Shown: one piece after another, positions 1-32,000 of the stretch | Layout of the letters: every line of letters begins with the position of its first letter | Position numbering within the stretch: position 1 is the stretch's first letter | Assembly (NCBI RefSeq): GCF_001735745.1 | Contig: NZ_CP017260.1 | Coordinates: 1,770,001 to 1,802,000, forward strand | Direction: 5' to 3' | Source of the DNA: Formosa sp. Hel1_33_131 | Lineage (GTDB): Bacteria; Bacteroidota; Bacteroidia; Flavobacteriales; Flavobacteriaceae | DNA: 32,000 bases | Notes under the pieces: model-generated | Told to the model about the DNA's origin: nothing | The model's database searches: none | What the model saw: only the letters and a program-made list of their open reading frames with translations | Position numbers and translations under genes: made by a program

Positions 1-1
1 A

Positions 2-508
2 CACGGTACCGGAAAAAAGTATTCTAAGCTTTCTATATATGATTTATTCAATACTAATGTTTACGACCTTATTAAGCAAGGTAGATCAGTTCAGAAAGTG
101 ATTATTTGTGTTGAGCCTAACAATATGAATTTGTCATTCCTGTTCAAGTTTACAGATTATAAAATTGGCATTATTGCTAAATATTCTAATTATGCTTTTT
201 GGAATCATGATGAATATTTTAGAGAGACTGGCTATGTTGTAGACCTTCTCAATGAATTGAAAAAGATTTACGACAAATACTCGCATAATGTTTATGGAAG
301 AATAATAAGTGAAGAAGATTCTAAATTAATTCACACATATAATTGTTTTCCAAAAGCTATTGTAGACAAACTTCAAGATGATGGAAATTTCTTTGTTGAA
401 TCACTATTTGAAGATGAATTATCAGAGAAATCATATTACAGAAAATATCAATGGTTTATGGAGTTTCATAAACTATACAGAAGCCACATTCTAAATATTG
501 AAGACTAA
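2..508 (+). CDS. hypothetical protein, probably truncated at the left window edge
   Basis: The ORF track starts at GTG98. The same frame has no stop back to nt 2 (HGTGKKYSKLSIYDLFNTNVYDLIKQGRSVQK then VIICVEPNN...). The true start is therefore outside the window, or GTG98, or ATG125. No motif recognised. Confidence 0.55.
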   Translation, partial: HGTGKKYSKLSIYDLFNTNVYDLIKQGRSVQKVIICVEPNNMNLSFLFKFTDYKIGIIAKYSNYAFWNHDEYFRETGYVVDLLNELKKIYDKYSHNVYGRIISEEDSKLIHTYNCFPKAIVDKLQDDGNFFVESLFEDELSEKSYYRKYQWFMEFHKLYRSHILNIED

Positions 509-1123
509 CTAAAATATCTTTTTATGGACCTTTACGCCATAACTGATGTCTTTTGTAATCAAATTATATTGAGCGCCAACACCAAACCCAAAGTCGCCTT
601 TATTGATATAGTTAATTGAAGCCTCTACGCTTTCAATACCTCGAATAGGGCTTAAATTTACACCAGGAGAAAGATAGAACCCTGAGCCATACTTAACAAT
701 CTTTTTTTCAATAGTATTGGTAATAGTTTTTACATCAACTTCTGCAGTAACCTTATTTTGATATACGGTGCCATCTGAAAGTATCTCGCTATAAATCTTA
801 GCATTCTCCAAATGAGTAGTGTCTTGATACTTATTTAAGTTTTTAACCAAATCTTCATCTCCTTTAGGAATGGGAGTATCTTTATAAACCGGAACTACTC
901 GATCTTTGTAAATTATAGTAGGCTGTTGAATAGGCTGTTGTAATTGCAACTTATTATTAATAGCTTCTTCTACTACTTTTTTTATATCAATAGTAGTAGT
1001 TTCTTTTTCAGTTACGACCTCTCTTTCAGGTTTTAATAAAAACTGATATGTGCCAAATAAAATCAATGCAATAAGAGCGATATCCTTAACATCGATACTA
1101 AATTTCCTGTTTAGATTATTCAC
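509..1123 (-). CDS. membrane-anchored protein with beta-rich C-terminus ending in Phe; last gene of the lysis-type cluster
   Basis: One N-terminal TM helix (IALIALILFGTYQFLL), then a Q/P/T-rich linker. The C-terminus has alternating-hydrophobic strands (GSGFYLSPGVNLSP...GDFGFGVGAQYNLITKDISYGVKVHKKIF). Function is inferred from position only. Confidence 0.6.
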   Translation of the reverse strand: MNNLNRKFSIDVKDIALIALILFGTYQFLLKPEREVVTEKETTTIDIKKVVEEAINNKLQLQQPIQQPTIIYKDRVVPVYKDTPIPKGDEDLVKNLNKYQDTTHLENAKIYSEILSDGTVYQNKVTAEVDVKTITNTIEKKIVKYGSGFYLSPGVNLSPIRGIESVEASINYINKGDFGFGVGAQYNLITKDISYGVKVHKKIF

Positions 1124-1125
1124 GA

Positions 1126-1446
1126 CTAGAACTGATTTTGCAAAGCCTGTATGTAGGTCTTTGGCGTTTGTACACTTTTAATCACACTAACTGGTTTGCC
1201 GTCTTTGAAAATAACAAAAGTAGGTACCGTTTTAAAGCTCAATTCTTTGCTCAATTCATTTACAGGATAAACATCTGCAGCTGCTGAAAAATATACTATA
1301 GGTATATTAGGTAACTTTTGCTCAACTTTTGGCATTAAGGCTTTTACTTCATCACATCTGCTACAAGGTGTAGGATTTGTAAAAAGTATAGCACATACTT
1401 TATTCTTTAAAAGTTTCGGGTAATCTGATTGCTTTAATTCTTTCAT
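1126..1446 (-). CDS. thioredoxin-fold protein (CxxC = CSRC)
   Basis: TNPTPCSRCDEVKALMP followed by TVPTFVIFKDGKPV gives the thioredoxin active-site plus cis-Pro layout. The 106-aa size fits. No signal peptide. Confidence 0.7.
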   Translation of the reverse strand: MKELKQSDYPKLLKNKVCAILFTNPTPCSRCDEVKALMPKVEQKLPNIPIVYFSAAADVYPVNELSKELSFKTVPTFVIFKDGKPVSVIKSVQTPKTYIQALQNQF

Positions 1447-1457
1447 CTTATTTAGGT

Positions 1458-2045
1458 TTAAAATTCTTTTAATAATGCATAATCAACAAGCTTATTCCGT
1501 TTCCAAACAGCATTAACCATTTGACGATAATCGCCCATTCTATTCCATACTTGACACGCAAAAGACCATCCATTTATAAAGTCTTTTTTTGCTACGCTAT
1601 AAGGGTTGTAATCAACTCCGTGCATATTTGCATAGATGATTTCAAAGTGTAATTCTCCTTGCTCTTCTGAAAATTTGTCTTTATCGGAATCTCTATAATA
1701 ATAGATTGGCTTGTTTTGGCGTAAAGCTCTCATTCTGCCTTTATGATAACCACGTTTAAATAGGTTAGGATAGAATACATCTGTTTTCCAAATAGCAGCA
1801 CCAGGAAGATTGTATTGGTCATAAAAATATAATGCCGTTTTTCCTGCATTGGTAGTTCCAGAACTTACTTGTTTGAAATCAAGACCATCAAAGACATAGA
1901 ATTTATCATCAAACACATTAAAGGCATCTTCTTGGGATTGCACGCCAATTATTAGATACTTTCCTCTATTTGGGATTGTACCACCTATACGTTCAACTTG
2001 TTCAAGAAGCTGATTGTCTGTATATGATTTAATATTGGTCTTCAT
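1458..2045 (-). CDS. putative cell-wall hydrolase / endolysin candidate (YkuD-like His...Cys motif)
   Basis: NMHGVDYNPYSVAKKDFINGWSFACQVWNRMGDY resembles the L,D-transpeptidase-fold motif H-G-x(~17)-S-x-G-C. It lies directly downstream of, and overlaps, two multi-TM holin-like genes. The call rests on one motif plus position. Confidence 0.45.
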   Translation of the reverse strand: MKTNIKSYTDNQLLEQVERIGGTIPNRGKYLIIGVQSQEDAFNVFDDKFYVFDGLDFKQVSSGTTNAGKTALYFYDQYNLPGAAIWKTDVFYPNLFKRGYHKGRMRALRQNKPIYYYRDSDKDKFSEEQGELHFEIIYANMHGVDYNPYSVAKKDFINGWSFACQVWNRMGDYRQMVNAVWKRNKLVDYALLKEF

Positions 2046-2400
2046 CTTCCTTTTCTTTTTTATCCATATCTACACCATAGCGCTTTTCTAAATAACCTTT
2101 CATTGCAACATCAATCCAATTAGGAACATTTGTTGTAATCATCTTTAGAAATTTATCATAGCCATAACCAAGAACAAATAGAATTCCCATCGAATACCAT
2201 TCGTTATGGAGTTTTGCTCGATGTAAAGCGTAACTTATAGTAAGTCCAACGATTACTACAATTAGCAAGGTTACAAGGTGTTCCCATGGACGTTTTTTCT
2301 CTTTGTTCTGAATAGATATCAGAACACGTAATAAGCCACCTGCAAAAGCTACAGCAGTACCTATTAGTAAAAATTTAATATTTTCTAAATTCATTCTCAT
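2029..2400 (-). CDS. holin candidate (3 TM, charged C-terminal tail)
   Basis: Three hydrophobic helices (FLLIGTAVAFAGGLLRVLISI; LVTLLIVVIVGLTISYAL; SMGILFVLGYGY) and an acidic/basic tail KKEKEDEDQY. It overlaps the endolysin candidate by 17 nt. Confidence 0.55.
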   Translation of the reverse strand: MRMNLENIKFLLIGTAVAFAGGLLRVLISIQNKEKKRPWEHLVTLLIVVIVGLTISYALHRAKLHNEWYSMGILFVLGYGYDKFLKMITTNVPNWIDVAMKGYLEKRYGVDMDKKEKEDEDQY

Positions 2401-2764
2401 TTAATTTATTTAGGTAAAACTTTTCAGCAGCTTTTATAAATAATGGAGCTACGAGTTGAATTATTCCGCTAATGAGCATAATTGTTACCCACATTATATT
2501 TACTCCATCAATAAGCTTTTCTTTATTCCATACATCAATAATGTATTTTATGTTTCCAATGTTCTCGAATACGAGTCCAAAAACAATGAATTGACAAAAC
2601 ACTTTTGTAAACACATAAGGAGATTTAATGACAGCTCTACGTAAGTGTATAATGAATGATAAAACTGTAATTGCACAAGGAATCATATAAAGGTATGAGT
2701 GCCTTTTTATTGATAAATCGTTATCTATTATAAGCTGCGCTATGGTGCTGAAAAAATCATCCAT
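2375..2764 (-). CDS. multi-TM membrane protein (second holin/antiholin candidate)
   Basis: Three predicted TM helices (MIPCAITVLSFIIHL; FCQFIVFGLVF; IMWVTIMLISGIIQLVAPLFI). It overlaps the downstream holin candidate. Confidence 0.5.
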   Translation of the reverse strand: MDDFFSTIAQLIIDNDLSIKRHSYLYMIPCAITVLSFIIHLRRAVIKSPYVFTKVFCQFIVFGLVFENIGNIKYIIDVWNKEKLIDGVNIMWVTIMLISGIIQLVAPLFIKAAEKFYLNKLNENEFRKY

Positions 2765-3342
2765 TAGAAAAACAGTTTTATCAGATTGTTTACATCAACT
2801 CTAAACAATACAATCAAAATGATTATAATAACTACAGCAACCCATTTAAGCTCTCTTTTCCAGTTAACCTTATAGTCTTTAAGAAATAATTCTTTTAGAT
2901 TTTGCATTTCTTTTTTATCATCTATGCTCATTTTTCTATTCTTAATTATATAAGCATATGGAACGAATAATGGAATTTTAAGTAGCAACAAATAGAATCG
3001 TTTACCAGTTTCAATAGAACTCTTTTTGTGAGCTTCCATTTCCTTTTTGATAATCAAATCTGCGATGTACTGGTGTTTGAAGTTTCCTGCCACATTTAAA
3101 GCGACATACAAAACATCATGTAGCATAGCTTCAGGTTCAAGCCCATGAAAAGCTAAATCTTCGGTCATCGTGGCACCATCATAACTATCTGGATTCTGAA
3201 CACAATAATCGTAAGCCCATAAATACACATCAATTATTGATTGAGGTCTATTGTATAATTTTAAATAATTAATTAGCCATTTTCTATGTTCAGATAGAAA
3301 ACTTATGTCTTTATGAAAAAAGTTATTTACACTCATTATCAA
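2764..3342 (-). CDS. hypothetical protein with C-terminal TM anchor
   Basis: 192-aa ORF. Internal hydrophobic segment FYLLLLKIPLFVPYAYII and C-terminal helix WVAVVIIIILIVLF. Its stop abuts the start of the next gene. Confidence 0.5.
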   Translation of the reverse strand: MIMSVNNFFHKDISFLSEHRKWLINYLKLYNRPQSIIDVYLWAYDYCVQNPDSYDGATMTEDLAFHGLEPEAMLHDVLYVALNVAGNFKHQYIADLIIKKEMEAHKKSSIETGKRFYLLLLKIPLFVPYAYIIKNRKMSIDDKKEMQNLKELFLKDYKVNWKRELKWVAVVIIIILIVLFRVDVNNLIKLFF

Positions 3343-3429
3343 GCACCTTAATATGTTCAGATGCTAATTTCTAAATTAAATGAGTGCTTTAATTATGGAA
3401 TTGCTTGATAAATCCGTAGGTTCTCTTCT

Positions 3430-3768
3430 TTATCTAATGAAGTTATAAAACTTGCGTTTTTTGAGATAATTCAGATCCTTTTCAAATGAGTATGCTTCTC
3501 TTTCAAAAATGATATTTCTATATGCAGTTTTCCAGTTTCTATATTTCGCATATTTTACTATGAAATCAATTAGGTACCATAAGTAAAAGAAAATAAGAAG
3601 CAATTCTAATTGCTGTCTTAAATGTATTCTTTCGTGGTTTAATCTAACAGGATTGATATATTCCTTCTTTTTGAAAAATATAAAAGGAAATATAGCCATT
3701 GCTGCATACCCTTTTCTAACTATAAATTTACTTACTATTATCATCTTACTAATTTTTGACCACACCAA
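3430..3768 (-). CDS. small membrane protein with HExxH zinc-metallopeptidase motif
   Basis: NHERIHLRQQLE (HExxH) with a downstream FEREAY, plus hydrophobic helices. The likely real start is the ATG at 3744..3742, which forms an ATGA overlap with the TGA stop (3743..3741) of the 1215-aa tail gene. Confidence 0.55.
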   Translation of the reverse strand: MVWSKISKMIIVSKFIVRKGYAAMAIFPFIFFKKKEYINPVRLNHERIHLRQQLELLLIFFYLWYLIDFIVKYAKYRNWKTAYRNIIFEREAYSFEKDLNYLKKRKFYNFIR

Positions 3769-6700
3769 TACGAACCATCATAGACAAAGAACCAACAATC
3801 TCCATCTGCAATACCTACACTACTTACCTGTGTGTGAGTTAAAATATTTACTCCATTTGCATGAACAGTTACACCTCCATTAATGCGCTTTACATAAATC
3901 ATTCTACCAATATGTCTACTAGATGTAGGTAAATAAACATTTGTAGTTCCGTTATAGTAGCAAGAAATATAATCTTCTGTGCCACTTATTGTATGACTAG
4001 ACCCTGTTACTGTTTTTACATTTAGGAATAGTCCATAGGTTTTTAATCCAAAGAATAATCCGCCATAAGCTGGAGCAGGGTCACTTGCTGAATTTGAAGC
4101 CCTACCTACAACACCTGCTATTGCATTATTACCGCCATAAGCTGATCTATTTAATTTACCAAAACCAAGTCCAACGACAGCTCCTTTTATTTCAACTCCT
4201 GAACTAGCAGGTAAAGCTTGAGTTCCTGCAAAATTGGCAAATACACCTTCGCTATCTACATAAGAAACACCTGAATTTTGATAAGAATCGCCTGTATGTC
4301 TAGCCTCTAATCGACCTTGAGTACTATCGAGTTTTAAAGTATGCTCGTAAGTTCTTGTGCCTCCTGAATTTGTATAAGTAGTCATTGGCGAAACAAGTGT
4401 TAACTTTCCGTTAGCACCATCAAATTGAGCTCTTGGAGTTCCATTATACTCGTTTTGTGAGGTAATCTTACCGTCTTTAATAATCCAATCAGCAATGTTG
4501 GCGTTTTCTGCCAATAATAAGTTTGTGGCTACACTTTCAAATTGAGCACCAAACGTTTCCCAGTTTGCATCAGACCATGCTAAGGCTACTCCATTAGTTC
4601 CATTGTATAAATAATAAACATCATTATATTTTACTACATCTCTACGAATATCATTGTTATAGTATAAAGTACTTTGATTAAATACACCTCGATAAACTAT
4701 TCCTGGTCCATCATTTCCGTCTTGACCATTAGCACCATCTTGACCATCCTGTCCGTCTTCGCCATTATCTCCATTATTACCTGATATTCTAACAGGAGTA
4801 GACCAACTTTCTAAAAGATTTCCGTCGGCATCTTTTAATGCTTTTGACATCCACAAAGGATCTGTTCCTTCAGATGGTGCATCAAACCATCCAACAGGAT
4901 TATTTCCAGTTAGAGTATAGATGTTGTTTATAAAACTTACGGCTATAAAACCATCTTCTACAAAGTTTACAGGATAACGCCTAAAAACATAATCAATATA
5001 GTTGCCAGTCGTTCCTGCAGAACCATCAGAACCATCTTCTCCAACAATTTGTATAGCTGCTGACCATGAGCCACTACCAACTCTTTGGCGCATATAAATA
5101 TCAGTAGCCTGAAAAGGTGGGTTATGCCAATTGGTACCATCAATAGAATATTGAATTGCAATACTATCTCCTGATGCTCCTGCTTCTGCAGAAACATCCC
5201 AGTAATCTGTATTTGTAGGTGCTTTGCCTACTTGTGGCGTTTCACTAGAAAATATATAAGTGCTTCCATTGTAGCTCACTTGGTCGCCTAAATAATAATA
5301 TTCAGCAGGGTCGTATTCTCCACGATAAACTGCAATAGGAAATACATCTCCTGCAGGGCTTTGAACTAAACCACCTCGAATAGTTAATTTGTCAGGATTA
5401 GTTACATTCCAATCCATACCAACTTGACTATTACCTATTTTTAATTGATTAGAATCTAAATCAAAATAGTTTAAGCCATCTATCGATTGAACTCGACCAG
5501 TTGTTATGAATTTTCCATTTATTGTAGTCTGACCATAAGTCAAACTAATTCCTCTAACATCATCTACAACGGAATGAACTACACCTATTAAAAAGTAGTA
5601 ATAATCAGATTCTTCTGTATTGTATTGGGTAGTTGAAATTTCAAACAGTCCATTATTACCATCTTTTACACATTTAGCATAAATATAATAGTGAGTTTCC
5701 GGAGTATCTAATACAACTATATTTCCTGTAAGATTCCATTCTTTCACACTATCATCATTAATAGTAAAATGAACTAATGTACCATTGCCACATCTAACCT
5801 TATTTGGATTGCTTTCATAATTTGCTTCAATAAGAAGATTACGAATTATAAATTGTTGACCTTTTGAGCCAACTGTGAGCATACTGGTTTCGATGCTTAA
5901 AGGTCTTATGTTGTCTGTATCAAAATAGCCGTCAGGGTCAAACAAAGAATCTCTTAACTCGTCAATGTTTCGCAGATTTCTACGAATTTGATTATACTGT
6001 ACGGTTCTATCAAAACGCTCTATTGCTATTGAATTTTGTAATTCTAACTGATTAGAAAGCACTCTAGTAATGTAGCCAACTGAAACTTTATCACCAACCT
6101 TCATAGAATATAGGTAAGGGTTAGCAATGCTTTGCGTAAAACTTATTACTCTAGTTTCAAATGATACTCCAAAATCGGCATCAGAAACCTCAATTATATC
6201 GCCAATATTTAGCTGTATTAAATTCTTTCTCAAGAATGGATAATCTGGAACTATATTGTAAATGACATTTGGCAAGCTATTTTCGCTTAAGTATTCATTT
6301 GCCTTGGTTAATAATTCCTGTTCTGCATTATCAATATATGATTGTGGCATTTCGATATCATGCAACACATACTTATCGTCTACTTGTGGTTTTAAATCAT
6401 CATTTGGCAATACTAATCCATTTGTATCTTCATATTGAATTATTACAAATTCTTTAGATGAGTTTGTGAATTGAGTTATCTCAAATTCATATCCTGCTAA
6501 TAATCCAGTATTAAAAGTCAGTTTTGCAGTAACACCATCTATGAGTTGATTGTTTACATCAAAATCAATAGTATTATCATTAAACTTGAAAATATCATCA
6601 CCTAAAGCGGTTACAGTACCTTCTCTATGTGGATAAACATCTTCAAAGTTTACAACGCCCTCTATCATTCCAAAAAGGCTAGTATTTTGCTCAATGTAAC

Positions 6701-7388
6701 CATCCGAATTTGGTAATTTTAATCGCTTACTACCATACTCGTTGGTAACATTTCTAGTGCCACCAAATGCGTAAAGACGAGTTACAAGGTTTTGATCTGT
6801 TAATTTTTGGCGTTCAATATTTCGAAGTCCATTTTTAAACTCAAATGAAAGCCCTAAATCACTACCTATTTTATCTGCAAAATGTATCGTTTTGCCATCA
6901 TCAGAAAAGTAGAATTCCTTATTAAATTCTTTACTTATATTTTGAAGGACATTAAGACAATTATTATTTGTAAAGTTTAGATTTTTAGCATCTGTAGATG
7001 GCATTGTAGCAAGTTGATAATACCCATCTCCTGCAAGTCTATTAAGATTAACAATAATTAAATTGGTAAACTTTTGTAAATCGCCAACCAAATAAAATTC
7101 TCCTTGACCATCCAATAAATACATTGAGTTAATCAATCGATACTGGTCGCTTTCAAAATCAATACTATATTGAAATTGATTTGATTGTACTTTTTTTTCA
7201 GATGGTTGTTTGAAAATAGTATAGCGCTTATTACGCCAATTGACATAATCCCCAATTTTAAAGTTGAAAAAAATATCCATTGTAAAATTACATTGGATAA
7301 AGTCTTCGCCTTGTAAAGTCTGTTTTAATTGAGTTTTATTATCAATGACAACATCTATGATTTCGGATGTGCCTCTGTAGACTTTCAT
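3741..7388 (-). CDS. large tail fibre / Tal-like baseplate protein (host-recognition candidate)
   Basis: 1215 aa, the last big gene of the tail module. The N-terminal ~220 aa look like the siphovirus minor-structural/Tal N-domain. Two Gly-X-Y runs are present. Aromatic repeats of the Y..GD.V.YNG..Y...W type (YYLGDQVSYNGSTYIF...DYWDV; VVKYNDVYYLYNG...WSDANW) suggest carbohydrate binding. Confidence 0.75.
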   Translation of the reverse strand: MKVYRGTSEIIDVVIDNKTQLKQTLQGEDFIQCNFTMDIFFNFKIGDYVNWRNKRYTIFKQPSEKKVQSNQFQYSIDFESDQYRLINSMYLLDGQGEFYLVGDLQKFTNLIIVNLNRLAGDGYYQLATMPSTDAKNLNFTNNNCLNVLQNISKEFNKEFYFSDDGKTIHFADKIGSDLGLSFEFKNGLRNIERQKLTDQNLVTRLYAFGGTRNVTNEYGSKRLKLPNSDGYIEQNTSLFGMIEGVVNFEDVYPHREGTVTALGDDIFKFNDNTIDFDVNNQLIDGVTAKLTFNTGLLAGYEFEITQFTNSSKEFVIIQYEDTNGLVLPNDDLKPQVDDKYVLHDIEMPQSYIDNAEQELLTKANEYLSENSLPNVIYNIVPDYPFLRKNLIQLNIGDIIEVSDADFGVSFETRVISFTQSIANPYLYSMKVGDKVSVGYITRVLSNQLELQNSIAIERFDRTVQYNQIRRNLRNIDELRDSLFDPDGYFDTDNIRPLSIETSMLTVGSKGQQFIIRNLLIEANYESNPNKVRCGNGTLVHFTINDDSVKEWNLTGNIVVLDTPETHYYIYAKCVKDGNNGLFEISTTQYNTEESDYYYFLIGVVHSVVDDVRGISLTYGQTTINGKFITTGRVQSIDGLNYFDLDSNQLKIGNSQVGMDWNVTNPDKLTIRGGLVQSPAGDVFPIAVYRGEYDPAEYYYLGDQVSYNGSTYIFSSETPQVGKAPTNTDYWDVSAEAGASGDSIAIQYSIDGTNWHNPPFQATDIYMRQRVGSGSWSAAIQIVGEDGSDGSAGTTGNYIDYVFRRYPVNFVEDGFIAVSFINNIYTLTGNNPVGWFDAPSEGTDPLWMSKALKDADGNLLESWSTPVRISGNNGDNGEDGQDGQDGANGQDGNDGPGIVYRGVFNQSTLYYNNDIRRDVVKYNDVYYLYNGTNGVALAWSDANWETFGAQFESVATNLLLAENANIADWIIKDGKITSQNEYNGTPRAQFDGANGKLTLVSPMTTYTNSGGTRTYEHTLKLDSTQGRLEARHTGDSYQNSGVSYVDSEGVFANFAGTQALPASSGVEIKGAVVGLGFGKLNRSAYGGNNAIAGVVGRASNSASDPAPAYGGLFFGLKTYGLFLNVKTVTGSSHTISGTEDYISCYYNGTTNVYLPTSSRHIGRMIYVKRINGGVTVHANGVNILTHTQVSSVGIADGDCWFFVYDGSYWCGQKLVR
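4701..4781 (-). repeat. collagen-like Gly-X-Y run (9 triplets) inside the tail fibre gene
   Basis: GNNGDNGEDGQDGQDGANGQDGNDGPG read directly from the translation. A second shorter run, GEDGSDGSAGTTGN, is encoded at 5001..5042. Confidence 0.9.
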
Positions 7389-7897
7389 TAAAACTTAAAT
7401 TGCTTACCAATTGGTTCGCCATTAATAATAACCTTTTGTAAAATAAATGTTTTTACAAGTAATTGACCCATTTCATCAAGCTCTGGATTAATATCGACAG
7501 GCTCCCCTATTTTATCAGTAAAATACTTTTGGGCTGAATTATAATTGGGATAACCAACTTCGATTAATTCATCACCTTTTAGTTTTCCTCCATTACCCAA
7601 GTAAGCAAACAAATCTTTAGTTTCTCCATCAATGGTAATGTAAGTAGGCGTATCTGAGCCATCAAATACTAAAGTAGTTTCAGCTAGTTTTTTTATTACC
7701 TCTACATCTTTCTCTTCAAATCCTCCTTCTGTAGGAGTTATTTGTTTTTCAATAATCTTTTGTTTAAGACGAAAAGATATTTTTAGTTCTTTACTATCAA
7801 AATCATCAGCAGATACACCATCTGTTATAAATGTGTCTTTAAATGCTTCTCCTGTAATAGGATTTGAATAACTGTTATTTAATTGTACTAATTTCAT
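7388..7897 (-). CDS. hypothetical tail/baseplate protein
   Basis: 169-aa ORF that overlaps both neighbouring tail genes by 1-4 nt. Assignment is by position only. Confidence 0.45.
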   Translation of the reverse strand: MKLVQLNNSYSNPITGEAFKDTFITDGVSADDFDSKELKISFRLKQKIIEKQITPTEGGFEEKDVEVIKKLAETTLVFDGSDTPTYITIDGETKDLFAYLGNGGKLKGDELIEVGYPNYNSAQKYFTDKIGEPVDINPELDEMGQLLVKTFILQKVIINGEPIGKQFKF

Positions 7898-8520
7898 TGT
7901 GCTACAGGTAAATTGTTAGTATGTATTTTTGTAATATTTTGAAAGGCTGAAGTCTCAAGAGCAACATTCCATCCTGTTAACCAATAAGGCGCAGTATAGG
8001 TGTAATGAGAAAATAGAGATTCTTTTATAACCACTTTAGGGTAACTCCATGTAGAATTGAGTTCTCCGATATAAAAGCAACATTTAGTTCCATCATGCCC
8101 AAATCTAACAGTAAAATTTCTGTCTAATTTAGAAGCGATGATTTGCACCGAAGTATTATACCATGATGCTGCCGTAGGAGTATATCCCGATACAATTAAA
8201 CTTATGGATTCATTTGTTGTATAGTCATATATTTCTACATACAATTTTATCATTGTGTTAGTCCAAGAATTAGGAAGTGTTATTTTTATTGACCCTGTAA
8301 CACCTCCGCTAAAAACATTTCGTGCGTCTAATGGAGTTAGAGTTGTTATACCATTTTTGTAAATAGCCTCATTGGTTTTTACTTTGGCAGCTAACTCATT
8401 AATAGAATTATAACCTGTTTCACTAGACTTTGTTCTGTCGTCTAATTCCTTTAACCATGCAGCAGCTTCAGGTACTGTAAAAGTTGTTCCGTTATGTTGG
8501 CGTATATTATTTTGATTCAT
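7894..8520 (-). CDS. hypothetical tail/baseplate protein (beta-rich)
   Basis: 208-aa ORF between the Dit-like and fibre genes. Beta-rich composition and no catalytic motif. Assignment is by position only. Confidence 0.45.
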   Translation of the reverse strand: MNQNNIRQHNGTTFTVPEAAAWLKELDDRTKSSETGYNSINELAAKVKTNEAIYKNGITTLTPLDARNVFSGGVTGSIKITLPNSWTNTMIKLYVEIYDYTTNESISLIVSGYTPTAASWYNTSVQIIASKLDRNFTVRFGHDGTKCCFYIGELNSTWSYPKVVIKESLFSHYTYTAPYWLTGWNVALETSAFQNITKIHTNNLPVAQ

Positions 8521-8527
8521 TTTTTCT

Positions 8528-9334
8528 TTAGTTTACAAATCCTGATGCTACAAATCCACTATCAACAAAATTGGCAGTTATATTTAGTAGTAATTTGAAT
8601 TTAATTACATTCTCACCTACAAATACAACCTTAAAACCTTCTGTTAAAAAACAGTTGTAGCTTTCATTCTCGAAAGTTATTACACGGTAGCCACCTAGTG
8701 ATAGTAATTTTTTAAATTTATCCGTAGTTTCCTTTAATTCACTCGCACTAGAATATGCCATTGCACAATCCAATTCAAAAACTTTAAAATTTCTATGGTC
8801 AGATAGTATTTGCGATGTATTAAAAACAGTTGTTGATAATTGCTTTGTAATTGGTACATAATCTAATGGCTTTACCTTACGGATTACTATACCAAAGTCC
8901 TTTTTAAAATCATATCCATCTATCAGTAAACCATTGCCACCTACTGGACCTAATAAGGTTGCATTTAATTGTGGTATGCGTTCATTAAATAGTATTGAAA
9001 GCTTTGTAATATTCTCATAAGAATTTACTTTTTGAATAGCTTTTACTTTTACTTGGAAATTTCCATATTTAGATTCTAGTAAACATTCAGGTAAATTTGA
9101 TATTTCATTTACAATTGATTTTAATGTTTTATTGGTTCGCCTTTCATCAAAAACAACATTCAAACTAAATTCTTTAGACTTCCAAAATATATCTTCATCA
9201 TCCACTAAAGGCTGTTGCCAATCACCCCAGTCATAGAAAGTATCGCCTAATCTTGAAGGCATATCTAAAATGCCATTATATCCGACTAGAATAAGACCAT
9301 AGTAACTTAACAGCTTGTTGTTTAATTTTTCCAT
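8528..9334 (-). CDS. distal tail protein (Dit)-like
   Basis: 268-aa gene a short way downstream of the tape measure. Size and position are typical of siphovirus Dit. The LLIDGYDFKKDFGIVI segment resembles Dit N-domains. Confidence 0.5.
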   Translation of the reverse strand: MEKLNNKLLSYYGLILVGYNGILDMPSRLGDTFYDWGDWQQPLVDDEDIFWKSKEFSLNVVFDERRTNKTLKSIVNEISNLPECLLESKYGNFQVKVKAIQKVNSYENITKLSILFNERIPQLNATLLGPVGGNGLLIDGYDFKKDFGIVIRKVKPLDYVPITKQLSTTVFNTSQILSDHRNFKVFELDCAMAYSSASELKETTDKFKKLLSLGGYRVITFENESYNCFLTEGFKVVFVGENVIKFKLLLNITANFVDSGFVASGFVN

Positions 9335-9582
9335 TATTCCTTATCAATGTAGATAGTATCTCGAATTGCCTTTGGGTCTTTTTTTAAAGCTTTTCCTAAT
9401 GCATCAAGCATTTTATCATTTGAAAACATTTCTTGACTATTTTTAAAGCCTAAACATTTTGCTACATCCTCTAAACTCAAAGTTCTTTCTCCTGTTTTTT
9501 TGTCTTCAATATATCTACATGGTTTTCCTTGGAATTTTCCTAAATAGATTTTAGCTGTTGGAGTTTCTTGTATTAATTTCAT
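9334..9582 (-). CDS. small hypothetical protein
   Basis: The track ORF is 9334..9606. I prefer the ATG at 9582..9580 (MKLIQETP...), which sits just after the tape-measure stop (9589..9587) and avoids a 20-nt overlap. LSLEDVAKCLGF hints weakly at a helix-turn-helix. Confidence 0.45.
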   Translation of the reverse strand: MKLIQETPTAKIYLGKFQGKPCRYIEDKKTGERTLSLEDVAKCLGFKNSQEMFSNDKMLDALGKALKKDPKAIRDTIYIDKE

Positions 9583-9586
9583 AGTA

Positions 9587-12500
9587 TTATGATAATAATG
9601 TTTCAATACTTGTTAATCTTAATTCCATTACCTCTAAGTGATGGTTGTATGATGTATTTTGTGCTATCTGTGATAAGTAGACTAGGCTTTGTTGAGCTGC
9701 TTCCAAACCATTTTGAATGTCAATTCTCATACTGTTTAAAGTACCAGCCATAATATTTGCTTGGTCTTCTGTTATATTAGATATTGCACCTGCTAATCCT
9801 GGTTGTTGGTTATCTTCACTTCCTAAACTACCAATACCACTATCTTCTAATATTTGATTGATAGCATCTAAATCATCTTGAGCACCTTGTATCATTTGAT
9901 TGTAAAGGTTACGTAATGCATCTATTTCATCTGCAGTATAGTTGCTGTCCGAACCTGCATCTGCAAAGGCATCGTAAAACTTTTCAATCTCTTTCTCTAG
10001 GTATTTTATTTGGAAAGCTTGTAACATTGCATCTTGCATTAGGTCCTTAAAATTATTTGCAAAGTCAGCTACTGTTCGTTTGCCTTCTTTAAGACCAGAT
10101 ATAATACTGTCTACAATAGTTGCCTGTGTAGTGCCTGTATAAAGTTCGTCTAATTGTTCTCTAAGTTCTTGGGCTTTTCTACGAGCTTCTTCTGCTTTTT
10201 GTTCAAGTTCTTCTAACTTGGCAGGATCCGTTCCACTTCCTTTTCCTTTTTTACCAATACGAATACCTAAAAATTTGACTTCTTTTCTTGCTTCTAGTTC
10301 AGCTTGTTTGGCTAAATCGGCTTGTTTTTCAAGTTCTTTAAGGTCATCAATAGCTTGTTTTCTTCCTGTGATTTTATCGTTTCCTACACTTTTTGAGATT
10401 ACATAATCTAGTTTATCAATGGCTTTTTCAAGTTCTTTTATAGCTTCTTCAAACTTGGCAGTATCTGATACAATTTCTACAGTTAGTGCTGAATTAAGAA
10501 CCTTTAAACCACCTTGTAGAATTGCTAAAGGGTTTCCAGATGCAAAACCTTCTGCTATTTTTCCTGCGCCTTCTGCAACTCCTGCTAACTGATCTAGTAG
10601 TTGAGCTGTATCTTCATCGCCAAACTTTCTGAATAAGGCTGATGCTTCTCCTAAAACCCCTGTAATATCACTTATAAAATCCGATGTTTTGTTACCTATT
10701 TCCTGTTCAGCTTCTGCGATTTCACCTTGAAGTTTTATTATTTCTTGAGCATACTTTTTCTCATCTTTAAGTTTTTCTGCTAATTCTCGTTTTTTATTAG
10801 CTATTCTTGTGCGTAGTTCTTTAAAAGAAAGACTTTCAATAGTACGAGTTAAGTTTTCGTATAAATCTTCTTCGCCATCTATATGTCTTCTAGCAGCTTT
10901 TAATTTTTCTTTTTCAGCATCTATTTTAACAGCTATTAATCTTCTTTCGGCATCTGTTTGAGCCTTTTCAGCATCTCGTGTTAATTTATTTAATCTTCTA
11001 TTTATTGCATTTATAGAAGTGGTGTCTATTTTAACATCAAGAACAATTGGCGCTGGCTTAATAAAATTAATAGGCTCTATTTTTTCACGTGGAGTTAATC
11101 TAACATCACTATTTGATGCAACATCAACAATAGTTTTCTTTTTGATTTCATTGTCTTGAAATTCCTTTAACTGATTTCTTAAATATTCAGTATAGTTATC
11201 ACCTTGCTTTAATAAGGTTTCAAATTCCTTATCTGCAGCTTCTTTGCCTAATTGATTAACAAAATTATTGTAACTTTCATATTCCTTTTTTCGCTCATTA
11301 AGTAAGTCTTCAAATCTTTCAATATCAGTTCTATCATCTTTACCTGTTGTAGGTATTTTAAATTCAAAAAAATCTTTTTGTTTTTCTGCAGCTTCTTTTA
11401 TTCTTGAATTTTTAGAGTTCAAATATTCATCTAATATTGCTTTATCTTTTTTGTATTCTACTGATGTTATTTCTTTTATCTTTTTGATTTCATTATTAAC
11501 ACCATCAATTAATTTAATTTGTTTTTGAATTTCTGCATCATCTACCAATCTAACATCAAAACCATTGCCACCTAATTGATTTGATACTTTACCAATGTCT
11601 TTATAAGCTTTAAGAAGTTCTAAAACTTGATTTTTTTTATCATCATCAACTTCTATTGCAGTTACAAGCTTATTATTAATTCTAGCCTGCTCTTCACTAA
11701 TTTCGTTAGAAGTTTCTTTTATTCTTTTTTTATAACGCTCAAGATCTCTTTCGGCTGCTGAAAATGCAAAACCTTTTGTAGTGGAATCAAAAATAATTTC
11801 ATTTGTTCTATTACTTTCTTTATTGATTACTTTACGTAGTTCATTTAATTTTTGAATATTGCTTTCAAACTTTGTATTTAATACATCGCTAAATCCGGAA
11901 GAGTCAATCTGACCGTTATTGAATGAAGCACTTAAACTTCTAATAATATCTTTTGCTCTTGTCTCTAAATCAATTACAGAATTTTTTAGAGCATCTTTGG
12001 TTTCATTAAGTTCTTTGATTTTATTTAGTTCTTTTTCTAAACCAATTCTTGAAGTCAATAACTCATTGTAAGCGCTAAGTTGATTGTTCAATAATACATA
12101 CTCATCACCTTCTTTACCAAGACCGCTAACAATAGCAGGATTAATCTTTTTAAGCTCTTCTAAAATTTCCCTTTTTCTTTCTACTGAGGTATTGTGGTCA
12201 TTGTATTCAAAAGTTAAATCGTTTAATTTTTTTCTATGCTCTCTAAGAGAATCAACTACGGATTCATTACCATCTATTAATTTATTTAGCCCTCTAGCAA
12301 CACCATTACTCATAGCAAGGATAGTATCACCAATACCTTTAGTAGATGCTTTAATTTTATTGCCAAATATTTCCCATTGATTTGCAGTAGTAGATGTAAT
12401 AGTTTTAAAAGACCTATCAACACTTCCTGCCGACTTAGCCATAGCATCTAAATCTCCAGTTGCACCTTTCAGATTTGGTCCTGCAATACCAATGATACCA

Positions 12501-13336
12501 TTTACAGCTTCTATTCTTCCTGCAAGTTCTTTTAGTTTGTTTTGGCTACCATCCGCAGATTCATACATTTTCTGAAAACCCTCTTGTAGTGAAAGCGTTT
12601 TAAATGCACCATCTCCTAAAACTTCATTTGTAGATATAATAGCACTTCTAATTTGGGTCATTGCTACACTAGCAGGAGTTCCTTGTTTGGTAAGTGTAGA
12701 TATGGCTGCACCTATTTCTTGAAAGGAAATATTACTTGCGGCTGCTATTGGAGCAACTATAGCTATTTGACTTGATAATTCTTCAAATGAAATTTTACCA
12801 CGGTCTACGGTAGCAAACATAACATCTGCTACTGCTTGTGCATCTTCTGCAGTAAGTTTGAAAGCGTTTAAAATAGTGGTAAGCCCATCTGATGCTACTG
12901 CTGTTTCTGTAACACCTGCAGTTGCAGCTTTAGATGATATTTCTAGTATTTTTAAAGCATCTCCTGCTTCAAACCCTGCACCTATTATCTCATATAAACC
13001 ATTTGCGAGTTTATCTGGCGGTTCTGTTCCTAGTTGCTTATATATGTCAAAGACATTTTTTTCTAACTTTTTGAAATCCTTATCTGAAACATTGGCAATA
13101 GTCTTTACTTCTGCCATAGCAGATTCAAAACTTTTTGCCATTTTATAACCTTCATTTGCAATAACAGTAAATGCAGCGACAGCTGCTACAGCTAATGCAG
13201 CCCAAGGATTTATTTTAGATATTTTATTACCTAAACCTTGAATTATATTTACAGCATCTAAACTTCCACGTTGTAAACCTGAATTATCTAAAGCTGTAGC
13301 AAAAAATAAAGAATTATCTCCTCTAACAATACCCAT
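9587..13336 (-). CDS. tail tape measure protein
   Basis: 1249 aa. N-terminal hydrophobic segment (WAALAVAAVAAFTVI), a long Ala/Gly-rich core, extended K/E-rich coiled-coil stretches, and a position after the tail chaperone. Confidence 0.85.
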   Translation of the reverse strand: MGIVRGDNSLFFATALDNSGLQRGSLDAVNIIQGLGNKISKINPWAALAVAAVAAFTVIANEGYKMAKSFESAMAEVKTIANVSDKDFKKLEKNVFDIYKQLGTEPPDKLANGLYEIIGAGFEAGDALKILEISSKAATAGVTETAVASDGLTTILNAFKLTAEDAQAVADVMFATVDRGKISFEELSSQIAIVAPIAAASNISFQEIGAAISTLTKQGTPASVAMTQIRSAIISTNEVLGDGAFKTLSLQEGFQKMYESADGSQNKLKELAGRIEAVNGIIGIAGPNLKGATGDLDAMAKSAGSVDRSFKTITSTTANQWEIFGNKIKASTKGIGDTILAMSNGVARGLNKLIDGNESVVDSLREHRKKLNDLTFEYNDHNTSVERKREILEELKKINPAIVSGLGKEGDEYVLLNNQLSAYNELLTSRIGLEKELNKIKELNETKDALKNSVIDLETRAKDIIRSLSASFNNGQIDSSGFSDVLNTKFESNIQKLNELRKVINKESNRTNEIIFDSTTKGFAFSAAERDLERYKKRIKETSNEISEEQARINNKLVTAIEVDDDKKNQVLELLKAYKDIGKVSNQLGGNGFDVRLVDDAEIQKQIKLIDGVNNEIKKIKEITSVEYKKDKAILDEYLNSKNSRIKEAAEKQKDFFEFKIPTTGKDDRTDIERFEDLLNERKKEYESYNNFVNQLGKEAADKEFETLLKQGDNYTEYLRNQLKEFQDNEIKKKTIVDVASNSDVRLTPREKIEPINFIKPAPIVLDVKIDTTSINAINRRLNKLTRDAEKAQTDAERRLIAVKIDAEKEKLKAARRHIDGEEDLYENLTRTIESLSFKELRTRIANKKRELAEKLKDEKKYAQEIIKLQGEIAEAEQEIGNKTSDFISDITGVLGEASALFRKFGDEDTAQLLDQLAGVAEGAGKIAEGFASGNPLAILQGGLKVLNSALTVEIVSDTAKFEEAIKELEKAIDKLDYVISKSVGNDKITGRKQAIDDLKELEKQADLAKQAELEARKEVKFLGIRIGKKGKGSGTDPAKLEELEQKAEEARRKAQELREQLDELYTGTTQATIVDSIISGLKEGKRTVADFANNFKDLMQDAMLQAFQIKYLEKEIEKFYDAFADAGSDSNYTADEIDALRNLYNQMIQGAQDDLDAINQILEDSGIGSLGSEDNQQPGLAGAISNITEDQANIMAGTLNSMRIDIQNGLEAAQQSLVYLSQIAQNTSYNHHLEVMELRLTSIETLLS

Positions 13337-13422
13337 CTGTTTATATTTTCATTAAAAGTATTTGTAGAGGCTTTATAAATGAAGTATTTTAGTGGCTTAT
13401 ATCCGTAGTTTCCAACGATTGT

Positions 13423-13866
13423 ATGTACACACTCATTATAGGCAAAAGCAAATCAAAGAACTTTAGTAAAGCACTTGAATGCGCATTATCTCTTGGTGGC
13501 GTTTATGATGGTAAAGAAATTAAGCTAGAAACCAATGAAGAAATGAGTGCCTATACAAAATGGTTTCCTCTTTTTAGGCTTAATGTACTGCAATGGAAAA
13601 ACACTAAAGCCTATTATAAAGACAAAGAAGTAGAACCATATAGATTTATGTTTCTAGCAGATTTAAAACGAAAATCAAATCTTAAATCTGTTTTAGACAC
13701 CTTAGATTTACAGCCTTCCGACACTAAATTCAAATACTATAAGCGTGAAGGAAATCGATTCTTTTTAAAGAGTAAAAATGAATGTGTTGATTTTGAATTA
13801 AAGGATAAAGACCTCTACGATTTCGTTGACAAATACAGTATTGGCGATATTATTTCTAAACAATAA
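13423..13866 (+). CDS. hypothetical protein, opposite-strand gene inside the tail operon
   Basis: It is the only ORF of 60 aa or more on either strand across 13337..13855. 147 aa with an ATG start. Its 3' end overlaps the convergent minus-strand gene by 11 nt. Confidence 0.55.
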   Translation: MYTLIIGKSKSKNFSKALECALSLGGVYDGKEIKLETNEEMSAYTKWFPLFRLNVLQWKNTKAYYKDKEVEPYRFMFLADLKRKSNLKSVLDTLDLQPSDTKFKYYKREGNRFFLKSKNECVDFELKDKDLYDFVDKYSIGDIISKQ

Positions 13867-14425
13867 TAGTATGGCTATTCTCTGAATTCTGGACCTGTGC
13901 ATTACCATGTGCCAATACAAAAGAATAGGTTTCTGCTTTTACTGTTGAATTATCCCAAGCTTCTACTTTTGAAAAATCTCTAGCGACCACTTTACAATTT
14001 CCAAATGCTTCGCCTGTGCAGTTTTTGATTTCAAATGAACTATTTTGAAATCCAGTTACAAATGTTGTATCAAAAGCTTCACAAAACGCATTACCAAAAA
14101 GAGCAATACGGCTATGGCCAGAAGCTTCAAATTTAGCATCTTTTATTCCAATAGCAATTCTATCAACTATTTTATGAGTTCCTGTGCTATAAATACCATG
14201 TTCGTTTAATTGCTTTTCTGTAAACCACGAAACTAGATCATCTGATGTCATTGTGCCTGTATTTAGAAGCCACTCTATATTATCAACCATAATGGACCAG
14301 CAATCCTTTTCATTGAAATTTTTAGATAAAGCAATTATCCTGCGCCAAAATTTAGAGCATAAAATATTCTCATCTAATTTAGCATCCTTTAGTCTTTTGA
14401 GTACAACCTTAAATTTACCTTCCAT
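13856..14425 (-). CDS. hypothetical protein with C-terminal 8-residue repeats (beta-solenoid-like)
   Basis: 189-aa ORF between the tail chaperone and the tape measure. The C-terminal half is a run of octads (AFGNCKVV/ARDFSKVE/AWDNSTVK/AETYSFVL/AHGNAQVQ...). Confidence 0.6.
   Translation of the reverse strand: MEGKFKVVLKRLKDAKLDENILCSKFWRRIIALSKNFNEKDCWSIMVDNIEWLLNTGTMTSDDLVSWFTEKQLNEHGIYSTGTHKIVDRIAIGIKDAKFEASGHSRIALFGNAFCEAFDTTFVTGFQNSSFEIKNCTGEAFGNCKVVARDFSKVEAWDNSTVKAETYSFVLAHGNAQVQNSENSHTIIV
13859..14128 (-). repeat. about 11 tandem octapeptide-coding repeats
   Basis: From E100 the protein parses without gaps into 8-residue units: EASGHSRI, ALFGNAFC, EAFDTTFV, TGFQNSSF, EIKNCTGE, AFGNCKVV, ARDFSKVE, AWDNSTVK, AETYSFVL, AHGNAQVQ, NSENSHTI. 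Small/Ala residues recur at position 1 and V/I/F at position 7. Confidence 0.6.
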
Positions 14426-15058
14426 GGCTTTTAAGTATTTCAGTTAATGTTTGTGGTTTTTTCTTCTTTTTATCCTTTTTTGACTTGTATTTAGGCACAC
14501 TTGCAGATAGCATTAGCAAGTTCTGAAACGATATCTCTTTAAATGCAAAGTCATAACTGAAATGATAATAATTACAAACGCTACCTATGAATTGGTAGGG
14601 ATTGAATCGTTTATTTGGTTCATCATCATCGGATTGTTCTGATTTGCAATTTGGAAAGAGTTTAAAAAAAAATCGGTCTGCAACTTTAAGACACTTTCAT
14701 AAAACAGCATATACAGTTCTTTTGGTGTCAAATTATTCAAAACGAAAGGCACATACCAACTAGGAAAATCCGTTGCTTTACCGTGTGCCAAAATAGCAAA
14801 AACTTCTGCCATCTCATTTCTATATTCAATAGCTTCGTCCAATTTTAATTCTTTGGATTCTCGAATACTCTCAGGTATTTTAAGTGCAGGTAATGCACAT
14901 TTTGCTAATATCTCTATAGTAGGTGGTTTTATTGTGAATGATAATGTTTTACGCTTCTTAATATTATCTGGAAGCATAGAATTATCTGAAACCTGAATTT
15001 CGTAAGTTGATGGTTTCTCAATTAAAGCCTGTAGTAAATCCTGTTTCTGTTTATCCAT
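14415..15058 (-). CDS. tail assembly chaperone, -1 frameshift product (GT-like, about 214 aa)
   Basis: After GAT TTT TTT TTA AAC, the -1 frame stays open for 82 codons (KLFPNCKSEQSDDDEPNKRFNPYQFIGSVCNYYHFSYDFAFKEISFQNLLMLSASVPKYKSKKDKKKKKPQTLTEILKSHGR). It stops at 14417..14415. This fills the otherwise ORF-less 14426..14584 gap. Confidence 0.6.
14585..15058 (-). CDS. tail assembly chaperone (G-like, zero-frame product)
   Basis: 157-aa gene directly after the major tail protein gene. It contains a slippery run near its 3' end. Confidence 0.7.
   Translation of the reverse strand: MDKQKQDLLQALIEKPSTYEIQVSDNSMLPDNIKKRKTLSFTIKPPTIEILAKCALPALKIPESIRESKELKLDEAIEYRNEMAEVFAILAHGKATDFPSWYVPFVLNNLTPKELYMLFYESVLKLQTDFFLNSFQIANQNNPMMMNQINDSIPTNS
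14661..14673 (-). promoter_or_regulatory. programmed -1 ribosomal frameshift slippery site (T9 then AAA on the coding strand)
   Basis: The minus strand reads CCGA-TTTTTTTTT-AAAC. In the zero frame that is GAT TTT TTT TTA AAC, which contains X_XXY_YYZ heptamers (T_TTT_TTT / T_TTT_TTA). Confidence 0.6.
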
Positions 15059-15061
15059 ATC

Positions 15062-15086
15062 TAAAAAAGGGGCATTTAAGCCCCTT
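15062..15086 (-). terminator. rho-independent terminator between the major tail and chaperone genes
   Basis: The minus strand reads AAGGGGC-TTAAAT-GCCCCTT-TTTTAG. That is a 7-bp stem with a G/C core, a 6-nt loop and a T-run. It sits 11 nt after the major tail stop. Confidence 0.7.
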
Positions 15087-15097
15087 AATTTTGTTGA

Positions 15098-15607
15098 TTA
15101 TGCTGCAAATGCAACCTCATAAGGAGCACCTTCTACATCTGTTGATGATATAGGAGTATTAGCAGTTATAGTAATGTCTACTGAAAGCAATTCGCCTTTA
15201 GTGATATTACCTTCAAATTTTGCAGAAACCTTTGCGTATGGAAACGTAATCTTGTTTCCTGCAATATCAGTAATTACTACTGAAAGGTATTTATTAGGAG
15301 CTGTCTTTGGTGCGCTCCAAGTTTTAGATCCTGCATCCCAAGAACCACCCATAAGCATTACTGCACTTGCACCAGTAACTTCATACAATTTGAATGTTGA
15401 AGTTGCAGGAGTAGAATCAGTATTTATAGATAGGTAACTATCATCTTGCTCTGTTTTAATAGTTTCTTCGTTTGCTTCACTACCTGTTAAGGATAGAGAA
15501 TTTAAAACAACCGCTTTGAATTCCGTTAAAGATGCGCCTACTACCCCGTCTCCAGGTAAACCGATTTCGATTTTTTCAACGCCTCTAATATTGTCTTCTT
15601 TTGCCAT
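15098..15607 (-). CDS. major tail protein
   Basis: 169-aa beta-rich, Ser/Thr/Ala-rich protein. It is immediately upstream of the chaperone/frameshift pair and followed by a strong terminator. Assignment is by synteny. Confidence 0.65.
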   Translation of the reverse strand: MAKEDNIRGVEKIEIGLPGDGVVGASLTEFKAVVLNSLSLTGSEANEETIKTEQDDSYLSINTDSTPATSTFKLYEVTGASAVMLMGGSWDAGSKTWSAPKTAPNKYLSVVITDIAGNKITFPYAKVSAKFEGNITKGELLSVDITITANTPISSTDVEGAPYEVAFAA

Positions 15608-15610
15608 TTT

Positions 15611-15997
15611 TTATAATGTTTGAAATTTTAATTTTAAATTATAGAAATAAATACTGTCTCTATCTTGGTCCTTGAATACACCTTTGTCATCATCTATTTG
15701 AAATGAATAACCTAGATGCTTTACATCTTTTACCAAAGGAATAACAGCATTTATTATTTGTTTGAACTTTGCCAAATTTGCCCTTCCTGAGCTTATCTCT
15801 TTTACGTGAATATTCAAGTTTATAAAACCATTTTGAAGGTATCTATTAGGATTACTTAAAGTCTTTATAGATATATCTTCCTTTTGGTCAGTATCTGGAA
15901 TATCGCCTATGTAAATCTTACCTGAAAGATTGTCATTAACTTCAGATACATTTAGTATTTGATACAACGCTGATAATATGTCAAAACTAGATTTCAC
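15611..15997 (-). CDS. tail terminator / tail completion protein
   Basis: 128-aa gene between the gp10-like gene and the major tail gene. Size and position are as in HK97/SPP1-type modules. Confidence 0.5.
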   Translation of the reverse strand: MKSSFDILSALYQILNVSEVNDNLSGKIYIGDIPDTDQKEDISIKTLSNPNRYLQNGFINLNIHVKEISSGRANLAKFKQIINAVIPLVKDVKHLGYSFQIDDDKGVFKDQDRDSIYFYNLKLKFQTL

Positions 15998-16415
15998 TTA
16001 ATATTGATATTAATAGTTCTTTTTCAGGTGCCGACCCTGTTATTACGTCAAAGTTTTTAGCTTCCACATAAGCTGCATATTGCATTCCTGCAACCCCTAT
16101 CAATACATACCCATCAGGATATTGATTTGCAACTTCTTCGGCTACTTTCTTTCCTTGACTTTGCCCTTTTGAATTACCTTCAAAGTTTTGCTCAACTACT
16201 TTACCATTAAGTAAAATAATGTAGCCTATTGAACTTCTTAGATTCCCAGTTCGGTCTGTGTAATTACCACTTATTCGTGCTTCATTCACAAATGTTTCAC
16301 CAATAAACTGATAAGCTTCTAATGTTTTTCTATCAACCTCTTGTTGAAATTGGTCAAATACATTTTGAAATTGTCTACCAGTAAATAAAGCCCTTAAGCC
16401 TCTTATTCCAGCCAT
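15987..16415 (-). CDS. HK97 gp10-family head-tail joining protein
   Basis: The segment NYTDRTGNLRSSIGY, followed by GVAGMQYAAYVEAK, matches the pattern I associate with the HK97 gp10 family. Position is correct. Confidence 0.65.
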   Translation of the reverse strand: MAGIRGLRALFTGRQFQNVFDQFQQEVDRKTLEAYQFIGETFVNEARISGNYTDRTGNLRSSIGYIILLNGKVVEQNFEGNSKGQSQGKKVAEEVANQYPDGYVLIGVAGMQYAAYVEAKNFDVITGSAPEKELLISILSEI

Positions 16416-16684
16416 ATCTCACAATGTGATTGATAATTATGTAGCTGTACAATTTTAAATTGCTTATCCTGGTATAGGAATATTTTACCATCTACTTCAA
16501 ATTGACTAATGTCATTAGATTTACAATAAAACTTTGCCGAATAATCTAAAGCCTTGTTTTGTCCTGATGGCTCATACCTTCCAATTATTTCGATTTCTGT
16601 ATCGGTTAATTCAGGTATTCCAGTACCGTTATCAGTTTCTTTACTAATAACAATTTTTCCAGTATGAGGATATCTGTTAAACAT
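16403..16684 (-). CDS. head closure / head-tail adaptor protein
   Basis: 93-aa ORF that overlaps both neighbours. Assignment is by position in the connector cluster. Confidence 0.5.
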   Translation of the reverse strand: MFNRYPHTGKIVISKETDNGTGIPELTDTEIEIIGRYEPSGQNKALDYSAKFYCKSNDISQFEVDGKIFLYQDKQFKIVQLHNYQSHCEIWLE

Positions 16685-17003
16685 CTTCTGAGGAAATACC
16701 TACATTAATTGGTTTAGGTTCTAATTCCTCTACTTTAGGATCATTATACTTGTAGTATAAAGCCTTTGCTCTTTCTTTCAATAAAGCAGGATTATACTTT
16801 AGGGATAATTGACCTTCTTTAAAGTCAGGAATTAATGCCATGGCAGAATATAAATCAGCTGTAGCCAATTCAACATCTTTCAAAGAACTTTCTGAATAAG
16901 TAGCCGACCCATCAATGGAACGGCTACCTAAAACAGATTGGATATGATTTACAGATACATCTGTAAAAACAGGATTAGCTTGTATGGCTTCTAAAATCGT
17001 CAT
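16677..17003 (-). CDS. head-tail connector (head completion) protein
   Basis: 108-aa ORF immediately after the capsid gene, with a 1-nt overlap. Assignment is by position. Confidence 0.45.
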   Translation of the reverse strand: MTILEAIQANPVFTDVSVNHIQSVLGSRSIDGSATYSESSLKDVELATADLYSAMALIPDFKEGQLSLKYNPALLKERAKALYYKYNDPKVEELEPKPINVGISSEDV

Positions 17004-18301
17004 TAAGCAATGCCTAATTCATCTTTTAGTAATTCTACTTCTTCATCTGAAAGCTCATTGATTTCATCAATCAAATCAGCATCAGTAATATCAGCAGATA
17101 CATCTTCATCTACTAACTCATTATATTTGGATATAACTGTAGCTTTCACTAAAGATTGACCCCAAATAGTAATATTAGCATCTGTACCGCTACCGCCTTG
17201 TGTTTCATCATCAGTAGCGTCTAATTCTTCGGCTTCATTTGTGTCCATAATAAATATTGAATCCACATTATCAAGAACAGGAATAGCTAATGCTTGTACA
17301 CTTGTATTCTCTTTTAATGGATTATTTGTACGGAATAATGAAACTAAAATAAAGTCATCTACTGTGCTATATTCGACATCTTTAACAGGATGGTCCACTT
17401 CGGCTAATTCACCATATGTTAATGTGCCTAGATCTGTTGAAGTTGTAAATGTTACATTTCCTCGTTGCCAAGGTTCTACAGCTACACGTTTACCTCCTTT
17501 TTCAATTTGAACCACTTTATCAATAATGATAATTGTTAAGCCAAATTCCTCAGAAATAAAGTTTTGCAACTCTTCTCTTGTAACTCTAAAGATGTAATCT
17601 GAATTTGTTTTTAAGAATCCGGCAAATGCTTTTTTAACCTGTTCATTGGCTTTAAAAGCATTATAAGTAACCTTATCTATCCAAATGTATTTAAGAACAT
17701 GGCCTGCGTTTCTAGCGTTGGTTAAGATGTTCTCAATATCATCTATTGGTGTTGCAGTTGCTTTATTCCATGCAGCTTTAACTCCAAATTGATTTTTTTC
17801 TGAAATACCAAAGTCGATACGAATACCAGTTCCAGTATTATTTTCATCATCAATTACAGTTACGCCAGTAGATAAGGCTTGTAAGAACATTATGTCTAAA
17901 CGCTCATACACACCTTTGATACCATCTGCAGCATCTTGAAATAGCTTTTTAACCATTTCAGATTCTTTCTTACCTCGTGCTTTCAGGTTCTTTAAAGCCT
18001 GTAACATACTTTCATTAAGAGACTTTAACATCCCTAATTTTGGTACTTCACCTTCAGCAGAACCGTAAGAACCACGTTTTTTAGGTGAAAGAGGTGAGTC
18101 TAAAGAGACTACATCTGCAGCAACTACATTCGTATTAGTTGAAAGAGATTGCCACTTCATGTCTGTTGAAAAATCCTTTTTCAGATACTTTTTGTGTTCG
18201 TACTGAATTTCCTCAGATTTATCATTTACTTTTTCTGTGATTTTCTTTGCTAAACTTGGAAAATATTTAGCAATTAATCCTTGAAATATTGAAGCTACCA
18301 T
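17003..18301 (-). CDS. major capsid protein
   Basis: 432-aa gene following the scaffold and a small decoration-like gene (lambda Nu3-D-E-like order). It has an acidic C-terminal tail. No motif was checked. Confidence 0.7.
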   Translation of the reverse strand: MVASIFQGLIAKYFPSLAKKITEKVNDKSEEIQYEHKKYLKKDFSTDMKWQSLSTNTNVVAADVVSLDSPLSPKKRGSYGSAEGEVPKLGMLKSLNESMLQALKNLKARGKKESEMVKKLFQDAADGIKGVYERLDIMFLQALSTGVTVIDDENNTGTGIRIDFGISEKNQFGVKAAWNKATATPIDDIENILTNARNAGHVLKYIWIDKVTYNAFKANEQVKKAFAGFLKTNSDYIFRVTREELQNFISEEFGLTIIIIDKVVQIEKGGKRVAVEPWQRGNVTFTTSTDLGTLTYGELAEVDHPVKDVEYSTVDDFILVSLFRTNNPLKENTSVQALAIPVLDNVDSIFIMDTNEAEELDATDDETQGGSGTDANITIWGQSLVKATVISKYNELVDEDVSADITDADLIDEINELSDEEVELLKDELGIA

Positions 18302-18302
18302 C

Positions 18303-18674
18303 TTATTCGTTTATAATTGTTACTCGGTTAATACTCGTTTTCGCTTCTGTAGGTATTGGATATTTACAATAAGCTTCGTTTACAGTTCCTGCGTACATAA
18401 TAGCTGCTTGTGCATTTTCAACACTTAAAGAAGCTACTAAATACCCTGCATAGTCATGTCCTGCTGGCTTTGTGCCGTCCACAGGTAAGGGCTTGTATTT
18501 GCCAGTTGCAGTTTCTTTAATAATTACATGACCTGCCGATATCTCACTATCTGGGAATCCTGTAACATTTAAAGTTCTACCTCCTGGCAAGCCATCTAAA
18601 TTTTGCACAATTACAACACTATCATTTGTAGTGTTAACTGTACCATTGTTTTTACTTAAATTTGCTGTTGCCAT
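18303..18674 (-). CDS. head decoration-like protein
   Basis: 123-aa beta-rich ORF between the scaffold and the capsid. Assignment is by position. Confidence 0.45.
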   Translation of the reverse strand: MATANLSKNNGTVNTTNDSVVIVQNLDGLPGGRTLNVTGFPDSEISAGHVIIKETATGKYKPLPVDGTKPAGHDYAGYLVASLSVENAQAAIMYAGTVNEAYCKYPIPTEAKTSINRVTIINE

Positions 18675-18690
18675 TTTTTAAATTTTAATG

Positions 18691-19377
18691 TTAAATTCCT
18701 AAGCCTTCTACTAATTCACCAACTTCTTCGTCTGATACTTTTTTATCAGAAGGACCGCCTGATGGTAGTCCACTTCCTGCGTTTTCTCCGACAAATGTTT
18801 TGTACAACTCCTGTTGCTCTTCTTCTAAAGCCTTAACTTGCTTTTCAATTGAGACATCACCTTCAATAACTCTAGATGCCCATTTAGTTTTTAAACTATC
18901 TGGTAATTTAGAATCCTTTAAAGCTTCGGTAACTTTTTCAGAAAACTCTGATTTCTTGTTACCGTTTTCAATTTTTTCAAGCCTTTCTAATATAGCTTTA
19001 GCATAATCAGGTGTGTTATCATCTTCTGCAGAGTTTGATTCTTTACCACCCTCTTTTTTTGATTTCCCACCTTTCTTTTTAAGGAAGTTATCTAAACCAG
19101 TTGCAATACCTTTGGTAACTTTTCGATCATGTTCACTTTGTAATGTTTTTGAAAAGTCTAAAACTTTATCAAACCCACTTTCTTGAACAAACTCTTCAAA
19201 TGCTTCTGATTTTAATATTTCCTCGAAGTCCAGTACATCATCGTCTGATGATTGAGATGTTTGCAATTGATTAACAATGTCATCGATTTGGTCTTCCGAA
19301 GTAATGTTGATTAATTCTGCAAGCCCCTCGTTAAGCCCTGCTTTTTTGAGTGCTTTTTTGAGTTTCTTTTTTAGCAT
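18691..19377 (-). CDS. scaffolding protein
   Basis: 228 aa, highly charged (K/E/D-rich) and predicted helical. It lies immediately upstream of the capsid genes. Confidence 0.65.
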   Translation of the reverse strand: MLKKKLKKALKKAGLNEGLAELINITSEDQIDDIVNQLQTSQSSDDDVLDFEEILKSEAFEEFVQESGFDKVLDFSKTLQSEHDRKVTKGIATGLDNFLKKKGGKSKKEGGKESNSAEDDNTPDYAKAILERLEKIENGNKKSEFSEKVTEALKDSKLPDSLKTKWASRVIEGDVSIEKQVKALEEEQQELYKTFVGENAGSGLPSGGPSDKKVSDEEVGELVEGLGI

Positions 19378-19449
19378 AATACTTAATTTTATTATTGTTA
19401 GTGATAAAAGTATATATGCTCTGTAAAGTGATAAAGGAATTACAATAGT

Positions 19450-19788
19450 TTAGTCCGTAGCTTCCTTTAATAAGTCTTTTTGAACTGTTTTTGTAGATGC
19501 AAATATCATTTCTGAAAGATTTATAAAAGCTTCTTTTACTGAGAGGTCATCTTGAGTTTTTACAAAATACCATTCAACAAATAGTTTTCTTTTTTCTAAT
19601 AGTCTTTTATTTCTTTGCATCTGTTCCAATTTTTTATTCAGTCCATTCTCTTTTACGTAATTATCAAACTCGATATGTAACTGATACATCTCTTGAAATT
19701 CAATAAACATTTCTTCAGGAGAAATACCTAAATCATTTTTTTCAATATAACTTTCTGCCTTTTCAATTATGTTACTCTTTAGTCTCAA
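19450..19788 (-). CDS. hypothetical protein
   Basis: 112-aa helical, charged ORF. It overlaps the 3' end of the MuF-like gene by 17 nt. Confidence 0.45.
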   Translation of the reverse strand: MRLKSNIIEKAESYIEKNDLGISPEEMFIEFQEMYQLHIEFDNYVKENGLNKKLEQMQRNKRLLEKRKLFVEWYFVKTQDDLSVKEAFINLSEMIFASTKTVQKDLLKEATD

Positions 19789-20818
19789 TTAATGCCTGTT
19801 TTAAAATGTAACCGTCTTTGGTTTGCTTAAAATTATCTTCTATGAAATATGGTTTACTTTTTAGTTTACTCAATTTTTGAAAATCTTTTTTCAAATACTT
19901 TTTTGCTCTTTTTGGAATTGATTTAACTGTTCTCTTAGCGCTTATCTTTTCACCTCGCAATTGCTTTATAAATTCCTCTTTTGGTAATAATTTAGAAGTG
20001 GTAAAACACAAACAGTTAGGGTGCCAACCAGTAAAGACAAATTCTTTAGGGTATTCGCCTTGCAATTCGTCACATATATCATACTGCGGATGTGCAGGGG
20101 ATAGGTGCACTTCAACACCAGTTACAAAAGACAGTTGCTTTCTACGTTCATTATCTGCTGTTCGATAAGCGATATTTATTTCATTTCTAGCTAACCTCAA
20201 AGCATTCTTATAGCTACTTCTATAAACACCACGACCAGGACGGTAATCTTTTGCAGGATTACTTAATTTTAGTTTTCCTGTTTCTTTATCACGGATCCTG
20301 CGAAACCTTTTTTCGGGTTCTCTTAAATATCTTTTTATGTCAGTTGCTAATTTGACAGCTGACCGACCTTCTGTTAATCCTTCGGCTATAAAGTATTCCA
20401 ACTGCTCTCGTGTCTTGGCAGTTAAATTCCAAACTCTATCAGATAATTGAAATCCATTTTTACCTCGTTGAATAAATGAGGTTAAAGCTTGTATATTTCG
20501 TTGGTAAAAAATGTCTTTATCAGTAATTTCAATTCCTTTTAAATAACCATCAACAAACGCATCATTATGATTGTTGGATAAATCCCAAGCATCTTTCACA
20601 TTATTGGAAATATAACCAAGTACAACTTTTTGATACTTTTTAAGAACTACATCAACTTCTTTTCTAACTGCTACATTTTTAAACCAGAGTTTTGAATTGT
20701 TATGCACCTTGTACTTTTTTAGCACAATAGCAAGCTCTCTTGCCATAGCAGAATAGATACGGCTTAATGACCTATCTTGTTTAATGAGTAATTGAAGTAG
20801 TTCTTTGTGATTAGGCAT
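19772..20818 (-). CDS. minor head morphogenesis protein (Mu F / SPP1 gp7 family)
   Basis: AEGLTEGRSAVKLATDIKRYL, NEINIAYRTADNERR and the C-terminal WHPNCLCFT are the motifs I associate with this family. Confidence 0.75.
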   Translation of the reverse strand: MPNHKELLQLLIKQDRSLSRIYSAMARELAIVLKKYKVHNNSKLWFKNVAVRKEVDVVLKKYQKVVLGYISNNVKDAWDLSNNHNDAFVDGYLKGIEITDKDIFYQRNIQALTSFIQRGKNGFQLSDRVWNLTAKTREQLEYFIAEGLTEGRSAVKLATDIKRYLREPEKRFRRIRDKETGKLKLSNPAKDYRPGRGVYRSSYKNALRLARNEINIAYRTADNERRKQLSFVTGVEVHLSPAHPQYDICDELQGEYPKEFVFTGWHPNCLCFTTSKLLPKEEFIKQLRGEKISAKRTVKSIPKRAKKYLKKDFQKLSKLKSKPYFIEDNFKQTKDGYILKQALIETKE

Positions 20819-21089
20819 GTAATGAATGAAGTGCTTTTACTCTTTCTACAAATTCATTAAAACCTAACTCACCATTTACAATAGTTGTATCATTTGTTTT
20901 TGCTTTAAAATCGTGCTTAATTAATTCCGATAGCTTGTGATTTTTATAACCATAGGCTACTAATAATACGTCATCTGTTTTGTTGATTACTACATGAGAA
21001 TCGAAGCCTCTATTTTTTAAAATAGTAGCGATGGCTTTTTCGTTTTTGTTCTCTTTTACCGTTTTTTTGTTTTCCTGTTTAGTGTCCAT
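20811..21089 (-). CDS. hypothetical protein
   Basis: 92-aa ORF that overlaps the MuF start by 8 nt. Confidence 0.45.
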   Translation of the reverse strand: MDTKQENKKTVKENKNEKAIATILKNRGFDSHVVINKTDDVLLVAYGYKNHKLSELIKHDFKAKTNDTTIVNGELGFNEFVERVKALHSLHA

Positions 21090-21090
21090 T

Positions 21091-21342
21091 TTATTTTGAT
21101 TTTATGAATATTGATTTTGTACAATCTAGCCATACTGGAGGTTGTGTTTCGCCACTATGTACACCTAGCCATAATTTTCCGTGAAAAAGAAATTTAAGTC
21201 TTTCCCAAAAGGATGTGGTCCATAATGAAATACATTCGCCTCTTTCTGTTTGCAAAACATATAGACTTCCGCATTCTTCATCAGTCATTGATGTTGGCTT
21301 TTTTAGTTCGATTGTAGCTTGTTTAAATTTTTTAGGTTTCAT
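21091..21342 (-). CDS. hypothetical protein
   Basis: 83-aa ORF (…DEECGSLYV…ISLWTTSFWERLKFLFHGKLWLGVHSGETQPPVWL). No function recognised. Confidence 0.45.
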   Translation of the reverse strand: MKPKKFKQATIELKKPTSMTDEECGSLYVLQTERGECISLWTTSFWERLKFLFHGKLWLGVHSGETQPPVWLDCTKSIFIKSK

Positions 21343-21696
21343 TTAGTAAAGATTTTTAATTAAACTTATCGGATTAACTCCAAACTCTCCATCGACAGAT
21401 GGCTTATAAGGTTCTGTTTCACATACTAGCCTAGCAGTTACCTTTTTTCTATTACCGCCAATCATCAGCACTATATCAGCATCATAAACGGTTGGCATGA
21501 ATTCTTTTATTTCAGTAACCTTGAAAGACTTTAGCCTACTAGGATTACTTCCTTTGATTGTAAGAAGTTTTTTAAACTGTTTTTTGGAATGCTTGGATTT
21601 CCACGTTTGTTGTGTTAATTCATACATTCCAGTAAAGTTGTTAGACTTCCAAGTATTTAGAAAGTGTTCTATTATTGCTTTAGCTTTATCCTTCAT
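21343..21696 (-). CDS. hypothetical protein
   Basis: 117-aa ORF that abuts the next gene with no spacer. Confidence 0.45.
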   Translation of the reverse strand: MKDKAKAIIEHFLNTWKSNNFTGMYELTQQTWKSKHSKKQFKKLLTIKGSNPSRLKSFKVTEIKEFMPTVYDADIVLMIGGNRKKVTARLVCETEPYKPSVDGEFGVNPISLIKNLY

Positions 21697-21898
21697 CTAT
21701 GCCTAATTTTACTAGTACATTTTGTTTTGTAGTTAATTCAAAGTCATAGGCGCTAACCTCATAACCATTACTTGAAACCTCAATTACTATTCCTGTACTT
21801 CTAATAATAATTCCAGTAACAATATGTTTCTTTTGCTCTTCATCAGTTTTAAAAAATACTGTTTGACCAATGCTAAAAGGGATTTTTAATTCTTTCAT
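21686..21898 (-). CDS. hypothetical protein
   Basis: 70-aa ORF. Its ATG (21898..21896) overlaps the TGA of the upstream 59-aa ORF. Confidence 0.4.
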   Translation of the reverse strand: MKELKIPFSIGQTVFFKTDEEQKKHIVTGIIIRSTGIVIEVSSNGYEVSAYDFELTTKQNVLVKLGIDEG

Positions 21899-22074
21899 TT
21901 CATTTTACATCTTTTGGTAGAAGCGTATGTTTTTCTTCCATTGTACTTAAACTTCTTTCTGTAAACTATCTTCAAACCTCTCTCTTTGTTTATTTCGTTG
22001 AATACCTTCTTTAAAGGCTTTTTACCAAACAAAACCCATTTAAGTTTTATAAATATTATTTTAATCCATTTCAT
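21895..22074 (-). CDS. small very basic protein (59 aa), not in the supplied ORF track
   Basis: My own translation is MKWIKIIFIKLKWVLFGKKPLKKVFNEINKERGLKIVYRKKFKYNGRKTYASTKRCKMK. The ATG lies 2 nt after the portal TAG. The stop forms an ATGA overlap with the next gene. The ORF fills an otherwise empty 178-nt gap. Confidence 0.5.
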   Translation of the reverse strand: MKWIKIIFIKLKWVLFGKKPLKKVFNEINKERGLKIVYRKKFKYNGRKTYASTKRCKMK

Positions 22075-22076
22075 AA

Positions 22077-23456
22077 CTATTCTACTGTATCGCCTAATTC
22101 TAAAACAGATTCTTCTTCAATATTTGACATCTCTTCTTCAACATCTTCAACTAAAGGATTTTGTGCTGTAGCTGTTTTTTGGCTCATTATTGGTTTGCCA
22201 CCTGTAGCCTCAGATAGTATCTCAATTACTTCCTTAATATTTTCAGGCAACACACTCGTAAATGTTACATCGATGCGTAAATCTTCAAGCTTTTTAGATA
22301 ATCCAGTATTTGTGATATTAGTAATACCAGTTTTCATAAGATTGATTATTCTACTAATAGCAATTTGATAATCACCTTCACCTTCTTTAGCGTTTAGAAT
22401 AGGTCCTAAAAACATAAGTTTTAAGGCTATGCCCGATATATTTCCTATACCCTTAACATTGTCAAAGGATAAGTCTGGAGTGTCTGTTAGACCGTAGATA
22501 AGACCTTTGTTTGTTTCAAATTCTAACTTCAATGCTTCAGGAGCTCTATCCCAACTAATCACATCAAGGTCAGATTGTATCACATTACCTTTATCAGTTT
22601 CAATGATGTCAAGTTTTACTAACTTACCTGTATCATCTTTCTTTGGAAAAGACTTCAATGCTCCAGTAGCTTTATACATTGGAGATGCGAAATAACCATT
22701 GGTGTCTACAAATTTTGAAAAGGACATCTCAAACGTATCTATCATTTCTTGTACTTCCCACCATTCAGGATGCTTCTGTGATAAATAAACAACTGGAATC
22801 TTTTTAAATAGATTAGGCTTCGGATAGCCTTCTGATACTTCCCACTCCTTAGATTCTTTTCTAAAAACATAATTCGTTTCTGCTGTGAAAATGTACAGAT
22901 ACGAAACATCCTTATCATCTTCCTTTGTTAAATATTCCCAACCAAAGGCGACCATATCGCCAAAGGCATCAAATACAGGATATACCTTTCCGTTTTCACT
23001 TGTAATTAGCCTAGCCTTTATTTTCGTTTCAGTATCGCCTTCCTTTTTTACAGGATAGAAAATAATTGATGCTTCTGTTTCTGACTTAACAGCTTTACAA
23101 AATTTTAATAGCATAGGGTCTATTCTTAAATCATCCCATAAATCTGAAATAGCTTTGAAAGCTTCGCCATCTTCTGTGGTATCTTCTTTTGATTTTCTTT
23201 CAACCAACTTTACTGAACTACCAAATAAAAAGGTTGCTGCTGTTTTAACAATCTGCCTTTGAAAAGGAATAGGAATTCTAGAGACTCTTACATCTCCATC
23301 CTTAGTGGTTTTTATTGGTCGTTTACCTACTTGAGTTTCTCTAATCTCACGATTATTATTAAACTCTTTAGCATTATTTTCTACACCTTTTTTAGGCGTT
23401 AGAAGTTCGTATGCTTCTTTAATACTTCCGGATTTAATTAATTCTAAGAATTTCAT
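22077..23456 (-). CDS. portal protein
   Basis: 459-aa gene directly downstream of the large terminase, with an acidic C-terminus. The order is SPP1-like. Confidence 0.75.
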   Translation of the reverse strand: MKFLELIKSGSIKEAYELLTPKKGVENNAKEFNNNREIRETQVGKRPIKTTKDGDVRVSRIPIPFQRQIVKTAATFLFGSSVKLVERKSKEDTTEDGEAFKAISDLWDDLRIDPMLLKFCKAVKSETEASIIFYPVKKEGDTETKIKARLITSENGKVYPVFDAFGDMVAFGWEYLTKEDDKDVSYLYIFTAETNYVFRKESKEWEVSEGYPKPNLFKKIPVVYLSQKHPEWWEVQEMIDTFEMSFSKFVDTNGYFASPMYKATGALKSFPKKDDTGKLVKLDIIETDKGNVIQSDLDVISWDRAPEALKLEFETNKGLIYGLTDTPDLSFDNVKGIGNISGIALKLMFLGPILNAKEGEGDYQIAISRIINLMKTGITNITNTGLSKKLEDLRIDVTFTSVLPENIKEVIEILSEATGGKPIMSQKTATAQNPLVEDVEEEMSNIEEESVLELGDTVE

Positions 23457-23466
23457 TTTATTATGT

Positions 23467-25986
23467 TTAAAACAGACCTAAATCGTCTGCGTTTGCTTCT
23501 GTTTCGTGTACTACTTCTGTGTTTTCTTCGATTTCGATTATTCCAGTTAATGTGTCTTGAGCATCATCAAAATCATTTGCACTAAATATTTTTTTATACT
23601 TGGTTACGTGTTTATAAAATACTGGCCATCTAATATGCCAATCACTAGGAAACACCACCTCATTATTCACACTTGCACTATTGCTATATATTCTAGCCTC
23701 CTTATTATTCGATTGATGAAACCAAAATATATTTACTCCTTTGTTTACAAGCTTCTCTAAATTTCTTGCAAATCCTCTACCGCCGCCATTACTTTCAATA
23801 TTGACTTTGTTGACATTATTTCGGTTTAACATTTTAGCAGTCAAAGGCTCTGTGATTTCCATTCCTTTTTGAGTGTACAATACATCAATCACATACTTGT
23901 GAGGATCTGTACTAGCCAATGGAACACCATACACAATGCTACATAGATAATCTTTGCCTGAATCTGCTGTATCAGTATAATTCTTAATAATTTTCAAGTC
24001 TGGTAAATCCTTGTAAGTTTTAAAATTATTACTATAAAGAAGCCCCTCTTTATTTTGCGGATTACCTTGATACAAACAATCAAACTTATCAGGGTCTTTT
24101 ACTCTTGAGCTTTCATGTTTTTTCTTGGAATGTTTATCTGGCCATAGCGCATCGCCTTCCTTTCTTGGGTCAAACTCTGATAGTTTACCTTCTTTTAAGG
24201 CTTGAAAATTTATAAGCAAAAACTTATCATCTAAATTCTTAATAACTTCTTCTAAGTCTTCGGTACCATCATAAACAACTACCAACCCTAATTCAATTAG
24301 TTTCGCAATAACATCTTGGTCACTCCAACGTGTAAATGTGATAAGCTGTTGAGAATCATTATGCAATCTTGAATCTGCTACTGTTAAATACCAATCCCAT
24401 ACAGACCTTTGAGTTACTGGCGAATTAGCATCTTTCCAGCCTTTGTATAGATCATCAAGAATTAATACATCAACAGTATCTCCAGTTAATGGACCATCTA
24501 CACCTACAAACTTCATAGAACCATCAGAATTGATAGATTCCCTTTCTATGTTGGTGTTAGATTTTGCGCCTGTATATCCTCTTTCAGGGTATTTGGTGTT
24601 AGGAAATATATCTTTATACTCCTTTTCACGCATTATGGTCATTATCTCTCTACCAAACTTCTGTGCCTTTGTTGCTGCATAACTAACTACTGCTATTTTA
24701 TCATCAGGTCTATATCCTGCTAAAAATGACGGTAATCTTCGAGTACTACCTTCACTATTATGAGTAGGAATTAAATTCCTACCCACCAAATAAACACCAC
24801 CTTCAACAGTAATACATTTGCCTTTTTTAGGTTTCACTTTTTCAATAGAAATAATACCTCGTTTTCTTTTTAAAGGATTTTTTAATATTATTTTCTTTCT
24901 GTCAATTGCCGTAGGTATTTCAATGTCTGGATTAAAAGATAATTGATAAACTTTATTTCTTCCAATAATTCCACTAGTGCTAACAATTGGTTCAAACTCG
25001 CATATTGTAGTTCTAAACCCTAGACTTACACAAATATCTTTCACATCATATATTAGCCTTTTGTTTATATTTGAAAACGTTACCCTTCCATTGTTTAGGT
25101 AAACGTATCCATCACTATCAATCAATCCCGCTAACAATTCTAGTCTATCATTTACTGTTGATAGTTTGTATTCTAAAGGAATGTGCTTAATATCTCCTTT
25201 TGGATGCGCAAAATTGATTTTTTTAAAAGATTGAAATGTATCTCCAAAAAATCTACTAGTTATTACACCTGTATCTTTATGAACTGAAAACGATGTTTTC
25301 TTATAGCCTAAAGAAATAATTTTATCAATTGATTTATAATCATCAAAATGATGTGTTATTGTTGGTGCCGAAACTTGACCATCTCCAAGCCATAGCCCTA
25401 AAAAATAGGGGTGTATTGTCAATTCCTTTTTATCAAATAAGACCAAATAATTTGAATCTACTTGAAATCTACATCTCTTTTTGAAAGTTCCTGAAAAATA
25501 TTTTTGCGAAAATAAATATTGTGTTTCGCATTTTATTTCTCTTCCTTTAGATCTATCAAAAACAACCCATTCATGTTGGGCATGACATTGTATTTTTTGC
25601 CCATCTGTAAAGGTTATTAAAAATTCACAATCTGGTTTATCGCTCTTGTTTAAAACATTTAACACTTTGGTTGGTTTTCCAAATCTATCAAAAACAAAAT
25701 CACCTCTTTTTAGATTTCCGTGCTGTTTAAATCCTTTTGTTGTTAAAACCAAGACAGAGTCAATAATTTTTTTCCCGTGTTGCGGTGGCATTGTTACTAT
25801 AAGGTTTTTTATTTCCTTATGTGCAAACCGATTTAATATGTCATAGAACGTTTTATGAAACCACTCGGGCTTAAACTTTTTAAATGTTGTTTGAGTGAAC
25901 TTGAATAAATCATCTTTACTATTATCTACATCTTCCTGGTATAGCAGTTGTTCAAGTTCATATATTTCTTCATTGCTCAGGCTCAT
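23467..25986 (-). CDS. terL: terminase large subunit, interrupted by an in-frame intein
   Basis: Extein sequence IVTMPPQHGK|SEGSTRRLPSF restores a P-loop (GKS). VDVLILDD is Walker B-like. The C-terminal half looks nuclease-like. 839 aa in total, of which 338 aa are intein. Confidence 0.85.
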   Translation of the reverse strand: MSLSNEEIYELEQLLYQEDVDNSKDDLFKFTQTTFKKFKPEWFHKTFYDILNRFAHKEIKNLIVTMPPQHGKKIIDSVLVLTTKGFKQHGNLKRGDFVFDRFGKPTKVLNVLNKSDKPDCEFLITFTDGQKIQCHAQHEWVVFDRSKGREIKCETQYLFSQKYFSGTFKKRCRFQVDSNYLVLFDKKELTIHPYFLGLWLGDGQVSAPTITHHFDDYKSIDKIISLGYKKTSFSVHKDTGVITSRFFGDTFQSFKKINFAHPKGDIKHIPLEYKLSTVNDRLELLAGLIDSDGYVYLNNGRVTFSNINKRLIYDVKDICVSLGFRTTICEFEPIVSTSGIIGRNKVYQLSFNPDIEIPTAIDRKKIILKNPLKRKRGIISIEKVKPKKGKCITVEGGVYLVGRNLIPTHNSEGSTRRLPSFLAGYRPDDKIAVVSYAATKAQKFGREIMTIMREKEYKDIFPNTKYPERGYTGAKSNTNIERESINSDGSMKFVGVDGPLTGDTVDVLILDDLYKGWKDANSPVTQRSVWDWYLTVADSRLHNDSQQLITFTRWSDQDVIAKLIELGLVVVYDGTEDLEEVIKNLDDKFLLINFQALKEGKLSEFDPRKEGDALWPDKHSKKKHESSRVKDPDKFDCLYQGNPQNKEGLLYSNNFKTYKDLPDLKIIKNYTDTADSGKDYLCSIVYGVPLASTDPHKYVIDVLYTQKGMEITEPLTAKMLNRNNVNKVNIESNGGGRGFARNLEKLVNKGVNIFWFHQSNNKEARIYSNSASVNNEVVFPSDWHIRWPVFYKHVTKYKKIFSANDFDDAQDTLTGIIEIEENTEVVHETEANADDLGLF
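24757..25770 (-). mobile_element. intein with LAGLIDADG homing endonuclease (class-3-type WCT signature)
   Basis: Residues K73..N410. Block A is KIIDSVLVLTTKG and block B is DGQKIQCHAQHEWVV. The LAGLIDADG motifs are YFLGLWLGDGQV and LLAGLIDSDGYVYL. Block F is KGKCITVEGGVYLVG and block G is NLIPTHN, followed by the +1 Ser. Confidence 0.8.
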
Positions 25987-26383
25987 TTGCTTTTTCTAAT
26001 AACTCTTTTAATCTTTTAGCTCTTTCCTCTTTTGTCATATCAGGAAACTGCGGTAGCTCAACTTCTAAAGATTGTTTAGGTTTGCCCTCAATTCTGTCTA
26101 AGACGATGTTAATCGCTCTTAAATCTCCATTCATAGCTTTTGACAATAAAGTAGTAGCCACAACCTCATTCAAAGTAGTTTCGCTTTCAATTTTACCTTT
26201 CTTGGTTTTTGTTTCACCACCTTTGGTAACTTTGATTTCATACTCCACGCTTTTAGCTTCGCCAAACTCTCTTAAAAATTCAGATATAGATTTGCCTTTC
26301 TTACCTCTGTTTTTAGGCTGATTGGTTGAGCTAAAACGAGTTGCTTTACCATCTTCTGCTAAATTTGGATTACCTTTTCCCAT
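25970..26383 (-). CDS. terS: terminase small subunit candidate
   Basis: 137-aa ORF that overlaps the terL start by 17 nt. The basic N-terminus (GKGNPNL...STNQPKNRGKKGK) resembles small-terminase N-termini. Assignment is mostly by position. Confidence 0.55.
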   Translation of the reverse strand: MGKGNPNLAEDGKATRFSSTNQPKNRGKKGKSISEFLREFGEAKSVEYEIKVTKGGETKTKKGKIESETTLNEVVATTLLSKAMNGDLRAINIVLDRIEGKPKQSLEVELPQFPDMTKEERAKRLKELLEKANEPEQ

Positions 26384-26438
26384 TGCCGATATTTACCGAT
26401 TTTACGGCTTACATCAGAATACTAAAATGTAGAGTGTT

Positions 26439-26654
26439 CTATTTATCGTCAGATTCGATAAGACCTTCAGCAATATCAATTATGTTTTCTAGCTCATCTT
26501 CTTTTGCTTTGAGCTCAACATATTGTTGCTTTTGGTTAGGAGAAGCTGCACTTTTGTTTACCAGGATTTCTATATCCTTGCGCTTTTCCTTATGACGGGA
26601 CAATCTACTTTTCAGTACTTCTAACAAAGCCATGATTTTATTTTTGTATTTCAT
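26439..26654 (-). CDS. hypothetical coiled-coil protein
   Basis: 71-aa charged helical ORF between the modification operon and terS. Confidence 0.4.
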   Translation of the reverse strand: MKYKNKIMALLEVLKSRLSRHKEKRKDIEILVNKSAASPNQKQQYVELKAKEDELENIIDIAEGLIESDDK

Positions 26655-26695
26655 CCCTATATTTGTAGATATGCCACGAATATAGGAATTTGTTG

Positions 26696-27499
26696 TTAAT
26701 TCAATCTTTTAAACTCTCGTTCCTTTTTCTTCTTTCTAATACGATCTGTTTCTTCATTTAAGGAATCGCACTTCCACATCTGTTCCATGGAATAATAGAC
26801 AACTGTATATCTATATCCTTTGGGATGTGTTTTCTTTATAGGTGTTACACCATGTAATATTTCTTGACCATTGAATATTACAAGTGTATCATCTGCTATT
26901 TCTAATTTGATATCATATTCTGGAATGGATAGACGACCACCTTTTATGCCTTTCTTAAAGCAAACCATATTTGATAACACGCCTTTAAAGTTTCCTCTAT
27001 CGTGATGGTATTTTAGTGGATTGTCTTTATTTACGATTCCAGAGGTAAATACGCTGTTTTCGATTTTCCATTCTTCTTTGATACGCTCTTTGATAATCGC
27101 CTTATGCTTTTCGTAAGTTTCTGGAAAGTAATCGATGTAGATTTGCTCTAGGTCCTTTACAAAATTGGTAATGATGTAATGCTGTTTAGGAAATTCAGTT
27201 GCCATAAGTGCTGCATGACAGAAGTCTGCTAGAAGTACTCTACGAGGCATATATCCAAATACAGTTGAATGACTTACTAATCCTGCTGTTCTTTCATCCT
27301 TATTATATTTTACAGTATTTACAGCCCAACGTAGGGCAGATGTATCTACTTTGGTTTTACTATAATAAATTATTGGTTCGCCATTGTCTGTTATGATACA
27401 ATCTTCGTCTATAAGCATTGTACAGTCTTCTTCTAAAGCTGACCTACGCTTGTAGTCTTTTAAGTTGATTTCTCTTTTATGTGCCTCTATTGTTTTCAT
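26696..27499 (-). CDS. 2-oxoglutarate/Fe(II)-dependent dioxygenase, TET/JBP-like candidate
   Basis: The HxD...H triad and a distal Arg are present: FTSGIVNKDNPLKYHHDRGNF, LVIFNGQEILHGVTPI, GYRYTVVYYS. The gene overlaps the glycosyltransferase gene by 4 nt. Confidence 0.6.
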   Translation of the reverse strand: MKTIEAHKREINLKDYKRRSALEEDCTMLIDEDCIITDNGEPIIYYSKTKVDTSALRWAVNTVKYNKDERTAGLVSHSTVFGYMPRRVLLADFCHAALMATEFPKQHYIITNFVKDLEQIYIDYFPETYEKHKAIIKERIKEEWKIENSVFTSGIVNKDNPLKYHHDRGNFKGVLSNMVCFKKGIKGGRLSIPEYDIKLEIADDTLVIFNGQEILHGVTPIKKTHPKGYRYTVVYYSMEQMWKCDSLNEETDRIRKKKKEREFKRLN

Positions 27500-28191
27500 A
27501 GGAACTTATACCAATCTCTTTTTAGTAAAATTTCATTCTCTCGTTTAGGGTTTAAGGCTAAAGCGCCATTCCATTTTTTTAGTAAGTAGTTAACTGTTTC
27601 CTTTTCCAACTCATCATTTCTATAGGCTACTGCACCACCTTTATTTGAATAATGTTTAAAATCACAAATGATGTAATTATGCTTTGCTGTTCTACCATAC
27701 TTTTTTAAATACTGCAGAGTGAAATCGTAATCTTCCTTTAGTCTTAAATTATTATCATATCGAATTCCAGTGTTAGGCTTTGTCATTGTAAAATCGCCAA
27801 TAATAAACCCTGATGTGATTGTGTTTTTTTGATAGAACTTATTGAATACTGGACCTATTCCTGTGAGCTCCAATTCTGATGTAGAAAACCATTTGTAGAT
27901 GTAATCAATAACATCATGTATGTTGCCTTCTTGGCTTTTTATAAAACACTTTCCGCAGTCATCTGACAGCTGTAGTGTTATCTTGTTTTGCTCATCACCT
28001 AGTTGTAATGCTTTATTTCGAGAATCAATTAGACTACCACCTTCAATAACATTGATAAAACCTTGTTTTTTATAAGCTTCTTTTTCTCCTGTACCTACAA
28101 TGAAAGTCCAATCTTTGTTATAAGAATTTGGTATTTTATTAGCCCTACCAGAACTAATTACAGTTATCAGTATGTTATTTTCCTGCTTCAT
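27496..28191 (-). CDS. GT-A fold glycosyltransferase candidate
   Basis: N-terminal beta-strand ILITVISSGRANK, then GGSLIDSRNKALQLGDEQNKITLQLSDDC. This follows the family-2 pattern (G..ARN.g...a.....f.DDD) and includes a DxD-like SDD. Confidence 0.55.
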   Translation of the reverse strand: MKQENNILITVISSGRANKIPNSYNKDWTFIVGTGEKEAYKKQGFINVIEGGSLIDSRNKALQLGDEQNKITLQLSDDCGKCFIKSQEGNIHDVIDYIYKWFSTSELELTGIGPVFNKFYQKNTITSGFIIGDFTMTKPNTGIRYDNNLRLKEDYDFTLQYLKKYGRTAKHNYIICDFKHYSNKGGAVAYRNDELEKETVNYLLKKWNGALALNPKRENEILLKRDWYKFL

Positions 28192-28783
28192 ACTTCTCTA
28201 ACAGTTTTATAACTACTGAACTATTATCTTCTAGTCCTTCTTTTTCAGCTACTTTATGAAGTCTTTCTAAAATATCAGCATAAATATTTTGCTCATAGTA
28301 AAGTACTATTTGCTTGATGTTGTTGTTTTGATATCTTTCGAACTTTTCCTTTACAATGTTAGGATCTATTTCAGGTTCATGACCTATATCAAGACCTATC
28401 TCGAAATCTTCAAAACCAAAACTTTCTAATTCCGTTAATTCAAAATCGAGTTCTAATAGCTTATCAAAATCCCATTCGCCACGATGTAGGTTATCTTTAA
28501 CCATACGCTCATCTTGAACTTTGCTTGATACGTTTTCTTCAATGAAACATTTGACAGATGTTTTGCCTAGTTTTCTACAGGCTTTTATACGTTGTGTTCC
28601 CGCATAGCAATAATATTTACCATCCACTTTATTGATTAAAGGCGGTCTTTGAAGTAGAAATGCAGGATCCTTCTCTATATCATCGCAAAGCTTCTGTAGC
28701 TCATCTTCAGTTACAGTTCTTGGATTCTTATCTAAAAGAATTATTTCATCAATAGGAATTTCTATGTGATCTACTTTACTCAT
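28175..28783 (-). CDS. ParB N-terminal domain (ParB/sulfiredoxin-like) protein
   Basis: IPIDEIILLDKNPRTVTEDELQKLCDDIEKDP...YYCYAGTQRIKACRKLG matches the ParB-box layout. A DNLHRGEWD...ESFGF linker follows, of the kind seen in ParB-methyltransferase fusions. Confidence 0.7.
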   Translation of the reverse strand: MSKVDHIEIPIDEIILLDKNPRTVTEDELQKLCDDIEKDPAFLLQRPPLINKVDGKYYCYAGTQRIKACRKLGKTSVKCFIEENVSSKVQDERMVKDNLHRGEWDFDKLLELDFELTELESFGFEDFEIGLDIGHEPEIDPNIVKEKFERYQNNNIKQIVLYYEQNIYADILERLHKVAEKEGLEDNSSVVIKLLEKYEAGK

Positions 28784-29217
28784 GCTACAGCTTTAAATTT
28801 TTCTTTATAGGTTTCGATAATTTCTATTAAGGAGAATCTATCCCATTTAAATGAACTGCGTTTACTTATGTCTGCGAGCATATCAAGTTCTTCAACTCTT
28901 TTAAGTCCTATTTTCTTAATAAGGTTTTTTCGATATTGAAGTTGGTTACCGCCATTGAAGTAATTGTCTGATTTGCCTTGAAGATGTACATTATCTTCAT
29001 TGAATTTTAGTTGTGGAAATTTACCACCACTATAGAAGTGTCCTGCATGCGCATTGCTAGATGGCACTTGTAGAGGTTGACCACTAGAAATACATCTACC
29101 AAACCCATTAGCATCAGTATCACGATACCTAATGTATTTGTTGAAATGTGTGGTTGCTATTTTTAAAAGCTGAGATACAGATTTATCTCTATACTTCTGT
29201 ATAGTTTTAGAATCCAA
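28780..29217 (-). CDS. ninG: NinG/Rap-like structure-specific nuclease
   Basis: FNKYIRYRDTDANGFGRCISSG...AHAGHFYSGG...LKFNEDNVHLQGKSDNYFNGGN...YRKNLIKKIG matches the lambda NinG pattern. The start is TTG (29217..29215). There is no in-frame ATG between it and the upstream TAG at 29265..29263. Confidence 0.7.
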   Translation of the reverse strand: MDSKTIQKYRDKSVSQLLKIATTHFNKYIRYRDTDANGFGRCISSGQPLQVPSSNAHAGHFYSGGKFPQLKFNEDNVHLQGKSDNYFNGGNQLQYRKNLIKKIGLKRVEELDMLADISKRSSFKWDRFSLIEIIETYKEKFKAVA

Positions 29218-29317
29218 AGGAAAATCTAAATTAGGAATCTGTAATAGCTTGTTAGCTATGCCCTAAAAGGGACTTGAATCTATTGTACCTATGAGTATAG
29301 GGCTTTGAATCGATAAG

Positions 29318-29325
29318 CAAATATA
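29318..29325 (-). promoter_or_regulatory. Bacteroidota-type -7 box (TATATTTG) upstream of the ninG operon
   Basis: Exact TAnnTTTG on the minus strand, about 100 nt upstream of the ninG TTG start. No clear -33 TTG element. Confidence 0.3.
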
Positions 29326-29326
29326 G

Positions 29327-29539
29327 CTAAAATTCCTTGAAAAAAGAATAGATTATTGCTGAAATGAATGCAATTGCAATGACAGCAGTTGCTATGGCTA
29401 GTATCAATCGAGAATTATCAATAATACTTTCTAAAGGAGATATGGTAAAAGTCTTTCCGCAACCTTCACATAATGTTGGCTTTTCATAGCTAGGTTTCAT
29501 ACCTAGATTGATTTCGCATTTAGTACAGAACTCTGCCAT
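29327..29539 (-). CDS. zinc-ribbon protein with C-terminal TM anchor
   Basis: CTKC...CEGC (two CxxC pairs), followed by LILAIATAVIAIAFISAIIYSFF. Confidence 0.55.
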   Translation of the reverse strand: MAEFCTKCEINLGMKPSYEKPTLCEGCGKTFTISPLESIIDNSRLILAIATAVIAIAFISAIIYSFFKEF

Positions 29540-29595
29540 ATAAATATTTGAAAACTTAATATAGGTAATTTTAGATATTCACACATTTATTTGTG

Positions 29596-29603
29596 TAGAT
29601 TTG
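29596..29603 (+). promoter_or_regulatory. Bacteroidota-type -7 box (TAGATTTG) upstream of the PIN gene
   Basis: Exact TAnnTTTG 21 nt upstream of ATG 29624. It overlaps the right arm of the palindrome ACACA-TTTATT-TGTGT (29581..29596). Confidence 0.3.
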
Positions 29604-29623
29604 TTTTAATTTAATTATCCTAT

Positions 29624-30487
29624 ATGACATTCATAGATAAGCTAATAGCTCAAATTGATTTAGTTCAACCCATTGTAAATTTAATGCTTGATAATTCATC
29701 TATATTTTTTGATGAGTATAAGCAAAGGATTAATCCAAGATTAATAGTTGTTGGATTTAGCAAACATCGTTATAGCAGAAAAGATGAAAAGAATCAAATA
29801 AAAGCTAGACAGGAATTTGATAAGTTTTATAATAACTTTGAGTTGCTCTTGGATAAGGCTACTCCTAATAATTTGAAAAAAATTGATAAAGCCAAAACCA
29901 ATATTATAAATCTAATTGAGCAAACTAAAGTTCCTGTAAATATAGAATCAGGGAAAAATAATTTTTTAAAATACACTAAGGTTTTTAAAGAGTTTCTAGA
30001 ACTTTTACAAGATGAAGAAACTGCAACAATGATTATCCCTGACACTAATTCTATAATACAATACCCTGATCCAATTAGTTATAAAAATATTGCTAATTCA
30101 AGTGAGTTTGATTTTGTAATTCTACCAACTGTATTATCTGAATTAGATAAGCTTAAAATTTCTCACAGAAATGAAGATTTTCGTAAAAAGGTAAAGTCAG
30201 TTATAAAGAGGCTTAAAGGTTATAGAAAACAAGGAGATGTCCTAAAGGGCGTGACTGTAAATAAAACAGTCACTTTAAAAATGATAGCTACAGAACCTAA
30301 TTTTGAAAAAACATTGAATTGGCTAGATCCAAATAATAATGATGATAGAATAATTGCTAATGCTCTTGAATTGCAGATTAATAAACCATCAAACAATTTA
30401 ATATTTGTCTCTTCTGATATGAATTTTCAAAATAAAGCTCAACTAGCCAACTTGACGATATTTGACACCGATGATTTAAATAGTTAG
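29624..30487 (+). CDS. PIN-domain nuclease with an uncharacterised ~140-aa N-terminal domain
   Basis: Four acidic PIN positions in the right order: MIIPDTNSII, ILPTVLSELDKLK, NNNDDRIIANALEL, IFVSSDMNFQNKA. The pattern resembles the PhoH2/YlaK-type PIN. Confidence 0.65.
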   Translation: MTFIDKLIAQIDLVQPIVNLMLDNSSIFFDEYKQRINPRLIVVGFSKHRYSRKDEKNQIKARQEFDKFYNNFELLLDKATPNNLKKIDKAKTNIINLIEQTKVPVNIESGKNNFLKYTKVFKEFLELLQDEETATMIIPDTNSIIQYPDPISYKNIANSSEFDFVILPTVLSELDKLKISHRNEDFRKKVKSVIKRLKGYRKQGDVLKGVTVNKTVTLKMIATEPNFEKTLNWLDPNNNDDRIIANALELQINKPSNNLIFVSSDMNFQNKAQLANLTIFDTDDLNS

Positions 30488-31255
30488 GCATTCTATTTCA
30501 TTAAAGAATTCATTTATATCAGTAATGTGTGACAAATCAATTTCGTTTTTATAATGATTATCCTCTGTCAATTTCTCTATTACTATTATTTTAGTGTAAA
30601 TTTTCGTTCCTGCTCTTTCAAAAACTACTGATGGCAATGATATTTCAGTTGATAAATAGAACTCTCTATTCTTTTTATCTTCAAAGAAAGCATCTAACCT
30701 TTTCTGCATTGCAGTACCATTAGGAATGATAGCTATTAATTTTGAATTTTGATGATAAGATAAATGCTTTGTAGCTTTTTCAATGTGCTGCATAGCTGTT
30801 TTTCCGCTTTTACCAAAAGGAGGATTCATTGCAATTCCTTCATACTTATTCCAAATAGTATGATTTTCAAACTGTTCAATTTTCACTTCACCATTTGCAT
30901 TGATAGATAGTTTAGATGATAACTCGTAGCTTGGTTCAATAAATGTGTTATTTGTGTTTTCAGGAAAAAACCTACCTATGGCACCATGCCCTGCACTTGG
31001 TTCTAATGCTCTTTCTCCTGGTTGAAGATTTAACCATTCAACCATTTTAAGTCCTAATGGTTCAGGAGTAGCATAATAATCAAAGCCTTCTCTTGATTTG
31101 TTTTTTGATGTTTTCTTACCTGTGCCGAAATAGTATGTTTTTGCTTTTTCAAACTCTGTAATAACTTCTGCATTAGCTTCTGCTAAATGTATTCCTGTTG
31201 TGGTACCACCTGCACCGCAAAATAAATCTATCCAGTATATTGTTGGTTCGTTCAT
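30476..31255 (-). CDS. N6-adenine DNA methyltransferase (gamma-type motif order) carrying a C5-cytosine-methyltransferase motif I at its N-terminus
   Basis: Residues 1-32 (IYWIDLFCGAGGTTTGIHLAEANAEVI) give the Dcm-type FxGxGG motif I. The remainder has DYYATPEPL, ALEPSAGHGAIG (its own motif I) and AMNPPFGKSG (motif IV, NPPF). Confidence 0.7.
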   Translation of the reverse strand: MNEPTIYWIDLFCGAGGTTTGIHLAEANAEVITEFEKAKTYYFGTGKKTSKNKSREGFDYYATPEPLGLKMVEWLNLQPGERALEPSAGHGAIGRFFPENTNNTFIEPSYELSSKLSINANGEVKIEQFENHTIWNKYEGIAMNPPFGKSGKTAMQHIEKATKHLSYHQNSKLIAIIPNGTAMQKRLDAFFEDKKNREFYLSTEISLPSVVFERAGTKIYTKIIVIEKLTEDNHYKNEIDLSHITDINEFFNEIECLTI

Positions 31256-31257
31256 AA

Positions 31258-32000
31258 TTAAACTGCTGTTTTTTCCAATACGTCAAATAATGTCGGCATT
31301 GTCATTTCGTTATTAATTGCCTTCACATAGAAAAGCCCGTCTTTGTAGTATTCTGTTTTTAATTCGCAAACAATAGCCTTGCGTTTCATTTTTAGAGATT
31401 GATAAGCTGTTGAGAATAAACCACCGAAAGGATCTGCTACTATATCTCCTTCATTTGAAAAGCGATTGATTATTCTTTCCAAAATATCTAACTGCAGAGG
31501 GCAAATGTGTTTCTCTTTTTTACTAGATACTTGCTTTGCATTTAGTGTTTTTGTTCTTGAGATATCATCCCAAACAAATTCGCTATTAGATACAGGCGGA
31601 ACGGTCATATATTTTCGACTTAATTTTCCATTTTCATCTAATGCCTTTGACAAATCTTTATGCAACTGAAAATCGTATAAGCCTTCTTTTTGGTATTGTT
31701 TCCAAACTTTATGAACTTGCTTCATGTTATGTTTTAGAAGTTCTGAAATTGACATCAATTTATTACCTGATGATTTCCAATAAGCATGCGCATCTAGTTG
31801 CCATAAATCAACTGAATAACCTTCTTTTGTTTTGGTTACAGGCTCATCAGCATAAGCATTATTCATATGCGTTGGTGGTTTTCTAAATAGCAAAACATAT
31901 TCAGGTAAACCAACTCCCATTTTTGTAGCATCCTTGCATTGTTCGCTCCAACCTAATCTGTATGTTTGATTATTTTCTGCAACAACATCGGTAGTAACTG
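31258..32000 (-). CDS. beta-class N4/N6 DNA methyltransferase, C-terminal part (5' end outside the window)
   Basis: KHICPLQLDILERIINRFSNEGDIVADPFGGLFSTAYQS is the C-terminal SAM-binding motif I region of N6_N4-type enzymes. The frame stays open from the track's ATG (31920) to the window edge (…VTTDVVAENNQTYRLGWSEQCKDATK-MGVGLPEYVLLFRKPP). Confidence 0.7.
   Translation of the reverse strand, partial: VTTDVVAENNQTYRLGWSEQCKDATKMGVGLPEYVLLFRKPPTHMNNAYADEPVTKTKEGYSVDLWQLDAHAYWKSSGNKLMSISELLKHNMKQVHKVWKQYQKEGLYDFQLHKDLSKALDENGKLSRKYMTVPPVSNSEFVWDDISRTKTLNAKQVSSKKEKHICPLQLDILERIINRFSNEGDIVADPFGGLFSTAYQSLKMKRKAIVCELKTEYYKDGLFYVKAINNEMTMPTLFDVLEKTAV

Follow-up and report, generated by a model that had tools for sequence, protein, structure and literature searches.

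A putative class 3 intein with an embedded LAGLIDADG endonuclease in the terminase Walker A loop of a probable Bacteroidota phage

The terL locus and its intein-less relatives

The window analysed here (32,000 nucleotides of contig NZ_CP017260.1 of Formosa sp. Hel1_33_131) carries on its reverse strand, to which all the features described below belong, one unbroken frame of 839 codons (23467..25986) for the precursor of a phage terminase large subunit (TerL). The product matches PHROG 38 (terminase large subunit; E 5e-76) and passes the TIGR01630 model (69 bits, cut-off 41.65); the Pfam Terminase-T7_RNaseH-like domain (PF22530) matches residues 672-769, scoring slightly below its cut-off (25.3 bits, cut-off 27). 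The surrounding region is an intact module of phage head and packaging genes; the portal gene directly follows terL, a small DUF5681-like ORF precedes it, and the neighbouring genes are syntenic with those of an intein-less metagenomic contig (L005). When 12 kb of the window was compared by megablast with a collection of phage genomes, no match was found.

TerL is interrupted within its ATPase P-loop. The N-extein (residues 1-72; 25771..25986) ends in IVTMPPQHGK, of which MPPQHGK (25771-25791) is the first half of the Walker A motif, and the C-extein (residues 411-839; 23470..24756) opens with SEGSTRR and includes a Walker B motif (VDVLILDD; 24451-24474) and the RNase H-like nuclease domain. 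Between Lys72 and Ser411 there is an insert of 338 residues (TerL residues 73-410, Lys1 to His-Asn338 in intein numbering; 24757..25770). Ser411 (24754-24756) is at once the Walker A serine and the predicted +1 nucleophile, and removal of the insert would restore GK[ST], giving a protein with Walker A and Walker B motifs and a C-terminal RNase H-like nuclease, as in other TerL proteins.

The limits of the insert are fixed by empty alleles, of which two were found (contigs L005 and L006). L005 corresponds to the window from 26947 to 25770 at 96.8% identity and picks up again at 24754, so that DNA alignment reveals an insertion of 1014 bp in the window at GGA AAA↓TCT (the arrow marks the insertion point here and below); the L005 sequence across the site is CCACCGCAACACGGAAAATCTGAAGGTAGCACTCGAAG. 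The N-extein is identical as far as Lys72 to that of L005 and of an intein-free homologue (P0003), and the latter has the same junction flanks, ...IVTMPPQHGK↓SEGSTRRLPSFLAGYRPDDK. The junction in intein-free homologues reads GK↓SEGS, and two of them (P0001 and P0002) have 501 residues, precisely the length predicted for spliced TerL. The original prediction, which had joined residues 1-72 with 411 onward to rebuild GK[ST] and proposed alignment with intein-free TerL homologues as a check, is thus borne out in its insertion point as well as in its coordinates and residues (the ORF, K73, W140, C391, T408 and S411). It had also allowed that the true N-terminal boundary might lie elsewhere and conceal a Cys or Ser nucleophile, but the flanks on either side of the empty site are identical to those in the window, which rules this out; there is no Cys, Ser or Thr at the N-terminal junction, where residue 1 is Lys73 (25768-25770).

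Splicing domain, endonuclease and family

An AF2 model of the insert (pLDDT 92.6, pTM 0.91) has a Hint fold, and Foldseek searches with it gave PI-SceI as the top match (TMq 0.73, E 1e-19), with gp41-1, MchDnaB-1 and Msm DnaB-1 also matched. The model confidently points to a Hint domain combined with a PI-SceI-type LAGLIDADG endonuclease. The intein splicing-domain (Hint) models of Pfam and NCBIfam do not match the insert, so that its place in the family is argued from motifs and from pairwise, profile-free homology.

Over its full length, the splicing domain can be aligned with the inteins Msm DnaB-1 (6bs8; E 3e-5) and MchDnaB-1 (6rix). It comprises an N-terminal Hint lobe with blocks A and B (25459..25770, limits approximate) and a C-terminal lobe with blocks F and G (24757..24876). 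Block B, QCHAQHEWVV (25561-25590), contains His138 (B:10) and Trp140 (B:12; 25567-25569), and its QHEW has counterparts in AQHQW of Msm DnaB-1 and AAHQW of MchDnaB-1. The block F stretch KGKCITVEGGVYLVG (24781-24825) contains Cys391 (F:4, in KGKCITV; 24814-24816), and GKCITV aligns with vRCVEV of 6bs8, where the stretch vRCVEVDN..YLAG..VPTHN spans blocks F and G. In block G, PTHN is identical in 6bs8 and 6rix and provides Thr408 (G:5), His409 and Asn410 (24757-24765). His B:10, Trp B:12, Cys F:4, Thr G:5, the terminal His-Asn and Ser+1 are all in register with Msm DnaB-1, and at the other end K1...T10..G13 falls in the same register as Cys1...T10..G13 of gp41-1.

The insert thus combines a Hint fold, a position 1 devoid of a nucleophile (Lys73), Trp two residues past the block B His (H138-E-W140), Cys at F:4, Thr at G:5 followed by His-Asn (T408-H409-N410) and, as first residue of the C-extein, Ser411, at a position occupied in class 3 inteins by Ser or Thr and rarely by Cys. 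This signature, together with homology to inteins that include Msm DnaB-1, for which the class 3 mechanism has been proven by experiment (PMC5222942), supports assignment to class 3. The WCT reading had been put forward at the outset for a P-loop insert with a non-nucleophilic Lys1, with comparison to known intein blocks as a proposed check, and the register with 6bs8 and 6rix agrees with it. A class 1 intein is ruled out, as Lys73 stands where Cys, Ser or Thr is needed and no other boundary is possible. The description of class 2 (the archaeal KlbA type, with Ala1 and Cys+1 and without WCT) does not fit an insert with Lys1, Ser+1 and WCT in a phage TerL.

The two Hint lobes flank a LAGLIDADG homing endonuclease domain (approximately 24877..25458), for which Pfam gives LAGLIDADG_3 (PF14528; E 1e-9; 38.6 bits, cut-off 22.5) and Hom_end (E 6e-6). 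Motif 1 is YFLGLWLGDGQ (residues 194-204; 25375-25407) and motif 2 is LELLAGLIDSDGY (residues 282-294; 25105-25143); within them, LGLWLGDG and LAGLIDSDG align with the PI-SceI motifs LGLWIGDG and LAGLIDSDG, and each retains a catalytic acidic residue. A conserved Lys in DIKHIP (25177-25194) is equivalent to Lys301 of PI-SceI. In intein numbering, D130, D218/D220 and K195 are invariant or almost so among relatives. Both motifs had been predicted to be intact, and so they appear.

A search with the intein alone brought in 418 cluster representatives at E<=1e-30 (best 5e-124), so that by sequence comparison its homology to the family far exceeds what chance could produce. No intein in any database is more than 59% identical to it, which means that the activity of close relatives is not directly transferable to this one. 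Among 36 relatives, H66, W68, C319, H337 and N338 are invariant and T336 is at least 90% conserved. Our own searches also gave 139 family cluster representatives with GK↓X junctions, in which the WCT residues are present in 133 and the +1 residue is Ser (128) or Thr (7) in 135. Residue 1 of these representatives is variously L (63), Q (37), E (16), K (12) or A (7), N being also found. Lys1, singled out as worthy of remark in the original prediction, is by this sequence survey a routine variant. Among our own matches, relatives that share mostly the endonuclease and start with Cys1 lack the Trp and the Cys, reproducing the published covariation. Within the family there is a Bacteroidota-phage clade, including TerL of Bacteroides phage B124-14, that is unannotated and overlooked by the Pfam and NCBIfam Hint models, and a literature search for inteins in B124-14 or in Bacteroides phage terminases brought up nothing relevant; the clade may be regarded as mildly new.

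How the intein may splice and move

Very probably, then, the intein at this locus is of class 3, full-length and mobile, and its host gene is the terL of a phage from Flavobacteriia or from related Bacteroidota. By analogy with the homologous inteins MP-Be DnaB and Msm DnaB-1, TerL would be made as an 839-residue precursor with its Walker A loop (GK↓S) split by the intein and so be unable to bind ATP properly. Cys391 in block F, aided by His138 and Trp140, would attack the Lys72-Lys73 peptide bond to give a thioester-linked branched intermediate, from which the N-extein would be moved onto the hydroxyl of Ser411; cyclization of Asn410 would then release the 338-residue intein, and an O-to-N shift would establish the Lys72-Ser411 bond of an active TerL of 501 residues with its GKS P-loop whole. 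The drift of residue 1 across the family (L, Q, E, K, A) would be explained by its taking no part in the chemistry. During co-infection, the two-motif endonuclease most likely cleaves terL genes that lack the intein, within the sequence encoding the P-loop, after which repair would copy the intein into the gene. The near-identity of phages with and without the intein, and the sharp edges of the insertion, suggest a recent gain or loss, and silent differences between the window and L005 are concentrated at the insertion site, as expected following homing.

Decay of the endonuclease once an intein is fixed is a usual part of the intein life cycle, and it is possible, if rather doubtful, that splicing is active here but the endonuclease defunct, the intein being a vertically inherited passenger that is not currently mobile. 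The nearest empty allele does differ at the insertion site (GGA/TCT/AGC against GGG/AGT/AGT), and may or may not be recognized as a target. On the other hand, the motifs, acidic residues and Lys just described are intact in an endonuclease domain that is modelled at high confidence, and the occurrence of the two alleles in near-identical phages, with so sharply bounded an insertion, argues for mobility.

It is very improbable that the insert is a decayed, non-splicing remnant in a terL allele (and perhaps a phage) that is dead. The WDT pseudo-intein Arth_1007 of Arthrobacter FB24 provides a precedent for a dead class 3-like intein (PMC3196547), and the distance to the closest intein might be taken in the same sense; but here every catalytic position is intact, including Cys F:4 (Asp in the Arthrobacter case), the frame is open over all 839 codons, the exteins share 87% identity with intein-free TerLs and retain all their motifs, and the adjoining phage genes are intact and in the same order as in L005. 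Lastly, the lack of an N-terminal nucleophile is shared with class 2 inteins, but direct attack by Ser411 on the N-terminal amide in the KlbA manner, with Cys391 merely structural, is scarcely credible, since class 2 is an archaeal group with Ala1 and Cys+1 and no WCT (PMC2807308), all tested class 3 inteins need Cys F:4 and cannot be initiated by Ser/Thr+1 or a natural Cys+1 (PMC5222942), and Cys F:4 is invariant in relatives at 30-59% identity.

Significance and comparison with known inteins

The preferred reading, a mobile class 3 intein, is of little consequence for intein biology, since publications of 2010 to 2025 already covered the mechanism class, the architecture, the host protein and the insertion site. 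Inteins with the WCT residues but no nucleophile at the N-terminus were located by Tori et al. (2010; PMC2807308) in the large terminase subunits of phages, for the most part within ATPase P-loops; later accounts described numerous TerL inteins of class 3 that carry LAGLIDADG endonucleases (Kelley et al., 2016, PMC5050341; a 2025 preprint, 10.1101/2025.01.02.630785), and hundreds of such endonuclease-bearing inteins have been catalogued in actinophage TerL proteins. The implication of the original prediction that an endonuclease-bearing class 3 intein in a terminase P-loop is unusual was thus anticipated by these three reports, and its suggestion of a compact candidate for protein engineering is weak for an intein of 338 residues with an endonuclease, when mini-inteins have 130-150. 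Novelty is not supported: the family is large and already known, and this intein is an unremarkable member of it.

The practical value is modest. The family is common in Bacteroidota phage terminases and missed by standard Hint-domain models, with the result that TerL genes are annotated without the intein or misnamed 'exonuclease' or 'HNH endonuclease', and this matters to terL-based phylogenies and to gene-length filters. The near-identical pair of phages with and without the intein provides a ready substrate for studying homing. A larger significance, which we consider improbable, might conceivably lie in class 3 inteins with endonucleases that would form a large, unannotated clade in the TerL P-loops of Bacteroidota phages (including the human-gut marker phage B124-14 and phages of Porphyromonas gingivalis), in which residue 1 (here Lys beside the P-loop Lys) would tune the rate of splicing or make it conditional, and so gate DNA packaging post-translationally, somewhat as in the redox-sensitive splicing proposed for Msm DnaB-1.

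The class 3 prototype, MP-Be DnaB of mycobacteriophage Bethlehem (PMC2807308), is of similar size (341 residues against 338) and likewise has an embedded LAGLIDADG endonuclease, a non-nucleophilic residue 1 (Pro there, Lys here), Ser or Thr at +1 and a phage ATPase as host; by the published residue numbers, its H65, W67, C320, T339 and N341 nearly coincide with H66, W68, C319, T336 and N338 here. Neither of its published flanks (VSQDQ, TKNTF) turned up in the 30-46 kb region of the Bethlehem genome (AY500153). The host there is a DnaB-like helicase of an actinophage, whereas here it is TerL of a Bacteroidota phage. Msm DnaB-1 and MchDnaB-1 (6bs8 and 6rix; PMC5222942, PMC6195587, PMC7664689) are the best sequence matches among solved structures, with H/W/C/T/H/N in register and insertion after the P-loop GK (their N-extein is 'SVGK'), but they are mini-inteins of bacterial DnaB proteins, lack an endonuclease and are only about 20-25% identical. 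PI-SceI, the yeast VMA1 intein, is the best whole-molecule structural match and has the same layout of Hint domain and two-motif LAGLIDADG endonuclease; it differs in being a eukaryotic class 1 intein (Cys1) with an extra DNA-recognition region and about 16% identity. The class 3 LAGLIDADG inteins of actinophage TerL (such as those in gp2 of Gordonia phages Verity and APunk) share architecture, host protein and the GK↓X...THN↓S site, with 35-36% identity over the whole intein, and both splicing and cleavage of intein-less alleles have been demonstrated for some of this group (PMC5050341; 10.1101/2025.01.02.630785); they belong, however, to another TerL lineage and another host phylum, and residue 1 in Verity is Leu. 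The closest annotated phage records are the TerL entries of Bacteroides phage B124-14 (HE608841) and Porphyromonas phage005b (PP754928). They share the TerL family and the insertion site, and their inteins are 44% identical to this one and have WCT and Ser+1; residue 1 differs (Glu or Gln), and both records read simply 'terminase large subunit', with the intein unmentioned.

The terminase gene and the limits of its insert

The precursor of the terminase large subunit (TerL) is encoded on the minus strand by one open frame of 839 codons (23467..25986). Its residues 1-72 end in IVTMPPQHGK, the sequence from residue 411 runs SEGSTRRLPSF, and the intein between them (residues 73-410; 24757..25770, minus strand) starts KIIDSVLVLTTKGF and ends LIPTHN, so that the translation agrees at every residue with the original prediction. 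The exteins are those of a terminase large subunit (PHROG 38, E 5e-76), the TIGR01630 score exceeds its cut-off, and Pfam recognises an RNase H-like nuclease domain. Upstream of the gene lies a small DUF5681-like ORF; downstream come a portal gene of SPP1 type and a major head protein gene, and these surroundings are usual for the packaging and head genes of a tailed phage. GC content is 32%, and the nearest intein-free TerLs are from Flavobacteriia (e.g. Joostella, Tenacibaculum and Lutibacter).

An insertion point directly after the P-loop Lys, as had been proposed, is borne out by intein-free homologues. The two best database homologues of TerL (P0001 and P0002; 87% and 86% identity) both have 501 aa, the exact length predicted for the spliced protein, and read ...PPQHGKSEGSTRR... 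at the junction. A third, P0003, has the same flanks as the window TerL across c. 200 residues, and its contig (L005) matches window 26947..25770 at 96.8% and then picks up again at 24754; the window therefore holds a clean 1014-bp insertion, at a site between GGA AAA and TCT GAA. On these alignments, the intein boundaries are settled without reliance on motifs. Residue 1 is Lys no matter which of the two neighbouring Lys codons is counted as extein, which rules out a mis-placed N-terminal boundary concealing a Cys or Ser; the comparison with the empty allele leaves no such residue, and the non-nucleophilic Lys claimed for this position stands. Seven consecutive A residues (GGG AAA AAA ATT; 25765..25773, minus strand) code for the N-terminal splice junction. 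Homopolymers of this kind are liable to slippage or to sequencing errors; here the reading frame is unbroken.

Possible homing and recombination around the site

The empty allele of L005 belongs to a near-identical phage. Within 60 bp around the insertion site, all mismatches between L005 (2469..2488) and the window (24745..24756 and 25771..25776) are silent (GGA to GGG, TCT to AGT at Ser+1, and AGC to AGT), and the adjoining 60-bp blocks are 100% identical. The Ser+1 codon is AGC in Bacteroides phage B124-14 and Porphyromonas phage005b, giving AGY in 3/3 intein-bearing Bacteroidota alleles and TCT in 2/2 empty ones; from this small set, the silent changes may reflect co-conversion, or site immunity, after homing.

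The C-extein DNA (23467..24756) is a mosaic when compared with L005 2477..3746: identity is at least 95% in the first c. 540 extein nt, 62–75% at extein nt 900–1320, and c. 91% once more across the portal and head genes. This drop and recovery suggests recombination inside terL. Further upstream, c. 1.1 kb (26948..28035), comprising parts of two minus-strand ORFs (26696..27499 and 27496..28191), is missing from the otherwise 94–97% identical L005. One of these genes matches phrog_6059 (queuine tRNA-ribosyltransferase; E 9e-42) and the other phrog_842 (beta-glucosyl-HMC-alpha-glucosyltransferase; E 8e-9). The segment has the look of a DNA-modification cassette, placed between a ParB-like gene and the small ORF that precedes terL; at the same position, phage005b carries a glucosyltransferase of similar name.

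Relatives of the intein and its first residue

Across 36 relatives (30–57% identity), the invariant splicing-domain columns (intein numbering) are T10, G13, L20, D24, G31, H66, W68, C319, G330, H337 and N338, with T336 conserved in at least 90%; position 1 shows no conservation. An exhaustive HMMER search gave 418 cluster representatives at E<=1e-30. Among the best 150 of these, 139 have a recognisable ...GK/X junction, at which residue X is L in 63, Q in 37, E in 16, K in 12, A in 7, N in 3 and C in 1; 133 of the 139 carry the full class 3 signature (WCT: Trp, block F Cys and Thr), the remainder being mostly truncated fragments, and the +1 residue is Ser in 128 and Thr in 7. The closest intein (P0241, 59% identity) likewise has Lys1. 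Judged from these sequences, Lys1 is a routine variant of class 3 TerL inteins. Weaker matches whose similarity lies mainly in the endonuclease, and whose first residue is Cys, have neither the Trp nor the block F Cys. They reproduce the covariation with position 1 that defined class 3 (PMC2807308).

The same intein occupies the same site in the TerLs of B124-14 (Glu1) and phage005b (Gln1), both at 44% identity, and, at 35–36%, in those of Gordonia phages Verity and APunk (Leu1); a Bixzunavirus gp210-type protein is more distant (about 32%). The APunk TerL intein serves as a class 3 representative in a 2025 survey of actinophages (10.1101/2025.01.02.630785). Public records note no intein in B124-14 ORF043c ('putative phage terminase large subunit'), Verity gp2 ('exonuclease' in its RefSeq copy) or Mycobacterium phage Sauce gp210 ('exonuclease' or 'HNH endonuclease'). 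P0102, a TerL homologue of 1176 aa, has two inteins: the P-loop WCT intein, with Gln1, and a second of c. 330 aa that begins with Cys (AHDDA/CFAAGTKI... to VLVSN/CDTLTG) and interrupts HDDAxD, a conserved C-terminal motif of the nuclease domain. The second resembles a class 1 intein at another TerL site.

Predicted class 3 splicing and known systems

Pfam matches only the endonuclease part (LAGLIDADG_3, 38.6 bits, plus Hom_end), and the splicing-domain models of Pfam and NCBIfam give no match. The AlphaFold2 model, built on the alignment of 36 relatives, is confident (pLDDT 92.6, pTM 0.91); Foldseek ranks PI-SceI first (E 1e-19, TMq 0.73) and then other inteins with an endonuclease. The endonuclease retains both LAGLIDADG acidic residues and a Lys aligned with Lys301 of PI-SceI, a catalytic residue of that enzyme. 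Matches to the Hint part alone are gp41-1, MchDnaB-1 and the class 3 DnaB intein of Mycobacterium smegmatis (Msm DnaB-1, 6bs8), with which the splicing domain without endonuclease aligns end to end (E 3e-5), pairing AQHEW with AQHQW, gKCITVEG..VYLVG with vRCVEVDNpeHLYLAG, and PTHN with PTHN. The class 3 pathway of Msm DnaB-1 is proven by experiment (PMC5222942). Signature, homology and fold thus agree in supporting the class 3 reading of the original prediction, with a predicted mechanism: Cys391 would attack the Lys72–Lys73 amide to form a block F thioester branch, Ser411 would receive the acyl group, Asn410 would cyclise, and an O-to-N shift would restore GK-S. Because the intein splits the P-loop, the unspliced protein is expected to be inactive and packaging to depend on splicing, as Kelley et al. 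(PMC5050341) argued for actinophage TerL inteins.

The observation as a whole is confirmed; the unusualness it implied is not, as class 3 LAGLIDADG inteins in TerL P-loops are already published and Lys1 recurs in 12/139. What is modestly new is the sequence, at most 59% identical to anything in the databases searched, and a Bacteroidota-phage clade of TerL inteins that is missed by standard domain models and apparently unmentioned in the searchable literature. The kind of intein, its architecture, host protein and insertion site are all previously established: Tori et al. (PMC2807308) knew WCT inteins without an N-terminal nucleophile from phage terminase large subunits, mostly in ATPase P-loops; Kelley et al. 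(PMC5050341) showed splicing of TerL inteins, whose endonucleases they found to cleave intein-less alleles; and the actinophage survey (10.1101/2025.01.02.630785) lists 287 class 3 inteins, nearly all of them hosted by TerL and Cas4 and most of them bearing canonical LAGLIDADG endonucleases. The prototype, the MP-Be DnaB intein of 341 aa, has His65, Trp67, Cys320, Thr339 and Asn341 (PMC2807308), to which His66, Trp68, Cys319, Thr336 and Asn338 correspond in the 338 aa of the window intein.

Follow-up and report, generated by a model that had tools for sequence, protein, structure and literature searches.

A candidate thymine-hypermodification cassette of ParB-like, glycosyltransferase and TET/JBP-family genes in a Formosa prophage

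The 32-kb stretch of DNA analysed here, henceforth the window, is a prophage of the marine flavobacterium Formosa sp. Hel1_33_131, in which a modification cassette lies directly upstream of the terminase (DNA-packaging) genes, in the following gene order:

23467..25986, minus strand: large terminase subunit, 839 aa, with a LAGLIDADG homing-endonuclease intein (Pfam domains)
25970..26383, minus strand: DUF5681 protein, 137 aa, in the small-terminase position (Pfam DUF5681, 28.9 bits)
26439..26654, minus strand: conserved 71-aa protein separating the small terminase from the modification slot
26696..27499, minus strand: 5-methylpyrimidine dioxygenase (5mYOX; TET/JBP family), 267 aa (Pfam Tet_JBP)
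27496..28191, minus strand: predicted TAGT-type GT-A DNA glycosyltransferase (GT), 231 aa (AlphaFold2 fold, Pfam TAGT)
28175..28783, minus strand: short ParB-like protein, 202 aa (PHROG ParB families, 2e-15)
28780..29217, minus strand: NinG/Rap-like structure-specific endonuclease, 145 aa, TTG start (Pfam NinG)
29624..30487, plus strand: PIN_4-domain protein, 287 aa (Pfam PIN_4, 5.8e-18)
30476..31255, minus strand: chimeric methyltransferase, 259 aa (PHROG 10691, 1e-93)
31160..31255, minus strand: C5-cytosine methyltransferase (C5-MT) stub with motif I, DLFCGAGG (similarity to phi17:2 gp028)
31258..32000, minus strand: SNF2-helicase/N6_N4 DNA methyltransferase, C-terminal ~247 aa only (Pfam N6_N4_Mtase, 58.8 bits)

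The four minus-strand ORFs from ninG to the dioxygenase gene overlap, from their coordinates, by 4, 17 and 4 nt (NinG/ParB, ParB/GT and GT/dioxygenase), and our ORF listing reproduces both the coordinates and the overlaps for which the first-pass annotation had called them coupled. The core of the finding is the translationally coupled three-gene cassette ParB–TAGT glycosyltransferase–5mYOX dioxygenase. Its downstream boundary is the large terminase, with LAGLIDADG_3 and Hom_end domains at residues 281–330 and a Terminase-T7 RNaseH-like domain at 672–769 (Pfam), whose orthologs without the insert have 495–505 aa and which follows the DUF5681 gene in all relatives. The 71-aa protein, for which searches of Pfam and PHROG gave no family match, has homologs at the same position in six relatives (L001–L006) and in 16 of 19 tabulated ParB loci. 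On the other side, NinG is firmly identified (Pfam 4e-24, 85.9 bits; cut-off 25.4). It had been proposed as an operon partner, and its translational coupling to ParB stands, but not its status as a conserved partner: it directly precedes ParB in the close relatives L120, L121 and L122 and adjoins it in only ~6 of 71 related IMG/VR loci. NinG is thus probably a neighbour from the recombination module rather than a pathway component, despite the coupling seen here. The PIN_4 gene, on the opposite strand and missing from the relatives L001 and L004, is a moron-like insert outside the cassette; like it, the two adenine/N4-type methyltransferases are neighbours and not pathway components.

The 267-aa protein matches Pfam Tet_JBP (1.2e-13, 51 bits; cut-off 34.9) and not profiles of protein or small-molecule oxygenases, and we found 1189 homologs. 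The HxD...H triad and distal Arg first read from its sequence are present and invariant in 32 homologs (H165/D167 in KYHHDRGNF, H216 in ILHGVTPI and R230 in RYTVVYY), as is C244, after which comes a conserved, basic, 23-aa C-terminal tail with its own invariant residues (E250, R253, R255, K258, E262 and R265). We predict it to be a thymine dioxygenase of the ParB-dependent type.

The ParB-like protein matches ParB_N weakly in Pfam and the PHROG ParB families clearly. In it, a ParB/Srx nucleotide-binding domain (NBD; residues 1–~105) is joined through an acidic linker to a helical 'type A' C-terminal domain (CTD), and neither its model (pLDDT 81.7; NBD >90) nor structure comparison revealed an HTH DNA-binding domain. 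Its top Foldseek matches, aligned over only ~100 residues with an rmsd of 2.9, are M. xanthus ParB-CTPgammaS (7bnr), B. subtilis ParB (6sdk), Noc, KorB and C. crescentus ParB. The motifs NPR, GTQR and DNLHR are conserved; because box II reads GTQR rather than GERR, CTP hydrolysis by this protein is doubtful. In all 71 informative IMG/VR viral loci, the TET gene is closely preceded by a ParB homolog; the gap between them, ~0.7 kb at the median, holds one gene, which is TAGT-like in 57 of 70 loci, and the 'type A' CTD is common to 73 of 74 TET-linked ParBs. The role of the ParB-like partner, previously left unexplained, finds an explanation in the literature, where a subclass of phage 5mYOX thymine dioxygenases requires a cognate ParB (NBD and CTD, no DNA-binding domain), extends at the C-terminus beyond the last conserved Cys and is genetically linked to genes for GATase, kinases and AADT (PMC13229309). 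We accordingly predict that the Formosa ParB is the cognate activator of the dioxygenase.

For the 231-aa protein, the GT-A pattern noted at first pass is borne out by an AlphaFold2 model that adopts the GT-A fold (pLDDT 94.1, pTM 0.90). Its Pfam TAGT score (23.6 bits) falls slightly under the 27.5 cut-off, and 48 of 57 homologs match that profile. Invariant in all 57 are R16, R58/N59 (SRNKAL), D77/D78 (LSDD), E153, D154 and Y155, and the protein has the R...DD...EDY motif that was described in JGT and in GT-A DNA glycosyltransferases of phages. It is predicted to glycosylate the hydroxymethyl base produced by the dioxygenase. The PDB matches of the model, all GT-A, are the wall-teichoic-acid glycosyltransferases TarS and TarP, the latter prophage-encoded, and the fucosyltransferase WrtF. 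Given that this element is a prophage too, the enzyme might instead modify a host surface polymer in lysogenic conversion, as prophage TarP does, leaving the dioxygenase alone to make 5-hydroxymethyluracil (5hmU) or to act on some other substrate. We regard this as extremely unlikely: TM-scores to TarS and TarP are only 0.44–0.49, against 0.87 (E 2e-17) for the best BFVD match, an annotated TET-associated glycosyltransferase of viral origin; TarP is also the reported top PDB match of GT-A enzymes proven to glycosylate DNA; neither a signal peptide nor a membrane segment is present in the protein, which has only 231 aa; and its gene is translationally coupled to those of ParB and TET in an arrangement that recurs in the 57 of 70 loci mentioned above.

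The position between ParB and TET behaves as a swappable modification slot headed by ParB. In sister loci whose TET proteins are 52–57% identical to that of Formosa, the GT is replaced by AADT (PF18724, 72 bits) plus GATase (L087) or by P-loop kinases (L058, L088 and L093), all of them thymidine-hypermodification genes. The cassette is under strong purifying selection: relative to the L004 ortholog, ParB has a dN/dS of 0.04, and TET (80% identical) and GT have a dN of 0.13 with dS saturated. An independently assembled environmental contig (L006) carries identical cassette genes.

A natural 1.1-kb deletion variant was observed in a related element, 94–96% identical (L120), with its breakpoints at two copies of a microhomology:

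28036..28043, minus strand: AAGGTGGT in the GT gene, left breakpoint
26936..26943, minus strand: AAGGTGGT in the dioxygenase gene, right breakpoint

The deletion removes the catalytic cores of GT and TET and keeps ParB, NinG and the packaging genes. Such a loss would fit a decaying or dispensable remnant that makes no modification, with ParB serving packaging or partition independently of TET, as would the occurrence of homologous ParB NBDs without TET and the low activity of many tested homologs in E. coli. We nevertheless consider this very unlikely for the Formosa cassette, in which the three ORFs are intact with every catalytic residue kept, constrained by selection and found again as an identical copy in the environmental assembly. 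Moreover, the type of ParB CTD follows the TET partner in the 73 of 74 loci, ParB lacks an HTH, and no ParA homolog is annotated in the related loci read.

Upstream, the presence of two methyltransferases had been claimed and both do exist, but the ORF at 31258..32000 runs off the window, with no stop up to its edge, and represents just the C-terminus of a longer protein whose full-length homologs are ~830-aa SNF2 and N6_N4_Mtase fusions. The second is a chimera. Its residues ~30–259 form a complete DarB-like N6-adenine methyltransferase module (ExSAGxG, NPPF). From about residue 30, where the similarity sets in, it shares 46% identity with a module inside a Vibrio phage protein of 3292 aa. 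Residues 1–~30 are the beginning of a C5-MT; over 27 aa they are 74% identical to the N-terminal end of the C5-MT gp028 (PF00145) of Cellulophaga phage phi17:2. A tblastn search of the 32-kb window with a PF00145 C5-MT matched only this stub (31240-31160; 27 aa, 74%), upholding the earlier statement that no intact C5-MT but a 32-aa remnant is found there. Three related loci (L009, L012 and L014) have a full C5-MT where the stub sits (in L009, a 571-aa PF00145 protein in Pfam), and the same pair of SNF2-N6/N4 methyltransferase and C5-MT occurs in Flavobacterium genomes without any TET. The stub is a relic of the full C5-MT that follows the SNF2-N6/N4 methyltransferase in related flavobacterial elements, and, since that pair exists without TET, it is no evidence of TET having lost a methylase partner. 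A motif scan and tblastn with the PF00145 protein, covering ±10 kb around TET in 86 TET loci, revealed no intact C5-MT, the Formosa locus being scanned to the window edge, 4.5 kb upstream of TET.

These data bear directly on the substrate. Phage 5mYOX enzymes without an adjacent C5-MT are thymine dioxygenases (literature including PMC13229309), but the characterised ones oxidise 5-methylcytosine (5mC) in vitro as well, which counts against a thymine-only reading; TET89 has dual activity. The Formosa dioxygenase could hence act on 5mC, like the clade A/B phage TETs, with the C5-MT encoded outside the window by phage or host and glycosyl-5hmC as product. In line with this, TAGT/GT-A enzymes have so far been shown experimentally to act on 5hmC, the stub at 31160-31255 shows that an ancestor possessed a C5-MT 3.7 kb upstream, and in L004 the same cassette is preceded, at a distance of ~10 kb, by a gene for a PF00145 methylase of 538 aa. 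We judge this possibility unlikely: the characterised 5mC-type phage TETs adjoin a C5-MT, and none was detected within 10 kb of TET in the 86 subfamily loci; the C5-MT of this element is destroyed, yet ParB, GT and TET are intact and constrained; the C5-MT module also sits beside the SNF2-N6/N4 methyltransferase in TET-less genomes; and the AADT and kinase genes found in sister loci are specific for thymidine hypermodification. Of three substrates offered at first pass (thymine, a base methylated by a gene outside the window, or one not yet described), thymine is thus best supported by the present analysis, namely by the lack of a detectable C5-MT near TET and by the AADT and kinase genes of the sister loci.

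Most likely, then, this prophage cassette of ParB-like activator, sugar transferase and TET-like oxygenase converts thymine of the phage DNA to a base that carries a sugar. The Fe(II)/2-oxoglutarate dioxygenase would act after replication on double-stranded phage DNA, hydroxylating thymine at its C5-methyl group to 5hmU, a step that would require the adjacent short ParB with its NBD, partner-specific CTD and no HTH, and the GT-A enzyme would then move a sugar from a nucleotide-sugar onto the new hydroxyl. The product would be a base-J-like glycosyl-5hmU that may shield phage DNA against host nucleases. Four points of this scheme are inferred: thymine as substrate of this enzyme, 5hmU as the target of the GT, which sugar is transferred and what biological role the product has. 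The hypermodification island originally suggested, in which a GT-A glycosyltransferase acts after a TET/JBP dioxygenase as in base J synthesis or phage TET systems, is supported by the Tet_JBP profile match and the GT-A model. ParB-dependent conversion of thymine to 5hmU has been shown for other members of the class (PMC13229309), whereas many ParB-dependent homologs yielded <5% 5hmU in E. coli, which counts against our reading, and we found no report of glycosyl-5hmU as a phage product in the literature searched. On balance, a ParB-dependent T to 5hmU to glycosyl-5hmU cassette is the probable explanation.

The type of system is real but already known, with experimental descriptions from 2021 to 2026. 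By context and described features rather than by phylogeny, the cassette matches the ParB-dependent thymine-dioxygenase subclass, clade C1 of the 5mYOX enzymes, exemplified by 5mYOX176/ParB176 (O'Toole et al., PNAS 2026; PMC13229309). Both combine a TET/JBP enzyme with an adjacent short ParB of NBD and CTD without a DNA-binding domain, have terminase genes adjacent and no neighbouring C5-MT, and share the C-terminal extension after the last conserved Cys; subfamily members are likewise linked to AADT, GATase and P-loop kinase genes, and the ParB matches include the M. xanthus and C. crescentus proteins, the two closest in that paper. The Formosa case differs in being a marine flavobacterial prophage and in having a TAGT GT between ParB and dioxygenase, a pairing less well precedented because, in the published description, the main partners of the ParB-dependent subclass are GATase, kinase and AADT genes, and GTs go with the ParB-independent clade.

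With the C5-MT/TET/GT cytosine clusters of clades A and B (Burke et al. 2021, PMC8256090; Pyle et al. 2023/2024, 10.1101/2023.12.21.572611), the cassette shares post-replicative TET-family oxidation followed by a TAGT-like, JGT-like GT-A enzyme with R...DD...EDY, TarP as top PDB match and proximity to packaging genes. Those clusters, however, act on 5mC and include a neighbouring C5-MT specific for GpC, whereas the only C5-MT trace in Formosa is the 27–32-aa stub, in a subfamily where no C5-MT was detected within 10 kb. A TET-like gene adjoining a ParB-like one at the left genome end is also found in cluster B mycobacteriophages such as Acadian and Cooper, and the same gp1 (ParB-like)/gp2 (TET-like) pair occurs in Gordonia, Arthrobacter and Microbacterium phages; these actinophage TETs are only 27–33% identical to the Formosa dioxygenase, their alignments end at the conserved Cys244, and no GT separates the two genes. 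In databases, the actinophage gene is often mis-annotated as a queuine tRNA-ribosyltransferase. Finally, the Formosa dioxygenase consists of no more than a catalytic domain of 267 aa, lacking the J-binding and SWI2/SNF2 domains found in the kinetoplastid JBP1/2, and its system uses a ParB-like activator, but base J synthesis by JBP1/2 and JGT follows the same two-step logic, in which a TET/JBP thymine hydroxylase precedes a GT-A glucosyltransferase acting on 5hmU in DNA.

Six-frame ORF listing reproduced exactly the coordinates at which the first-pass annotation had placed four minus-strand genes, and the ORF coordinates bore out its overlaps of 4, 17 and 4 nt among the NinG-like, ParB-like, glycosyltransferase (GT) and dioxygenase genes.

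Genes of the cassette and its upstream neighbours (first four entries from the six-frame ORF list)
26696-27499, minus strand: dioxygenase, 267 aa
27496-28191, minus strand: glycosyltransferase, 231 aa
28175-28783, minus strand: ParB-like protein, 202 aa
28780-29217, minus strand: NinG-like protein
29327-29539, minus strand: 70-aa protein with CxxC...CxxC and then a hydrophobic tail, without counterpart in the relatives L001 and L004
29624-30487, plus strand: PIN_4-domain protein, likewise without counterpart in L001 and L004
30476-31255, minus strand: methyltransferase, 259 aa, upstream of NinG
31258 to beyond 32000, minus strand: second methyltransferase, C-terminal part, running past the window end with no upstream stop

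Downstream of the dioxygenase gene the same strand runs on into a 71-aa ORF (p71), a DUF5681 protein in the small-terminase (TerS) position and an 839-aa large terminase (TerL), so that the cassette is the final unit ahead of the packaging genes. p71 (26439-26654, minus strand), probably a coiled coil and without family assignment, is kept directly upstream of TerS in nearly all related loci regardless of the modification enzymes that precede it, and may be part of the packaging machinery or a link between modification and packaging. The large terminase (23467-25986, minus strand) is split by a LAGLIDADG homing-endonuclease intein of ~335 aa, and its orthologs in the related loci L004, L120 and L121 (495-505 aa) are intein-free. 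On the upstream side, the NinG-like protein matched Pfam NinG/Rap (PF05766) with 85.9 bits (gathering score 25.4); its gene lies directly 5' of that for ParB in the closest relatives (L120, L121 and L122), and in only ~6 of 71 IMG/VR loci, and can be read as the putative last gene of a recombination module. NinG is separated from the methyltransferases by the 70-aa ORF and the oppositely oriented PIN_4 gene, both of which may be morons or form a defence/anti-defence insert. The GT has the sequence of FORMB_17050, and ParB that of FORMB_17060, of Formosa sp. Hel1_33_131 (100% identity in each case), and the window is therefore a prophage of this marine flavobacterium. Exact-protein look-ups of these two proteins led to short metagenomic contigs only, and those of the 259-aa methyltransferase and the PIN protein gave no recorded match. 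A scan for sigma-70 promoters and terminators, with a model ill-suited to Bacteroidota, returned what shuffled sequence would.

The dioxygenase had been proposed to be TET/JBP-like, and the profile check agreed: it matched Pfam Tet_JBP (PF12851) with 51 bits (gathering score 34.9; E 1.2e-13), as did all 120 matches listed among its more than 1100 metagenomic relatives. The HxD...H iron triad and distal Arg picked out by eye correspond to H165, D167, H216 and R230, all invariant in an alignment of 32 sequences. In TET/JBP dioxygenases the distal Arg binds 2-oxoglutarate. A sequence profile of the family gave marginal matches only to PDB chains, those of CMD1 and CcTet (E 0.03-0.4). C244 is also invariant among the 32 homologs and is followed by a conserved basic 23-aa tail; actinophage alignments stop at residue 244, and the published extension (after C280 of 5mYOX176) was compared with this tail by description only. 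In many actinophages, the TET-like gene 2 (e.g. NC_023701.1 807-1556) is labelled 'queuine tRNA-ribosyltransferase' or 'DpdA-like' in RefSeq and PHROG 6059; this looks like a propagated mis-annotation, since the family matches Tet_JBP and one record says thymidine hydroxylase.

The 231-aa protein scored 23.6 bits against Pfam TAGT (PF20691), just under the gathering score of 27.5, and 48 of its 57 aligned homologs matched this family at E <= 0.001 (best 1.6e-12). AlphaFold2 modelled the protein with high confidence (pLDDT 94.1, pTM 0.90), and the model has the GT-A fold that the first-pass annotation had predicted, with matches to the GT-A enzymes TarS, TarP and WrtF among solved structures and, among viral models (BFVD), to an annotated TET-associated glycosyltransferase as the best hit (E 2e-17, TM 0.87, rmsd 2.1). 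Pyle et al. described R...DDD...EDY/F motifs in phage GT-A DNA glycosyltransferases and in trypanosome JGT, with TarP as top PDB match, and the residues invariant in our homolog alignment (R16/R58, D77-D78 and E153-D154-Y155) match this set. With TarS and TarP among the structural matches on one side, and the DNA glycosyltransferase motifs and the TET-associated viral match on the other, we consider a non-DNA role for the GT very improbable.

In the ParB-like protein, residues 1 to ~105 were modelled as a nucleotide-binding domain (NBD) at pLDDT >90, with a disordered, acidic linker leading from there to a C-terminal domain of three helices (CTD, aa ~136-202). The top Foldseek matches were M. 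xanthus ParB with CTPgammaS/CDP, B. subtilis ParB-CDP, Noc, KorB and C. crescentus ParB, and three motifs, NPR, GTQR (box II) and DNLHR, are conserved. The superposition on the ParB structures covers only ~100 residues (2.9 A), and the model has no equivalent of their HTH domain; moreover, in the related loci that we read, as in the window region, no ParA homolog is annotated beside ParB. Canonical partition ParBs, in contrast, have a central parS-binding HTH and a ParA partner.

The cassette is under constraint. By the NG86 method, ParB has a dN/dS of 0.04 relative to its ortholog in the relative L004, and for TET (the dioxygenase) and GT, whose synonymous sites are saturated, only dN could be used (0.13 for both); an independent environmental assembly (L006) contains a copy identical to that in the window. 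In the close relative L120, an ENA metagenome phage (94-96% identical), 1100 bp have been lost between two AAGGTGGT microhomologies (window 28036-28043 and 26936-26943). The in-frame junction of GT residues 1-52 with TET residues 189-267 gives a 131-aa ORF (L120:1154-1549), and NinG, ParB and the packaging genes are intact despite the deletion. From its sequence, L120 is a natural loss-of-function variant of the cassette, with both catalytic cores gone. Together, the selection data and this deletion indicate that the module is selected where present, yet dispensable, as expected for an accessory anti-defence function. That the Formosa cassette is itself an inactive remnant, a fate for which L120 offers a precedent, is quite unlikely beside the constraint on its genes and the identical copy in L006.

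Comparative evidence on the substrate came from IMG/VR, where an alignment-based scan retrieved 80 loci with TET homologs (52-60% identical) and a single-protein scan none; six closer loci from exact-protein look-ups brought the set to 86. In every one of the 71 loci whose sequence extends 1.5 kb or more upstream, TET is preceded on the same strand by a ParB homolog, typically at ~0.7 kb; after two profile rounds, the gene between the two shared the TAGT-like family of the window GT in 57 of 70 loci. Among the exceptions, L087 has a glutamine amidotransferase (GATase) and an amino acid:DNA transferase (AADT; PF18724, 72 bits) in between, and L058, L088 and L093 have P-loop kinases, all of which are known thymidine-hypermodification machinery; the remainder have other GT-like proteins or an extra nucleotidyltransferase.

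The dioxygenase could alternatively act on 5mC made by a C5-cytosine methyltransferase (C5-MT) encoded outside the window, and in L004 the last 113 nt of a PF00145 gene lie at the edge of the 10-kb upstream flank. Searches with a C5-MT motif set, and by tblastn with a genuine PF00145 protein, found no C5-MT within +-10 kb of TET in the 86 loci, and a single 27-aa stub across the 32 kb of the window, where a remnant and no intact gene had been noted before. Phage 5mC dioxygenases of clades A/B, unlike the Formosa TET, have an adjacent cognate C5-MT (Burke 2021), and where a phage 5mYOX enzyme has no C5-MT neighbour, it is a thymine dioxygenase (O'Toole et al., PNAS 2026, PMC13229309). We therefore regard 5mC supplied from elsewhere as an unlikely substrate.

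The stub itself (31160-31255, minus strand) opens the 259-aa methyltransferase, whose description as a chimera was correct. The first ~30 residues of this methyltransferase (DLFCGAGG) match the N-terminus of the Cellulophaga phage phi17:2 C5-MT, a PF00145 protein, at 74% identity (E 3e-8) and lack motifs IV-X. Residues ~30-259 form a complete N6-adenine MTase module of the DarB-like type, which shares 46% identity with a stretch inside a Vibrio phage protein of 3292 aa; in the relatives L001 and L004 this module belongs to a helicase fusion of 838-843 aa. The Vibrio phage homolog lacks the first 32 aa, and the idea that these are native to the DarB-like module was therefore rejected. Full-length homologs of the upstream gene (31258 to beyond 32000) are ~830-aa SNF2-helicase/N6_N4 MTase fusions, and in three Flavobacterium genomes (L009, L012 and L014) that have no TET cassette such a SNF2-N6/N4 MTase gene is followed, at the position of the chimeric gene, by a full C5-MT (571 aa and PF00145 by Pfam in L009). 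Because the intact pair occurs in these TET-less genomes, the stub is the relic of an orphan-methylase pair whose C5-MT body was replaced by an adenine-MTase module, and its reading as a sign that TET lost a methylase partner was rejected. The gene (30476-31255, minus strand) is an in-frame module swap with its junction near 31160-31170: the DarB-like N6-adenine module is now driven by the translation start and first ~30 codons of a C5-MT, and these are coupled to the stop codon with which the upstream MTase ends.

With identity, fold, catalytic residues, linkage and constraint observed in the cassette itself and its chemistry drawn from characterised relatives of the class, we consider ParB-dependent conversion of T to 5hmU and then to glycosyl-5hmU its probable function. 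The dioxygenase would hydroxylate thymine in phage dsDNA to 5hmU after replication, a step that would require the adjacent ParB, and the TAGT enzyme would then add a sugar to 5hmU to give a base-J-like base.

The position occupied by the cassette also accommodates other enzymes. ParB homologs with near-identical NBD and linker but other CTDs stand ahead of different enzyme sets at this position, again followed by p71-TerS-TerL. The 'type A' CTD, that of the window, is found in 73 of the 74 TET-linked ParBs and accompanies TAGT plus TET, kinase plus TET or AADT plus TET; 'type B' accompanies a Mom-family protein (PF25680, 133 bits), an adenine modifier, at ten loci; and 'type C' accompanies an ABC-like ATPase, a GNAT and a formyltransferase-like (Formyl_trans_N) protein, a set for which we know of no described DNA-modification function. 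At four loci ParB is fused directly to an N6/N4 MTase. Such swaps, in which the CTD varies with the partner, were seen across the loci L121-L141 (e.g. L123:6001-7178, with type B, and L121:5642-7989, with type C, compared with window 26439-28783). In L137 (2519-4136), a strongly matching TAGT glycosyltransferase (135 bits) stands between a 256-aa ParB and p71-TerS, and TET is missing there; either another source would have to supply the hydroxymethyl base, or this GT would have a different acceptor. These arrangements suggest that the CTD is the partner-specific adaptor and that one ParB chassis serves several unrelated DNA modifications. Our literature search found no paper describing a Mom-ParB pairing. 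We put forward only tentatively the broader possibility that the ParB-like protein is a general modular adaptor for post-replicative DNA modification, beyond TET activation, in this marine phage group. If so, ParB-dependent activation, perhaps coupled to packaging, would reach chemically unrelated DNA modifications, and the ATPase/GNAT/formyltransferase-like set may produce an undescribed one; use of the same chassis for other modification enzymes would widen the concept of ParB as activator. Separately, the product of the Formosa cassette would be the counterpart of base J in a bacterial virus, and glycosylated 5hmU has, to our knowledge, not been shown for any phage.

The type of system is already described, with TET plus GT clusters reported in 2021-2024 and ParB-dependent T-dioxygenases in 2025-2026. 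This locus contributes a host in cultivation, a ParB-linked cassette with a TAGT partner, a naturally occurring deletion variant and the modular slot. Formosa sp. Hel1_33_131 is a cultivated marine flavobacterium carrying a ParB-TAGT-5mYOX cassette, and a native host is of value because knowledge of ParB-dependent thymine dioxygenases comes mostly from metagenomic genes in E. coli. If the prophage is inducible, the final product, the native role of ParB and the comparison with the deletion variant lacking both catalytic cores become testable.

In the base J pathway, JBP1/2 carry a J-DNA-binding domain, or a SWI2/SNF2 domain in JBP2, and the 267-aa Formosa dioxygenase, which consists of the oxygenase domain only, has neither. 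Among all mined 5mYOX pathways, the commonest neighbours are GTs (31%), ParBs (27%), terminases (19%) and endonucleases (17%), with C5-MT at 6% (PMC13229309). One 5mYOX subclass is co-encoded with a short ParB consisting of NBD and CTD without a DNA-binding domain; it needs its own ParB on dsDNA, has a C-terminal extension past the last conserved Cys and is associated with GATases, P-loop kinases and AADTs (PMC13229309). NTR and YTY are the sequences favoured by the published enzymes. Compared by context and described features, the Formosa cassette matches this ParB-dependent subclass. ParB is encoded beside the enzyme in the published systems and one gene upstream of TET in Formosa; the 202-aa Formosa ParB shares the short build without HTH; the Formosa cassette and the 86 related loci likewise have no C5-MT neighbour; and the links to GATase, kinases and AADT are seen in the sister loci L087, L058, L088 and L093.
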